64,000 nucleotides of DNA from Lachnospiraceae bacterium (lineage in GTDB: Bacteria > Bacillota > Clostridia > Lachnospirales > Lachnospiraceae), in NCBI GenBank assembly GCA_022792835.1, contig JAAWBT010000035.1, positions 610 to 64,609 of the forward strand, in the 5' to 3' direction. A program made the translations under genes and the position numbers. Below, piece by piece: positions 1 through 64,000 of this stretch (position 1 is the stretch's first letter; every line of letters begins with the position of its first letter). The notes under the pieces are model-generated. The model made no database searches. It was not told the DNA's origin and worked only from the letters and a program-made list of their open reading frames with translations.

Positions 1-191
1 ATGATCTGAGGGTAAATATTTACAAGTAACATGCCAAAGGCAATGGGCGTTAAGAGAAGCGGCTCAAAGCCCTTGGCGATTGCCAGGTAAAGGAACACGC
101 AGGCGACCACGATCATCAGGTAGTTTCCCCAGGTGAGGTTGAAAAACGCAGTCTGCTCAAGCAGGTTCCCCAACGTATCTAATATATTCAT
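1..191 (-). CDS. oadB: Na+-translocating decarboxylase beta subunit, 5' part (runs off window)
   Basis: Not in ORF track. Manual translation from ATG at 191 (GGAGG RBS): MNILDTLGNLLEQTAFFNLTWGNYLMIVVACVFLYLAIAKGFEPLLLTPIAFGMLLVNIYPQI; FEPLLL-PI-FG motif of OadB/MmdB; follows the biotin carrier gene. Confidence 0.9.
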   Translation of the reverse strand, partial: MNILDTLGNLLEQTAFFNLTWGNYLMIVVACVFLYLAIAKGFEPLLLTPIAFGMLLVNIYPQI

Positions 192-342
192 TGTGCTACC
201 TCCCATTTCGCATTGTAAATAAGTTTCGATTTCCGATTGAACAGAGGAAATTCTTTTTCCCCTGCCCGCCGCGCCGGACTCATGCTGTCAAACAGCCCCT
301 ATCCTTATGCGCCCGTGTGCATAAAAACAATGGAAATGAGTA

Positions 343-711
343 TTAGTTCAGGGTCGCGAGAACTGCGCCCGCCGCAATCTCCTGGCCTACGGTTACGTCA
401 ATGCTGGCTACGGTTCCGTCCTCAGGAGCAACCACCGGGATCTCCATCTTCATAGCCTCGATGATGACCACGGGATCTCCGGCCTTCACAGCCTGGCCCA
501 CAGAAGCCTCAACCTTGAATACCTTGCCTGCCGCGCCGGCTTTCACCTGAATATTTCCTGCGCCTGCTGCGGGAGCTGCCGCTGCCTTGGGGGCCGCTTT
601 GGGAGCCGCCTTAGGCGCTGCCTTGGGAGCTGCCGGTGTGCTTCCTGCTCCTGCCTCTTCTACGGTTACGTCATAAGCTACGCCATTTACTGTAATTGTA
701 TAATTCTTCAT
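343..711 (-). CDS. Biotin carboxyl carrier subunit of decarboxylase
   Basis: EAMKM biotinylation motif; N-terminal YTITVNG motif; (AAPK)x4 linker. Confidence 0.95.
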   Translation of the reverse strand: MKNYTITVNGVAYDVTVEEAGAGSTPAAPKAAPKAAPKAAPKAAAAPAAGAGNIQVKAGAAGKVFKVEASVGQAVKAGDPVVIIEAMKMEIPVVAPEDGTVASIDVTVGQEIAAGAVLATLN

Positions 712-792
712 TGATCCATTTCCTCCTTAATTTGCCCGCGTTCTCAGGGCATCCAGGAACACCCTTGGATGTCCCTCCTGAAAGATATCTGT

Positions 793-1128
793 TTACCAAT
801 TTCTGTTTTTCGCTCTCTTGATGGAGCGCACGATAAAGCCGTCCGCAGACGAACTCCCCATGGAAGCCGCCACCGCCGCAGTGATCACCGCGACCAGCTC
901 CAGATCATCCGTTACCTCTTCCTCTATGACAGGCGCCGCCGTCACGGGGGCAGGCGCAGGCGCCGCCGCCCTGGGAGCCTCCGCTTCCTTTCCTTTCCCC
1001 TCAATGGACCGGACCGCCTTGCTCATCAGGATGATCACGACAATAATGATGATCAGCACTACGAACACGGTGCCCATACCAAGGATGGTATTGGAAATTG
1101 CGTCTAAGAAAATATTGCTTAAACTCAT
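793..1128 (-). CDS. oadG: OadG-family membrane anchor subunit
   Basis: GMGTVFVVL TM helix, Ala/Pro linker, ELVAVITAAVAA and VRSIKR C-terminus. Confidence 0.9.
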   Translation of the reverse strand: MSLSNIFLDAISNTILGMGTVFVVLIIIIVVIILMSKAVRSIEGKGKEAEAPRAAAPAPAPVTAAPVIEEEVTDDLELVAVITAAVAASMGSSSADGFIVRSIKRAKNRNW

Positions 1129-1143
1129 ATGGTCACCTCATTT

Positions 1144-2598
1144 TTATACTGTGCCGTGCTTCTTTGCGGGACGCTCGTCTCTCTTGGTAAAGAGCATCTC
1201 GAAAGCTCCGATCACATATTTTCTGGTATCCTGTGCGTCGATGATATTGTCCACATATCCTCTCTTCGCCGCAGACAAGGCACTAGACTGAAGCTCGGCA
1301 TAAGCCTTTGTCTTCTCTGAAAGAAGAGCGGCGCCGTCCTCTGCTTTTTCAATCTCATCGGCATAGATGATCCTGGCCGCACTCTTGGCGTCCATCATAC
1401 CGATGGAAGCAGACGGCCATGCGAATACCATATCGGCACCGATGGACTTGCTGTTCATGGCCACATAGGCGCTGCCGTAAGCCGCCCCTACGATCACATT
1501 CACCTTAGGCACCGTCGCATCTGCAAAGGCATAGGTCATCTTGGCCACAGATTTCGCAATCTTTCTCTCCTGATGCTTGTTGGCCTTATAGCCCTTCACG
1601 TTGGTCAGGGTCAGAACAGGAATCCCAAATGCATCACAGAATTCCACAAACTCAGCCGCCTTCTCACAGCCTGCGCTGGTCAAGGTTCCGTCAAAAGTCT
1701 CCGTCACGTTTCCGTCCTCGTCGCACAGTTCAGCGCGGTTCGCCACTGCACCCACAGTACTTCCGTTCAGCCGGATAAAACCGGTGACCATTTCCTTCGC
1801 ATATGCTCTCTTCGTCTCAAAGAAGAAGTTCTCGTCTGAAATCATGGACAGGGCAATGGAGGTATCTCCTGTGCAGTTTTCCAGTCCTTCACATACACGG
1901 TTTAAATCATCCGTACATTCGCCGTAGGACAGGTCATCCTCATTGTTCGCCGGCAGTACAGAAACCAGGGCCTTAATCTCCTCAAAGATTTCCGCTTCAG
2001 AAGCAGCCACATCCACAGAGCCGACCTTCTCACTCTGATATGCGGCAGAAGCCGTGTCACACTTGGCTGCTGTATTTCCGTCCAGCGCGTTGGGAGCGTT
2101 CACAAACAGCTTCGCCTGTTCTTTCTCCATAAAAGTGAAGTCCGTCAATGCGGGAACCACACCCATGCCGCCGCCGCAGGTACCGAATACAGCTGTGATC
2201 TGCGGGATCACACCAGAGGCATCCGCCTGATTCTTATAAAGCTCGCCGAATGCCTGAAGAGCATCGGTTCCCTCCTGAAGCCTTAATCCGGCACAGTCGA
2301 TCAGGCCAATAATGGGAGCGCCCATCTTCATAGCCAGGGCATAGACAGCGGAAATCTTCTTTGCGTGCATCTCACCCATGGAGCCGCCCAGTACGGAAGC
2401 GTCCTGGCTGTACACATATACCAGCTTTTCGTCAATGGTGCCGTAGCCGGTGATCACGCCGTCCGCCGGTGTCTCCTTATCCGCCAGATTGAAATCGGTG
2501 CTCCTAGCAGTCACGTAGCTTCCGATTTCCACAAAACTCTGAGCGTCCAGTAAGCCGGCGATCCTCTCGCTTGCTTTTCCTGTAGATAAATTACTCAT
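1144..2598 (-). CDS. mmdA: Acyl-CoA carboxyltransferase (methylmalonyl-CoA decarboxylase alpha-like)
   Basis: PADGVITGYG, GGSMGE, GLRLQEG, IPQI, AWP, RGYVD motifs; start moved to MSNL (GGAGG RBS). Confidence 0.85.
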   Translation of the reverse strand: MSNLSTGKASERIAGLLDAQSFVEIGSYVTARSTDFNLADKETPADGVITGYGTIDEKLVYVYSQDASVLGGSMGEMHAKKISAVYALAMKMGAPIIGLIDCAGLRLQEGTDALQAFGELYKNQADASGVIPQITAVFGTCGGGMGVVPALTDFTFMEKEQAKLFVNAPNALDGNTAAKCDTASAAYQSEKVGSVDVAASEAEIFEEIKALVSVLPANNEDDLSYGECTDDLNRVCEGLENCTGDTSIALSMISDENFFFETKRAYAKEMVTGFIRLNGSTVGAVANRAELCDEDGNVTETFDGTLTSAGCEKAAEFVEFCDAFGIPVLTLTNVKGYKANKHQERKIAKSVAKMTYAFADATVPKVNVIVGAAYGSAYVAMNSKSIGADMVFAWPSASIGMMDAKSAARIIYADEIEKAEDGAALLSEKTKAYAELQSSALSAAKRGYVDNIIDAQDTRKYVIGAFEMLFTKRDERPAKKHGTV

Positions 2599-2653
2599 TT
2601 TGCAGTCCTCCATTTTTATTTATAAAAAGTAAAACCATTTTCTGCCGATTATA

Positions 2654-2682
2654 ATTATAGCCCATAGAAAATTATTTATCAA
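2654..2682 (-). promoter_or_regulatory. sigmaA promoter of decarboxylase operon
   Basis: TTGATA-17nt-TATAAT on minus strand. Confidence 0.7.
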
Positions 2683-2742
2683 GAATATTTTAAGAATTTC
2701 GACCGTATTTTCACAGACTTTTTAGAATCCTTTCAAAGCCCC

Positions 2743-3435
2743 TTAAAAAGGCCTGCAGCAACAAAGATTTAAGATCGCATTGAGGGCAAGGATCTGACAG
2801 CACCAGCTGTTCATATTCCCCATACTCCGGCCATATCCCTCCCCCATGGAACGGTACCAGCTCCCGCCGGATTCCAGCTGAGAAAGAAGCATACGGAAAC
2901 GGGAATTGTCCGGTTCCAGTTCTACAGCCTTTCTCGCTGACTCCAGGGCCTGGATGTTGTTTCCCATACCGGAATTTGCCGCGGCGTGATAATAATACCA
3001 GGTCCCTCCCCGTTCCTTGATTCCCTCCAGCACGTGAAGAGCCTCCTTGTAGTGGCCGGAATTGATATAATTGGCCGCTGCCCGCAGATGGCTGTCTGTC
3101 TCATTCTCATAGGCGCTTGTCTGTCCCCGGCCATAGGAGCCCCCAAAGCCTCCAAAACCCCGGAATGGGTCAAATCCCCCGAATCCGCCGAAGGGATCGC
3201 TGCCGCCCTGCCGATCCCCGTCATAGCTGCCGCTTCCATAGCTGCCGCCCTGCCGTTTCTTCATAATGATATCATAAGCCTGCTGGACCTCCTTGAATCT
3301 AGCCTCCGCAATCTCCGGATGGGCGCTGTTCACATTGGAGTCCGGATGATACTTCCTGCTTAAATTCCGGTAAGCCTTTTTTACTTCTTCATCGGAGGCC
3401 GAAGGGTCCACCCCCAGCACTTTATAAGGATCCAT
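2743..3435 (-). CDS. J-domain protein with G/F-rich linker, TPR-like region and Cys-rich tail
   Basis: DPYKVLGV...KYHPD J-domain; TPR-like [11 protein letters not shown]; C-terminal WCC...LCCC. Confidence 0.9.
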
Positions 3436-4282
3436 TCATTTTCTCCCGTTCTTTCTTCCCGCTTTTTGGATCGTTCACAATCCTGTCGTATTTGGTCCAG
3501 ACACCAGCATACAATATATTCCTTAAAATAGCAACATCCTTTAAAATCGGCAGCCGTTCAAATTCCTTTGCGCAGCCGGCCATCATCATGGTCAAAACCT
3601 GGGCAAACCATTCCTCAAAGCCCGGCCGGTCTTTCTGAAACAAAAGCGGATTATACCGCCCCCGCCGCCCATCCCGGGGAAGATCCTCATAAGCGTCCAT
3701 CAGATAAATAAATTTACCAAGATAAAACCCCATGGCACGTAAAGATTCCTCCCACTGGTCCTTTTTCCAGACCAAAATCTCGCCAAGGAGCTCTCCCATA
3801 CATCCCGCCGCCCCATCCAGGTCGGCGCTTTTTTCCTTTTCATAGCCGTGAAGTTTCTGGATACAGCTGCCCGCTGCCCGCCACTGCCTGGGATACCGCC
3901 CTTTCAGGACACCACATTTTTTCTTTAGCATTCCCGCTGCTGCCAGACTACATGCATTTTTATCGTCCTGCCAGTCATCCATCAGATTATGCCAGGCAAG
4001 AAGCACCGTCATATCTGCCGCGTAATCAATATACGGATTCTGAACGGACAAATGTTTTCCCGCCGGATGGAGCACACACCGGCGCATGGCCAGATATTCT
4101 TCCCCTTCATAAAGCCCCGTGAGGAGCGCTGCCAGAAAAACCATATCGTAATTTAATGCCATCTGTCCGGAAAATCCATACCGCAGCCTCAAGCTCCGGC
4201 AGATTCCGCAATAATAGCCCTGATACCTCTGAAACTCCCGGATCTTAAGCTCTGGTTTGTTGATTGTCACGTAACCGAACAT
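3422..4282 (-). CDS. DUF5685-family protein
   Basis: MFGYV start, [27 protein letters not shown] motifs; overlaps J-domain gene start. Confidence 0.8.
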
Positions 4283-4518
4283 GAAACCTCTCCTCTCCCG
4301 TCACTTCTCAGACTACGGCTTCTATGATTCTTGCCGCAGCATTTTTCGAATACTATTTCTGGTTCCCTGCCATTTTACCATTCTCCCCGGAATCTGTAAA
4401 GGAGCGATCCTCTCAGAGTTCTCTGATCTCCTGGAACGGATAGAGCTTCAGAGCAATAACGGCCGGATTTTCCCGTGGGACGCCGGTGACATTCCGACGC
4501 CCCAAAGGCAGTGCGGGT

Positions 4519-5952
4519 TTAATTCAATATGATGGCGTTCACTGCCTCCACAAGATCCACCACTTCGCTTCTCGCCACGAACGCTGTCGGTTCCCCATCA
4601 ACCACAGCGAGGCAATCATTACCGTCCTGTCGGTACAGGCCAATATGTATCATTTTAAAATTGTCATCATTCAGGTAAAGTGTCAGGCTGATTTCTTCTT
4701 TATCATAGATCTTATCTTCTGTAAACTCAGTCGCCTTCAGATAAGCCAGTGCATTCCGGAAGTCATCAATGGCAATCGTTTCCCCTTCATATGACCATAC
4801 CGTTTCTTCCCCATCTTCTTTTGAGGTAAGTGTACAGGTCTGCCCCTCCAGAGAAATATCCACCTGAGTAACTTTCGAAAAATCAGCCCAGAAAACTTCC
4901 TGATGGCGCAGTTCATCATAAGATGCTGCCATTAACGATTCATATTCTGTCTCTGTAATCTCATAAATAATCCGGGAATCTCCAATCCGCACATAAGCAG
5001 GTACCGATTCTGCCTCTGGTTCATGGCCATCCGGCGTGTCTGTTTCTTCCGAAGACTCTTCCTCTTTGACTTTGGCTTTTTCTTCAGCTGACCGGGAAAC
5101 ATGCAGTACAAAGGTTTTTCTTCCACTATCCTCCCTGTCCTCTTTTTGCGTCGTATACTGTATCGTCGCTGTCAGCTCCGGCTCATTCAGCCCATAGGCC
5201 GCCAGTTCTTCCTCTGTCGCGTTGTAAGACACATAATTGACGAGTCCCAGACTGCCGATAGAAGAAAGATACCCCTTTACGGTATCTGTATCCAACGGCA
5301 GATATCCATTTTCACCACTGACGAAATAAACATCCTCCTCATGATAAGTGGCATCACTTTCTTCCTGATAAATGATGCTATAATTTTCACTCCCCGCAAA
5401 TGTAATATCATCTACCTGATCAACATCAGGTGTTTCATCATGAAGGATCATATCTTTCAGCTCAATCTCATAGGTTTCCATCGGGTCCGCAGAGACCAGA
5501 TATACGTTGCCGTCTCCAATGGACAGGTACCGTTTCTCATCCATGGTACTATAGCCTCCCAGTTCCACCTCATAGCTTTCTTCTGCCGTTTCTATGTGGA
5601 TACTGCATGTCGGCTCCTCCAGTCCATACTGGTCATAATCCTCCACGTTTTCTATGACAAAGGATACGCCAAAGGACTCAAACACTCCCAGCAGTTCTTT
5701 CATTTTTTCTTCGCTGACCGGGAAAGCTTCATCCGCATCATACAGCCACGTCTCATCTTTATGGAAGGCCAGCTTTGTCTCATCATATTCCCAGGAAAGC
5801 GCCGTCACATCATCTGCCGCCAATGCCAGAATGATTTCATCGCTGTTTTTAATCTCTTCCCTGCGCCGCTCATACCGGCTGACCAAAAAAGTCACGCCGC
5901 AAATAACGGCAAGTACGCCTGATAATACATACAATCTTTTAAACCGCTTCAT
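4519..5952 (-). CDS. DUF4340-domain membrane-anchored protein
   Basis: N-terminal TM, two YGLxEP repeats, acidic extracellular region; last gene of Gld-type ABC module. Confidence 0.8.
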   Translation of the reverse strand: MKRFKRLYVLSGVLAVICGVTFLVSRYERRREEIKNSDEIILALAADDVTALSWEYDETKLAFHKDETWLYDADEAFPVSEEKMKELLGVFESFGVSFVIENVEDYDQYGLEEPTCSIHIETAEESYEVELGGYSTMDEKRYLSIGDGNVYLVSADPMETYEIELKDMILHDETPDVDQVDDITFAGSENYSIIYQEESDATYHEEDVYFVSGENGYLPLDTDTVKGYLSSIGSLGLVNYVSYNATEEELAAYGLNEPELTATIQYTTQKEDREDSGRKTFVLHVSRSAEEKAKVKEEESSEETDTPDGHEPEAESVPAYVRIGDSRIIYEITETEYESLMAASYDELRHQEVFWADFSKVTQVDISLEGQTCTLTSKEDGEETVWSYEGETIAIDDFRNALAYLKATEFTEDKIYDKEEISLTLYLNDDNFKMIHIGLYRQDGNDCLAVVDGEPTAFVARSEVVDLVEAVNAIILN

Positions 5953-7348
5953 TTTGCCGCCTCCTTCTGCTCACGACCACACAGACCCCGTATCCCAAAA
6001 ATACCAGCGGAAAAACGCCGATCATCATTACCTTCAGGTAAGAAGCTGTAGACTCATTGATCGTCAGGTAATTATAGTTCAGAGATTTACTCCGGATTGC
6101 CACTGCTTCACGTTCACCGATCATAAAAGAAAGCGCATTCATGCCCAAATCCAGATTGGCGCCGGAAGAATAAGCGTTATACATATCATCAAGAAAATCA
6201 GAAGACGCAAACCATACAATCTGGCCGTCGCCGCCGCAATCAACAGATACTGCCGTCGCAAAGGGTCCATCCACATCTCCTTCTTCTTTCTCATAGGTTT
6301 CAATGGCATATCCGGCAGTTTTACTGTAAGACATTTCCGATGTGGTCAAAAGCTGTGTGACAGAGCCTGACGTATCTGTAACGGTCAGTCCCAGGGCAAT
6401 CGGTATAATGGCATAATAATTCCCCTCTGTCAGCGGGTTGGTAATCTCATGATCTGCCATTTCTGGTAAGAGGATATAAGGCTGTTTGAATGCATAATAA
6501 TTCCTGTCTCCCTCCACCACAATCCCTTCTTCCGCTTCCACGCCGTATTCTTCAAGCAGACTGTACAAAGTCGTCAATGCTCCCCCTTCTACTGGCCCTG
6601 CCATTACCATCAATTTGCCGCCATTTGCGGTGTATTCTGCCAGCATCTCCTTTTCTTCCTCAGAAATATCTCTGGTTGGCGCATAAATCAGTACCACGTC
6701 CGCTTCTTCCGGCACGGTATCTGAATTCAGCAAAGTGAATGTGGTCGTTTCTATATTCTGCTTTTCGATCTGTTCAGCAAACACAGCAGAAAGCTCCGCC
6801 TCGCCATGCCCCTTCGTGATATAAAGCTTTGGATGATCTTCACTGACTACATAATCAATGGCCGAAGTAATCATTCCCTCTCCGTCAAAAGCAGTCGTAT
6901 AGGAATAGGTCGTCATATCTGCTTCTGTCAGATAGATATCTTCATAGCTGATGTACCGACTGCTGTCTCCGCATTCGACAATTAGGCTGTTATTCGGAAC
7001 AGTCTCCGAAGTATATTGCTGTGAGAATGCCGGATAGACGTCCGGATTCTTCTTCACCACCTGGATATGTTCCGAAAGGCTTTCATATTTGGCCAATAGA
7101 TTTTCAATCACCTCGTCTTCTTCGTCCGCCTGAACCACCCAGTAAATGGTCACATCTTTTTCCAGCGCATTGACCACTGCTTTCGTATTGCTGGTAATGG
7201 AATACAGCCTGGCCGAACTGATATCCAACTGTGTCAATGTAGATGGCAGTACGGACGCCAGAACATTTATTACAATCAAAATTGCCGATACGATTCCTGT
7301 TAGCATCAGCGAATAAGCCCCGCCTTTTAATGCTATTTGATTCTTCAT
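5939..7348 (-). CDS. GldG-like ABC auxiliary protein
   Basis: LDIS..RLYSIT, GHGE, P..DISEEE, GGKL motifs; TM at both ends. Confidence 0.85.
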   Translation of the reverse strand: MKNQIALKGGAYSLMLTGIVSAILIVINVLASVLPSTLTQLDISSARLYSITSNTKAVVNALEKDVTIYWVVQADEEDEVIENLLAKYESLSEHIQVVKKNPDVYPAFSQQYTSETVPNNSLIVECGDSSRYISYEDIYLTEADMTTYSYTTAFDGEGMITSAIDYVVSEDHPKLYITKGHGEAELSAVFAEQIEKQNIETTTFTLLNSDTVPEEADVVLIYAPTRDISEEEKEMLAEYTANGGKLMVMAGPVEGGALTTLYSLLEEYGVEAEEGIVVEGDRNYYAFKQPYILLPEMADHEITNPLTEGNYYAIIPIALGLTVTDTSGSVTQLLTTSEMSYSKTAGYAIETYEKEEGDVDGPFATAVSVDCGGDGQIVWFASSDFLDDMYNAYSSGANLDLGMNALSFMIGEREAVAIRSKSLNYNYLTINESTASYLKVMMIGVFPLVFLGYGVCVVVSRRRRQNEAV

Positions 7349-8211
7349 CAGTTGTACCTCCGTTTCTCAAGAGACTGCACAGACAGAAACAGAAAGAACA
7401 CGATCACTGTCATGTAATATACGATTCCGGTCAGGTCAAATACGCCATTCACAAATTTATAAAAACGCTCGAACAAAGAAAGTTTCTTCATGATATCCGG
7501 CAGCAATCCCACGAAACCGGCGCTGTCCATCGCAAAGAGTCCCGCAATGGCAAGGAAAAGAACAGCTCCTATGCCAAAAGACAGTTTGTCATTTCCGGTC
7601 AAATGACGGATAATAAAACCAAGGATGACAGCCGCCGCCATCAGCGCAGCAGCAGAGCCAATTGCCGTGGAAGACACATATTCAGCCAGTGTCACGCTGT
7701 AATAATTGAAAAGGATAACCGGAATCGTAATTCCCGCTGCAAATCCAAGATTGTCTGTCAGGGACGAAATAAAGGTGCCAATGGCAAGGAACGCCGCCCC
7801 CATCATGAAAAACGCAAACAGGGAGCCGTAGGAGGCCGGCAGATAAACCTCCCCAAAGCCGGAAAAAATCAGCGGATAAAAAGAAATAACCACAAGTGGT
7901 GCCAGATAAACCACCAAAAGAGCCAGGTATTTCCCGATGATGATCTGAGAAGTTGTAATCGGCAAAGAATATAAAAGCTGATCTGTTTTCTGTCTACGTT
8001 CCTCCGCAATTACCTTCATCGTCAAAATCGGGATGATCACCACAAAACCAAGACACACAAAACTCAGCACATACTCAAAATTTGCCACTGCCGACTGAAT
8101 GTTATAAAGCATCGCCCCAAACCCTACAAAAGCCAGGAGAAATGCCGAAAAAAGATAGGCTGTCAGCGAATGAAAATGGCCTCTCAATTCATGTCCCCAT
8201 ACTGCGATCAT
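7348..8211 (-). CDS. ABC-2 type permease (GldF-like)
   Basis: IPILTMK.IAEERRQKTDQLLYSLP...GKYLA; multiple TM helices. Confidence 0.9.
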   Translation of the reverse strand: MIAVWGHELRGHFHSLTAYLFSAFLLAFVGFGAMLYNIQSAVANFEYVLSFVCLGFVVIIPILTMKVIAEERRQKTDQLLYSLPITTSQIIIGKYLALLVVYLAPLVVISFYPLIFSGFGEVYLPASYGSLFAFFMMGAAFLAIGTFISSLTDNLGFAAGITIPVILFNYYSVTLAEYVSSTAIGSAAALMAAAVILGFIIRHLTGNDKLSFGIGAVLFLAIAGLFAMDSAGFVGLLPDIMKKLSLFERFYKFVNGVFDLTGIVYYMTVIVFFLFLSVQSLEKRRYN

Positions 8212-9176
8212 TCTTTTTCCACCTCCCTTTCCTCTGAAACCGCTCCATCTGTTAATTCAAGAAAGACTTCTTCCAGATTTGCTTTCTTTGAAACCATCTC
8301 AACAATCGCCTTCTGTTTCTCCGCAAATGCAAAAAACACCCGCCGACATACAGACCTGACGTCGTCCATGTCGGCTTTCACATGAATTTTCAAAAGCCCC
8401 GTTTCTACCTCATCCAGCGTATATTCTTCACAGATCGCCAGCTTTTCCATGATTTCCTCCGCTTCCTCCAAAAGCGCTTCCACCTTAAAATCAATGCCGT
8501 TTGATGACAACATCAGTTTTTCCAGATTTTCCGGCGCATCAAAGGCTACCAGCCTGCCCCCGGCAATGATCAGTACCTTTTCACAGATTGCCTGTACCTC
8601 CGAGAGAATGTGGGAGCTAAGAATAACCGTGCGGCTCTCCCCCAGCCGCCTGATCAGATCACGAATCTCAATCATCTGGATCGGGTCAAGGCCTGCAGTC
8701 GGCTCATCCAGAATAATAACCTTCGGATTTCCCAAAAGCGCCTGGGCAATCCCTACACGCTGCTTATATCCCTTCGACAATGTACAAATCATTTTGTTTC
8801 TGATACTGCCGATCTTTGTCTGATCCATGACTTTTTCCACCTGTCTCGCCAGTTCCATTCCCTTTAATCCTTTCGCCGCGCCGACAAATTTCAGATACTC
8901 CTCTGGTGTTTCATTCAGATACAGGGGCGGCTGTTCTGGTAAATATCCCATCAGTTTTTTCGCCATCTGCGGCTCTTCAAAGATATCATAGCCGTCAATT
9001 CTGACAGTCCCTTCCGTCGCAGACAAACACCCTGTCATGATGTTCATTGTGGTAGATTTCCCGGCGCCATTCGGCCCTAAAAAGCCATAGACATGCCCCT
9101 CCTCAATCTCAAAGGACAAGTTGTTTACTGCCATGAAATCACCATAACATTTTGTCAAATGCTCTACCATGATCAT
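8208..9176 (-). CDS. ABC transporter ATP-binding protein
   Basis: GPNGAGKST, LSKGYKQR, ILDEP, SSH; start at 9176 behind GAGGAGG (alternative 9209). Confidence 0.95.
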   Translation of the reverse strand: MIMVEHLTKCYGDFMAVNNLSFEIEEGHVYGFLGPNGAGKSTTMNIMTGCLSATEGTVRIDGYDIFEEPQMAKKLMGYLPEQPPLYLNETPEEYLKFVGAAKGLKGMELARQVEKVMDQTKIGSIRNKMICTLSKGYKQRVGIAQALLGNPKVIILDEPTAGLDPIQMIEIRDLIRRLGESRTVILSSHILSEVQAICEKVLIIAGGRLVAFDAPENLEKLMLSSNGIDFKVEALLEEAEEIMEKLAICEEYTLDEVETGLLKIHVKADMDDVRSVCRRVFFAFAEKQKAIVEMVSKKANLEEVFLELTDGAVSEEREVEKE

Positions 9177-9250
9177 AATATGATCCTCCTCACTTTTTTT
9201 CACAGTCATCTGCCTCCATAAAATGCACGCAGACCTCTGCCATCCTTAAG

Positions 9251-9283
9251 AGTTTACAAAACGGCACTAAAGACAGGCTAAAG
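9251..9283 (-). promoter_or_regulatory. Response-regulator direct repeat plus -10 of ABC operon
   Basis: Minus strand CTTTAG-cctgt-CTTTAG-10nt-TAAACT. Confidence 0.7.
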
Positions 9284-9308
9284 AAAGCCGTGAAAAATTT
9301 GTGAACTG

Positions 9309-9343
9309 AAAAGGAAGCAACCACCATCATGGTCACTTCCTTA
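9309..9343 (-). terminator. Probable intrinsic terminator after kinase gene
   Basis: AAGGAAG...CTTCCTT stem followed by T run on minus strand. Confidence 0.5.
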
Positions 9344-9359
9344 TAAAAATGTCTTTTTA

Positions 9360-10577
9360 TTACCGCCACACCACTTTAAATCCAATGTGATCCGCATCTT
9401 TTTTATAAGCGTTAATTTCTCCTCTGTGCTGCGTTACGATTGCTTTGGCGATGGACAGCCCAACTCCGAACCCGCCAGTAAAGGTTCTTGCTTTATCCGC
9501 CCGGTAAAACCGGTCGAACCACTTGTCAAATTCTGTCCCGCCTGCGTCTGCATATGTGTTTTCCACATAAAATACCGGATGTCTCTTCTTTTCCAGTCTG
9601 AGTCTGATCTCTCCTCCATCCTCACAATATTTGACCGCATTGTCCAAAAGAATGGAAATCACTCTGCGAACTGCTGTCTCATCCCCCATATAATCTACAT
9701 TCCCATCAATCTGTGCCGCCATAGACTTTCCACGATCCCGCGCCAACATCTGAAATTCCGAAGCAACATCCATGATCATCTCACTCAGGGAAAAACGCCG
9801 TATCTCCAGATTTGTCTGCTCCTCATCCATCCTCGCCAGGACAACCAGTTGGTTCACCAGCGCGCTCATGCGTTCACCTTCGCTGCGAATATCTGATAGC
9901 CACTCATTTTCGCCGATTTCCGTCTCCAGTATATCCAAATTTGTCATTACAAGCGTCAGTGGAGTCTTTAATTCATGATTCGCATCCGTGATAAACTGTT
10001 TCTGCCTTTCATAACTTTCTGCCACCGGACGGACGGCGCGCTTTGAAAAAAATATTACGATGATCCAAATGGCAAAAGCGCTGGCTATGAGCACAACGCC
10101 TGCTGCCAAAAGCATCCGCTTCGACATGAACCGGTTCATGCTGCCATCCACATAAACAATCGTCCTTCCACACTCTGTCTGATACTGTTTGTAGCGATAA
10201 TCCCCCATCCAGCCGCGTTCCCTGCCGCGTTCACATGTTTCTTTTGCATATTCCCGTGCCGTTTCTTCGGTAATCGCAGAAACCGAACCCACATCCACAG
10301 CAGTCACCCTATCGCTTCCGTCAAGCCGCACGGAAAAAAAACGGGTACTGAACGGCGTTTCCGGTGTCATAAAGTCCGGCACTCCAGGATTTCCTTTATC
10401 GTCCCTCCATTCCGGAAATCTGCCGTCATTGTCCAAAATCCGGTCTGTCAGGGCATCCATTGTTTCGTTGAGCTGTCTTATGCTAAAACTATAAATCAGC
10501 AGGAAAATCACCGCAAACACGGCCAGTACTGAAATTCCGCAGATACGGATCACTTTCTTTTGTAAATGATAGATCAT
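9360..10577 (-). CDS. Sensor histidine kinase
   Basis: Two TMs around an extracellular domain, ANHELKTPL H-box, LLDNAVKY N-box, FDRFYR, GFGVGL. Confidence 0.95.
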   Translation of the reverse strand: MIYHLQKKVIRICGISVLAVFAVIFLLIYSFSIRQLNETMDALTDRILDNDGRFPEWRDDKGNPGVPDFMTPETPFSTRFFSVRLDGSDRVTAVDVGSVSAITEETAREYAKETCERGRERGWMGDYRYKQYQTECGRTIVYVDGSMNRFMSKRMLLAAGVVLIASAFAIWIIVIFFSKRAVRPVAESYERQKQFITDANHELKTPLTLVMTNLDILETEIGENEWLSDIRSEGERMSALVNQLVVLARMDEEQTNLEIRRFSLSEMIMDVASEFQMLARDRGKSMAAQIDGNVDYMGDETAVRRVISILLDNAVKYCEDGGEIRLRLEKKRHPVFYVENTYADAGGTEFDKWFDRFYRADKARTFTGGFGVGLSIAKAIVTQHRGEINAYKKDADHIGFKVVWR

Positions 10578-11248
10578 GGCCCTTCCTCCAGAATATAGCC
10601 TGCGCCACGCACAAACCTTATGATGACAGGGACTTTAATTTTGTCCATTTTTTTTCGCAAATTGGAGATATGTACCCACACAGAGCTTGTATCAATCTCT
10701 GCATTCCATCCCCAGACATGCGTCAAAATCTGTTCAGCCGTAACGATCATCCCCGGCTTTTGCATCAGTATCTCCAACACCTGAAACTCTTTCCCACTGA
10801 GTGCCTGCCGGTTTGTCTGACATGAAATTTCATAGGTAGACCGATTCAATGTCAGCCCTCCGAATGTCAAAAGTTCCGGAATATAGTTTTCTTTGCGGCG
10901 GAGCATTGCCCGGACTCTGGCCAGAAGCTCTGCCGTCGAAAATGGCTTTGGCAGATAATCATCTGCCCCTGCGTCCAGTCCATCCACCCTCTGAGAGACT
11001 TCTGTCCTGGCTGTCAGGAAAAGAGCCGGTGTCGTAACGCTCTTCCTTCTGAGTGTTTTTAAAACCTCAATCCCGTCCATGCCAGGCATCATAATATCTA
11101 AGACAAGTCCGTCATATTCCCCCGTGAGGGCATATTCCAAAGCCTCTTTTCCGTTGGACACTCCATCCGCACTGAATTTGTTCAAAGTAAAAATATGCAG
11201 CAAAGATTTCAGCAATCGGGTGTCATCCTCTGCAATCAGTATTTTCAT
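10574..11248 (-). CDS. OmpR-family response regulator
   Basis: AEDD, LDIMMP, FLTA, GADDYLPKPF, winged-helix VHISNLRKK/VRGAGY. Confidence 0.95.
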   Translation of the reverse strand: MKILIAEDDTRLLKSLLHIFTLNKFSADGVSNGKEALEYALTGEYDGLVLDIMMPGMDGIEVLKTLRRKSVTTPALFLTARTEVSQRVDGLDAGADDYLPKPFSTAELLARVRAMLRRKENYIPELLTFGGLTLNRSTYEISCQTNRQALSGKEFQVLEILMQKPGMIVTAEQILTHVWGWNAEIDTSSVWVHISNLRKKMDKIKVPVIIRFVRGAGYILEEGP

Positions 11249-11279
11249 CCAGGTCACTCCAATCCACTATGCTGTCTCT

Positions 11280-11312
11280 ATTATAGCACCCCCTCCTAAA
11301 GCCGCACTAAAG
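11280..11312 (-). promoter_or_regulatory. Autoregulatory direct repeat plus extended -10 of two-component operon
   Basis: Minus strand CTTTAG-tgcgg-CTTTAG-10nt-TATAAT with TG at the extended -10 position. Confidence 0.7.
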
Positions 11313-11353
11313 ATTTTACCATCCAGCGAAATATCGCGAAACCCTTCCTGCCA

Positions 11354-12661
11354 TCACCCATCCATATCCAGAAACATTTCCAAAACTTTAGACAGACACC
11401 ACTCAAAATCCAGCTTTTCCACAGCCGCTCCTGTCCGGATTTCACAGAAGGCCACCGTCTCCCCGTCCAGGCTGTAGACAATCTTCCCCACCGCCCGGTC
11501 CTTTGCAACAGGGGCCGTAAGACTCGTTTCCAGTTCCGTCTTTATGTCCACCTGCTCCCCCTCTCTCATAAGGAGCTGCCAGCGGCTCCCTTCTCCTTTC
11601 ACCTCCACCAAGGGCACAAAGGCGCTCCCGTTCGCCTCCCTGTTTTCCGGAATCCCATCTTCCACAGGAAGATCGGAAAGCTCTGGCTTCTGGTAGATAT
11701 CCCGGTACTCATAATTGGATAGCCCATACTCCATCAGCTTTCTGGTGTCACTCCATTTATAAGTTTTATTGTTGGGCCAGCCGCAGCCCAGAAGGGCAAC
11801 GATCAAGGTCTTCCCGTCCCGTTCGAGGGCCCCCACATAACAATACCCCGCCTCTCCCGTAAATCCAGTTTTTCCGGAAAAAGCCCCTTCCATCATATGG
11901 AGAAAGGCATTGTGGTTGTTGCAGGAAAAATTCCTGCCTCCTGCCTGAAACTGGTAGGAGGCTGTCCCCGTGATCTCCCGGAACCGTTCCTTTTTCGGCG
12001 ATTCCATGGTACAATAGCGCATAATCCGGGCCAAATCCGCCGCCGTGGTGGAGTGGGACAGGGTAACGCCATTTTCCTCCTTTTTCGCGTCCAGTCCATT
12101 GGGCGTCAGAAAGCAGGTGTCCGTGCAGCCAAGCTCCCTGGCCTTCTGGTTCATCAAAGTAGAAAAATTATCCACACTTCCAGACACCGCTTCGGCCACA
12201 GACACCGCTGAATCGTTGTGAGACTCTAACATCAGCGAATAGAGCAAATCCTTAAGGACATACTGCTCTCCTTCCCGCATCCCCAGATGAACCTTAGGCT
12301 GGGAAGCGGCCTTGGATGAAGCAGTGACAACCGTCTCCTCGTCCAGATTTTCCAGGGCAAGAATACAGGTCATAATCTTCGTGGTACTTGCCATGGGCCG
12401 CACTTCATAACCGTTCTTCTCATAAAGTACCCGGCCGGAATCCCCATCCAAAAGCACTGCACTCATGGCATAAAGCTCTCCTGGTCCCTCTTTTTTCCCG
12501 GCCGCCCCGGCTGTTTCCACCTCATCTCCAGCCACCTTCACTGCGTCCGTTTCCTCTGGGTCCCTCTCCTCTCCCCCTGCGTATATCCTGCCTGCAGGAA
12601 CCAGAAGTACCCACAGACATGCCCACAAGAAAAACCATGCAGCAATCTTCCTTCCCCGCAT
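11354..12661 (-). CDS. D-alanyl-D-alanine carboxypeptidase (S11, DacB/DacF-like)
   Basis: Signal peptide; STTK, SHN and KTG penicillin-binding motifs. Confidence 0.92.
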   Translation of the reverse strand: MRGRKIAAWFFLWACLWVLLVPAGRIYAGGEERDPEETDAVKVAGDEVETAGAAGKKEGPGELYAMSAVLLDGDSGRVLYEKNGYEVRPMASTTKIMTCILALENLDEETVVTASSKAASQPKVHLGMREGEQYVLKDLLYSLMLESHNDSAVSVAEAVSGSVDNFSTLMNQKARELGCTDTCFLTPNGLDAKKEENGVTLSHSTTAADLARIMRYCTMESPKKERFREITGTASYQFQAGGRNFSCNNHNAFLHMMEGAFSGKTGFTGEAGYCYVGALERDGKTLIVALLGCGWPNNKTYKWSDTRKLMEYGLSNYEYRDIYQKPELSDLPVEDGIPENREANGSAFVPLVEVKGEGSRWQLLMREGEQVDIKTELETSLTAPVAKDRAVGKIVYSLDGETVAFCEIRTGAAVEKLDFEWCLSKVLEMFLDMDG

Positions 12662-12828
12662 GAAATCTCTCCTTCAGACAACCTTTTCCTTTTATTCTAT
12701 GCCAAAAAACTGCCGACATGCGTCCCGTCACCTTGACAAGTCCATTTTTCCCTGCGGATCCTATCCATCGTAAAGCGAAAGTTTTTAACCACCGTCTCCT
12801 TCCTGCAGCCGATTTTCCGCAAAAACGG

Positions 12829-12857
12829 TTGAATTTCCTGCAGCCTCATATTATAAT
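12829..12857 (+). promoter_or_regulatory. sigmaA promoter of cbiK
   Basis: TTGAAT-17nt-TATAAT. Confidence 0.7.
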
Positions 12858-12891
12858 GAACCTGAAACTGATACAAAGGAGAACTCATTTT

Positions 12892-13674
12892 ATGTCAAAA
12901 ACAGGAATTCTGGTTGTAAGCTTTGGCACCAGCTACCGGGACGCGCTCGTCAAAAACATTGAGGCCATCGAAAACGCCGTCGGAAACGCATTTCCCGGAC
13001 TGGAAGTGCGCCGTGCCTTCACCAGCGGCATGATCATAAAGAAATTAAAAAAAAGAGACGGTTTTCACGTCTATACCGTGGCAGAAGCCCTGGAGTCCTT
13101 TCTTGCCGACGGCTTCACTGACCTGATCGTCCAGCCCACCCATATCATCAATGGCATTGAAAACGACAATATGTTAAAAGATCTGGCCGCTTACAGGGAC
13201 CGTTTCCATTCCATCCGGACAGGTGTTCCCCTTCTCACCGACACAGAGGATTACCATACTCTGATTGAGGCTGTGACCCAGGAGTTTTCTGACTTAAAAG
13301 ACGACGAATTTCTGGTATTTATGGGCCATGGCACAGAGCATCACGCCAACGCCGTCTACCCGGCACTGGATTATATGCTGAAGGCCAGAGGCTGTGAAAA
13401 TATCTACATCGGTACTGTGGAAGGATATCCCGATCTTTCTCTGGTCAAAGAGCTGGTGCGGAAAAAAGCCCCGAAAAAGGTCCTCTTAGCCCCTTTAATG
13501 ATCGTGGCCGGGGATCACGCCAGAAATGATATGGCCGGAGAAGAAGAAGATTCCTGGAAGAATACGTTTCTAAAAGACGGCTATGAGGTCTCCTGCCTGT
13601 TAAAAGGGCTTGGAGAATACCTTAAAGTTCAAAATTTGTTTGCGGATCATGCAAAAAAAGCGGAGCTCCTGTAA
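12892..13674 (+). CDS. cbiK: Sirohydrochlorin cobaltochelatase
   Basis: ILVVSFGTS, RRAFTS, MGHGT, GTVEGYP, AGDHARND; AAGGAG RBS before ATG 12892. Confidence 0.95.
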   Translation: MSKTGILVVSFGTSYRDALVKNIEAIENAVGNAFPGLEVRRAFTSGMIIKKLKKRDGFHVYTVAEALESFLADGFTDLIVQPTHIINGIENDNMLKDLAAYRDRFHSIRTGVPLLTDTEDYHTLIEAVTQEFSDLKDDEFLVFMGHGTEHHANAVYPALDYMLKARGCENIYIGTVEGYPDLSLVKELVRKKAPKKVLLAPLMIVAGDHARNDMAGEEEDSWKNTFLKDGYEVSCLLKGLGEYLKVQNLFADHAKKAELL

Positions 13675-13694
13675 TACACAGGATTCCGCTTTTT
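13653..13694. terminator. Bidirectional terminator between cbiK and lipoprotein gene
   Basis: AAAAAGCGGA..TCCTGT-aatac-ACAGGA.TCCGCTTTTT. Confidence 0.75.
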
Positions 13695-13712
13695 GATCGT
13701 ACAGGAACATCC

Positions 13713-15143
13713 TTACTCCTGAATCGCCGCCATCACGGTTTCCACAATGCTGTCATCCAGAATGTCACATTCGCCGTCATAACTGCTTTCCGCCACATCA
13801 CACTGGATCACCTGCCCGTCCGGCAGAAACGTCCAGGCATGGTATTCCACATAGTTTCCCACTTCACTGTATCCATAAGCAAACCGGATATAACTTACTT
13901 CCCGCCCATTCACCTGAACAGTCTGCTTTTCCTGCACATCCAAATTGGTATATCCGTTTTCCTCCGTGTAATATTCCACATCCTCCATATAGTATTCTTC
14001 CATCTCATCCTCTGTATAATCGTGGTCCAGCATATAGGAAACATACACGTCATCTGCAGTCCGGCCCAGTGTGTCATCAAAAGCCAGATAGGTGCTCTCT
14101 GACGAGGAAGATAATACATAGCCGGAAGGCACTGCGATGGATACACTCCCATCCCCTCCCCAAAAATCCATGAGGGTATAAGTCCCATCCTCATTGGGGG
14201 CGACAGATTCGTTTGCAGCCCCCACGGCGCCGGTGGGGCCTGTCGGAAGATCGCTCTCTTTCTGACTGTTATTCAGAAAATCCTCCAGAGAATCTGAACT
14301 TTCATTGGAAGCGCCGCCTATATCCACAGCTTTCGCCTTCACATCCTCCGGTACAACAATCTCATCCACATCGTTAAAACTCTCATAGATACAGGTCATC
14401 ACAAATTCCTTGATGGAGACCTCCACATCACCTGCCCCGGCCGCTCCCATGGCGCCCTCCATCAGCTCTGCCATCGCATCCCCGCAGTCGATTTCTGCTT
14501 CCACCGGCACTTTTGTCTTCGCATCGATTTTGATGACCATGTTAAACTCCATCTTTGACCAGTCCATGGGAATACTGCCCATACCGTCAGACACTTCTCC
14601 CATCATACCCTCCAGGTATTTGCCGGATACCTTCCCGTTCAGGACATAGACCTCCCTGCCATCCAGCTTCTCCTTCTTATCCTGCAGCTCATAGGAAGTC
14701 CCTTCGGAGATCATGTCATTCATGCTCTGTGCCTTCTCTTTGTCCAGAGGCTGCTCTGTCCTGGTCCATTCTCCACCCATGCCGTTATAGACAACCATCT
14801 TTCCGTCTTCTTCGACGGAGTAATTCTCCATCTGCATAGAAATTCCCATCAGGCTCATGGACATATCTGCAGTCACATGGGCTGTTGAAGGATCATTGAC
14901 GACCTCCATGTCCATATCCAGATCAATATCCATATCCATGCTGATTCCGCTCTGTTTGATCCCCATGGAAATTTCCGCCAGCAGCTTCATATGGGCTGAA
15001 TCCACATCCTTCATGTTGGCAGAGACCTCTTCCATCAGACTCTCTGCCGTCACCTTCTCCTTCTTCCCGCAGCCTGCAAAAACTGCTGCCGCAGACAGTA
15101 AAAGCGCCACAAGCAACAGGCTATAACGCATTTTCTCTTTCAT
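13713..15143 (-). CDS. Lipoprotein, DUF6612/LppX-like N-terminal domain plus acidic C-terminal domain
   Basis: Lipobox VFAGC; Met-rich beta pattern ending FNDVDEIVVPEDVK; family assignment from memory of motif. Confidence 0.7.
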   Translation of the reverse strand: MKEKMRYSLLLVALLLSAAAVFAGCGKKEKVTAESLMEEVSANMKDVDSAHMKLLAEISMGIKQSGISMDMDIDLDMDMEVVNDPSTAHVTADMSMSLMGISMQMENYSVEEDGKMVVYNGMGGEWTRTEQPLDKEKAQSMNDMISEGTSYELQDKKEKLDGREVYVLNGKVSGKYLEGMMGEVSDGMGSIPMDWSKMEFNMVIKIDAKTKVPVEAEIDCGDAMAELMEGAMGAAGAGDVEVSIKEFVMTCIYESFNDVDEIVVPEDVKAKAVDIGGASNESSDSLEDFLNNSQKESDLPTGPTGAVGAANESVAPNEDGTYTLMDFWGGDGSVSIAVPSGYVLSSSSESTYLAFDDTLGRTADDVYVSYMLDHDYTEDEMEEYYMEDVEYYTEENGYTNLDVQEKQTVQVNGREVSYIRFAYGYSEVGNYVEYHAWTFLPDGQVIQCDVAESSYDGECDILDDSIVETVMAAIQE

Positions 15144-15237
15144 CCTTGCCCCCCTACATCATTTTGTTTTTCCATACAGTACCTGTGGACTGCTGTGCAC
15201 GAAGCGCCCTGCAGTCCCTTTTGACCCTGATATCACG

Positions 15238-15266
15238 ATTATACTACATCCCCCTGGTTTCGTCCA
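15238..15266 (-). promoter_or_regulatory. Possible own promoter of lipoprotein gene, overlapping cbiC 3' end
   Basis: TGGACG-17nt-TATAAT on minus strand. Confidence 0.45.
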
Positions 15267-15888
15267 GCATATAAAGGAGGGCGTTGCAGATGGCCGCCGC
15301 CACATTACTGCCGCCTTTTCGGCCCCTGGCCACAATATAGGGAACTTTCGTTTCCATAATCAGTTCCTTGGACTGGACCACATTGACAAATCCCACGGGA
15401 ACGCCAATGATCAGGGCCGGGGAAAGCTTCCCCTCCGTGATCAGCTCATAAAGCCGCACCAGTGCCGTTGGCGCATTTCCGACGGCAAAAATCAGAAGGC
15501 CTTCCATGGCAGCCGCCTTGTCAATGGCAGCCACTGCCCTGGTGGTCCCGTTTTTCTTGGCCGCCTCCGCCACGTCCCCATCTCCCATAAAACAGTATGC
15601 CTGACCGCCGTACTTTTCCAGGACCCGTTTATTGATTCCGGAATAGCCCATCCTGGTGTCCGTCACAATGGAAGCCCCCTTCCGGATCGCCTCAAGGGCC
15701 TGCTCCATGACTCCGTCGGAAAAGCACAGGGTATCCGCATATTCAAAATCTGCCGATGTGTGGATCACCCGCTTGATGAGAGGAGCCTTGTCCGCCGGCA
15801 GCTTCCTCCCTTTTAATTCCTCCTCAATAATCTCAAAACTGCGTTTTTCAATATCGCCCGGCAATACATTTTCAAGAGTAACCTTCAT
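15244..15888 (-). CDS. cbiC: Cobalt-precorrin-8 methylmutase
   Basis: IEKRSFEII, RVIHTSAD, GNAPTAL, GVPVGFV, GRKGGS. Confidence 0.95.
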   Translation of the reverse strand: MKVTLENVLPGDIEKRSFEIIEEELKGRKLPADKAPLIKRVIHTSADFEYADTLCFSDGVMEQALEAIRKGASIVTDTRMGYSGINKRVLEKYGGQAYCFMGDGDVAEAAKKNGTTRAVAAIDKAAAMEGLLIFAVGNAPTALVRLYELITEGKLSPALIIGVPVGFVNVVQSKELIMETKVPYIVARGRKGGSNVAAAICNALLYMLDETRGM

Positions 15889-15898
15889 TTTCTGCCTC

Positions 15899-16432
15899 CT
15901 AGTATTCAATCCCTTTCCGTGCGGCGATTCCTCTGTCAAACGGATGCTTTACCTTTTTGATCTCCGAAACATAATCGGCCGCTTGGATCAGTTCCTCCTG
16001 TGGATCCCGCCCGGTCATGACCACTTCCAGACGCTCCGCTTTTTCTTTCAGACAGACAAGCAGTCGGTCTTTTTCGATAAAACCATGCCGGCATGCGGCA
16101 ATCGCCTCGTCCATGACCAAAAGCGTATCCCTCTCTTCTGCCTCTCTGGCTGCCCTTTCCCACGCCTTCTCGAACAGTTCCCCGTAAATCTCCTTGGCCT
16201 CTCTCTTTTCCTCTTCGCCCATATTCCAGAAAAAACCGAAGCACCGCTCACAGGGAATCATCTGCACCCCCGGCACATGAGCCAGGGATAAGAGCTCCCC
16301 AGAATCCCCGCTTTTTAAAAACTGGACGAACACCACCGAAAATCCGACCCCGGCGCTCCGGACCGCCTGGCCCACCGCCGCCGAAGTCTTTCCCTTTCCT
16401 TCTCCGCAGTAAATGTGGATCAATCCTTTCAT
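15899..16432 (-). CDS. cobO: Cob(I)yrinate diamide adenosyltransferase (CobO/BtuR/CobA-type)
   Basis: IYCGEGKGKT, QFLK, MDE, MTGR, KHPF..G..ARKGIEY. Confidence 0.92.
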   Translation of the reverse strand: MKGLIHIYCGEGKGKTSAAVGQAVRSAGVGFSVVFVQFLKSGDSGELLSLAHVPGVQMIPCERCFGFFWNMGEEEKREAKEIYGELFEKAWERAAREAEERDTLLVMDEAIAACRHGFIEKDRLLVCLKEKAERLEVVMTGRDPQEELIQAADYVSEIKKVKHPFDRGIAARKGIEY

Positions 16433-16468
16433 AGTCCCTCCTTCCACTTCTCTCCCTACCGTTCCTCC

Positions 16469-17968
16469 CTATATTCCTGCCTCCAGGATCCGGTAGACGG
16501 ATTCCATGTCCATATTCTTGCGCACCGCGTCAGCCAGAAGATCATACTGCCGCTCTTTGTAGGCCGCAAGGTCAAACGCCTGTACCGCCTCTTTGGAGAG
16601 TCCCTTTCTTTTACAGAGAAGTCCAAGGACAGCCCTGGCCGCTTCCTCCCCATCAAAGATCCCGTGGACATAGGTGCCGCAGACATTTCCTGAAAAAGCC
16701 CCTTCCGCCTGGCCTGAACCTGCAAGGGATGTCAAAGGAGCACCGCCGTCTTTCAGGGAACTGATCCCCATATGAATCTCATAGCCATGGAAGGGAACGC
16801 CAGAAAGCTCCGAAAAGCCGCCGTCTATGGGCCGGAAGGAACCCTTTGTCTGGGTCCTGGTCTTTTGCTGTTCAAATACCGTGTCCATGGGAAGGAGCCC
16901 CATGCCCCGCATACTTCCTCCGGCTTCCACCCCGTAAGGATCGGAGAGGGTCTCTCCAAGCATCTGGAAACCGCCGCAGATCCCCATGACCAGCGCTCCC
17001 TTTCCTGCTGCCTTTAAGACCGCCGCCTCCAGGCCGCACTGTCTCATCCAAAGAAGGTCTTCCATGGTGTTTTTCGTACCTGGAAGGAAAATTAAGTCCG
17101 GATTTGCAAGTTGTCCTGCTGAAGTGACATACCGGACGCTGACGCCCTCCATGGCTTCAAAGGGCCTGAAATCTGTAAAATTCGAAATCCTGGGAAGACG
17201 AATCACTGCAATGTCCAGAACGCCCCCCGCCTCTCTCCGGTCAAAACGCTCTGTCAGGCTGTCTTCGTCGTCGATATCCACAGAAAGATAGGGAATCACC
17301 CCAACCGTTGGAATCCCGATCCGTTCTTCCAGCATGGCGATTCCCGGATCCAGGATGGTCTTATCTCCCCGGAATTTATTGATGATGGTACCCTTCACCA
17401 TGGCCCGTTCTTCTTTGGAGAGAAGTTCCACCGTACCCACAAGCTGGGCGAAGACGCCGCCCCTATCAATGTCTCCCGCCAGAAGGACCGGCGCCTTCGC
17501 AAGTCTCGCCATGCCCATATTGACAATATCATCCGTCTTTAAATTGATCTCCGCCGGACTTCCCGCTCCCTCTAACACCAGAACGTCATATTCCTCTGCC
17601 AGAGACTCATACGCCCTCATGATATCCGGGATCAATTCCTTTTTATACCGGAAATAATCTCTGGCTGACATATTTCCACGGACCTCCCCGTTTACGATCA
17701 CCTGGGAACCAGTGTCATTGGTGGGCTTTAACAGAATTGGATTCATCCGCACCGACGGTTCGATTCCAGCGGCTTCCGCCTGCATGACCTGGGCCCGCCC
17801 CATTTCCAGCCCCTCCCCGGTAATGAAGGAATTTAAAGCCATATTTTGGGATTTAAAAGGGGCCGCCCGGTAACCATCCTGCCGCATGACTCTGAGAATC
17901 CCCCCGGTCAGCAGACTCTTTCCCGCATTGGACATCGTCCCCTGTATCATGATCGCTTTTGCCGCCAT
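16469..17968 (-). CDS. cbiP: Cobyric acid synthase
   Basis: [47 protein letters not shown]. Confidence 0.97.
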
Positions 17969-17977
17969 ATTCCCTCC

Positions 17978-19042
17978 TCACTTTCCCTCGCCAAATACCT
18001 GCCTGAATCCCTGGATCAATCTTTTATTTTCCTCATGGGTCCGCACAGCCACCCGGTAATATCCTGCCTTAAGCCCCCGGTAGTTGCCGCAGTCCCGGAT
18101 CAGGAGTCCATACTTCAGAAACGCTTCCTTTAAATCCGTCCTCTCGCTGGAAAAGAAGAGGTAATTGGCCGCTCCAGGATACACCCGGACCGGAAATTCT
18201 TTGAAGCTCTCAAAGAGAAACTGCCGCTCTGTCTCAAGATAGCGGACGGACTGCTCCAGATAAGACTGCTCCAAAAGAGCCGCCTCCCCCGCCTTCTGGG
18301 CCGGAATGGACACATTCCAGGAAGGCTTATAACGGTACATCCGCCCGATTAGCTCCTGGCTCCCAACCGCATAACCAAGCCGCAGCCCTGCCATGGCATA
18401 AGTTTTTGTCATGGATTTTAGCAAAAGCAGCTGTTCCGATTCCAGCATGGATTCTTTCCTCCCGCCGCCTCTCCAAAGGGCCTCCTCCTTCTTTCCTGCA
18501 AGCTCCATAAATGACTCGTCCAAAAACAGAATGCTTCCTGCCTTTTGGCACTTCTCAAGAATACGAAAAATAAACTCCGGCTTCAGAAGAATCCCTGTCG
18601 GATTGTTAGGATTGCAGACCGCCACAAAATCACAGTCTTTGGTGATGGCCTCCACAAAGCCCTCTCCCGGAAGGAATCCGTCTTCCTCCCTCAAGAAATG
18701 ATACTGGCACTCACAGCCATAGGCAGAAAGCGCCTCTTCATATTCCGCGTAGGTCGGAGCCAGGAGAAGCGCTTTTTTCGGCCGGATGGCTGCCGCTGCC
18801 AGAAAAATAAGCTCTGTGGCCCCGTTCCCGCAGATGATCCTCTCCGGGCCGATTCCAAAAGATTCCCCGATCCGGCTTCTTAGGCGCAGACAATCCGGCT
18901 CCGGGTAATGCTCTGCCTTCTCAACCCCTGAAAGAGCCGCCCGCCTCACAGACTCCGGCATCCCGAGAGGATTCAAATTTGCCGAAAAATCCAGAACATT
19001 CTCATATTGATAGATATTGCCCCCGTGGGTGTGCCTTGCCAT
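17978..19042 (-). CDS. cobD: L-threonine-O-3-phosphate decarboxylase
   Basis: HGGN, DFSANLNP, NPNNPTG, SMTK...GLRLGY PLP motif. Confidence 0.92.
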   Translation of the reverse strand: MARHTHGGNIYQYENVLDFSANLNPLGMPESVRRAALSGVEKAEHYPEPDCLRLRSRIGESFGIGPERIICGNGATELIFLAAAAIRPKKALLLAPTYAEYEEALSAYGCECQYHFLREEDGFLPGEGFVEAITKDCDFVAVCNPNNPTGILLKPEFIFRILEKCQKAGSILFLDESFMELAGKKEEALWRGGGRKESMLESEQLLLLKSMTKTYAMAGLRLGYAVGSQELIGRMYRYKPSWNVSIPAQKAGEAALLEQSYLEQSVRYLETERQFLFESFKEFPVRVYPGAANYLFFSSERTDLKEAFLKYGLLIRDCGNYRGLKAGYYRVAVRTHEENKRLIQGFRQVFGEGK

Positions 19043-19058
19043 AACCTGTCTCCTTCAT

Positions 19059-20036
19059 CTAAATCCATATTCCATAGATCAAAACCGACAACCCGCCAAA
19101 CACCAGCAGGCCTAAAACTGCCGTCCCGTACATGAGCCGGTTCGCCAGGCGGATGTCTCCCGGAACCACCGGCCTCTTCGCCTCCCCGATGGTCTTCTTT
19201 TTCTGTAATACCCCGAAATACCAGGCATCCCCTGCAAGCTCCACTCCCAGGGCTCCGGCACAAACGGACTCTGTCTGGGCAGAATTGGGACTCGAATGGT
19301 TCCTCCTGTCTCTCCGGTAAATCCGAAAAGCCCCTCTCCCGTCCAGCCCCAAAAGCCAGCTGGCAAGGATCATCAGCCAGGCCGACAGTCTGGCCGGAAT
19401 AAAATTACACACATCATCCAGCCTGGCCGCTGCCCGGCCAAAATACAGATACTGTTCATTTTTATAACCGACCATGGAATCCATGGTATTGACCGCCTTA
19501 TAAAAGAAACCAAGGACCGGCCCCCCAAGGGCCATATAAAACAGAGGGGCTAAAACCCCGTCCGAGGCATTCTCCGCCACCGTCTCCACCGCCGCTTTGG
19601 CGATCCCTTCCTCTGAAAGCCGTTCTGTGTCCCGGCCCACAATCATGGAGACCGCTTCTCTTGCTCCCGAAAGATCACAAGCCAGAAGCCTCTCACATAC
19701 TTTCATACTCTCCTTTTTCAACGACCTGGCCGCCAAAAGCTGATAGCACATGACACTCCCCACGGCCAGAAAAAGCCAGGGGTGTATCCAGTTTGCCAGT
19801 AAAAGAATTCCAAGAGGAATCCCTCCTGAGAAAACTACCACAAAGACCACTAAGAGGGTCCCTCCAAAAAGCTCCCAGCCCCTCGTCTTTGGAAGACACG
19901 CCCGTATCAGCCGCTCCAGACCCAAAATCAGGACTCCGATCAGACGGATGGGGTGAGGCAGCCAGTAAGGATCGCCAAAAAGCAAATCCAGTAAAAAACC
20001 GATTCCTGCCATAAGTGGCACTGCAAATTGATTCAT
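19059..20036 (-). CDS. cbiB: Adenosylcobinamide-phosphate synthase
   Basis: GDP...HP, IVGRDT, ETVAENASD, NTMDSMVGYK, SPNS. Confidence 0.95.
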   Translation of the reverse strand: MNQFAVPLMAGIGFLLDLLFGDPYWLPHPIRLIGVLILGLERLIRACLPKTRGWELFGGTLLVVFVVVFSGGIPLGILLLANWIHPWLFLAVGSVMCYQLLAARSLKKESMKVCERLLACDLSGAREAVSMIVGRDTERLSEEGIAKAAVETVAENASDGVLAPLFYMALGGPVLGFFYKAVNTMDSMVGYKNEQYLYFGRAAARLDDVCNFIPARLSAWLMILASWLLGLDGRGAFRIYRRDRRNHSSPNSAQTESVCAGALGVELAGDAWYFGVLQKKKTIGEAKRPVVPGDIRLANRLMYGTAVLGLLVFGGLSVLIYGIWI

Positions 20037-20037
20037 G

Positions 20038-20679
20038 TCATGGAATACTCCTGATTTTTGTCAGATTTTGTTCTCCTGCCAGCCATCTCTCTTCCGAAAG
20101 GCAGGCCCCATAGCCGCAGCCGTTTTTTACCTGCCAGTGATAAAACCCTTGTCCAGAAAGGCTGTAATGCTCTAAAAGCGCCATAATGCTTCCTCCGTGG
20201 ACCACAAAAGCCACCACCCTCTCCTGACAGAAAGGCTCCTGCTTTTGTGAAAGCTGCTCCAGGATAGCCTCTTCAAAAGCCCGGATCGTCCTCGCCGCAA
20301 AATCCGCTTTGGCTTCCCCCCTCGGCGGAGCCGAAACGCCGCCGCTCTCAATCCACTGTTCATAGGCAGGGTTTTCCTTTAATTCCTCATAAGTGTGGTT
20401 CTCAAATTCCCCGAAACCGCACTCATTCAGACCTTCTCTCACAAGGAGTGAACGGCCCGGAAACAACAGTCTCGCCGTCTCTTTCGTCCGTGAAAGGCCG
20501 CTCACATAAACTGCCTGCGGCCCATGCAGGCCCGCGCCCTCATATCCGCCCCTCCAGAGTTCTTCCGAAAGCTCCCGCCTTCCGTCGCTGCTTAAGGGCT
20601 CGTCCGTGGAACCGATATACCGGCCTTCCCTGTTTCCCACCGTCTTTCCATGACGGATCAGATAAATCTCCATCTCCAT
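20038..20679 (-). CDS. cobC: Histidine phosphatase (alpha-ribazole phosphatase-like)
   Basis: LIRHG, E..FG.FE, HGG motifs; within cob operon. Confidence 0.8.
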   Translation of the reverse strand: MEMEIYLIRHGKTVGNREGRYIGSTDEPLSSDGRRELSEELWRGGYEGAGLHGPQAVYVSGLSRTKETARLLFPGRSLLVREGLNECGFGEFENHTYEELKENPAYEQWIESGGVSAPPRGEAKADFAARTIRAFEEAILEQLSQKQEPFCQERVVAFVVHGGSIMALLEHYSLSGQGFYHWQVKNGCGYGACLSEERWLAGEQNLTKIRSIP

Positions 20680-20702
20680 TCCCTCATTCTGCTTCTCTTG
20701 CG

Positions 20703-21047
20703 TCAGCCTTTGATCTTCTGGGCAATCCCCGCAGTCACCCGGTAGACCTCTTTTGCTTTCCCCGCCACCACGCAGAGAATCCGTCCTGTTGTCTCCCGGC
20801 ATTCCCGAAGGGATGCATCCATGGGAATGATTCCGCAGCCGACCTCGTCTGCCGTCAGGACCATGTCCTTCCGGCCAAAAGCCGCCTCAAGAATAGTCTC
20901 CTGGATCTCCTCCCTGGATTTTCCCATGCGAAGCTCCTCCTCAATCCGGCAATGGACATTGAGAAGTACCCGCTCCTTATCTCCCCCGGCCAGTTTGAGG
21001 GCCAGCTCTCCTTTTCCCTGGCAGGCTCCGCCGATAATCAGGATCAT
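20703..21047 (-). CDS. Short CobU-like protein (114 aa)
   Basis: IIGGACQGK P-loop remnant and DEVGCGIIP...RETTGR...VYRVTAGI C-terminus of CobU. Confidence 0.8.
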   Translation of the reverse strand: MILIIGGACQGKGELALKLAGGDKERVLLNVHCRIEEELRMGKSREEIQETILEAAFGRKDMVLTADEVGCGIIPMDASLRECRETTGRILCVVAGKAKEVYRVTAGIAQKIKG

Positions 21048-21065
21048 ACTCTTGCTTCCTCCATT

Positions 21066-21821
21066 CTACCACAAACTTCCGGCAAGCACCACCGCCAGCC
21101 CCATGAACAGCTCACACAGCTCCAGAAACCATCCGGCCACATCTCCGGTGATGCCCCCGAACTCTTTGTAAGATTTATACCGATAATAGAAAAACAGCAA
21201 AAGGCCCGCCCCCACAGCCGCTCCCCCCATCATCGGGGAAAGGGCGATCATCCCGCCTCCAGAAAGGATCAGATACAAAACCAGGACCACTCTGGTAATG
21301 TGCTTTTCTGCCCCGTCAGAAAACGTGGCCAGCATCCCGCTTCCCCTGGCATTTTGAAAGGTCACCACAGAAATACCGGAAAGTCCCCTGGAAAACACAA
21401 AAGACAGAGCCATGACCTCCATGGCTTCTTCCAAAATCCCACTCCAAATTCCCAGACAGGCTACCAGATAGACGCCGCCGAAAATAATGGCAAAAGCTCC
21501 AGTGTGGGAGTCTTTTAATATTTCTAGTTTCTTTTCCCTGGTCTGGTGGGAGGAAAGAGCGTCAATTGTGTCTAAAAAACCGTCCATGTGGATTCCGCCT
21601 GTCACCAGAATCGGAAGCAGCGTAAGCCCTGCCGCCCGGAAAAGTTCCGGAAGGCAGACGAAACGGCTAAGCTGGAAAAAAACATAGGCAAGCCCTCCGA
21701 TTACCAGACCGATCAGAGGAAAAAAGCACATGACGTACTTCATCTTTTCTTTGGACCAGTCTGCCCGCGGCACAGGAATCCTGGAATACATGGCAAAAGC
21801 CAGCAAAAACGAATTGATCAT
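21066..21821 (-). CDS. cobS: Cobalamin synthase
   Basis: YSRIP, TGGIHMDGFLDTID, LKDSHTGAF, GGITGD. Confidence 0.95.
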   Translation of the reverse strand: MINSFLLAFAMYSRIPVPRADWSKEKMKYVMCFFPLIGLVIGGLAYVFFQLSRFVCLPELFRAAGLTLLPILVTGGIHMDGFLDTIDALSSHQTREKKLEILKDSHTGAFAIIFGGVYLVACLGIWSGILEEAMEVMALSFVFSRGLSGISVVTFQNARGSGMLATFSDGAEKHITRVVLVLYLILSGGGMIALSPMMGGAAVGAGLLLFFYYRYKSYKEFGGITGDVAGWFLELCELFMGLAVVLAGSLW

Positions 21822-22378
21822 AAAGGGCCTCCTTTGAGATACAGCGGGATGGAATACACCACTTCCACAAACACGTCGGAGAGGGCGGCAAGCTTACGGT
21901 TCAGTGCCCCTAACAGTTTACGGTAGCACTCTGTGGAGGCATCATAAGACAGTCCGTCGGAAAAGACCTCTCCCGTCACCACCACCAAAAGCCCTGTCTG
22001 TCCCAAAAGTTTTTCAATTCCGGCAAAAATCTCTTTTTGGGCAGACTCCCTCCCCTTTTCACAAGACTCGCCCTCTCCTGCGAAAAGCTCATTGGCTGCC
22101 AGGTTCGACATGCATTCCAGAAGGGCCGACGTCCTTTCGCCTTTCCCCTCAGAAAGAACCAGCTCTTTAAGATTCCTGTAGCACTCCACCGTCTCAAATC
22201 CTTTGTCTCTCCGCATGGCTCTGTGGCGTTTGATCCGCCTCGCGCCCTCCTCGCCAAAGGGCTCCATGGTCGCAATATAAAACCGGTCCGTCCGTGCCTC
22301 TCCATCCAGTTTAAGCAGCAAATTCTCCGCAAACTCTGACTTGCCGCTGCCGCTTCCGCCTGTCACTGTAATAAGCAT
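21818..22378 (-). CDS. cobU: Adenosylcobinamide kinase/guanylyltransferase
   Basis: GGSGSGKSEFAE, YIAT, RIKRHR, LLEC; start moved to MLITV. Confidence 0.9.
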   Translation of the reverse strand: MLITVTGGSGSGKSEFAENLLLKLDGEARTDRFYIATMEPFGEEGARRIKRHRAMRRDKGFETVECYRNLKELVLSEGKGERTSALLECMSNLAANELFAGEGESCEKGRESAQKEIFAGIEKLLGQTGLLVVVTGEVFSDGLSYDASTECYRKLLGALNRKLAALSDVFVEVVYSIPLYLKGGPL

Positions 22379-22388
22379 AGCCATCTCC

Positions 22389-23519
22389 TCACAGGGGCTT
22401 ATACTGCTCCACCTGAATATCGTCAAACGTAGCCATGGAGTGATATGTGGCAAACCCCATGTCCAGCACAGAAAGTCCCGCCATGGCCCCGGTCCCCTCT
22501 CCCAGACACATCTCGCAGCAGAGCATGGGCTTAAGTCCTAAAGTCTCCAGAATCAACCCTCCTGCCGGTTCCTTCGACACATGGGTGGCCAGCATAAATT
22601 CCTTCGCCGCCGGCAGAAGCCTCACTGCCAAAAGAGCCGCCACACTGGAGATAAAGCCGTCCAGGAGCACCGGAATCCGATAAACGGCGCCGCCCAGGAA
22701 CACGCCCATAAGGCCCGCAATGTCAAATCCCCCCACTTTACACACCACGTCAAGAGGATCTTCTTTGTCTGGTCTCAAATCCCGAAGTGCCTCTTTAATG
22801 ACCCTGATTTTCCGAAGAAGCCCTTCGTCCGAAAGCCCGGCTCCCTTCCCTGTCATCTTCTCCACCGGCTCGTCAAGGAGCGCCGCCGCCACGGCACTGC
22901 TGGTGGTGGTGTTGCCGATGCCCATTTCTCCTGTGGCCAGAATATCATATCCCTGAGCCTTCAGCCTCCCGGCAAGTTCCATGCCGCAAAGAATTGCCAA
23001 AAGCGCCTCCTCCCGGCTCATGGCAGGCCCTTTCGCGAAATTTTTTGTTCCCCGGGCCACCTTTCTCGCGAGAAGCGTTCTGGGCTTAATCTCCTCTTTC
23101 TCCTCCAAAATCCTGGAGATACATTCCCCTTCCGTCACCATGCCGATGTCCACCGGGAACACATCCACCCCGGCCGCCTCTGCCATGACCGTCACCGTTG
23201 TGGCTCCCTCAGCCATATTCTGGGCCACAATGGCCGTCACTTCCATGCCGGTCTGGGTCACCCCCTCCTCCACCACGCCGTTGTCGGCGCACATGGCAAT
23301 GAGGGCCCGCTTCCCAATCTGCGGTTTCACATTCTCCTGGATTCCTGCGATCTTCGTCACATTCTGTTCCAGAAGCCCCAGGCTTTTCAAAGGCTTTGCA
23401 ATGGAATCCCATCTCTTTTGCGTCTGCTCCATGATTTCTGCGTCCAGTTCTCTTACCAGGGACAGCCGCTCCTTAAGCTGTTCCTCAAGCTCCTTCTCTC
23501 TGCCTGCCATCTTATCCAC
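22389..23519 (-). CDS. cobT: Nicotinate-nucleotide:lower-ligand phosphoribosyltransferase
   Basis: KPLKSLG.LE, ADNGV, GEMGIGNTT, DGFI, LGEGTGA. Confidence 0.95.
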   Translation of the reverse strand: MDKMAGREKELEEQLKERLSLVRELDAEIMEQTQKRWDSIAKPLKSLGLLEQNVTKIAGIQENVKPQIGKRALIAMCADNGVVEEGVTQTGMEVTAIVAQNMAEGATTVTVMAEAAGVDVFPVDIGMVTEGECISRILEEKEEIKPRTLLARKVARGTKNFAKGPAMSREEALLAILCGMELAGRLKAQGYDILATGEMGIGNTTTSSAVAAALLDEPVEKMTGKGAGLSDEGLLRKIRVIKEALRDLRPDKEDPLDVVCKVGGFDIAGLMGVFLGGAVYRIPVLLDGFISSVAALLAVRLLPAAKEFMLATHVSKEPAGGLILETLGLKPMLCCEMCLGEGTGAMAGLSVLDMGFATYHSMATFDDIQVEQYKPL

Positions 23520-24903
23520 TCCTTCTTCTGTCCTTCTGATACCTTTTGCACACGGAAAGAAAATGTTCCGCTGCCCCCACGTTCCCGTAAAAATAAAAAT
23601 GCGGAAAACCGGCCAGAAGGTTCCCCCGGTTTATCATGCACCGCCAGCTCCGCTTTCCTGTGGGCTTCTCCGCCAAAAAAGAATCCCCATTCTCCGTACT
23701 GTCCCAGTAATGGAACTCATGACCAGGAAATGTACTCCCGGCCCTTCCGAGAATCGAATCCTCCCCGGCCGTCAGGGTCACATAGCCGAAACGGGAAAGC
23801 TTTGGCGTCCGAAAAGCCTTTCCTGGAAGGACTCCCGCCATGGGCCAGTCCCGCCCCTCTGGATCCTCCAGGGTCCTGTGAAGATACAAAAACCCGCCGC
23901 ACTCTGCCAGACAGGGAAGTCCCCCCTCAATGGCTGACTTCACTGACTTCCTCATGGAAACATTCTCCGACAGTTCCTCTGTATAAAGCTCCGGGTAGCC
24001 GCCGCACAAAAGCAGCCCGTCTGCCTCCTTTGGAAGTTCCATATCCTTCAAAGGGCTGAAAAACACAAGCTCTGCCCCAAGTTCCTCCAAAAGCTCCAGA
24101 TTCTCCTTATAATAAAAGTCAAATGCCTCATCCTTCGTCACTGCCAGCCGCACCGGCCGGGAAAGTGGATGAATCGCCGGCCTTTTTCCAGTTAAAGCGG
24201 GAGCCGTCTGCGCCAGGGCAGTCAGGCCGGAAAGATCCACCGTATCTGAGAGAATCCCTGCCAGCTCCAAAAGCTTCTGCTCCAGATCCGGAATCTCCTC
24301 TGGACGTTTAAGTCCCAGATGGCGGCTCTCAAAAAGTCCCTCCGGAAGTGTGGGCACATAGCCGTAAACCTTCACAACCGGAATCTCCTTCTCAATGAGC
24401 TCCTTAAGTGCCGGATACAACATGGGAGAAACCTGATTGAGAATGATTCCCTGTATCTGCTTTGATTCCTCATAGTCCACAAAGCCCCGGATCAAAGGCA
24501 CCACGGAGCGGCTCATGCCCCGGCAGTTTACGATCAGAGCAACCGGGCTTTTGGTCCAGGCCGCCACCTCCGAAGTACTGGCCCGGCCCGAGATCCCTCC
24601 AAGGCCGTCAAAATATCCCATAACCCCCTCGATGACAGACAAATCCGCCCCCTCTGCCCCCTGCGCCAGCAGGTGGCAGAGGGTTTCCCGGTCTGTAAAA
24701 AAGCTGTCCAGATTTCCTGACTCCAGGCCCAGCACCCTTTTGTGAAACATGGTATCAATGTAGTCCGGCCCACATTTAAAAGCGGCCGGCTTAAGCCCCC
24801 GCTCCTTAAAAGCCGCAAGAAGGCCGCAGGTAATCATAGTCTTCCCGCTCCCGCTTCCCACGGCTGCCAAAAGGAGTCTGGGAGAGTTTCCGTCTGCCAT
24901 CAA
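23512..24903 (-). CDS. cbiA: Cobyrinate a,c-diamide synthase
   Basis: GSGSGKT, FKCGPDYID, EGVMG, SRHLGL, GGYPE, AECGG, HEFH. Confidence 0.95.
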   Translation of the reverse strand: MMADGNSPRLLLAAVGSGSGKTMITCGLLAAFKERGLKPAAFKCGPDYIDTMFHKRVLGLESGNLDSFFTDRETLCHLLAQGAEGADLSVIEGVMGYFDGLGGISGRASTSEVAAWTKSPVALIVNCRGMSRSVVPLIRGFVDYEESKQIQGIILNQVSPMLYPALKELIEKEIPVVKVYGYVPTLPEGLFESRHLGLKRPEEIPDLEQKLLELAGILSDTVDLSGLTALAQTAPALTGKRPAIHPLSRPVRLAVTKDEAFDFYYKENLELLEELGAELVFFSPLKDMELPKEADGLLLCGGYPELYTEELSENVSMRKSVKSAIEGGLPCLAECGGFLYLHRTLEDPEGRDWPMAGVLPGKAFRTPKLSRFGYVTLTAGEDSILGRAGSTFPGHEFHYWDSTENGDSFLAEKPTGKRSWRCMINRGNLLAGFPHFYFYGNVGAAEHFLSVCKRYQKDRRRSG

Positions 24904-26894
24904 GAATCCCCCTTTCCGGTAAAGCTGATGATATAGACTGGATTCATCCCTGTCATTAACTCATAGCCTCCAAGCCGCTTTCCTCTGGAGGCCATGACCT
25001 GAGAGACAGACACATCCTTTATCGGAATCTCCTTTAACAGTCCGGAGGCTTCCGCCACGGTCTCCAGTGCAATGGCGTTGATCACCACCCGCACTTGGGG
25101 ATTTTTTTCGAGAAGAACTCTGACAATCTCCTTTAAATTTCCGGCAGAGCCTCCGATAAAGGCGTGAGTCGGCACAGCAAGCCCCTTTAACGCCTCCGGG
25201 GCTGCCCCCTCCACCACTTCCAGATTAGGAAGAGCAAATTTCCGCTTATTCTCCCCAATCAGCTTTGCCGCTTCCGGTTTCCGCTCAATGGCATAGACCA
25301 GCCCCTCCGACGCCTGGAGAGCTGCCTCCACAGAGACAGACCCCGTCCCGGCCCCGATATCATAGACCACCGAATTCTTCTTAAGTTCCAGCCTGGAAAG
25401 GGATACTGACCGCACCTCATATTTGGTCATGGGAACCTCCCCCCGGATAAATTCCTCATCAGGAATCCCGTGGGTGACCCTTTCCATTCCTCCCTCCGGG
25501 TTTTCCAGAAGGGCCGCTGCCAGCGCCCCAAACTTCTGTCCTAAAAGTTCTTTTGGAAAGCCCCTGGAAATCCGCTCTGTCTCATAGGAAAGGTCTTCTC
25601 CTATTGTCAGTTCCACCTGGGACAGACCGTAAAACAAAAGTTCTCTACACAAATCCTCCACACTGCCTTCCCCTCCCAGGAGGGTAAAGACCCGGTTATG
25701 TTCCTTTACAGCCCGAATCAGATTTTCCGAACGCCCGTGGACGCTCATAAGTTTTGCGTGATCCCACGGCTTTCCCTCCCTGGCCGCCAGATAGGCAAGA
25801 GAAGAGATTCCCGGAAGGCAGATCACCTCAAAGCCCCTCTCTTTCAGCAGAGGCAACAGCCGTTTCGCGCCGCTGTAAAAACCCAGATCTCCGGAAAAGG
25901 CCACCAGAGGGCGCACATACTCTCCGTGCTCTTCCAAAAACTGAATAATTTCCGTCTCTTTGTAGGCGGAAAAAGCCGGTTTGCCAAAACCGGAAAGGGC
26001 CTCCACCATCCGCCCGGCCCCGATGATCAAATCGCAGGCCGAAAAGGCCGCTCTCGCCTCCTCTGTCATCAGAGAAACCGCCCCCGGCCCCAGAGAGGCC
26101 AAGCTCACACAACGTTTCTCCTGATATTCCTTCCCGAAAAAGGCAAACACCTGCCGCTTCACTTGGGAAAAAGAAAGGCCCGAAGCCTCCTCCCAAGGCC
26201 GGCCCACGACAACAACGCCCACACCTGCTCTCTTAGCCGCCCGGAGCTTTTCCTTATAACCTCCGGCCCGGCCGGAAGCCTTTGTCACCAGCCAGGAAAT
26301 CCCGTATTCTTTCATAGTGGCATAGTTGAGTTCTTCCGAAAAGGGGCCCTGCATACAGATTAAGTTCCTGCCGGCAAAGCCAAGGCTTCCCGCCAGCCTG
26401 ACCGATTCCTCCGTGGAAAGGACTCTGGCGAAAACCCGGCTTTTATAATCCGGAAGAACCGCATATTCGGAAAGCTCTTTACTGCCCGTGGAGGCCAGGA
26501 TCTTTCCCTCTCTCCCAGCCAGATAAGAGACTGCCTCCTTCACACTTTCCACAAAGACCACCTGCTCTGAAAACTCTGTCTTTACATCTTCCCGCAAAAG
26601 CCGCAGATAGGAGAGCCCCGTCCCTGCGGCCGCCTCCCGGATATTGTTTGAGACCACCGCCGCATAGGGATGGGTGGCATCCACCACGCAGGAAAAGTTC
26701 CCTTCTTTCATCAGAGCTTCCATCTGCCCCTCATCCAGACGGCCCGTCCGTCTTATGATCCCCTCTCCCTCCGGAAGAAGGGTCTCCCCATATTCCGTCG
26801 CCACACAGACGGTCACCGGAATATCTGCTTCATAAAGCTCTTCCGTAAGCCTCCGGCCTTCTGTGGTTCCCGCAAAAATCAACACCTGCTTCAC
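24900..26894 (-). CDS. Triple fusion CbiJ-CbiE-CbiT
   Basis: GTTEG/DATHPYA/QGPFS (CbiJ); SGD.GFYSG/PGISS/SVHGR (CbiE); PMTK.EVR/DIGAGTGS (CbiT). Confidence 0.9.
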   Translation of the reverse strand: MKQVLIFAGTTEGRRLTEELYEADIPVTVCVATEYGETLLPEGEGIIRRTGRLDEGQMEALMKEGNFSCVVDATHPYAAVVSNNIREAAAGTGLSYLRLLREDVKTEFSEQVVFVESVKEAVSYLAGREGKILASTGSKELSEYAVLPDYKSRVFARVLSTEESVRLAGSLGFAGRNLICMQGPFSEELNYATMKEYGISWLVTKASGRAGGYKEKLRAAKRAGVGVVVVGRPWEEASGLSFSQVKRQVFAFFGKEYQEKRCVSLASLGPGAVSLMTEEARAAFSACDLIIGAGRMVEALSGFGKPAFSAYKETEIIQFLEEHGEYVRPLVAFSGDLGFYSGAKRLLPLLKERGFEVICLPGISSLAYLAAREGKPWDHAKLMSVHGRSENLIRAVKEHNRVFTLLGGEGSVEDLCRELLFYGLSQVELTIGEDLSYETERISRGFPKELLGQKFGALAAALLENPEGGMERVTHGIPDEEFIRGEVPMTKYEVRSVSLSRLELKKNSVVYDIGAGTGSVSVEAALQASEGLVYAIERKPEAAKLIGENKRKFALPNLEVVEGAAPEALKGLAVPTHAFIGGSAGNLKEIVRVLLEKNPQVRVVINAIALETVAEASGLLKEIPIKDVSVSQVMASRGKRLGGYELMTGMNPVYIISFTGKGDS

Positions 26895-27619
26895 AGAACA
26901 TACCCCCTGGGCGTTACCATTTTCCCATCAATGTTCTTTGTCTGGGAATTTCCGATCCATACTGTTGTGAACATATCCACCTGTGTGTCCCGAAGCTCCT
27001 TCAGGGTCAGTACATGTCCTTCCTCTCCCTCCCGGCCGATGTTCTTCACATAGCCGCAGACCGTCTCGGGACCCTGGTGTTTTAGGACCAGATCGCAGGC
27101 CTTCTTCAGATAGTCCTTCCGCTTCTTACTGGAAGGGTTATAAAGGCAGATGACAAAATCCGCCTCTGCTGAACGCTCCAGCCGTTTTTCAATCTTCTCC
27201 CAGGGGGTCAGAAGGTCGCTTAAGCTGATCACTGCAAAATCGTGGATCAGGGGAGCTCCGAGGACCGCAGCCCCTCCGGTGGCAGCCGTCACACCTCCGA
27301 TCAGTTTTAATTCCACCTGGGGATAACGGACTTTGATCTCGCACATGAGCCCCGTCATCCCATAGACTCCCGCATCGCCGCTGCAGATCATGGCCACAGT
27401 CTTTCCTTTCGCCGCCTCCGAAAATGCCAACTCGCACCGCTCCACCTCTTTTGTCATCGGCGTGGTCAGAAATTCCTTTCCCGGGAAATGCTCTTTCACC
27501 AGATCCACATAAACCGTATATCCCACGATGACATCGCTGCTCTTTAAGGCAGACGCCGCCTCAATGGTCATCTTCTCATAAGCGCCGGGCCCGATCCCGA
27601 CCACATAAAGTGTACTCAT
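26891..27619 (-). CDS. cbiH: Cobalt-precorrin-3 C17-methyltransferase
   Basis: VGIGPG, SGDAGVYGM, GAPL.HDF..ISLSDLLTPW, TPRGY. Confidence 0.95.
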   Translation of the reverse strand: MSTLYVVGIGPGAYEKMTIEAASALKSSDVIVGYTVYVDLVKEHFPGKEFLTTPMTKEVERCELAFSEAAKGKTVAMICSGDAGVYGMTGLMCEIKVRYPQVELKLIGGVTAATGGAAVLGAPLIHDFAVISLSDLLTPWEKIEKRLERSAEADFVICLYNPSSKKRKDYLKKACDLVLKHQGPETVCGYVKNIGREGEEGHVLTLKELRDTQVDMFTTVWIGNSQTKNIDGKMVTPRGYVL

Positions 27620-28722
27620 TCCTTCTCCCTCTCTTTTCCAAATCTCAGTTCCTTCTCTCCCCTGGCCGCTGCCAGCGTGATGCCCTCTGTTGCCTGTTTC
27701 GGAAATAGCAGACTTCCGCCTCCGCTTCCCAGGACGGCCGCCCTCTCACAGACACAGCCCACTCCCACGGTCTTTTCCACAAAATCCGAATAGGAAAATT
27801 CCCCGGAGAGAGCCAGGAGCTCCTCTTTTGTGTACCAGGAAAAGGGCACCTCCAGTTCTGCCGCCAGCCCGGTTAGCCCTTCCTCATCCTTTTTCTTCTC
27901 AATGGTCGCGATCCCTTTTAGAGCCTCCGGAAAAATTCCAGCCTCCGAAAATGCCTGTTCCAGAGCCCTGCGAAGCTTTGCCTGTTCCGTTCCTCTCCTG
28001 CATCCCATGCCTGCCGTCACAGTTTTTGGCACCAGATATAACACACCGGCCGATCCTTCCCCGGCCAAAAGCCTTCTCTCCGAGACTGCTATTTTTATCC
28101 CAGACTCCCGCCAAAACTCGTCTTCTTTTTCAAAAACAATTAATTCCTCCGGCGGCTCTCCCAAAAGAGGCTGGGCGCTGAAAAAGGGGATTTTCTTTCC
28201 CGAAAGGACTGCCGCCGAAACTTCCTTTGCCAGCCCTCTGTCCAGGATCCCAAGGCCGTTGTGCTTCGCAAACACATCCACCGCAAATCTCCCGTTCACA
28301 TCCGTAGCCGTAGAGATCACCGGCACCGCCCCCAATGCCTCTGCCACCCGGCGGCAAAGATCGTTGGCCCCGCCCACATGGCCGGAAAGCAAAGACACTA
28401 CAAAGCCTGCCCCCTCATCCACTGTCACCACCGCCGGATCTGTAAACTTGTCTTTGAGAAAGGGGGCAATGGCCCGGACGGCGATGCCGCAGGCCCCCAC
28501 AAAGATCAGCCCGTCATAGGCCCCAAAGGCTCTCCCTGTCCATTCCCCAAGTCTCTCTGTCACCAGTTTTGGAGAGACCTCTCCTCCTGCCTCAGAAGGT
28601 ACCTCTGTCCCTTTCCTCTTCTCGAAAGAATCCACCGGTATCCCCTGTCTTTGGAAATCTTCACAAAGAGAACGGTTAAGTTTCCCTCCCCTCTCTGTAA
28701 AACTGATCACTGCAAGATGCAT
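27616..28722 (-). CDS. cbiG: Cobalt-precorrin-5A hydrolase
   Basis: GIAVRAIAP..KDK.TDPAV, LLSGHVGGAN, STATD, GMGCRRG, VCERAA. Confidence 0.93.
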   Translation of the reverse strand: MHLAVISFTERGGKLNRSLCEDFQRQGIPVDSFEKRKGTEVPSEAGGEVSPKLVTERLGEWTGRAFGAYDGLIFVGACGIAVRAIAPFLKDKFTDPAVVTVDEGAGFVVSLLSGHVGGANDLCRRVAEALGAVPVISTATDVNGRFAVDVFAKHNGLGILDRGLAKEVSAAVLSGKKIPFFSAQPLLGEPPEELIVFEKEDEFWRESGIKIAVSERRLLAGEGSAGVLYLVPKTVTAGMGCRRGTEQAKLRRALEQAFSEAGIFPEALKGIATIEKKKDEEGLTGLAAELEVPFSWYTKEELLALSGEFSYSDFVEKTVGVGCVCERAAVLGSGGGSLLFPKQATEGITLAAARGEKELRFGKEREKE

Positions 28723-28750
28723 AACCTCCTCCTCTGCCGTACAGATGGTT

Positions 28751-29515
28751 TTATATGTCCTTTTTGGAAGCTTCCCTGAATTCCGTGGTAAAGGCCGGGT
28801 TATAGAGCTCTGAACGGTTATATTCTCCCCCCAGCACCTTTCCCACCACAATCAGGGCTGTCTTTGTGATCTGATGCTCCTTTGCCGTCTCTGCCAGGGT
28901 CGACACCGTACACCGAAATACCTTCTCATCCGGCCAGGTGGCTTTATAGACAATGGCCGCCGCCGTATCCGGTCCATAGCCGCCCTCCATGAGCCGCTCC
29001 GAAAGCTCCGAGAGCATCCCTGTGCTCAAAAAGATCACCATAGTGGACTGATGAACCGCCAATTTCTCAATGCTTTCCTTTTCCGGAACCGGCGTCCGGC
29101 CGGCCATTCTGGTAATGATCACGGACTGGGAAACATCCGGCAGGGTATACTCTGCATGGAGGGCCGCCGCCGCGCCGCAAAAAGAGCTGACTCCTGGACA
29201 GACTTCATAGCCGATTCCTCTCTTGTCGAGCTCGTCCATCTGCTCCTTGATGGCGCCGTAAAGGCAAGGGTCTCCTGTGTGGAGACGGACAGTCCGCTTT
29301 CCTGCTGCCTCCGCCTTTTCCACCACAGCGATCACCTCTTCCAGAGTCATATAGGCGCTATTGTGGACTTCACAGCCCTCTTTCTTATATTCCAGAAGGG
29401 CCGGGTTCACCAGTGAACCCGCATAAATAATCACGTCCGCTTCCTCCAGAAGCCCCTTTCCCCGCACGGTGATCAGGTCCGCCGCACCGGAGCCTGCCCC
29501 TACAAAATCAACCAT
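28751..29515 (-). CDS. cbiF: Cobalt-precorrin-4 C11-methyltransferase
   Basis: FVGAG, YAGSLV, RLHTGDP..YGAI.EQ, GRTP, KATWPDE. Confidence 0.95.
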   Translation of the reverse strand: MVDFVGAGSGAADLITVRGKGLLEEADVIIYAGSLVNPALLEYKKEGCEVHNSAYMTLEEVIAVVEKAEAAGKRTVRLHTGDPCLYGAIKEQMDELDKRGIGYEVCPGVSSFCGAAAALHAEYTLPDVSQSVIITRMAGRTPVPEKESIEKLAVHQSTMVIFLSTGMLSELSERLMEGGYGPDTAAAIVYKATWPDEKVFRCTVSTLAETAKEHQITKTALIVVGKVLGGEYNRSELYNPAFTTEFREASKKDI

Positions 29516-30203
29516 GATCTGCCTCCTTCACAATCAGCAGAGAGTAATACCCTGCGTTTTCGTCGATCTCCTCCGCCGAGTGATACACTTTCTCATTCTC
29601 CATTCCGCAGTTTTCCACCATATAGGCCGGACAGCCTGCTTCCAGAATGGCCTCTTTCACCTGTCCAAGTTTCTTTCCCGACTTCATCAGGATCTTGGTT
29701 CCTGAAAGGGAAAGGGCCTCCCTCGCCCCATAAGTGGCCGGAATCACGTGAAGCTCCTCCTTCTGCTCTGCCAGGCTGATCCCAAGCCTTGCGGCCGCTG
29801 CACAGAAAGAGGGAACACCACTCACAAGCTCCGCCCCAAACCCGGCTTTGGCCACCCGCTTATGAAGATACAGGTAAGTGGAGTACACCGCCACATCACC
29901 GAGAGTCAGAAAGGCGACGCTTTTCCCCTTCTTTAAAAAGGCGGCAATCTGCTCTGCCCCCCGGTCATGATGCTCCTTTAGAATCTCTTTGTCCTTTGTC
30001 ATGGGCATATACAGATAAAGAAACTCTTTGTCCTCCATCTCTCCCACAGTTTCTCTGGCAATCCGCCAGGATACACAGTCTTCCTTCGTTTTCGCCGGAA
30101 GGGCGATCACATCCGCTTCCCGGATCACCCGGACTGCCTTTAAGGTCATCAGCTCCGGGTCTCCCGGACCGACCCCCACTCCATATAAAATTCCCTGTCT
30201 CAT
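29508..30203 (-). CDS. cbiL: Cobalt-precorrin-2 C20-methyltransferase
   Basis: GVGVGPGDPELMT, PMT, TLGD...YST, YYSL. Confidence 0.93.
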   Translation of the reverse strand: MRQGILYGVGVGPGDPELMTLKAVRVIREADVIALPAKTKEDCVSWRIARETVGEMEDKEFLYLYMPMTKDKEILKEHHDRGAEQIAAFLKKGKSVAFLTLGDVAVYSTYLYLHKRVAKAGFGAELVSGVPSFCAAAARLGISLAEQKEELHVIPATYGAREALSLSGTKILMKSGKKLGQVKEAILEAGCPAYMVENCGMENEKVYHSAEEIDENAGYYSLLIVKEADHG

Positions 30204-30259
30204 CCTCTTTCCCCTTTTTAATATTTCGATTTATAGTTTTCCCATTCACTTTTTTAAAA

Positions 30260-31462
30260 TCAAAGCCGGCTTCTCTCCAAAAGCTCTGCCGCTCCTTCTG
30301 TCTCTCCCAAAAGCCCATAGACATTGGAAAAAATCATCACCTCTGTCTGAAAAGCCCCTCCGGCCCGCGCCTGCAGATAGAACCTGGCCCGCTCCGTCAC
30401 ATGCCTCATGGCCGCCTCCAGGAATCCGGCTTCTTTTAAGATCCGGAGTCCCTCGTCCGTAGTCACTGCCTTTAAGACTTCCGACAGTACCGAAAGAGGC
30501 GTCCCGGCCCGGATGGCCGCCGCCGCCAGAAGCTCCATGCGGCTGTCCGCATTTCTGGAATGAGTATTCATAATCCCGCCGGAAAGCTTGATAAATTTCC
30601 CGATATGCCCGATGAACAAAAGCCCTTTCGCCCCCAGTTCTGCCGCAAAATCCACTGTCTCGCCGATGAAGTTGCTGCACTTCATGGTCCGCTCTGTGTC
30701 CACCCCCAGCTCGTTTCTGGAAAAAACCGTCCCGTAATTTCCCGGAATCACCACCAGATACCCATTTCCCCGTTTTAATTGAACTTTCATCTCCACTTTT
30801 ATAGAATTAATCAGGGCAGACTCACTCATAGGCTCCACAATCCCCGTTGTCCCTAAAATAGAGATCCCGCCCAGAATACCGATTCTCGGATTGAAGGTTT
30901 TCTGTCCGATTTCCTCACCCTTTGGCACAGATACCGTGACCTTAAGGCTCCCCTCAAAGCCATAAACCAAACAGACCTCCAAAACCGCCTCCCGGATCAT
31001 CTGCTTTGGCACACAGTTGATCGCTGCCGCCCCCACCGGCTGTTCCAGACCGGGAAGAGTGACCCGTCCCACGCCTTCGCCGCCGTCAATTATGATCTCC
31101 GGGACTCTCCTGCCGTCTGCTGCTTCAGGAACCTCTTCTGACTCACCCTCTTTTTCCCGCCCGGAACCTCTCTCCCGGCCGCCATATTCCACACGTGTAC
31201 AGATCAACAGGCCGTCCGTCACATCCGGGTCGTCCCCGCCGTCCTTCCTCACTCCGCAGCTCACAAATCCCTCTCCCCGAACCACCTCTTCCACGTCCAG
31301 TTCAAGTCTGATTCCTTTTGGCGTCATAAGCTCCACCTGGGAGACCCTTCTGCCTCCAAAAAGCATCTCGGCCGCCGCCTTCGCCGCAGCCGCTGCCGAA
31401 GAACCGGTGGTATAGCCGCACCGCAGCCGCTTATTCCGTTTTACCACATATTCCTCAAACAC
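30260..31462 (-). CDS. cbiD: Cobalt-precorrin-5B C1-methyltransferase
   Basis: LRCGYTTGS, KDGGDDPDVT, TFNPRIGI.GGISILGTTG, THS; GTG start at 31462 behind GGAGGAG. Confidence 0.95.
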   Translation of the reverse strand: MFEEYVVKRNKRLRCGYTTGSSAAAAAKAAAEMLFGGRRVSQVELMTPKGIRLELDVEEVVRGEGFVSCGVRKDGGDDPDVTDGLLICTRVEYGGRERGSGREKEGESEEVPEAADGRRVPEIIIDGGEGVGRVTLPGLEQPVGAAAINCVPKQMIREAVLEVCLVYGFEGSLKVTVSVPKGEEIGQKTFNPRIGILGGISILGTTGIVEPMSESALINSIKVEMKVQLKRGNGYLVVIPGNYGTVFSRNELGVDTERTMKCSNFIGETVDFAAELGAKGLLFIGHIGKFIKLSGGIMNTHSRNADSRMELLAAAAIRAGTPLSVLSEVLKAVTTDEGLRILKEAGFLEAAMRHVTERARFYLQARAGGAFQTEVMIFSNVYGLLGETEGAAELLERSRL

Positions 31463-31527
31463 AGGCGGCTCCTCCAATCGTTTTGTCCGGAAGAAAACTT
31501 TCTATATCCTATAAGAGAAAATAAGAG

Positions 31528-31551
31528 AAAAAACTGCTGAATCCTCAGCAG
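31528..31551 (-). terminator. Intrinsic terminator in cob operon leader
   Basis: Minus strand CTGCTGA-ggat-TCAGCAG-TTTTTT. Confidence 0.65.
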
Positions 31552-31587
31552 CCAAAGCACCTCATACTGCAATTTTCATCCACAAAC

Positions 31588-31616
31588 AGTTTAGCAAAAG
31601 ACACCCTCTTTGTCAA
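31588..31616 (-). promoter_or_regulatory. sigmaA promoter facing cob operon
   Basis: TTGACA-17nt-TAAACT with extended TG. Confidence 0.75.
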
Positions 31617-31633
31617 TGAAGGACAAATTCTGC

Positions 31634-31662
31634 TTGCCCTTCTTTTCTGCTTTCGATATACT
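31634..31662 (+). promoter_or_regulatory. sigmaA promoter of luxS
   Basis: TTGCCC-17nt-TATACT. Confidence 0.55.
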
Positions 31663-31715
31663 TATACTGTCAAGATGGATTTTCTATACGACCACAAGAA
31701 AGGACCACAATCATT

Positions 31716-32195
31716 ATGGAAAAAATCGCCAGCTTTACGGTAAATCACCTGACCTTACTTCCGGGTCTTTACGTTTCCCGCAAGGACCATGTGGGGGATC
31801 ATGTCATCACCACCTTTGACATCCGCATGACCCGCCCCAACTACGAACCGGTCATGAACACTGCAGAACTTCACACCATCGAACATCTGGGCGCCACCTT
31901 CCTCCGAAACCATCCGGTTTATGGAGACAAAACCATCTACTTCGGACCAATGGGGTGCCGGACCGGCTGTTATCTTCTGCTGGCCGGAGATTACGAATCC
32001 AGAGACATTGTCCCGCTGATTCGGGAAATGTTCACCTTTATCCGGGATTTCAGCAGCGAGGTGCCCGGTGCCAGAGCCAGGGACTGCGGCAACTATCTGG
32101 ACATGAATCTGCCTATGGCCAATTACCTGGCAAACCGTTATCTGACACAGGTACTTGAGAACATTGGAGAAGAGCGGCTTGTTTATCCGGAATAG
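31716..32195 (+). CDS. luxS: S-ribosylhomocysteine lyase
   Basis: SF.V.H, HTIEH, GPMGCRTG, CGNY. Confidence 0.97.
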   Translation: MEKIASFTVNHLTLLPGLYVSRKDHVGDHVITTFDIRMTRPNYEPVMNTAELHTIEHLGATFLRNHPVYGDKTIYFGPMGCRTGCYLLLAGDYESRDIVPLIREMFTFIRDFSSEVPGARARDCGNYLDMNLPMANYLANRYLTQVLENIGEERLVYPE

Positions 32196-32262
32196 TCCCC
32201 CTGATAAACTATGACGCCCCGTAGAAGATTCTGAATTCTTTTTTGTATGGAAACCGAGCAGC

Positions 32263-32314
32263 AAAAAAATCCGCGGGAATCCTGTCTGAAGGCAGGGGAT
32301 TCCCGCGGATTTTT
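32263..32314. terminator. Bidirectional terminator between luxS and traX-like gene
   Basis: AAAAATCCGCGGGAATCC...GGATTCCCGCGGATTTTT perfect inverted repeat. Confidence 0.85.
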
Positions 32315-32327
32315 ATAAAAACAGGCC

Positions 32328-33035
32328 TTAACGAAACAAATAATAATCCAGAGCGGCCAGCAACAAAAGATGTACCGGATAAAAACAATAAAAGAAATAT
32401 TTTTGTGCCAGTTCTCCTCCTCTGCTCTTTGATCTCCTGCCTCCCTTCTCTCCGTTATACAGGAGAATGAGCGGCAGGGCCGCTATGCCGTACACCTCCA
32501 GCCCGCCCATGAAAGCCATGAGAAGACCCGTGCTTATGCACATGGCCAGAGGCCGGAACCGGAAAAAATAAAACAAATAGATCATCAATACCCCCTCTGC
32601 CCCGTAATCACAGCGGATGAGAAAGGCCAGGCACAGCATAGAGACCACAGCCATAACCGCATAAATGGGCTGGGTATTGGCCAAAAATCGGTTATACAGA
32701 TATAACAGCAAAAGGCCGATGAACAAAGTAAAAAATACATTCTGGTAATCCGTGTACCAAAGCCTCCGAAACACAACCAGGTCAAAAGGGATCTCGGGGA
32801 TCAGCGCAAAAAGCCCCAGACGGAACAGATATTTTTTTACGTCACGGGTGTGAGAAAAGCCTTCTACCAAAAGAAAACAGAAGATGGGAAATGCCAGGCG
32901 TCCGACAATCCTCATAGTCCTCCACACTTCCACCGGGGTCCCTGCTGAAAGAACCAGCCCCAGATGGTCAATGAACATGGTGACAATGGCGATCCATTTC
33001 AAAGTCCTACTGCTTAAAATTTTTTTCCGTTCCAC
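32328..33035 (-). CDS. TraX-family membrane protein (putative acyltransferase)
   Basis: LKWIAI.TMFIDH, GRLAFPIF, EGF.HT, QNVFFTL, DYG, YNGEKG, FY.FYPVHL. Confidence 0.88.
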   Translation of the reverse strand: MERKKILSSRTLKWIAIVTMFIDHLGLVLSAGTPVEVWRTMRIVGRLAFPIFCFLLVEGFSHTRDVKKYLFRLGLFALIPEIPFDLVVFRRLWYTDYQNVFFTLFIGLLLLYLYNRFLANTQPIYAVMAVVSMLCLAFLIRCDYGAEGVLMIYLFYFFRFRPLAMCISTGLLMAFMGGLEVYGIAALPLILLYNGEKGGRRSKSRGGELAQKYFFYCFYPVHLLLLAALDYYLFR

Positions 33036-33041
33036 GTCGTT

Positions 33042-34892
33042 TTATTCCTCTTTCTCTGTCAATACTTCCTTCTCTGTCCGCACATCCTTCTTTGCCGTCT
33101 CTTTTTTTCCGTTTCCCCCTCTTCCCTCAGAAAGAAGCACCACGATGCTCCTGGCTTCCATTTCAAAAGTTTCCTGATTGGAAAGAAGTTCCGGCTCCTC
33201 AAAAATCCCGTTCCGGTCCTCCCTGGACGTGTCCACCGCCAGACACCATTTCCCGTCCGTATGGGGGATGGAGAAGGTATGGGGCTCCCAGTGCATGTTG
33301 AGCATCAGATAGATGTCTTCATCCTCCGCAAATTTTCCACTATAATAAAGCCCAAGCTGCCGTCTGTAGGCCTCATACTGGGGATACCAGGGTGACTCCC
33401 CGTGAACGGAAAAATCCGGACAGCCCACCCCCAGATAATCCATTCCCTTAAGTCCTCCTTCTTTGTGGAGCATGGGATGTTCCTTCCTGAACTTTAACAT
33501 ATGACTGGCAAAGCGGAACACCTCCTCGCCAAGCCTCCCCTGCTTCCAGTTCACCCAGCCAATCGGGTTGTCCTGACAATAGACATTGTTGTTTCCATCC
33601 TGGGAATTTCCAAACTCATCTCCAGCCAGAATCAGGGGCATTCCCTGGGCCATGGCGAGAAGGAGCCAGGCATTTCTAAGCTGCTTTTTTCGAAGCTCCA
33701 GAATCTTCTTTTTTCTCACCGGCCCCTCTGCCCCGCAGTTCCAGCTGTAGTTGTAATCGGAGCCGTCCTTTCCCTGTTCTCCGTTGGCTTCATTGTGCTT
33801 TCTGTCATAGGAAACCATATCTGCCATGGTGAACCCGTTGGTATTTGCCATAAAATTGACCTTGCCAAAGACTCCGCCATTTTCTTTCATCTGATAAACC
33901 GCTGCATGGAGCATATCTTCGTCGCCCTTTAAAAGCCGGCGCATATCTGTCTGGAAATCCTCCCGATAACAGGCCAGGCGCCTTTTTCCAGAAAATGCAT
34001 CCCCCCCAAAGTCCCCGGCAAAAAGCTTCACCCCCGCGAGGGCCGGATCCTCCGCCGCCGCCCTGGCGTCAAAATTCCCCGAAATGTGAATGCCGTCCAC
34101 ATGATATTCCTGTACCCAGTGGCGCAGGCAGGCAAGCTGGAGGGCGGTGCCCATATCCTGTCCAAAGAAAAGTTCCACAGCAAGCTCCATCCCATTTTCA
34201 TGAAATGCTTTCACAAGCTCCTTAAACTGAATATCAGGCGTCTTTTCCCTTCCGCCCTTTACGCAGTACGAAGCCTTTGGCGCAAAGCAATAAGCCGGGC
34301 CATAGCCCCAGTAATTGAGCTTTCCGCTACCTGTACACTCCTTAAATTCATCTGGAAGCATGAGCTCTGTCATGGTAACCCCAAGGGTTTTCAGATAAGG
34401 AAGCTTTTCCACAATCCCGGCAAAGGTCCCTTTCTGTTTCACGCCGGAGGAAGGGTGTTTGGTAAACCCTCTCACATGGAGCCGGTAAAGGATGGTATCC
34501 TCAAAGGAATAACCGTAAAATGCATCCTTCCCCCAGTCAAAGTCCTCCCTCAAAAAACCGTAGCGGATGCCTCCTTCCGGCTCCCCCCATTTTTCCCGGC
34601 CCCTCACCACTGCCGCGCATACATCCTCCACAGGATGACCGTCCATGGAAAGGCTGTATTCATAAGCTGCCGGTTCAAAGCCGGAAAGAACCAGATATCG
34701 GATATTCCCAAGCCGGCATTCTTCTGGAAATGGAAACACTCCCGCCTCCCGCTCTCTGCCTCTTTTATACAAATGAAATAGGAGCGCTCCTTCTTTCTCT
34801 ACTGCGACTGACACATACACACGGCCGTTCTCCACCCGCGTCCCCAGCGGAAAAGGTCTTCCTCCTATCGCTTCTGCTTTTATCTTCCCCAC
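33042..34892 (-). CDS. GlgX/isoamylase-like GH13 protein with degenerate active site
   Basis: PFPLG, LHVRGFT, NYWGY, KHNEANGE...DG, SWNCG, GDEFGNSQ.GNNN.YCQDN; catalytic regions altered; GTG start behind AGGAGG. Confidence 0.85.
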   Translation of the reverse strand: MGKIKAEAIGGRPFPLGTRVENGRVYVSVAVEKEGALLFHLYKRGREREAGVFPFPEECRLGNIRYLVLSGFEPAAYEYSLSMDGHPVEDVCAAVVRGREKWGEPEGGIRYGFLREDFDWGKDAFYGYSFEDTILYRLHVRGFTKHPSSGVKQKGTFAGIVEKLPYLKTLGVTMTELMLPDEFKECTGSGKLNYWGYGPAYCFAPKASYCVKGGREKTPDIQFKELVKAFHENGMELAVELFFGQDMGTALQLACLRHWVQEYHVDGIHISGNFDARAAAEDPALAGVKLFAGDFGGDAFSGKRRLACYREDFQTDMRRLLKGDEDMLHAAVYQMKENGGVFGKVNFMANTNGFTMADMVSYDRKHNEANGEQGKDGSDYNYSWNCGAEGPVRKKKILELRKKQLRNAWLLLAMAQGMPLILAGDEFGNSQDGNNNVYCQDNPIGWVNWKQGRLGEEVFRFASHMLKFRKEHPMLHKEGGLKGMDYLGVGCPDFSVHGESPWYPQYEAYRRQLGLYYSGKFAEDEDIYLMLNMHWEPHTFSIPHTDGKWCLAVDTSREDRNGIFEEPELLSNQETFEMEARSIVVLLSEGRGGNGKKETAKKDVRTEKEVLTEKEE

Positions 34893-34923
34893 GCATTTCC
34901 TCCTTGTCATCACGCCAAAGCGT

Positions 34924-36750
34924 TTATCCTGCTGTCTCTCCTGCTGCGATTTTTGCTGCCAGCTCCTCCAGATACATCCACCGTTCCAGCTTTTCCTCAA
35001 GCCTCACCTCAAGCTGCGCCTTTTCCTCCATAAGCTGATTTAAGGCGCTGTAATCCGAAACCGCCGCCTCGATGGCTGTCTCCTTTCTGTCGATTTCTTC
35101 CTCCAGGGAATGGATTTCCTCCTCAATGGTCTCGAAATCCCGCTGTTCCTGATACGTGAATTTTAACTTTTTCGGACGGCTTCCCTGCTTTCGTTTGGCT
35201 GCATGACTTTCTGCCTCTGGCGTTTTCTTCCCGGCCATTATCCCTGAACCTTCTGCCTCTTTGCGTCTTTGTGAAGCCGCCTGATAATCGGTATAGCCTC
35301 CCTCGTACTGACGAACCATCCCACGGTTCTCAAAGGCAAAAATCCGGCGGGCCACCCGGTCCAGAAAATACCGGTCATGGGACACGGCGATAACGATACC
35401 CGGAAAATGGTCCAAATAATCCTCCAATATCATCAAGGTCCGGATATCCAGGTCATTGGTGGGCTCATCCAGGATCAGTACATTGGGCGCCTCCATCAAG
35501 ACCCGCAAAAGATAGAGTCTCCGCCGCTCCCCTCCAGAAAGCCGTTCGATGGCAGTATACTGCAAATCTGCCGGAAACAAAAACCGCTCCAGCATCTTGG
35601 AGGCGCTTACGCTCCCTTCCTCTGTCACCACAAACTCCGCCACATTCCGGATGTAGTCAATGACCTTGAGATTCCGATCCATGGATTCGTTTTCCTGGGA
35701 AAAATAGCCCAGCTTTACAGTCTGGCCCAGAACCACCTCCCCGGCGTCGGCCGCCTCAATCCCCATCAGAATTTTCATCAAAGTGGATTTGCCGCAGCCG
35801 TTTGGCCCCACGATCCCCACCCGGTCGTCTTTCAGAAAAATATACGTAAAATCCCTTACTAATTTTTTCTCTCCATAAGCTTTCGAGATGCCCTGGAGCT
35901 CCACTGTAGTCTTTCCCAGCCTGCTCTTTACGGAACTCAATTCCACAGTCCCGTCTGTCTGCGGCCCTTTCTGATCCCGAAGCTCCTCAAATCGTTTGAT
36001 ATGGGCTTTCTGTTTGGTAGACCTGGCTCTGGCTCCCCGCATCATCCAGGCAAGCTCTGTGCAAAGGAGGCTCTGCCTTTTCCGCTCTGAGGCCTGAGCT
36101 ATGGCCTCCCGCTCTGCCTTCCGCTCCAGAAAAGCCGAATATCCTCCCATATAGCTGTAAAATTTTCCCTTATCCAACTCCACAGTACGATTGCAGACAC
36201 TGTCTAAAAAGTACCGGTCATGGGTCACCATGACAAGGGCTCCTTTAAAACGTTTTAAATAATCCTCCAGCCATCCGGCCATCTCACTGTCCAGATGGTT
36301 GGTGGGCTCGTCCAAAACCAGGACGTCCGCCTCCGACAAAAGCACTGCCGCCAGCGCCGCCCGTTTCCTCTGTCCGCCGGAAAGCTCGCCTATGGGCTGG
36401 TAAAAATCCAAAAGCCCCAGAGTATTTAACATGGCCTTTGCCTGACTCTCCAACTCCCAGAGTTCCGCTTCCGTCTCCCGCCGTAAAAGTACCGAAGAAA
36501 GTACGGTTTCCTGCCTGTCAAAAACCGGCTCCTGGGACAGATAACAGAATTTTAACCCATTTCCCCGGACCACTTCTCCCCCGTCCGGCTCCAAAAGCCC
36601 TGCGATGATTTTTAACAGCGTGCTTTTTCCGGTTCCGTTGATCCCAATCACCCCAACCTTCTCCCCCATCCCAAGGGAAAAGGAAGTGTCGTCAAACAGA
36701 AGCCGTTCCGTATAGGATTTGGTCAGATGCTCTATAGTCAAAAGGTTCAT
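34924..36750 (-). CDS. uup: ABC-F ATPase, Uup-like
   Basis: Two ABC domains, [19 protein letters not shown] linker, C-terminal coiled coil ending RWMYLEE. Confidence 0.88.
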
Positions 36751-37508
36751 AGATCTATCACCAGCTCCACGGGACAGTGGTCGGAACCTGTGACCTCTGT
36801 ATGGATAGCAGCGTCCACAAGTTTCTCTTTCAGCGCTTCTGAGACCACAAAATAGTCGATCCGCCACCCGGCATTTTTCTCTCTGGCCTTAAACCGATAG
36901 GACCACCAGGAATAAATCCCCTCTTTGTCCGGATAAAAATAACGGAAAGTATCCACAAACCCAGCCTCAAGAAGCGCCGTAAACTTTCCCCGCTCCTCGT
37001 CAGTAAAACCGGCATTTTTCCGGTTGTTCTTTGGATTTTTCAGGTCAATCTCTTTATGAGCCACATTCAGGTCCCCGCAGAAAATCACCGGTTTTTTCTC
37101 CTCCAGCCCTTTCAGATAGCCAAGGAACGCATCCTCCCATTCCATGCGGTAAGGAAGTCTCGCCAGTTCATTCTGGGAATTGGGAGTATAGCAAGTCACC
37201 AGATAATACTTCGGATACTCCAGGGTAATGACCCGTCCCTCCCCGTCATGCTCCTCTTTTCCGATCCCATAAAAAACAGAAAGGGGCTCTTCTTTTGTAA
37301 AAACAGCAGTTCCCGAATAGCCCTTCTTCTGCGCATAATTCCAGTATTGATGATACCCCTCCACAGGAAGGTCGATCTGTCCTTTTTGAAGCTTCGTCTC
37401 CTGAAGACAAAAAATATCTGCATCTGCCTTTTTAAAATACGCTTCAAATCCCTTCGTCACGCAGGCCCTCAGACCGTTGACATTCCAGGAAATCATTTTT
37501 TTTGTCAT
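36747..37508 (-). CDS. exoA: Exodeoxyribonuclease III / AP endonuclease
   Basis: SWNVNG, LQETK, GDLNVAH, WWSYR, GWRIDY, SDHCP. Confidence 0.95.
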
Positions 37509-37663
37509 ATAAAATCCCTCCAAATTTTATTATAAACGATGCGAAGTGTGCGTTCAACACAAAATATAAGAAAGTTTCTCTTGCAAAATACACATTTTCC
37601 TGTAAAATAAGACTTGTTGTGAGATACATCTGCGGATAATTTAAAATAAGAAAGGATTTTTCT

Positions 37664-39304
37664 ATGATCAGTGCAAACAACATCACGCTCCGTATTGGAA
37701 AAAAGGCGCTCTTCGAGGATGTAAATATCAAATTTACGGAAGGAAACTGCTATGGCCTCATCGGGGCCAACGGCGCAGGGAAGTCCACCTTCTTAAAAAT
37801 TCTCTCCGGACAGTTGGAGTCCACCAAAGGGGACATTGCCATTACCCCCGGCCAGAGGCTTTCTTTTTTACAGCAGGACCATTTTAAATATGATGACTGT
37901 GTGGTCCTTGATACGGTCATGATGGGGAATCCCCGCCTGGTGGAGATCATGAAGGAAAAGGACGCCATTTACGCCAAGCCGGACTTCTCCGATGAGGACG
38001 GCATCCGCGCAGCGGATCTGGAGGCAGAATTCGCCAATATGAACGGATGGGAGGCAGAGTCTGACGCTGCCACTCTCTTAAACGGTCTCGGAATCGGCCC
38101 GGAACTCCATTACTCTTTAATGAAGGACCTGGTGGGCAACGATAAGGTGAAAGTGCTCTTGGCCCAGGCTCTTTTTGGAAATCCTGATATCCTGCTCCTG
38201 GACGAGCCCACCAACCATCTGGATTTGGACGCCATTGCATGGCTGGAGGAATTTCTGATCAATTTCGACAATACGGTGATCGTCGTGTCCCATGATCGGT
38301 ACTTTTTGAACAAGGTCTGCACTCATATCGCGGACATTGACTATGCGAAGATCCAGCTCTATGCCGGAAACTATGACTTCTGGTATGAATCCAGCCAGCT
38401 GATGATCAAGCAGATGAAGGAAGCCAACAAGAAAAAAGAAGAAAAAATCAAGGAACTGCAGGAATTCATCCAGCGGTTCTCCGCCAATGCTTCCAAATCC
38501 AAGCAGGCCACATCCAGGAAACGAGCTCTGGAAAAAATTCAGCTGGACGAGATCAGGCCTTCCAGCCGGAAATATCCCTATATTGATTTCCGCCCCGAAC
38601 GGGAGATTGGAAACGAAGTCCTGGTGGTGGAAAACCTGTCCAAGACCATAGACGGGGTCAAGGTGCTTGATCATCTTTCCTTCATCCTTGGCCGTAACGA
38701 CAAAGTAGCTTTCGTGGGTTCTGACGAGCTTGCCAAGACCACCCTCTTCCAGATTTTGGCCGGAGAAATGGAACCTGATGAGGGCACCTACAAATGGGGC
38801 GTCACCACCTCCCAGGCTTATTTCGCCAAAGACAATACAAATGAATTTGACAATGACTTAACCATCGTGGACTGGCTCACCCAGTTCTCCCCGGTCAAGG
38901 ACGTGACCTATGTCCGCGGCTTTTTGGGACGGATGCTCTTTGCCGGAGACGACGGTGTAAAAAAGGTGAGGGTGCTCTCTGGAGGTGAAAAAGTCCGCTG
39001 CCAGCTCTCCAAGATGATGATCCAGGCCACCAACATTTTGATTTTGGACGAACCGACCAACCATCTGGATATGGAGTCCATCACCGCCTTAAACAACGCT
39101 TTAATCAAATATCCCGGTGTGGTGCTTTTCTCCTGCCATGACCACCAGTTTGTCCAGACCACAGCCAACCGGATCATGGAGCTGACCCCCAGCGGCCTCA
39201 TCGACAAGATTACCACCTATGACGAATATCTGGAAAGCGACGAGATGGCCAGAAAACGCCAGAAAAGCTACAGTCTCTCCGCTTCCGACGCACAGGACAA
39301 TTAA
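37664..39304 (+). CDS. ABC-F ATPase, YbiT/YkpA-like
   Basis: GANGAGKST, RFSANASKSKQATSR linker, second ABC domain with degenerate Walker A. Confidence 0.9.
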   Translation: MISANNITLRIGKKALFEDVNIKFTEGNCYGLIGANGAGKSTFLKILSGQLESTKGDIAITPGQRLSFLQQDHFKYDDCVVLDTVMMGNPRLVEIMKEKDAIYAKPDFSDEDGIRAADLEAEFANMNGWEAESDAATLLNGLGIGPELHYSLMKDLVGNDKVKVLLAQALFGNPDILLLDEPTNHLDLDAIAWLEEFLINFDNTVIVVSHDRYFLNKVCTHIADIDYAKIQLYAGNYDFWYESSQLMIKQMKEANKKKEEKIKELQEFIQRFSANASKSKQATSRKRALEKIQLDEIRPSSRKYPYIDFRPEREIGNEVLVVENLSKTIDGVKVLDHLSFILGRNDKVAFVGSDELAKTTLFQILAGEMEPDEGTYKWGVTTSQAYFAKDNTNEFDNDLTIVDWLTQFSPVKDVTYVRGFLGRMLFAGDDGVKKVRVLSGGEKVRCQLSKMMIQATNILILDEPTNHLDMESITALNNALIKYPGVVLFSCHDHQFVQTTANRIMELTPSGLIDKITTYDEYLESDEMARKRQKSYSLSASDAQDN

Positions 39305-39336
39305 ATTTCTGGCTCATTCCAATTCCCTTCAAAATG

Positions 39337-39374
39337 TTCTGCCCGTGGGACGATCACCGGTCACACGGGCAGAA
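39337..39374. terminator. Hairpin between convergent genes
   Basis: TTCTGCCCGTG...CACGGGCAGAA. Confidence 0.65.
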
Positions 39375-39404
39375 TTCTCAATTCATTTATCCATTAGCTG
39401 ATTC

Positions 39405-40637
39405 TCAGCCGGTCCTTCCGGCTCTCCTTGCCTCTTTCTTTTCTTCCATTTTGCTCACGATAATCGCACAGGCCGCGTCGCCGGTGATATTGACTGTGGT
39501 ACGTCCCATATCGAAAATACGGTCCACGCCTGCCACTAAGGCGATGCCTTCCACCGGCAGACCCACGCTCTGAAGCACCATAGCCAGCATGACCATACCT
39601 GCGCCGGGAACACCTGCTGTACCGATGGAAGCCAGGGTCGCTGTCAGAATGATGGTTAACTGCTGGGGCAGCGTCAGGGATATGCCGAAGCAGGAGGCGA
39701 TAAAGATCGCACACACACCCTGATAGATAGCCGTACCGTCCATATTGATGGTGGCGCCAAGGGGCAGCGTAAAAGCTGCAATATCTTTCTTTGCTCCCAA
39801 TTTCTCCGAACACTCAATGTTTAAGGGCAGAGCTCCCACGGAAGAGGAGCTGGAGAAGGCCATCATCATGGCTGGAAGCATTCCCTGAAAGAACTTGATG
39901 GGACTCAGTCCCCCCATCAGCTTCACGGTGGAAGAATAAACGAGGACTGCGTGAAGAATGTAACCGATGTATGCCACAAGCAGTACCATCGCCAGACTTC
40001 CCAGAATCATAGGTCCGTTTTCTGCAACCACGGGAGTGATCAGGGCGAACACACCGATGGGGCTTAAAGCGATGATAAAGGACATAATCTTCATGGAAAC
40101 TTCACTGGCACTTTCCATAAACTTGCCGAATGCTTCCCCCTTCTCTCCCGCCAGGATAATGCCGAATCCAAAGAACAGAGACGCCACAATCACCTGCAGC
40201 ATGGTCGCACTGGCAAAAGGCTCAATAATGTTGCTGGGGAAAATCGCAACAATGGTATCCATGATGCTGGGTGCTTCTTTTGCCTCATATTCCAGGCCGG
40301 AAACCGCCAGCTCCGGAAATACTCCTTTAAAAACATTGGCCAAGACCAGGCCGATGACGATGGCAAAAGCTGTGGTGCACAGATAAAAAATGACTGTCTT
40401 TACGCCTATGCTCCCCACCTTGCGGATATCCTTCATGGAGATTACGCCGCTGATGATGGAGAAAAACACAATAGGCACGACAATAAACTTGATCAGGTTC
40501 AGGAAGATCGTACCAAAAGGCTTTATGTAATCGACAGCGATCTCCGGCGCCCCCATAAGACATAAACCTGCGACAATCCCCAGTGCCAGACCGATAAAAA
40601 TTTGAAGCGGCAGTGCAATTCGTTTCTTTTTTTCCAT
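39405..40637 (-). CDS. Dicarboxylate/amino acid:cation symporter (DAACS)
   Basis: AFSSSSS, PLGATINMDG, SIGTAGVPG, DRIFDMGRTTVNITGD. Confidence 0.95.
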   Translation of the reverse strand: MEKKKRIALPLQIFIGLALGIVAGLCLMGAPEIAVDYIKPFGTIFLNLIKFIVVPIVFFSIISGVISMKDIRKVGSIGVKTVIFYLCTTAFAIVIGLVLANVFKGVFPELAVSGLEYEAKEAPSIMDTIVAIFPSNIIEPFASATMLQVIVASLFFGFGIILAGEKGEAFGKFMESASEVSMKIMSFIIALSPIGVFALITPVVAENGPMILGSLAMVLLVAYIGYILHAVLVYSSTVKLMGGLSPIKFFQGMLPAMMMAFSSSSSVGALPLNIECSEKLGAKKDIAAFTLPLGATINMDGTAIYQGVCAIFIASCFGISLTLPQQLTIILTATLASIGTAGVPGAGMVMLAMVLQSVGLPVEGIALVAGVDRIFDMGRTTVNITGDAACAIIVSKMEEKKEARRAGRTG

Positions 40638-40887
40638 ACTCCTTCTTCCTTTCCCACCGTTTCACGGTTATAATTATATATGTAGTTTACTAAATTTTCT
40701 GTATTATTGCAATCTCTTTTTTACTTTTTATGAAAAAAATGTAAAAATCTTGAAATTCTGATGGTTGTCCTGGGAATAGAAATCTTTTTTCTGGAAAATA
40801 TATTTTCAAAATTCTATAATTCAGAAAAAGCAGGAGGACCAAAACAGCCTTCCTGCCTTTTTCTATCTGTTCTCTTTTCTCTCCACT

Positions 40888-43077
40888 CTAGTCTTCCAGC
40901 CTCTCTCTGGGAATAAACGTCCGGCCAGATATCATTGGTTCCTTCTTTTTCTTTAATTCCTCCGCCGCCAAAACCGCCTCCTCGGCAAAGACTGTCTGAG
41001 AATCCACCAGAATCTTTCCCCGCTTATCCGGCTTCTCGTAGGTACCGTCCGGCTTAAGAATATGGGACCGGACATTGTCGGCAAGCTCTGTCTCCAAGAT
41101 GTGGAGGGCCCGCTCCTTATTTTCTTCCACTTCCACCGGGAAGAGAAGCTCCACTCTCCGGTCCAAATTTCTGGGCATCCAGTCAGCACTTCCCATATAG
41201 ATCTCATAACTTCCGCCGTTGCCAAAATAGAAGATCCGGCTGTGCTCCAGGAACGTCCCCACGATGGAACGGACTGTAATATTATCACTCACGCCTGGGA
41301 TCCCGGTCTTTAAACTGCAGATTCCCCGGACGATCAGATCAATCTTCACCCCTCTCGCCGAAGCTTTATAAAGCTCCTCGATGATCACCGGATCACACAG
41401 AGAATTCATTTTCGCGATGATCCTCCCCTCATATCCCTGGGACACACATTTGATTTCCCGTCTGATGAGAGCCACAAACCGGTTCTTAAGCCACAAAGGG
41501 GCCATGGAGAGCTTATTCCAGGAAAGGGGCTCTGAATAACCGGAAAGCATGTTGAACACCGCGCTTGCGTCCTCCCCGACAGCCCGGTCGCAGGTCATGA
41601 TCCCTGTATCTGTGTAAAGCTTTGCCGTGGAATCATTGTAATTCCCCGTCGCCATGTGGACATACCGGCGGATGCCATCCTCTTCCTTCCGGACCACCAG
41701 ACAGATTTTGCAGTGGGTCTTTAAGCCTAAAAGCCCGTAGATCACATGACAGCCCGCCTGTTCCAGCCTCCTTGCCCAGATAATGTTGTTTTCTTCATCA
41801 AACCGGGCCTTAAGCTCCACCAGGACGGTCACCTGCTTGCCGTTTTCCGCTGCTTTTGCCAGCGCCGCCACAATGGGAGAATGGCCGCTCACCCGGTACA
41901 AGGTCTGTTTGATGGCAAGAACCTGGGGATCTGCTGCCGCCTGCTTCACAAAATCCACCACCGGATCAAAAGACTCGTAAGGATGATGCAAGAAAATATT
42001 CCCCTTGCGGATATTGGCAAAAATATCGTCCTCGTTGGCAAACTCCGGGACAAGCTGAGGCTTCCAGGGCCTTTGCTTCAGGTGGTCAAAGCCCTCCTCC
42101 CCGTAAAACTTCATCAAAAACGTGAGATCCAGAGGCCCGCCTATGAAAAAGGTCACGTCGTCCTTGATGGCAAATTCCTTTTTCAGAATCTTGAGGAGCC
42201 GCTTGTCAATGTTCTCTTCCACCTCCAGGCGGATGACTTCTCCCCACTGTCTCCTCTTTAACTGCCTCTCAATCTCCTTAAGGAGATCCTCCGCCTCTTC
42301 CTCATCAATAGGAAGATCTGCGTTTCGCATGATTCGGTAAGGATGGGCGCAGACGATCTCGTAATTGAGAAACAGGCGGCTCATATTTCTCTCAATGATC
42401 TCTTCCAGCAAAATAACTGCCCGTTCCCCGTCCTTCCCGCCGGGAATCTCCACAATCCTTGGCAGCACCGCCGGCACCTGCACTGTGGCAAACTCCAGGG
42501 CGCCCTTCTTCTCCCCGTCTTTTTTCTCGTTTTCTTTTTTCTCACTGCCCTTTTTCTTTTTCAACAGAGCCGCTATGTTCAGGCTCTTGTTCCGCACCAG
42601 AGGAAAGGGCCTGGAGGAATCCACAGCCATGGGGGTCACCACCGGATAGACCGACGACTCAAAATAGTCGTCCACAAAGGCCGCCTGCTTTTCATTTAAC
42701 TGCTCGTGATGAGAAATGACCTCGATTCCTTCTTTTTTAAGAAGGGGGAGCAGGGACCGGTTCCAGGTGGAGTACTGGACATCCACCAACTCATGCATTC
42801 CCCGGCCGATGGCCTCAAGCTGTTCTCCGGCCGTCATTCCGGCGATATCCCGCCCTTTATAATCCGCATGGACCATGTCCTTCAAAGAAGCCACCCGGAC
42901 CATAACGAATTCATCCAGATTGGATGCTGTGATGGACAAAAACTTTAACCGCTCAAAGAGCAGGTTATTCTTATCCCGGGCCTCACTGAGAACCCGGTAA
43001 TTAAACTGGAGCCAGGAAAGTTCCCTGTTTTCAAAATATTCAACCTTTCGGAAATCCCTCTCTTCTCCCATGGTCAC
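40888..43077 (-). CDS. ppk1: Polyphosphate kinase 1
   Basis: NRELSWL, NLDEF, HHPY.SF, ELKARFDE, KTHCK, TGNYN, EHSR, SADWMPRN. Confidence 0.97.
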   Translation of the reverse strand: MTMGEERDFRKVEYFENRELSWLQFNYRVLSEARDKNNLLFERLKFLSITASNLDEFVMVRVASLKDMVHADYKGRDIAGMTAGEQLEAIGRGMHELVDVQYSTWNRSLLPLLKKEGIEVISHHEQLNEKQAAFVDDYFESSVYPVVTPMAVDSSRPFPLVRNKSLNIAALLKKKKGSEKKENEKKDGEKKGALEFATVQVPAVLPRIVEIPGGKDGERAVILLEEIIERNMSRLFLNYEIVCAHPYRIMRNADLPIDEEEAEDLLKEIERQLKRRQWGEVIRLEVEENIDKRLLKILKKEFAIKDDVTFFIGGPLDLTFLMKFYGEEGFDHLKQRPWKPQLVPEFANEDDIFANIRKGNIFLHHPYESFDPVVDFVKQAAADPQVLAIKQTLYRVSGHSPIVAALAKAAENGKQVTVLVELKARFDEENNIIWARRLEQAGCHVIYGLLGLKTHCKICLVVRKEEDGIRRYVHMATGNYNDSTAKLYTDTGIMTCDRAVGEDASAVFNMLSGYSEPLSWNKLSMAPLWLKNRFVALIRREIKCVSQGYEGRIIAKMNSLCDPVIIEELYKASARGVKIDLIVRGICSLKTGIPGVSDNITVRSIVGTFLEHSRIFYFGNGGSYEIYMGSADWMPRNLDRRVELLFPVEVEENKERALHILETELADNVRSHILKPDGTYEKPDKRGKILVDSQTVFAEEAVLAAEELKKKKEPMISGRTFIPRERLED

Positions 43078-44603
43078 ACCCCCTTCTTTTTCTTGAGCAC
43101 CGGCCGGATGCCGTAAACCTCTTCAAAGAAGTCCGCCCGGTGGGCAAACAGCGCCTCCTCCAGCAGAATACTCTCCGGCGAAGAGGTGGTGATGAACATC
43201 TGCTGATCCTTGACTGAGATGCGCACATCCTTGAATTTCTGCTTCTGGCTCCGGTCCATGGCATTGCCGATCTTAAGGATGGCCGTAAGCTTCGCGATGG
43301 TAATCCGCATGGACTTATTTAAACTTACGTCCCCAGTCGTATAATCAAACTCCACAGTATTATATTTCACCACATTGGCAATGATCACCCGCTCCCTGTG
43401 GGACACGCCGATGATCTCTGTGGAGAGAATGATATTGTAAGCACATTCTCCCGGCGTCTTCATGCTGATGTAATTGCCGCAGTCGTGCAAAATGGCGCTG
43501 ATCTGCAAAAGAAGCCGCTCCCGCTTCCCAAGGCCATGGTACTTCTTCATGCCGTCGAAAATGTTCAACACATTCTTTTCCAGAACAGCCGTGTGATCCC
43601 GGTCGCTCATATACCGCTTTGCGATATTCCTGGCTGCCACAAGAATATCCTTGGAAAAGTCGTGGGCAAAATGGATTAGCTTCTTCTGCTCCGCAAATTC
43701 CGCCACAATGCCGTCGCCAAGCCTGACCCCCGGAAGCCAGACCATCTCCGCCTCCGTGGCGTCAATCAGTCTTTTGTAGACCATGGCCCCCGGCACCACC
43801 AGGGACACGAACTCTGCCGGAATGTCATATTTCTCCGCAATCTGGTCCTCCCCCATATTCCGCAAATCTTCGTAAAACTCCATGAATTCCTGGGCGCTGA
43901 CCCTCTGCTTATCTGCATGGGCGCCCCTTCCCAGATACATGGCGCATACGCCGGTGGCAATGATATTTTTCACATTCCGTTCTTTTAAAAAGAGCTTTTT
44001 AAAGGCTGTAATGTCATTGTCAATGAACTCCTGGGCCAGCTTTTTCCGGTCCTCGGCCATTCCGCCGATCCTGGCCAGAATCTGGTGGATTCTGAGGGCC
44101 CCAAGCTTTAAGTTCTGAGTCGTCACCAGGGCGTCCTTGTCAAAGAGGGAAATCTGAGTGCTGCCAGACCCCACTTCCACAATGGCCGTCCCTTTCTGGA
44201 TGATGTTATTGAATTCATTTTCCTTGGCCGCAATGGCTTTGTAGCAGAGAAACCGCTGTTCCGAATTGCTGAGGACATCAATCTCGATGCCGGTGCGCAC
44301 CCGGATCTGGTCCAAAACCACCTCCCTGTTCTCCGCCTCTCTGATCGCGCTGGTTCCGTAGGCCCGGTAATTTTCCACCTGGTATTCCGCCATGACTCCC
44401 TGGAACCGGTGCAAAAGTCTGCACATCTCGTCCACCCGGTCATAGCTGATGATCCCCCGCTCATAAGTGTCCCGCCCTAACCCAATCACCTTCCGGATCC
44501 GTTCCAACTGGGCAATCCCCTTTTTCGGCGAAATCTCGTAAATGGTAAGTTCCAGCTCATAAGACCCCACATCAAGAGCTGCAAACGTCGTAACAGACGC
44601 CAT
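43074..44603 (-). CDS. ppx: Ppx/GppA-family protein with C-terminal HD domain, altered catalytic residues
   Basis: DVGS, GTSAIREA, EVGSGSTQ, ILHDCG; overlaps ppk1 start. Confidence 0.8.
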   Translation of the reverse strand: MASVTTFAALDVGSYELELTIYEISPKKGIAQLERIRKVIGLGRDTYERGIISYDRVDEMCRLLHRFQGVMAEYQVENYRAYGTSAIREAENREVVLDQIRVRTGIEIDVLSNSEQRFLCYKAIAAKENEFNNIIQKGTAIVEVGSGSTQISLFDKDALVTTQNLKLGALRIHQILARIGGMAEDRKKLAQEFIDNDITAFKKLFLKERNVKNIIATGVCAMYLGRGAHADKQRVSAQEFMEFYEDLRNMGEDQIAEKYDIPAEFVSLVVPGAMVYKRLIDATEAEMVWLPGVRLGDGIVAEFAEQKKLIHFAHDFSKDILVAARNIAKRYMSDRDHTAVLEKNVLNIFDGMKKYHGLGKRERLLLQISAILHDCGNYISMKTPGECAYNIILSTEIIGVSHRERVIIANVVKYNTVEFDYTTGDVSLNKSMRITIAKLTAILKIGNAMDRSQKQKFKDVRISVKDQQMFITTSSPESILLEEALFAHRADFFEEVYGIRPVLKKKKGV

Positions 44604-44629
44604 GGTTCCACCCCCTCGTTTTTACCTTT

Positions 44630-45901
44630 TTACCTTCTTGTCCCCTTTAAGTATGTGATAAATTGGACTGCCGTCCGGCCGGAGATGCCGCCGTGGGAAA
44701 GCTCCCATTTGTTGGCCAGAAGGAGAAGCTCTTCCTCCGGCATTTCAATCCCGGCCCGTTTGGCCAGGGTTATCACAATTGCTTTGAATTCTTTTGGCTC
44801 CGGCCTTCCGAAATAAATAGTGACTCCGAATCTTGAGGACAAAGACAGCTTCTCCTGGACTGTGTCGGATCGATGCATATCCTCCCGCACTTCTTCCTTG
44901 TCGCTGAAATTTTCCCGGATCAGATGACGCCTGTTGGATGTGGCGTAGATCAGCACATTCCCCGGCTTCACTTCCAGGCCTCCCTCAATGATCGCCTTCA
45001 AATATTTATAGTCCACCTCAAATTCTTCGAAGGACAGGTCATCCATGTAAATGATAAACTTATAATTCCTGTTTTTGATCTGAGCGATTACGTCTGAGAG
45101 ATCCTTGAACTGATGCTTATAAATCTCAATCATCCTCAGGCCCTTATCATAGTATTTGTGGAGAATGGCTTTTATGCTGGAGGATTTCCCTGTCCCGCTG
45201 TCGCCAAAGAGCAGACAGTTGTTGGCCTCCCTCCCCTCCACGAAAGCCTCCGTGTTCTCAATGAGCTTCCTCTTCTGGCTCTCATACCCCACCAGATCGT
45301 CCAGATAGACATGCTCAATATTCTTAATGGGCACAATCTGGGCCCGCCCCTTCTTATGCTCCACCCGGAAAGCCTTGTGAAGCCCAAATTTCCCCACACC
45401 GAACCTGCGGTAAAAATCTGTGAGGATCTCATGCCATTTTCTGTCCGTCTCCGCCCTGGAAAGAGCTTCCGAGAGGGCCTGGATATTGTCCCGGATCCGG
45501 CGGTTAAAGATCTGGCTGTGAGTCCCAGTGCTCTCATATGTCTTTAAAAAACAAAACACCCTGGTGTCAAGGCTTTCGTCCAGGTCCTCCAGATCGTACT
45601 CAAACCATTCCCGGAAAAGGGCAAAATCATGGAGAGCCAGGGCGTTGACCGTCCCCTCCACCATCCCCCGGATCTCACAGGCCGTGCTGAATGCATTTTC
45701 AGTCGTAGCCAGCACATATGCCAGAAAGCTGTGCCACAGGTTCCCCTTAAAGCCGTGGGCCGCCGAAAATTCTGTCAGCTTCCCCGCTGTCTCATAAGGG
45801 TCAAAGGAAGCCCTCGCTCCCTGCTCCATGAGGGCCGTCATGGCCTCTAAAATTTCCTTATGCCCCGGATCCCGGTACAGGATCAGTTCCTTACTTTTCA
45901 T
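44630..45901 (-). CDS. DUF815-family AAA+ ATPase
   Basis: NNCLLFGDSGTGKSS, DDLSFE, YATSNRRHL, EKLSLSSRFG, SGRTA.QF. Confidence 0.88.
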   Translation of the reverse strand: MKSKELILYRDPGHKEILEAMTALMEQGARASFDPYETAGKLTEFSAAHGFKGNLWHSFLAYVLATTENAFSTACEIRGMVEGTVNALALHDFALFREWFEYDLEDLDESLDTRVFCFLKTYESTGTHSQIFNRRIRDNIQALSEALSRAETDRKWHEILTDFYRRFGVGKFGLHKAFRVEHKKGRAQIVPIKNIEHVYLDDLVGYESQKRKLIENTEAFVEGREANNCLLFGDSGTGKSSSIKAILHKYYDKGLRMIEIYKHQFKDLSDVIAQIKNRNYKFIIYMDDLSFEEFEVDYKYLKAIIEGGLEVKPGNVLIYATSNRRHLIRENFSDKEEVREDMHRSDTVQEKLSLSSRFGVTIYFGRPEPKEFKAIVITLAKRAGIEMPEEELLLLANKWELSHGGISGRTAVQFITYLKGTRR

Positions 45902-45943
45902 CAGCGTTCTTTCCTTTGTCCATAGATTTAGATGATCTGGCGG

Positions 45944-47092
45944 TCATTTCAGACCAGATATATAATTGCCGAGAATCCGGAAATAATTGGCTTCTTCCAG
46001 GATCCCCCGCAACGCGTTCTTTACCCCAGCATCCCCCAGGTTGCCCTCAAAATCCACGAAAAAACGGAACTCCCAGGGCCGTCCCAGAATGGGCCTGGAC
46101 TCTAACTTCACCATGTTTAACCCATTGTAGGTCAAATGGGACAGCATGTTGTAAAGTGCCGCATTCTCATGCTTTGTCTCAAAACAGACACTCAATTTAT
46201 CGGCAGAAGCCTCATAGAGCTTTTGGCTGGCCACCACAATGAACCGGGTGACATTCCCCTTATGGTTCATCACATTCCCATCCAGAATCTTTAAACCGTA
46301 AAGATTCCCCGCCATCTCGCTGGCAATGGCTGCCTGAGACCTGTCTCCAGCCTCCTTCACCTCCTTGGCAGAAAGAGCCGTGTTCCCCGTACTGTGCCTG
46401 GTCCATTCTTTATGTTCATCCAGATAAGTACTGCACTGCATAAGCCCCTGGGGATGGGAATAGACCAGCTTAATGTCGGAAAGCGATGCCTCTGGAAGCC
46501 CAAGAAGCACATGATCCACCTTCACGTAGGTCTCTCCCACAATATAATTGTCAAATTTTACCAGCAGGTCATAAATGTCCGCCACACTCCCCGCCGAGGA
46601 ATTTTCAATGGGAAGTACCGCAAAATCTGCTGTCCCTGCACAGAGAGCCTTCATGGCATCGTCCCAGGTTCTCACGTTGAAAAGCTTTGTCCGTTCTCCG
46701 AAAAACTGCAGAGCCGCCGCATGGCTGTAAGCGCCTTCCACCCCCTGATATACCACCCTTGCCCTGGATTTGGGAAGGTTCGGAACCATCTCAAATGGAA
46801 GCCCCGTGACCACACCGTGGTCGGCCAGAAGCTCATACTGGAGCTTCCGGCTCATGGACATGATCTGGGTGAAGAGCTCCCTGACTCCGTATCGGGTAAA
46901 TTCTGAACTGGCCTGCTCCGAAAGGACTGCTAATTTCTCCGTCTCCCGCTTCCGGTCAAGGACCTGCATACCCGTCTCAATCTTATATTCTGCCACGTCT
47001 CTGCAAAGCCCCATCCTCTTCTCAAAAAGTTCTACCAGTTTCCCGTCGATGTCATCAATCTCTTTTCTGATCTCTTTTAAATCCATTCCCAT
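45944..47092 (-). CDS. pheA: Chorismate mutase-prephenate dehydratase
   Basis: IRKEID.ID CM domain; YQGVEGAYS, PIENS, SHPQ, NVTRF, ESRP ACT domain. Confidence 0.93.
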   Translation of the reverse strand: MGMDLKEIRKEIDDIDGKLVELFEKRMGLCRDVAEYKIETGMQVLDRKRETEKLAVLSEQASSEFTRYGVRELFTQIMSMSRKLQYELLADHGVVTGLPFEMVPNLPKSRARVVYQGVEGAYSHAAALQFFGERTKLFNVRTWDDAMKALCAGTADFAVLPIENSSAGSVADIYDLLVKFDNYIVGETYVKVDHVLLGLPEASLSDIKLVYSHPQGLMQCSTYLDEHKEWTRHSTGNTALSAKEVKEAGDRSQAAIASEMAGNLYGLKILDGNVMNHKGNVTRFIVVASQKLYEASADKLSVCFETKHENAALYNMLSHLTYNGLNMVKLESRPILGRPWEFRFFVDFEGNLGDAGVKNALRGILEEANYFRILGNYISGLK

Positions 47093-47169
47093 TCCCCGCT
47101 CTCTGCTGTTTTTTCCACAATGAGTCCGCCACCACAAAGCGAAGCCGTCTTCCAAAGGGCTTTTCTCAT

Positions 47170-47985
47170 TTATGGCAGAAGCTCTTCCAAAAGGGTCTTG
47201 ACCCGCTTATTTAGGAGAGGATGAACCTTGTAAGGTGCAATCTGCGCCAAAGGCTCCAGCACAAAGAGACGTTTTTCGATCTCTGGATGGGGCACCACAA
47301 GCTCCTCTGTCTCCAAAATCTCATTTCCATAAAAAAGCAGATCCAGATCCAGGGTCCTGGGCCCCCAGTGGATCAGCCGTTCCCGTTTCTCCTTGCGCTC
47401 CGCCTCATGAAGCACTTCCAAAAGCTCATGGGGAGTGAGAAGCGTATCAAGCTCCAGACAGCCGTTTAAAAACTCATCCTGCTCCACGCCGCCATAGGGC
47501 TCTGTGACAATCATGTCAGAAATCCGTCCCAGGCGGATCCGCCTGTCATCCTTAAGAGCCTGGAGTCCCGCCTCAATGTGGGCTCTCTTATCCCCCATAT
47601 TGGAACCAAAAGCCACATAAGCCTTCTGCCAGCCCCGCTCAATCCTCACCGAGACTGTCTCCAGGGGAAGCCCTACCGGCGCCCAGGGCTTTTTGATTTC
47701 TAAAACAATCCCCTTCATCAGCGGAAACGTAAGCAGCAAGTGCTCTGCCAGCTCCTCTGCCGCCGCCTCAATCAGCTTTTTCGTATGAGCCTTCATGTAA
47801 GAAGTGATCTCCTCCGCCACCAGCCCATAATGGATAGAATGCTCCAGTTCATCCCCAAGGCCTGCTTTGCGGGTATCACACAAAAGCTCTGCGCTCACCA
47901 AAAACTTCTGTCCCAGTTTATTTTCTTCCGGAAATACGCCGTGATTGGCGAACACCTCCAGATTTTGTACGGTAATCCTGTCCAT
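47170..47985 (-). CDS. folK: Bifunctional dihydroneopterin aldolase / HMDP pyrophosphokinase (FolB-FolK fusion)
   Basis: HGV..EE...GQKF and KPWAP (FolB); GSNMGD, WGPRTLDLD, PHP (FolK). Confidence 0.95.
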   Translation of the reverse strand: MDRITVQNLEVFANHGVFPEENKLGQKFLVSAELLCDTRKAGLGDELEHSIHYGLVAEEITSYMKAHTKKLIEAAAEELAEHLLLTFPLMKGIVLEIKKPWAPVGLPLETVSVRIERGWQKAYVAFGSNMGDKRAHIEAGLQALKDDRRIRLGRISDMIVTEPYGGVEQDEFLNGCLELDTLLTPHELLEVLHEAERKEKRERLIHWGPRTLDLDLLFYGNEILETEELVVPHPEIEKRLFVLEPLAQIAPYKVHPLLNKRVKTLLEELLP

Positions 47986-47998
47986 CTCGTTTCCTCTC

Positions 47999-48808
47999 TC
48001 ATGCCTGCAAAATGGCTTCTGTCATCTTGACTGCCCTGGCATTTTCTTTCACGTCGTGGACCCGCACAAAGGCGCAGCCCTTCATCACGCCCATCACTGT
48101 AGTCGCAAGAGTTCCCTCCAGCCGATCTGTGGCCGGAAGATCCAGGGTCAGCCCGATCATGGACTTTCTGGAAGTGCCAAGAAGCACCGGATACCCCAGA
48201 TCATTCAGAGTCTCCAGCCGGTTCATCAAAATCAGATTGTGTTCATAGGTCTTTCCAAAACCCATGCCGGGATCCAAAATAATCCGGTCCTTAGCCACCC
48301 CTGCCTTTTTCGCAAGATCTACCGATTGGAGAAGATCCGCCTTCACTTCCTCCAGATAATTCTCATAGACTGGTTCCTTCCGGTTATGCATGAGACAGCA
48401 GGCCGCCCCTGTCCTGGCGATCACCTCTGCCATCCGGCCGTCATACTTACATCCCCAGATATCGTTGACCAGACAGGCGCCGGCTTTCACCGCCGCCTCT
48501 GCCACACCGCTTTTATAAGTATCAATGGAAATAGGAATGTCAAAACGCTCCCCCACTGCCTCGATGACTGGAAGCACCCGTTCCATCTCCTCCTCATCCG
48601 GAAGAACAGCCCCGTAGCCGGGCCTGGTAGACTCTCCGCCGATATCAATGATATCTGCACCATCCTTTATCATTTCCTCTGCATGGGAAAGAGCCGCATC
48701 CAGCTGGTCCCACTTTCCCCCGTCTGAAAAAGAATCCGGCGTCACATTGAGGATTCCCATAATGTATGTATGCTTTCCAATCTCAAATTCCCGATTTCCG
48801 ATTTTCAC
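47999..48808 (-). CDS. folP: Dihydropteroate synthase
   Basis: GILNVTPDSFSDGG, GGESTRPG, DPG.GF, SRKS, RVHDV. Confidence 0.97.
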   Translation of the reverse strand: MKIGNREFEIGKHTYIMGILNVTPDSFSDGGKWDQLDAALSHAEEMIKDGADIIDIGGESTRPGYGAVLPDEEEMERVLPVIEAVGERFDIPISIDTYKSGVAEAAVKAGACLVNDIWGCKYDGRMAEVIARTGAACCLMHNRKEPVYENYLEEVKADLLQSVDLAKKAGVAKDRIILDPGMGFGKTYEHNLILMNRLETLNDLGYPVLLGTSRKSMIGLTLDLPATDRLEGTLATTVMGVMKGCAFVRVHDVKENARAVKMTEAILQA

Positions 48809-48825
48809 TTTCTTCCTCCACCCTG

Positions 48826-49308
48826 CTACCGCTTCACATAATAATTTTTCCGCTCTATAGGCCAGTTACAGGATCCCTGTGCCTTGCAGACAAAGCAGGC
48901 TCTAGAACCCTTGTCCGCCTCATAGAGAATCTTCGACAGAAGCTTCTCCCCTGCCGCCTCCCTGGACCGGTGGCCGCTGATGGCCTCCAAAATTTGAACA
49001 CACTCTTCCTCGTCAAAGCCGCAGTCTGTGAGAACCGTCTCTGCGATCAAAGCTCCTGCCTTGTCATGGGGCATCCCCGTCTCATACTGGCTGGCCCTGC
49101 CGATATCATGGAGCAAGGCTGCCCCATATACCACGTCCTTTCTGATGGGGAGCTTCTCCTCCAGCACTGCGATGTAGGCTAATCTCGCCACACTTAGAAG
49201 ATGGTCAATATCGTGCCGGCAGTACATCCGATCCCGCTCCAGACGATTTAATTTCTTCATTTCTTTAATAAAAATTTCATGCTGAATGATTCGGTTTACC
49301 CGTTCCAT
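48826..49308 (-). CDS. HD-domain phosphohydrolase in folate operon
   Basis: H...H...VAR, ALLHDIGR, H, EAD motifs; AGGAGG RBS before ATG 49308. Confidence 0.85.
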   Translation of the reverse strand: MERVNRIIQHEIFIKEMKKLNRLERDRMYCRHDIDHLLSVARLAYIAVLEEKLPIRKDVVYGAALLHDIGRASQYETGMPHDKAGALIAETVLTDCGFDEEECVQILEAISGHRSREAAGEKLLSKILYEADKGSRACFVCKAQGSCNWPIERKNYYVKR

Positions 49309-49372
49309 AAATTCCTCCTGCCTTCTTTCTCTACAGGGGCGCGCCGCGAAAATGGCTGCGCCGCGTTTATCC

Positions 49373-49933
49373 CTATCCCTGGCGCAGCATGGCGAACACT
49401 CTCTCGCAAAGCGCCGGATTCTCCTGAAAGACTCCCCTGCAGGCATAGGTCATGGTCTTGGCCCCAGGCTTTCGAATTCCCCGCATGGTCATGCACATAT
49501 GCTCTGCCTCAATGACTACCATGGAGCCCTTGGGCTTTAAATGTTCCATCAGTGCATCGGCAATCTGAGACGTAAGCTGCTCCTGGATCTGGGGACGTCT
49601 GGCATACGCCTCCACCGTGCGGGCCAGTTTACTCAGCCCCACCACCCGGCCGTCCGGCATATAGGCCACATGAGCCTTTCCATAAAAAGGAAGCAGATGA
49701 TGTTCGCACATGGAGTAAAGGGCAATGTCTTTCTCCAGTACAATCTCATTCCCCACTGCCGGGAAAGTTTTGGAAAGGTGTACGGCCACTTCCTCATCCG
49801 TTCCGCCATAGATCTCTTCACACATCCTTGCGATCCGGTCGGGCGTTCCCACAAGCCCTTCCCTGTTTACATCCTCGCCAATGCCTTCCAACAAAAGACG
49901 TACCGCCGCTTCCACTTTCTCTCTGTCAATCAT
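49373..49933 (-). CDS. folE: GTP cyclohydrolase I
   Basis: [33 protein letters not shown]. Confidence 0.97.
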
Positions 49934-51236
49934 GGATACTCTCCTTTAAGGCTTTTGACAGTTCTCCCAGATAAGAAAGCGAGCCGAAGGCCACGACCAC
50001 ACCGCCCTCTCCCGCCTGGGAAATAGAGTCCTGCACTGCCTTCTTTATGCTGCTTTCTGCCTGCACCCTCCCGCAAAATCCGATCTCTTTTGCCCGTTCT
50101 TTGATATAGGACGAAAGCGACTCCCCGGAGAGCGCCCTGGGGCTTTCAGGTGTCACCGTATAGATCTGATCCGCCAAAGGCGCCGTGATCTTTACAATCT
50201 CTCGGTAATCCTTATCTGCCAATATCCCCATTATATATATCATTCTTCTGTTTGGGAAATACAAGTTCAGGGAATCCCTAAGCCTTTCAGCCGCCTCCGG
50301 ATTGTGGGCCCCGTCTATGAGAAATACCGGTCGGTCCGAAAGCTTTTCAAAGCGTCCCGGCCATTTCACAGACGCCATTCCCTCATAAACTGCATTCTCT
50401 TCCATATCATAGCCCAAATCCCGGAGAATTTCAACTACTTCAAGAGCCGTACAGGCGTTTATTATCTGATATTTTCCGGCCAGTGGAATTTTTATTTTCC
50501 GAAATCCTTTATAATGGAAAAGACTTCCGGAAAGTCCTGTTTCCAAAATCTCTGCCCCGTCTGGCCGGGACACCTTAAGAGGCGAATGCTTCTCCATACA
50601 GATTTCCCGGATGACCCTCATCACCGCCTCCCCCTGGCCGCAAAGAACCGTGGGCCTCCCTTCTTTGATGATACCGCCTTTGACCCTTGCGATCTCTTCC
50701 AGGGTGTTTCCCAAAAACTGCATGTGATCCATACTGACGGAGGCAATCACGCTGCAGACCGTAGTCTTTACCGCATTGGTCGCATCTCCCGCCCCTCCCA
50801 TTCCGGTCTCCAAAGCCACCAGATCACAGCCCTGTTCCTTAAAATACAAGAAGGAAACCGCCGTCTCCGTCTCAAAGGCTGTCGGATGAGAAAGCCCCTC
50901 TGCTTCCATCTCTTCACTCACCCGCCGTACCTCGCTGATCAGCCTGGCTGCATCCCCTTCTGAAATACTCTCTCCGTTCACTTTAATCTTTTCACTGTAA
51001 GAAAACACCGACGGAGAATGGTAGCGTCCTATCCGGTATCCCGCTGCCTGACAGACCGATGCGATAAAAGCCAGGGTGGAACCTTTCCCATTAGTCCCCG
51101 CAATATGGATAAAAGAAAGCTCCTCCTGAGGATTCCCCAGCCTTTCAAGGAGCTCCTCCATGGTCGAAAGCCCCAGGGAAATTTTCTTCGTCCGTGTAAT
51201 CTCTTCAATATATGCTTTTGCTTCTGTAAAATTCAT
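49926..51236 (-). CDS. folC: Dihydrofolate/folylpolyglutamate synthase
   Basis: [22 protein letters not shown]...LG, WPGR, DGAHN. Confidence 0.95.
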
Positions 51237-51369
51237 GATTTGTCCTCCGCCTGAATCTTCCTGCAACGCTTACATCTCAATTATCTTATCACAGGAACCA
51301 TACAAGGACAATCCAAATTATTCAAGAAAATCTGGCATAAATCTCCTTCCCACCACCCATACTGATACC

Positions 51370-51771
51370 ATGGACAATAATTTTATTAAATGCGGGCTTG
51401 CAGGCTGGTCCGCCGAACTGTGTTACAGCAGCCTGATTGCGAGAACCAGAGATCATGACAAACGGCTCATGGGACAGACCTCTCTTTACATGTTCCCCAT
51501 CTACGGCATGGCAGCTGCCATCGGGCCCATCCGGCAAAAACTATGTGCCCGCAGTGAATTTCTGCAAAAAAGTGCGGTCTGCCGCGGTGGCATTTATACA
51601 GGACTGATTTTTTTGACAGAATACTGCACTGGCTGGCTTCTCAGAAAGGCCGGACGCTGCCCCTGGGATTACAGCCAGGCAAAACTCAACATAAACGGCT
51701 TAATCCGCCTGGACTTTGCTCCCTTCTGGTTCGCTCTGGGACTGTTCTTTGAACATTATACTACCGCATAA
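51370..51771 (+). CDS. Small membrane protein, CmpB/TMEM229-like ('putative ABC permease')
   Basis: GW..E, G..S..MFPIYG, EY..G, CPWDYS, W...GL.FE; start taken at MDNNF. Confidence 0.7.
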   Translation: MDNNFIKCGLAGWSAELCYSSLIARTRDHDKRLMGQTSLYMFPIYGMAAAIGPIRQKLCARSEFLQKSAVCRGGIYTGLIFLTEYCTGWLLRKAGRCPWDYSQAKLNINGLIRLDFAPFWFALGLFFEHYTTA

Positions 51772-51779
51772 ATATCTCC

Positions 51780-51824
51780 TTGACTCCCCCCTACTTTTCC
51801 GCTATAATTAAATCACTTGATTTA
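51780..51824 (+). promoter_or_regulatory. sigmaA promoter with TetR-type operator
   Basis: TTGACT-17nt-TATAAT (51780-51808) immediately followed by palindrome TAAATCA-ct-TGATTTA (51809-51824). Confidence 0.7.
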
Positions 51825-51857
51825 AAACGGTTGATTTTATAAGAAGGGGGGCACTCT

Positions 51858-52439
51858 ATGCCGCCGAAAGCAAAATTTTCAAAAGAGGAAATCGTAAATG
51901 CAGCACTGGACCTTGTCCGGGCTCACGGCTTTGGGGCTCTGACTTCCAGAGCATTGGGCACAGCCCTTGGCAGCTCGGCAAGGCCCATCTTTACCGTATT
52001 CCAGAGTATGGAAGATGTGGCCCAGGCCGTAACAAAAGCCGCCAAAGAGCTTTATAAGGAATATGTCCAAAAAGGACTGGCCGAAAAGCCGGCGTTCAAG
52101 GGAATCGGAACCCAGTACATTCTCTTCGCCGTAAAGGAACCGAAACTGTTTCAGCTTCTTTTTATGACGGAACAAAAACAGGTTCCCGATCTGTCAGGGA
52201 TACTGCCCTTGATTGATGACAGCTATGAACAGATCCTCTTTTCCATTCAAAGGGACTACAAAATGGAGGAGGCGTCTGCCAGACGGCTCTATCACCATCT
52301 CTGGATTTATACTCACGGCATCGCAGTACTCTGCGCCACAAATATGTGCCGTTTCACCGGGGAGGAGATCAGTGAAATGATGACCGAAGTATTTACAAGT
52401 CTTTTCAAAACAAAGAAAGCAGGAAATAATCATGATTAA
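51858..52439 (+). CDS. TetR-family regulator (WHG-type C-terminus)
   Basis: MPPK.KF, N-terminal HTH, WIYTHG. Confidence 0.9.
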   Translation: MPPKAKFSKEEIVNAALDLVRAHGFGALTSRALGTALGSSARPIFTVFQSMEDVAQAVTKAAKELYKEYVQKGLAEKPAFKGIGTQYILFAVKEPKLFQLLFMTEQKQVPDLSGILPLIDDSYEQILFSIQRDYKMEEASARRLYHHLWIYTHGIAVLCATNMCRFTGEEISEMMTEVFTSLFKTKKAGNNHD

Positions 52440-53124
52440 GGTGACAGATATTACAAAATCTTACGGAAACAGAGAGAACCTGTTTCCAATATTAAGGGGG
52501 ATCAGCCTCGAAATCCAGGACGGCTCCTTTACTGTTATCCTGGGGGCGTCCGGTTCCGGAAAATCCACATTTTTGAATGTGATCTCCGGCCTTGAGCCTC
52601 CTGACAGCGGCAGGGTACTGTACGATAAAACGGATATTACCGCCCTTTCTGACAAGGCATTGACAAAATTTCGCAAAGCGGCCGTCGGTTTCATTTTTCA
52701 GCAGTATTTTCTGCTGCCCAATATGAATGTGGAAAAAAATGTAAAAATGGGCGCTGATCTGGCAGGTAACAAAGATTATAAAACCGTGATCCAGGCAGTC
52801 GGGCTTGGAGAAAAGTTACATAAATATCCCAGTGAACTTTCTGGCGGTGAACAGCAGAGGGTTTCCATCGCAAGGGCTCTGGCTAAAAAACCAAAGGTAC
52901 TCTTCCTTGACGAGCCGACCGGCGCTTTGGACGAACAGACTGGCAGACAAATCCTGGATTATATCTACAGGCTCCAAAAACAGTATGGCTTTACCATTGT
53001 CATGGTGACCCATAACGAGAACATCGCCGAAATGGCAGATACGGTTATAAAAATGAACAGCGGGAAAATTTCTGAAATAAATACCAATGAAACGAAGAAA
53101 ACCGCTTATGAGATTGGTTGGTGA
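52432..53124 (+). CDS. ABC ATP-binding protein (LolD/MacB type)
   Basis: [30 protein letters not shown]. Confidence 0.95.
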
Positions 53125-53128
53125 TGAT

Positions 53129-54277
53129 ATGGTTGTTGGAATCAAAGACGCGTCAAAGTTGATCGGAATTCTGATCGTTGTCTGTTGTGCAGTGCTGGTA
53201 TGTACCATGTTTATGAATTACCAGATGGATCTTGCCGCCGTCGAAAACGAAATCACATCAGGACAGATGAGGATTTTCTACGAAGCCCAGATGTCCACGG
53301 CAACCGTGGTCTGCGCAGTCAGCGGAGGCTGCCTGCTCCTCACTTCCGCCCTTATGCTCCTGTTTTATATCCGGCATTATATCGACACTCATAAAAAAGA
53401 GCTTGGCATCTTAAAAGCACTGGGCTGTTCTGACCTGAAAATCTCCAAAAGCTTCTTGGTCTTTGGCAGCAGTGTTTTTTTCGGCGCAGTCCTTGGCTTT
53501 ATGGGCGCATTTCTTTTGATGCCGTCCTTTTACCAGGTACAGAACGCGGACCAATTGTTGCCTGATATCTCCATACAGTTTCATCCTGCGCTGTTTGTCT
53601 TCCTGGTACTCCTGCCCACGGCTGTATTCGCCGCTCTCGCGGTCTGTTTTGCCTGGCATAAGCTGAAAATGCCGGTGATCTTCCTCTTAAAAGACGCGAC
53701 AGTTTATTCTGTCAAGAAAAAAAAGCGAAAAACGGCCGAAAAAAACGATCATTCCTTTTTGGAAGAGCTGAAAACAAATACCCGAAGGGACAAAAAGATC
53801 CTTGTATTTTTCATTCTGTTTGCGTCTTTCTGCTTTTCTTCCATGACGCAGATGTCCGCCAGCATGAAAGACCTGGGAAGTCTCATGATAGGAGCCTTGA
53901 TTCTGTTGATCGGAATCGTACTGGCCTGCACTACCCTGTTCCTCGCCATCACAACCGTCATTGGCGGCAATAAAAAAAACATCGCCATGATGCGGGTGTT
54001 CGGCTATTCCCAGAAAGAATGCTGCCAGGCTCTCCTCTACGGATACCGGCCTGTGTCCTATATCGGCTTTGCCCTTGGGACAGTATATCAGTATGTGCTG
54101 CTTCGGGTCATGGTGGATCTCGTCTTCCAAGATATCGGGAGCATCCCTGTTTACAAGTTTGATTTTCCTGTTATGTTCTTTTCCCTTGCCGCTTTTACAG
54201 TAACCTACGAACTGGTGATGTATTTCTATTCTGAGCGGATCAGGAAAATCTCCGTGAAAGAAATCATGATGGAATAA
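53129..54277 (+). CDS. FtsX-like ABC permease
   Basis: KKELGILKALG and KNIAMMRVFGY coupling helices; many TMs. Confidence 0.88.
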   Translation: MVVGIKDASKLIGILIVVCCAVLVCTMFMNYQMDLAAVENEITSGQMRIFYEAQMSTATVVCAVSGGCLLLTSALMLLFYIRHYIDTHKKELGILKALGCSDLKISKSFLVFGSSVFFGAVLGFMGAFLLMPSFYQVQNADQLLPDISIQFHPALFVFLVLLPTAVFAALAVCFAWHKLKMPVIFLLKDATVYSVKKKKRKTAEKNDHSFLEELKTNTRRDKKILVFFILFASFCFSSMTQMSASMKDLGSLMIGALILLIGIVLACTTLFLAITTVIGGNKKNIAMMRVFGYSQKECCQALLYGYRPVSYIGFALGTVYQYVLLRVMVDLVFQDIGSIPVYKFDFPVMFFSLAAFTVTYELVMYFYSERIRKISVKEIMME

Positions 54278-54379
54278 CAGGAACCCTTATTGGATGAACC
54301 GTAAAATCCCGTTGCCCATTTCGTCTCCTTCATGCTACAATACAGACAGAACATCCAAAAAACCGAAAGGAGACGTCAA

Positions 54380-55780
54380 ATGAACGATTTTTTGACCAAA
54401 ATCAACGACGCCATGTACACCTATGTCCTGCTGATTCTTCTGGTGGGCGTTGGCATTTACTTTACCATCCGCACCAGGGGAGTGCAGCTTCGGCTTTTGA
54501 AAGACGGTCTGAAATCCATGCTGGACAAGGCCCCAGAAGGCGAAAACGGAGAAAAGAAGGTGTCTTCCTTCCAGGCACTGATGATCTCTACAGCCTCCAG
54601 AGTCGGTACCGGAAACATTGCAGGTATCGCCACCGCCATCGCTGCCGGCGGACCGGGGGCCGTATTCTGGATGTGGCTCATGGCTGTCGTCGGGGGCGCT
54701 TCGGCTTTCATCGAAAGTACTCTGGCGCAGATCTACAAAATCAAAGACGGGGATCATTTCCGCGGAGGCCCCTCCTATTACATGCAGAAGGCTCTCGGCA
54801 AACGCTGGCTGGGTGTCCTGTTTTCTGTGGCCCTGATTATCTGCTTTGCCTATGGCTTCAATGGGCTTCAATCCTTCAATATGTCCTCCTCCCTGGAATA
54901 TTACATTCCTGGTTACAGTTCTACCCATATTCCCATGATTGTGGGACTTCTTCTTGCCGCCGCGACGGCTTTCGTCATCTGGGGAGGCGTCCATCGGATC
55001 GGGTTCATTACCTCCGTGCTGGTTCCAGTCATGGCCGTGATCTACATTCTGATCGGGCTTTTCACCATGATCACCCACATTGGGGAGCTTCCCCGTGTAT
55101 TCGCTGTAATCTTTGAAAACGCCTTTGATTTCCGGTCCATGGCGGGCGGTTTGGCCGGAAGCGCCGTTGTCATCGGCATCAAACGGGGCCTCTTCTCCAA
55201 TGAGGCCGGCATGGGCAGCGCCCCCAACGCCTCTGCCTCCGCCGAAGTGGACCATCCGGTCAAACAGGGGCTTGTACAGGTTATTTCCGTATTCATTGAT
55301 ACACTTTTGATCTGTTCCAGCACTGCCATGATGCTTCTCGTTTCCGGGATCCAGGGCGAGAGCGGCGTCATGGACGGCATCCCTTACGTCCAGGCTGCCA
55401 TCAGCGCCAACGTGGGAAACTGGGGCATCCATTTCATTACCTTTTCTATTTTCGCCTTTGCCTTCAGCAGTTTGGTCGGCAACTATTTTTATGCGGAGTC
55501 CAACATTTTGTTCATCAAGGACAATAAAATCCTCCTGAACGTCTTCCGCATCACCTGCATCGCGGCAATTTTCCTCGGCGCACAGGCAGATTTCTCCCTC
55601 ATGTGGAATATTGCAGATATCACCATGGGCTTCATGGCCATCATTAACATTCTCGTGATCTTCCTGCTGGGGAACACTGCCGTCAAGGCCTTAAAACATT
55701 ATGAAGCACAGAAGAAAAAAGGCGGAACGATCACCTTCCTTGGAGAAGACATCGGCGCCAAAGATACGGTGTGGAAGTAG
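54380..55780 (+). CDS. Alanine/glycine:cation symporter (AGCS)
   Basis: VGTGNIAG, GGPGAVFWMW, GGP.YY, RGLFSNEAGMGS; AAGGAG RBS. Confidence 0.95.
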   Translation: MNDFLTKINDAMYTYVLLILLVGVGIYFTIRTRGVQLRLLKDGLKSMLDKAPEGENGEKKVSSFQALMISTASRVGTGNIAGIATAIAAGGPGAVFWMWLMAVVGGASAFIESTLAQIYKIKDGDHFRGGPSYYMQKALGKRWLGVLFSVALIICFAYGFNGLQSFNMSSSLEYYIPGYSSTHIPMIVGLLLAAATAFVIWGGVHRIGFITSVLVPVMAVIYILIGLFTMITHIGELPRVFAVIFENAFDFRSMAGGLAGSAVVIGIKRGLFSNEAGMGSAPNASASAEVDHPVKQGLVQVISVFIDTLLICSSTAMMLLVSGIQGESGVMDGIPYVQAAISANVGNWGIHFITFSIFAFAFSSLVGNYFYAESNILFIKDNKILLNVFRITCIAAIFLGAQADFSLMWNIADITMGFMAIINILVIFLLGNTAVKALKHYEAQKKKGGTITFLGEDIGAKDTVWK

Positions 55781-55800
55781 AACAGAAGCTCTGGGTAATC

Positions 55801-55884
55801 GGGCAGGGGAGAGTTCTTTTCCCCTGCCCACTGCTCCCCTGTGTGCATACAAAAATTCCGGGAAACCCTATCGGTTCCCCGGAA
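55801..55884. terminator. Two hairpins between convergent genes
   Basis: GGGCAGGGG...CCCCTGCCC (55801-55829) and TTCCGGG...CCCGGAA (about 55856-55884). Confidence 0.55.
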
Positions 55885-55901
55885 CACAAAACTTATATTT
55901 C

Positions 55902-56441
55902 TTAATAATTCTTTGCATGGACCTCGAAATATGCCTGCGGATGGGCACAGACAGGGCAGACCTGAGGCGCCTTCGTACCAACCACGATATGGCCGCAGTT
56001 TCGGCACTCCCATACCTTGACCTCGCTTTTCTCAAACACTGCTGCCGTCTCCACGTTCTTTAAAAGGGCACGGTAACGTTCTTCATGGTGCTTTTCAATA
56101 GCACCCACCATACGGAACTTTGCCGCCAGCTCCGGGAAGCCCTCTTCCTCTGCCGTTTTGGCAAAGCCCTCATACATGTCGGTCCACTCATAATTTTCCC
56201 CGTCGGCGGCCGCCCCCAAATTTTCGGCGGTGGAGCCGATTCCCTCCAGCTCCTTAAACCACATCTTGGCATGTTCCTTCTCATTGTCCGCCGTTTTTAA
56301 AAACAGAGCCGAAATCTGCTCAAATCCCTCTTTTTTCGCTTTGGAAGCAAAGTATGTATATTTGTTCCTCGCCTGAGATTCCCCTGCAAAAGCCGCTTCT
56401 AGATTCTTTTCCGTCTGCGTTCCCGCATATTTATTCCCCAT
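55902..56441 (-). CDS. rbr: Rubrerythrin
   Basis: [20 protein letters not shown]...CPVC. Confidence 0.96.
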
Positions 56442-56516
56442 ATTTTTATCCTCCTGATTTCAGGAAATGCATTGGTCTCCCGATGCATTTCCAAACATAA
56501 CCTGCTGCAATCATTT

Positions 56517-57284
56517 TTAGAAACAAGTATAAGCTCCGTCCACAATAATGTCGCTTCCGGTGGTGTAGCCGGAGGCATCACTGGCCAGATACAAAACTGC
56601 AGGAATCAGCTCTTCCGGCTTGCCCATCCGGTGCATAGGCATGAGAGGCAGCCAGGCATCCTTAAGCTCCTTGGGAGTATCCACAGACATAGGAGTCGCA
56701 ATGTATCCGGGGCTTAAGCTGTTGACGCGGATTCCATACTCTGCCCACTCCAGAGCCAGGGAACGGGTCATATGCATCACGCCTGCCTTGGAGGCATTGT
56801 AAGAGCACTGCCACTGAGGAATGTTGGCAATGGTACCGGACATGGATGCCATATTGATGATGCTTCCATGGATTTTATTGTCCACCATGATCTTTGCCAC
56901 AGCGCGGGCCATAATGTACTCGCCGGTCAGATTGACGTCAATGACCTCTTTCCAGTCTTCAATGGAAGCCTCAAAGGTCCCCTGATGCTTGCAGATCCCT
57001 GCATTGTTGAACACCACGTCAATGTGTCCGGATTTCTTCATGATCTCAGAAAGAGCTGCGTCCACGTCTGCTTCCTTCGTCACGTCCGCCCGCACAAAGT
57101 AACACTTGCCGCCCTCAGCGGTAATCTTTTCGATGGTCTCGTCCGCATTGCTCCTGGCAATCACCACCACCTCAGCGCCCGCTTTGGCGAGGCCGATGGC
57201 CACTGTCTGTCCGATTCCACGTCCTCCGCCCGTTACAATCGCAACCTTTCCGGATAATCCGAATACTTCGTCCAAATAGCTCAT
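56517..57284 (-). CDS. SDR oxidoreductase (polyol dehydrogenase/ketose reductase type)
   Basis: TGGGRGIG, NNAG, ASMSG.I.N.PQ.Q..YNASK. Confidence 0.88.
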   Translation of the reverse strand: MSYLDEVFGLSGKVAIVTGGGRGIGQTVAIGLAKAGAEVVVIARSNADETIEKITAEGGKCYFVRADVTKEADVDAALSEIMKKSGHIDVVFNNAGICKHQGTFEASIEDWKEVIDVNLTGEYIMARAVAKIMVDNKIHGSIINMASMSGTIANIPQWQCSYNASKAGVMHMTRSLALEWAEYGIRVNSLSPGYIATPMSVDTPKELKDAWLPLMPMHRMGKPEELIPAVLYLASDASGYTTGSDIIVDGAYTCF

Positions 57285-57304
57285 AGTCTTTCTCCTTTTC
57301 TTTA

Positions 57305-57344
57305 TATAAATCTTTGTTGATCCTGATTATAAATCTTTGTTGAT
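57305..57344. repeat. 17-bp direct repeat duplicating the 3' end of the dehydrogenase gene
   Basis: TATAAATCTTTGTTGAT at 57305-57321 and 57328-57344. Confidence 0.85.
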
Positions 57345-58382
57345 TTTGATCACACCTTTGACGATCTCTGCCTTTTTGTTGATGCTGTCGTCCATGGCTC
57401 TCTGGGCGTCGTCCAGATCAAAAATATCCGTGACAATTCCCTTCAGGTTGACCTTGCCCGCTGCCACTGCCTCAATGGCCATGGGATAAATATGGCGGTA
57501 ACGGAATACAGTCTTGAAGGTCAGCTCCTTGTCCAGAGCCAGACTGACAGGAAGGGTCAGCTCACCGCTCTTGGAATAACCCACCAGTACGATAGTAGCG
57601 CCTTTTCTCGTACAGTGGATCGCCTGTCTGGTGGTGATCTCCGTCCCGGCCGTCTCAATGACCAGGTCTGCGCCCTTTCCGCCGGTGAGCCGCATCACCT
57701 CTTCTACCATATCCACGTTCTTGCTGTTGATCACGCCTGTGGCTCCAAGCTCCATAGCCTTCTCCAGACGCTTCTCCATAATATCGACCACATAAACCTT
57801 AGAGACTCCCATCGCCTTGCAGGCCATCATGGACACCAGGCCGATGCAGCCGGAACCGGTCACCACAGCCGTCATACCCGCCTGGGCACCTCCCTGTCTC
57901 GCCGCATGGAAGCCCACGGCCAAAGGCTCAATCAGCGCTCCCTCCAGAGTGCTCACATTCTCCGGAAGCTTGAAACACAGAGCCGCCTCATGGGCCACAT
58001 ACTCCTGGAACACGCCATCCACAGGAGGCGTTGCAAAGAAAATCACATCAGGGCAGAGATTATATTTCCCCTCCCGGCAGAACTCACAGTGTCCGCAGGT
58101 CTTTCCGGGCTCTAAGGCCACCTTGTCTCCCACTTTCAGGTGTTTCACATCTGCGCCCACTTCGACGACCACACCGCCGGGCTCATGTCCCAGCACAAAA
58201 GGCGGCTCCACAATGTAATCTCCGATACGGCCTGTCTCATAATAATGAATATCGGAACCGCAGATTCCCACGTAATCCAGCTTGACCAGCACTTCATTTG
58301 CCTTCGGCTTCGGGATCTCTCTCTCTGTAAATCCCATCTTCCCGATGCCTTCCATCACTGCTACTTTCATCTTGCCTTCCAT
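57327..58382 (-). CDS. Zn-dependent sorbitol/xylitol dehydrogenase-like
   Basis: GICGSD, GHE, C..C..C.......C, FATPP.DG, EPLAVG, FRY. Confidence 0.9.
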   Translation of the reverse strand: MEGKMKVAVMEGIGKMGFTEREIPKPKANEVLVKLDYVGICGSDIHYYETGRIGDYIVEPPFVLGHEPGGVVVEVGADVKHLKVGDKVALEPGKTCGHCEFCREGKYNLCPDVIFFATPPVDGVFQEYVAHEAALCFKLPENVSTLEGALIEPLAVGFHAARQGGAQAGMTAVVTGSGCIGLVSMMACKAMGVSKVYVVDIMEKRLEKAMELGATGVINSKNVDMVEEVMRLTGGKGADLVIETAGTEITTRQAIHCTRKGATIVLVGYSKSGELTLPVSLALDKELTFKTVFRYRHIYPMAIEAVAAGKVNLKGIVTDIFDLDDAQRAMDDSINKKAEIVKGVIKINKDL

Positions 58383-58417
58383 AATTTTACCCTCCTTGGA
58401 CAGCCTTCTCACAGCAA

Positions 58418-58478
58418 ACTTTCATAAAGCGTTTTATCTAAGTGTTTCTATTATCCCACGGAAATGACCATCTGTCAA
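58418..58478 (-). promoter_or_regulatory. sigmaA promoter with ROK/XylR-type operator
   Basis: TTGACA-17nt-GATAAT (58478-58450); imperfect palindrome ACTTtcATAAAgcgtTTTATctAAGT (58418-58443). Confidence 0.7.
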
Positions 58479-58517
58479 GTCCCCATAAGCAGGTTTCATA
58501 AATTTTTCCGCTTTTTC

Positions 58518-59639
58518 TCACAAAATTCCGTCAAAATATTCTTCGATAAACCGGATTCCTGCCCCAATGGCCGCCGCCTCATGTTTATATCGCCCTGTCC
58601 GGACATAGTTCTGGTCGGGACCGAAGATTCGATACTCATCGAGCTTATCCTCCAAGGCACCCAGGTAGCAGTCCATATAGCCCCCCACATAGCCGCCCAG
58701 AACCACGTCGCAGTCAAAGGCCATCCGGAGATTGGTGATGGCAATGGCCAGGAAATTCAAATATTCCCTCCACACGGTCTGATACACCGGATTTTCCCCC
58801 TCCAGTTCCCGGAAAAAGGCATCCAGATCATCTCCAGTCCAGCGGGCCAGCACGCCGGCCGCACAGTAGGCGTCCATGCATCCTGCCCTTCCGCAGTAGC
58901 AGCGCTTTCCTCCGGGGACCAGAATCATATGGCCAAATTCGGCTCCCCGAAAATGCGCTCCTTTGTAGATCCGGCCATTCATATAAATGGCGCCGCCCAC
59001 CGTATTGCTCAGAGAAAGATAAATGGTATCCTGGCTGCTGCCCCGAAGCTCTGCATAGGCAGCGCTGTTGGCGTCGTTTCGAAACCAGGTCCTCCAGGGA
59101 ATGTAACGGGAAATTTTGTCCAATTCAAAGTCTTCAACTTTTAATACATGGGACTGAGGCATCCGCTTTTTTTCTTCATCCACAATGCCGGGAATGGAAA
59201 TTCCCACCCCCAGAAGCCGCTCCCGCTCCACCTGATATTTATCCAGAAAAAAATCCAGCATTTCTCCAAGATTTTGATAATAGTCTTCACTGTCTTTAAA
59301 TGTGCAGCGAATCCTCTTTTTTCCGCAGATTCCACCGCCTGCATCCAGAAGCACAAAGCTCACATGGTTTCCCGTAATGTCAAGCCCCACCGCACAGCGG
59401 CCTTTTGACACAATCGACAATGCTTTTGCCTTCCTGCCTCCAGTAGACTCATACTCCCCTGTCTCTGCAATGATCCCCTCTTTTATAAGCTCCTTCACCC
59501 GCTGCAGCACTGTGGGCATAGAGAGATTCAGCGCCGTCGCAATCTCCTGCTTGGAAGCTTCCCCGTGATGATAAATATATTTTGCAATTTTGATTTTATT
59601 CAAGCGTTTTGTCTCGGTATTGCTTCCTTTTTGTTCCAT
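58518..59639 (-). CDS. ROK-family repressor
   Basis: N-terminal HTH, STGGRK, NDAN, EFGH, C.CG..GC. Confidence 0.92.
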   Translation of the reverse strand: MEQKGSNTETKRLNKIKIAKYIYHHGEASKQEIATALNLSMPTVLQRVKELIKEGIIAETGEYESTGGRKAKALSIVSKGRCAVGLDITGNHVSFVLLDAGGGICGKKRIRCTFKDSEDYYQNLGEMLDFFLDKYQVERERLLGVGISIPGIVDEEKKRMPQSHVLKVEDFELDKISRYIPWRTWFRNDANSAAYAELRGSSQDTIYLSLSNTVGGAIYMNGRIYKGAHFRGAEFGHMILVPGGKRCYCGRAGCMDAYCAAGVLARWTGDDLDAFFRELEGENPVYQTVWREYLNFLAIAITNLRMAFDCDVVLGGYVGGYMDCYLGALEDKLDEYRIFGPDQNYVRTGRYKHEAAAIGAGIRFIEEYFDGIL

Positions 59640-60422
59640 CTATGGCTCCTCTTTCAGACAGGCAAGAACTTTCTGATATTCCAGGCTTCCGCCAAACAGG
59701 TCCAGCGCACTTCCCACAGTGACATCCACCGCCCCTCTTCCCAGGCGTCTGACCTTTTCCAGATCCTCAAAACTTCCCACTCCTCCTGCATAAGTCACAG
59801 GAATCTTCGCCCACTCTCCCAGGCAGGAAAGCAGCTCCTCTTCCACACCGGATGCTTTTCCTTCCACATCGACCGCATGAATCAAAAACTCACTGCACAT
59901 ATCCGATAACTGTGACAAGGTATCCCCATTCACCGGGACCTCCGTAAATTTCTGCCACCGGTCTGTGACAATATAATAAATCCCGTCTCTTTTCCGGCAG
60001 CTCAGGTCCAGCACCAGCCGTTCTTTTCCCACAGCGTTCACAATCTTTTTTAAATTTTCCTCCTGAAATCTCCCGTCCCGGAACACATAAGAAGTCACAA
60101 TCACATGGGAAGCTCCCATGTCCAGGAATTCTTCCGCATTTTTTTCGTTGATCCCGCCGCCCACCTGGAGGCCGCCCGGATAAACTCCCAGCGCTTTCGC
60201 CGCCTGTGCCTTTGTGGCCGGATAATACTCTGACCCCTCCGGATTTAAAAGAATCACATGGCCGCCTAAAAGCCCGTCCCGTTTATAAAATTCCGCATAG
60301 AAAGCAGCATCTTTTTCGGACACGAAATTCTCTTCTGCCTGATTTTCTGTGTCCGACAGGCTCCCGCCCACAATCTGTTTTACCTTCCCGTTATGAATAT
60401 CTATACACGGCCTGAATCTCAT
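59640..60422 (-). CDS. hisA: ProFAR isomerase, eukaryote His6-type
   Basis: FRPCIDIHNGKVKQIVG, LVLDLSCR, DRWQKFT, EFLIHAVDVEG, GSALD.FGG. Confidence 0.9.
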   Translation of the reverse strand: MRFRPCIDIHNGKVKQIVGGSLSDTENQAEENFVSEKDAAFYAEFYKRDGLLGGHVILLNPEGSEYYPATKAQAAKALGVYPGGLQVGGGINEKNAEEFLDMGASHVIVTSYVFRDGRFQEENLKKIVNAVGKERLVLDLSCRKRDGIYYIVTDRWQKFTEVPVNGDTLSQLSDMCSEFLIHAVDVEGKASGVEEELLSCLGEWAKIPVTYAGGVGSFEDLEKVRRLGRGAVDVTVGSALDLFGGSLEYQKVLACLKEEP

Positions 60423-60553
60423 GGGCCTCTCCTCCTGCATATCCTTTTCTGTGCGGCAAAAAGCCGGAGGTGCAGCCTGCACATCTCCGGCCCGATTCCG
60501 TAAAAAGTCCTTTTTAAGACTCTTTCCTTTCCACAACAGCGCCTGCCAAAGCT

Positions 60554-61375
60554 TTACAGCTTCTCAAAACTCTTTCCGGTCACTTTTCCGGAATCGCCGG
60601 CCTGTTTTATTATAACACGAATCCTCTTATAAATCAAAACCGTAATCAGAGAAACCACGATTCCTTTTAACAGATTAAATGGCAGCACAGCCAAAAGCAC
60701 AAAGCTCCAGATTCCCGTGATGGCCGGATTGACTGCTGTTCCCATGCCGATGAGTCCTGCCAGGCTGTCGCTGGAGAAAAGATTCAGCACATTCATCAAA
60801 ATGACTGCCGCCGCCAGAATCACAAACTCCACTCCCATTCCCACCAAAATGGGATGGCTTCCCTTTTCTCTCCCATAAAAGAAGAACACCGGGAAGGCGA
60901 CCGCCGCCGTAAAAGCTCCCATAACCAAAAATCCCTGCCACGCCCCCTCAAAAGCCTGTGCATAAGTGGGCAGAAGTACATAAGCGTTTAAAAAACATCC
61001 CACGACAGCCATGGTGACAGTCCCCACCACGAGACCGAGAATTGCCCCTTTTCTGGTACGATTCTTCGTGTAGATCATCGCCGCCGGGATCACCAGGGCA
61101 CAGCCAATCAACAAGTTGGCCCAATCCCCCACCCCCATGGTGGTGGACCCCTTCAGCAGAAGCTTCAGAATAATCTTCAAAGCCTCAATGACAAATCCGG
61201 CCGCAGGCCCCATGGAAAACGCTCCCACCAATACCGGAATCTCACTGAAATCCAGTTCATAAAAAGGCGGTGCAAACCAGAGCGGGAACTCCAGATACAT
61301 AAGTACCGCGGCCACCGCCGACAGCACCGCGATGGTGACAAGGTTTTTCACAGTAAGCAGTTTTTCTCGTTTCAT
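60554..61375 (-). CDS. ribU: ECF riboflavin S-component with internal insertion
   Basis: LDFSE.P.L, PFNLLKG motifs; downstream of FMN riboswitch. Confidence 0.88.
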   Translation of the reverse strand: MKREKLLTVKNLVTIAVLSAVAAVLMYLEFPLWFAPPFYELDFSEIPVLVGAFSMGPAAGFVIEALKIILKLLLKGSTTMGVGDWANLLIGCALVIPAAMIYTKNRTRKGAILGLVVGTVTMAVVGCFLNAYVLLPTYAQAFEGAWQGFLVMGAFTAAVAFPVFFFYGREKGSHPILVGMGVEFVILAAAVILMNVLNLFSSDSLAGLIGMGTAVNPAITGIWSFVLLAVLPFNLLKGIVVSLITVLIYKRIRVIIKQAGDSGKVTGKSFEKL

Positions 61376-61520
61376 GTCTCCTCCTGACCGTTCTTCCTGG
61401 CTGCTCTGGGTATCCTAGAGCACCTCAGAAGATCTGTATGCCTCACTGCATCCACTTTTTTACCGCTGCGCAGACCGGGCGCCGCTTAAGCGGCGGCTTT
61501 CCTTTCTGCCCCGTACGCAT

Positions 61521-61555
61521 AAAAACCCCCGAATATCATATCTGATATTCGGGGG
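61521..61555 (-). terminator. Riboswitch expression-platform terminator
   Basis: CCCCCGAATATCA-gata-TGATATTCGGGGG-TTTTT on minus strand. Confidence 0.85.
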
Positions 61556-61633
61556 AAGCTTCCTTTGCCGTCTCCTGCTTTCTCATACAGCGCGCTGCCT
61601 AAAAATTTCCGCAGCAAATTCTCAGCAGACATA

Positions 61634-61748
61634 CCTTCTTCTCTCATCCAGACTATACTGTCGGTTCCGGAATCCAACCGGATCAACCGCCAAAGGCAGC
61701 TCGCGGACTATACCGCCGGTGGGGACTTTCACCCCGCCCCGAAGAACT
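61634..61748 (-). ncRNA. FMN riboswitch (RFN element)
   Basis: TTCGGGGCGGGGTGAAAGTCCCCACCGGCGGT...CCGCGAG...GATCCGGT...TTCCGGAACCGACAGTATAGTCTGGATGAGAGAAG. Confidence 0.97.
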
Positions 61749-61768
61749 TTTTTTATTTTGTGTTTTTT

Positions 61769-61797
61769 ATTATAAAGCGAAAAATAGTAAAAATCAA
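61769..61797 (-). promoter_or_regulatory. sigmaA promoter of riboswitch-ribU
   Basis: TTGATT-17nt-TATAAT. Confidence 0.75.
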
Positions 61798-62142
61798 GAG
61801 TTTCCGTGGTTTTTTTGCATTTTTTGGCATACATCAAACCTTTTATCATCCCTTAGGACACACGTAAATCTATATATCTTCACGTAAGTGTACGACAAAA
61901 TTGTATAATTTCACCAAAGAGCTATAGACCATGTCTATTTTTATGAAATTAATTTGCGAAACTTATTATACGTCATCCCAGAAGACGGCTGGCATCAGCC
62001 AGTCGCTCTTGACATAGCCATCTACAACTGCTATATATAAAGCAAGGACGAAAAGCTTATTTTCAAGCCTTTCGCCCCAATAATAGAATAGAAAGGCTGG
62101 TAAATTCGGTTTTCACACCGCTTTTCCCAGCCTTTTGAGATT

Positions 62143-62876
62143 TCATGCAGTTACTGATAATAGGCATTCTTCCGTCGCTTTCTGGAGGCCTCTTTTCTGT
62201 ATCTTATTGTGTTTATATTCTCGTTTTAAATCCGCAAATGTTCCTTCTGCCCATATTTTCCTCAGCCGCATGATCCTTAGATAACCGCTGGTTCCTACTT
62301 TCTGGTTATTCCAGTAAAAAGCTGGATCATAAGCACTGGCAGGAATCCTGACTGTCCCCAGGTCTGTAGCACAGGTTACAAACATCGGGTATTTTTACAT
62401 TGTTTTTTTGAACGGCTATATAAACGATAATAGTTCTGTGTTGCTCTCTTGTAGATCATTTTCCCAGATACGATCCCAAGCTGTATACATTTCAGCACGA
62501 TCTCATTAAAAATTTCCCAAACTATACTGGCATCTTCAAAGCGTCGTTTTCTATTCTGGCTAAAATTGGAATGATCCGGTACCCTATGCATGAGGTCAAA
62601 GCCGCAAAACCAGCGATAAGCAAGGTTAAATGACACTTCCACTTCAATTCTCCGTTCTGATTTAATCCCATAGAGATAACCAATTAACAGAATTTTTATC
62701 AGGACAACTGGATCAAACGATTTTCTTCCAACATTAGAATAATAGGAGGCTACCTTTTCGTATATGAAATCAAAGCTTACACAATCTTTAATCTGTCTTA
62801 GGAGATGTCCCTTTGGAATCATAGAATCGATATCCAGAATTACCATCTGAATTTATCCGTTATGTTTTCCCATCAT
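62143..62876 (-). pseudogene. IS1182-family transposase remnant
   Basis: H.LR.I, GR...DP, YLYGIKSER, YRWFCG, PDHS.FS..R (N-terminal) and R.RK..AEG.FA..K (C-terminal); in-frame TAA at codon 8, frameshift, central DDE region missing. Confidence 0.88.
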
Positions 62877-62937
62877 AAAAAGAATCTCCCATAATTGATA
62901 TCATAAGGATACTATGCAGAAAGTCATTTTTCTTTAG

Positions 62938-62952
62938 TTTGTTCAACAGCTC
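62938..62952 (-). mobile_element. Probable left terminal inverted repeat of the IS remnant
   Basis: GAGCTGTTGAACAAA about 60 nt upstream of the transposase start; matching right end not securely found. Confidence 0.45.
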
Positions 62953-63185
62953 CTCTTTGAGATTGCCCCTAAAATTGATTTATTAAAAAAGACAGCCATG
63001 ATAACTATCTGAAAACTGAATAGCAGAGCTTAGACCTACAATGTCTAGTTCTAAAAACAGCAAATCACCAAATTATCCTAAATTCAGAAATCAAATGTGG
63101 ATTTATGTTATAAATTATTGTAAAGTAAATTAAATTTTCCCCCATCTGTCACCCCTGTATAGTACGGAAGGTTGGGAAACTTATA

Positions 63186-64000
63186 TTACTTATGTTTTTC
63201 AATATCTTCATATTGATGATATAAATCTTCTATTTGCCTCCAAGTTACTGGTGTACATTCAGCATAATAATTTTTACATTTTGTAAGGTAATCTTTCATA
63301 TAATTTCCGCGGATCAAGAAACATGTTTGATCGGTACCTAAACTTTGCACAATAATCGTTTCCACTTGTCCATCTTCATATTCTACAGACATGATTCGAG
63401 CTTGTCTGTCTAACTTAAAATATGTATCAGAATCATCTTCTGGCAAATTTTTTAATATAAAAACTTTATTTTCATCACTGCATTTAACCGCTGCTTTACC
63501 AGAATGATTAAAAATTCTTTTATTATAATCTTTAAATTCCGGAAAAAAACTTGATTTTCTTTTAATATGTGCTTTTATACCTTCTGTTGAAATAATATGA
63601 TAAAACTTATCACAATTATTTATAGCATCCATTAATATTTTAATGAATTGTTTTTCTTCATCCCAAAGTTGTTCTGCACCTAATACAATTGAACTGCTTC
63701 TTTGCATAAGAAATATTTGTTTACATCTACGATTTATAACCTCATTAGATAATAAATAATGATCTTTTTTACTGCAAATACTTTTTTTTATTACTGTTAC
63801 ACCAAATAAATCTGACAACTCCGATGCGGTCAAATGGACTTGTGGACTATATGGTAATTTTGCCATATATATAATTTTATTACGAATATCTTTTCTGAAT
63901 TCATCAACTGATTCTATAGAGTTAAATTCATAAGGAGTAGCACGAAAATGAGAAATATCAAATGGTAATTTATCAAGTCGTCTCTCTTTATTAATAATAC
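63186..64000 (-). CDS. AT-rich gene, 5' end outside window: NDT/TIR-like domain tail fused to unknown C-terminal domain
   Basis: Frame is open for 44 codons upstream of the ORF-track ATG: IINKERRLDKLPFDISHFRATPYEFNSIESVDEFRKDIRNKIIY-MAKLP... Confidence 0.75.
   Translation of the reverse strand, partial: IINKERRLDKLPFDISHFRATPYEFNSIESVDEFRKDIRNKIIYMAKLPYSPQVHLTASELSDLFGVTVIKKSICSKKDHYLLSNEVINRRCKQIFLMQRSSSIVLGAEQLWDEEKQFIKILMDAINNCDKFYHIISTEGIKAHIKRKSSFFPEFKDYNKRIFNHSGKAAVKCSDENKVFILKNLPEDDSDTYFKLDRQARIMSVEYEDGQVETIIVQSLGTDQTCFLIRGNYMKDYLTKCKNYYAECTPVTWRQIEDLYHQYEDIEKHK

Follow-up and report, generated by a model that had tools for sequence, protein, structure and literature searches.

TIR-STING (CBASS Cap12), TIR-SAVED and PycTIR/PycTM carry a TIR-type enzyme on a dimeric sensor that also occurs with transmembrane (TM) effectors. 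A constant domain combined with exchangeable N-termini of the NADase or membrane type is the layout of STING, SAVED and cNMP-binding receptors, and CBASS and Pycsar possess a linked CD-NTase or pyrimidine cyclase. Proteins that unite sensor and effector without a cognate synthase have also been described: Metis (MisA/MisC), in which the same sensor is paired with an effector that cleaves NAD or with a membrane effector (10.1101/2025.11.05.686725), and stand-alone TIR-SAVED (10.1101/2025.06.19.660554). DUF4062 is a demonstrated anti-phage NADase (10.64898/2026.09.04.749371), with further reports on Swarozyc (10.64898/2026.05.01.722283) and Evangelion (10.64898/2026.06.25.731849), and in retron Ec86 an NDT-like domain with a catalytic Glu is the abortive effector (10.1101/2023.08.16.553469). 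PLD domains are listed in Mokosh, Azaca and DISARM (PMC10952713, PMC13276650), and the available part of a Thoeris survey names phospholipases solely as putative effectors (10.64898/2025.12.03.692087). Finally, one computational sentence on APE (ParA) systems mentions an adjoining 'TIR domain fused to an inactive HKD domain' (10.64898/2026.10.19.760177).

Here we analyse a window of 64 kb (the whole stretch of DNA under study, G000:C83:610-64609) that ends inside a gene for a 362-aa protein, in which a TIR/NDT-like N-domain (residues 1-139) precedes a C-domain (residues 140-362) with a predicted PLD fold. It resembles the CBASS and Pycsar effectors in having a TIR-type enzyme on a dimeric sensor (here predicted) that also occurs with TM effectors; moreover, SfSTING (7un8) is a fold match of the N-domain (Z 11.5) and eight members of the PLD-domain family carry PF10137, the TIR of CBASS/Pycsar effectors. 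The sensor is different, however: it has a PLD fold and not that of STING, SAVED or cNMP-binding domains (Pfam gave no consistent match for the C-domain of 26 family members), and PADLOC models for a CD-NTase or cyclase had no match among 112 neighbours of 27 homologue loci, nor is such a gene present in the insert that holds the window's copy. With Metis the protein shares the single sensor-effector chain, the lack of an own synthase and the use of the sensor with different effectors, whereas the PUA-like m6dAMP sensor, metallophosphatase effector and MisB phosphatase given in the available Metis text are all missing here. The DUF4062/NIR systems Swarozyc, Evangelion, Vulcan and Vesta are likewise small single-gene NADases with an auxiliary domain. 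Some members of the PLD-domain family bear a DUF4062 N-domain, but the window protein does not, and where Vulcan has HEAT repeats and Vesta a phosphatase partner (10.64898/2026.09.04.749371), it has the PLD-fold domain instead; the main text of the Swarozyc and Evangelion preprints (10.64898/2026.05.01.722283, 10.64898/2026.06.25.731849) does not mention PLD or TrmB.

Retron type II-A1 (Ec86) has an NDT-like effector in common with our protein, but here no reverse-transcriptase ORF is found in the insert, no msr-msd RNA is matched (an FMN riboswitch is the sole Rfam match in the region) and the regulatory domain is of PLD fold. Thoeris consists of a separate ThsB TIR gene plus an effector with a signal-binding domain, whereas a TIR partner is absent from the window's insert and present in 1 of 27 loci (L022). 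The APE-associated protein, compared by its one-sentence description alone, has the same broad architecture; there it accompanies a multi-gene ParA system as an accessory gene, and that sentence does not present it as a swappable sensor. TrmB/TrmBL2, FAM83 (also without HKD), Nuc, NucT and Zucchini share the fold (Z 9.7-11.2, rmsd 3.1-3.7 A over 128-149 residues) and the predicted two-fold dimer at 6-13% identity, but the C-domain adds a beta-hairpin/helix insertion and has no HxK(x)4D, and TrmB-type proteins are fused to an HTH, whereas in the window's family the PLD-fold domain is fused to immune-type enzymes. No description of an NDT-PLD family was found in the literature (subscription journals were little covered). 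What appears to be new is a putative sensor of PLD fold, uncatalogued and swapped between effector types that are already known, with the APE sentence as nearest prior mention.

The part of the gene that lies in the window comprises the following features:

63186..64000, minus strand: in-window part of the 362-aa gene, residues 93-362 and stop (frame, start ATG, homologue coverage)
63858..64000, minus strand: tail of the predicted TIR/NDT-like N-glycosidase domain, residues 93-139, including LPFD...R...Y (Pfam, PADLOC, fold, Glu79 alignment)

The original prediction had held that the 226-aa ORF at the window edge is too short and that its ATG lacks a ribosome-binding site, and both statements proved correct. 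The minus-strand frame with its stop at 63186 is open up to the window edge (upstream of the 226-aa ORF it reads IINKERRLDKLPFDISHFRATPYEF) and, with no stop codon just past 64000, for another 274 nt up to the true start ATG at G000:C83:64883, with AAAGGGGA 7 nt ahead in the contig. The full product is 362 aa long and Met1 has a strong ribosome-binding site (AAAGGGGA), whereas inspection by eye shows nothing resembling a Shine-Dalgarno sequence ahead of the ATG at 63866. This start matches that of homologues: 57 of the 72 proteins in a homologue search span at least 93% of the 362 aa from a similar starting point (36-86% identity), the others being the gene itself, 5 partial matches, 5 that match in the C-terminal part only and carry DUF4062, and 4 that match in the N-terminal part only. 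In addition, mouse gut contigs from two other studies agree letter for letter with the gene start and the frame ahead of it:

L001:6486-7254: identical contig X2, 0 differences
L001:6369-6885 and 6903-7227: identical contig X4, 0 differences

The 362-aa gene is intact. Upstream in the same open frame (G000:C83:64884-65135, L001:6884-7135, minus strand) we observed a LexA-N-like winged HTH (PF01726, E 6e-4, under the cut-off) that has ATA in place of ATG behind a AAAGGTGG site. It has no stop before the 362-aa gene, so that gene callers produce a 436-aa fusion; we rejected this call as a real protein because none of the homologues carries the winged HTH and Met1 has its own strong ribosome-binding site. 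The letters of this frame are identical in the contigs of the other studies, and it is probably a decayed regulator. A promoter scan was no better than chance (19 against 14.1 +/- 4.0). Short pieces of RNA run X19 fall on the gene and likewise on the remnants of insertion sequences (IS), so that this run does not demonstrate transcription of the gene.

The N-domain had been called NDT/TIR-like on account of LPFD...R...Y, which is indeed located at 63968-63930 (L103 to Y115), and several lines of evidence agree with this assignment. A motif of the NPNVxYELG kind, expected further upstream, was found just beyond the window edge as NPNVLYEFG (residues 73-81), with the predicted catalytic Glu79. 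Pfam PF05014 matches the N-domain under its cut-off (E 4e-4; 20.9 bits against a gathering cut-off of 28.8), the PADLOC TIR effector model PDLC00733 matches at E 3e-9, and NCBIfam gave no match. In the AlphaFold2 model (pLDDT 86.8) residues 1-143 resemble TIR, MilB and NDT folds (Z 11.5-12.7, rmsd 2.5-3.2 A); the best PDB sequence matches are DNPH1/Rcl at an E of about 0.01. R42-A43-D44, D68, N73, N75, Y78, E79 and G81 are invariant in 34 out of 34 sequences, and Glu79 is conserved in all 58 motif-bearing homologues (4 of the 62 examined have no motif). Given the fold match, the invariant motif and the profile comparison, in which E79 falls on the Glu of Cap12-type TIRs (81.6%), the domain is by prediction an intact TIR/NDT-type N-glycosidase. 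By analogy its substrate is likely NAD+ or another nucleotide; the likeness to DUF4062 is weak (profile-profile probability 12.9%, and no match of PF13271 to the window protein), which makes NAD+ an extrapolation.

The C-domain and two of its motifs are located as follows:

63189..63857, minus strand: PLD-fold domain, residues 140-362, uncatalogued, without HKD motif, predicted homodimer, effector-swapped; proposed sensor
63381..63410, minus strand: D-R-Q-x-R-x4-E, residues 289-298, at the start of the strand that bears HxK(x)4D in PLD enzymes (register inferred)
63690..63713, minus strand: FLMQRSSS motif, residues 188-195, of which Q191 and S194 recur in all fusion types

It had been suggested that this part of the protein belongs to no recognised family and loosely follows a PLD/TrmB-type fold without HKD motif, and our searches bear out both points. 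Residues 140-362 had no match in Pfam or NCBIfam and no sequence match in the PDB, and PADLOC found no relevant model (a weak Cas9 cross-hit alone). Modelled by itself, the C-domain reaches a pLDDT of 93.6. A structure search of this model against 48,161 chains returned PLD-fold chains in all of the 25 best rows, followed by two rows of MITD1, and the best unrelated row had a Z of 3.9. The highest scores were obtained for FAM83B (Z 11.2), vaccinia F13 (11.1), NucT (11.0), TrmBL2 (10.7) and Nuc (10.6), at rmsd 3.2-3.7 A over 134-149 residues; with Zucchini included the range is Z 9.3-11.2, and Foldseek likewise points to the PLD fold. The folds of STING, SAVED and CARF are not among the matches listed, which by itself does not exclude a likeness.

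The catalytic motif of PLD enzymes is HxK(x)4D. It is missing from the C-domain, and at its position (a register derived from spacing and strand order, not from superposition) the window protein has QxR(x)4E: Q291-x-R293-x4-E298 opens the strand concerned, and the Q is invariant in 26 of 26 members. The QxR motif is missing in the Cap12-TIR clade and in a distant clade of an alignment across fusion types, so that ligands may differ between clades or QxR may be structural. Q191, in contrast, is present in all 48 rows of that alignment and S194, Y173, L198, E207 and H226 in most; we regard these six as candidate ligand-binding residues. Such invariant His, Glu, Gln and Ser residues could instead be catalytic, in which case the PLD-fold domain would itself be an enzyme whose active site has been remodelled (Q191, S194, E207, H226), and hence the real toxin or a signal-degrading, sensing phosphodiesterase. 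Some CARF and SAVED domains both degrade their signal and sense it, and the nuclease fold matches and two possible stand-alone copies of the domain (P0126, P0168) also agree with this view. Yet none of the aligned members has the His of HxK where the inferred register would place it, and the N-terminal enzymes retain their own catalytic Glu, as expected if they are the output; we consider an enzymatic role of the C-domain very unlikely.

When two copies of the C-domain were predicted together, the score was 0.78 against 0.00 for the best control, with at least 91% of contacts in agreement between runs and a pLDDT of at least 86. The mark set for a homodimer is reached by 20 out of 30 solved pairs and by 1 out of 23 single chains, but since PLD dimers have already been solved the pass may show likeness alone. 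The predicted interface contains the invariant residues M190, D289, R290, Q291 and G313, and D289-A292 form part of it; overall, conservation at the interface is not higher than in the rest of the domain (0.58 against 0.55, p 0.30), and Y173, Q191, S194, E207 and H226 are outside the set of named interface residues. In short, the PLD fold, the dimer and the loss of PLD catalysis are predicted properties.

An indication of a sensor role comes from the relatives of the C-domain. A profile of this domain, searched against 1.84 billion representatives, retrieved 101 proteins, the N-termini of which we classified by motif and hydropathy: 20 are NDT-like, 10 DUF4062-like, 8 of the Cap12/Pycsar TIR type, 12 have 1-2 TM helices (one false match), 5 are of other types and 46 are short or fragmentary. 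The false match, P0108, was rejected as a family member (it is an Ig-repeat protein that had been counted under TM). Pfam, run on 55 of the 101 proteins and one locus ORF, confirmed PF10137 in all 8 TIR proteins and PF13271 in 4 of the 10 DUF4062-like ones, and identified one NUDIX-NDT and one deaminase fusion; the six Pfam-negative DUF4062-like proteins align with one Pfam-positive member. The TIR clade matches the PLD-fold domain end to end (100%) and the distant clade matches its first half (97.8%).

In a C-domain tree of 48 sequences picked from the longer matches (unrooted, with seven long branches), the starred branches give at least 4 label changes for NDT, at least 3 for TM and at least 2 for DUF4062, and the 100/96 clade that includes the window protein holds five DUF4062 fusions among six NDT fusions. 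The C-domain is therefore attached to several effector types in relatives, with repeated swaps. This independently supports the effector-sensor reading of the original prediction: given the receptor-like layout of a constant domain with exchangeable N-termini, the PLD-fold domain is likely, by analogy, an infection sensor of a new kind.

Some members deviate from this general picture. In the distant clade (P0154, P0155, P0159, P0168) an extra, unassigned C-terminal domain follows the PLD-fold domain, ahead of which there is an NDT-like domain, a deaminase domain or nothing; in P0159 a Lys replaces the catalytic Glu. At L018:296-1480 the gene is split over two frames (a broken copy), and at L030:2648-4135 the same C-domain is found behind a further N-terminal region that is unassigned.

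Taken together, we propose a one-protein abortive anti-phage switch, a reading to which we give roughly an even chance. On binding a small phosphate-bearing molecule of host or infection origin, the PLD-fold dimer would cause the TIR/NDT-like domains to cluster; Glu79-dependent N-glycosidic cleavage of NAD+ or another nucleotide would follow and cause growth arrest of the infected cell. Since a synthase does not accompany the gene, the trigger is probably supplied by the host cell or by the infection itself. Candidates for the ligand would be nucleotides or short oligonucleotides released when nucleic acids are degraded, or a second messenger of the host, comparable to Metis and stand-alone TIR-SAVED.

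A small ligand would also fit the pace of evolution: the mean pairwise identity of the C-domain (0.562) is close to that of the enzyme domain (0.557), so the former evolves at no higher rate than the latter, in keeping with a ligand that stays the same. The auxiliary regions of Evangelion, in contrast, are divergent (10.64898/2026.06.25.731849). This difference bears on an alternative in which the protein is an anti-phage fusion as well, with a PLD-fold domain that recognises a macromolecule: a phage protein (as Swarozyc and Vulcan do) or single-stranded or broken DNA. Its attraction is that phage proteins (portal, lambdap79) trigger single-gene DUF4062 systems (10.64898/2026.05.01.722283, 10.64898/2026.09.04.749371), that the best fold matches include PLD nucleases and TrmBL2, a chromatin protein that binds DNA, and that a synthase is not conserved. 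Nonetheless, the invariant residues of the C-domain are small and polar, and its fusion to short N-termini with 1-2 TM helices parallels small-molecule receptors; recognition of a macromolecule seems unlikely to us.

Somewhat more tentatively than the switch itself, we suggest that the HKD-less PLD-fold domain may represent a new modular class of immune receptor beside STING, SAVED, CARF, SLOG and cNMP-binding domains. Such a receptor would read a hitherto undescribed nucleotide signal of host or infection origin at its dimer face, without own synthase, and would have been wired on several occasions to effectors of the NDT-like, DUF4062, Cap12-TIR, deaminase and membrane types. New sensor domains have been the route by which new immune signals were found. 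Given that the C-domain is small, well folded and uncatalogued, and that its natural fusions to NADase families give a fluorescent read-out, the hunt for the ligand is directly testable. If true, the proposal would explain, in a minimal setting, what the very widespread NPNVxYELG NDT-like domain does, and would show a nuclease fold reused as a receptor, though the ecological weight is limited because the family is rare.

The surroundings of the gene in the window had been described as AT-rich DNA beside a dead IS. This is accurate: 62001-64000 has a GC content of 0.33, the remainder of the window 0.46-0.55, and the neighbour at 62376-62846 is a truncated transposase. The relevant features are:

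61632..61750, minus strand: FMN riboswitch, left flank of the variable site (Rfam RF00050, 113.8 bits)
62376..62846, minus strand: truncated DUF772 transposase remnant in the insert, outside the system
Window position 61750 to G000:C83:68300, also L034:1464-6772: variable insertion site, from the FMN riboswitch to crp-asr

The AT-rich insert of about 5.7 kb has the FMN riboswitch, which precedes an ECF-transporter gene (60554-61375), on one side and on the other side what we take, naming its genes by eye, to be a crp-asrABC-like operon. Apart from the intact 362-aa gene it consists of the DUF772 transposase remnant, an integrase-core IS remnant and a broken NACHT-pentapeptide gene; it contains no intact partner gene, and its ends show no clear target-site or terminal repeats. 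Of 16 genomes of the genus, 4 have the two flanks adjacent to each other: three of these (G008, G016 and G011) have an empty site, and in G010 it holds two methyltransferases and a restriction-helicase gene (type II/IIG restriction-modification). A defence island that continues rightwards, as had been expected, was rejected, since the insert is short, consists otherwise of remnants and stops at the crp-asrABC-like housekeeping genes; with one intact gene plus remnants at a site that varies among relatives, it is rather a small decaying cassette than a long island. The broken NACHT-pentapeptide gene (bacterial NLR-like; L001:8765-9828, minus strand; L045) has an intact paralogue elsewhere in the genome, a frame of 968 codons at G000:C48:36082-38985.

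No further intact member of the family turned up in 40 relatives or in 400 genomes of the order, nor did a distant-clade profile find one in the 398 scored genomes of the class, and in 79 genomes of another phylum there was, besides the seed, one weak stop-interrupted match. The viral contigs scanned contain no homologue and the phage records no match to the C-domain. For plasmids 75 records match, none of them covering 80%, and the best 25 of the 75, those listed, match the N-domain alone; with the TIR variant there are 33 records, again none covering 80%, and with the distant variant none. We collected 31 homologue loci, 25 of them metagenomic and 6 from genomes (counting two duplicates or near-duplicates), among the listed neighbours of which there is no conserved partner gene. 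Of the 21 loci with flanks of 2 kb or more, 14 have a gene whose GC content is lower than that of its flanks by 5 points or more. Several loci are located in integrative elements or a prophage-like region. Housekeeping contexts, which would speak against a defence role if conserved, were encountered in part: many homologues do stand alone between housekeeping genes, but at a different location every time. The gene is mobile and patchy, and foreign-looking.

To quantify the association with defence genes we considered up to three genes on each side in 27 loci, 112 neighbours in total (a set outside which the TIR- and TM-type members fall, and in which many contigs are short). All PADLOC matches counted, 11 of the 112 neighbours score against 5 of 55 window genes; after removal, by judgement, of housekeeping cross-matches, 7 of the 112 neighbours and none of the 55 window genes remain (one-sided p 0.057), a suggestive enrichment that is weak and not significant. 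Together with the solitary copies among housekeeping genes, the lack of copies in viral contigs, phages and (for the C-domain) the best 25 of 75 plasmid matches listed, and the N-domain's likeness to DNPH1/Rcl in sequence and to MilB in fold, this outcome could be taken to mean that the protein has no defence function. It would then be a stress toxin or a metabolite-regulated nucleotide hydrolase, in which a TrmB-like ligand domain controls a salvage or sanitising enzyme of the NDT/DNPH1 kind. We judge this quite unlikely, given that the partners swapped onto the C-domain are immune effector types, that the gene is rare, low in GC and differently located each time, and that its insertion site is shared with restriction-modification genes; an anti-phage role remains the preferred reading.

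A possible signal maker is nearby in three loci: a CYTH gene in L014, a TIR gene in L022 and, by eye, an NTase-like fragment in L008. In L022 the TIR gene is co-oriented and two genes upstream, and in L014 the CYTH gene is directly downstream, as would suit a two-part signalling system in which the TIR/NDT-like domain makes a signal (like ThsB of Thoeris) for an effector elsewhere, or in which the protein receives the signal of an unlinked synthase. Still, partners of the TIR or CYTH type do not recur among the listed neighbours of the 27 loci, fusions with TM helices only cannot produce a signal, and the window's insert is without intact partner, which makes a two-part system highly improbable.

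Several of these loci show further particularities. At L022:3008-6178 the TIR_2 gene (ThsB-like, PDC-S66) is followed in the same orientation by a small helical membrane-like gene and the NDT-PLD gene, a possible Thoeris-like arrangement of one occurrence. The fragment in L008 (L008:7888-8181, minus strand) has 98 aa with a nucleotidyltransferase-like GS...DxD (by eye; no Pfam match) and lies on a prophage-like contig. L014:1214-5623 is a low-GC, co-oriented cluster of LytB/IspH, NDT-PLD, CYTH, FRG and guanylate kinase genes. An FRG gene also precedes the NDT-PLD gene in L003/L004, where both adjoin, on a clostridial integrative element, a gene (L003:4970-8038, minus strand; also in L004) for a protein of 1023 aa that contains an RNA-dependent RNA polymerase domain of eukaryotic type (PF05183, E 6e-17). 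Finally, L005:10320-14191 holds a low-GC cluster of four genes, one of them with a SIR2 domain, in an integrative element shared with a homologue.
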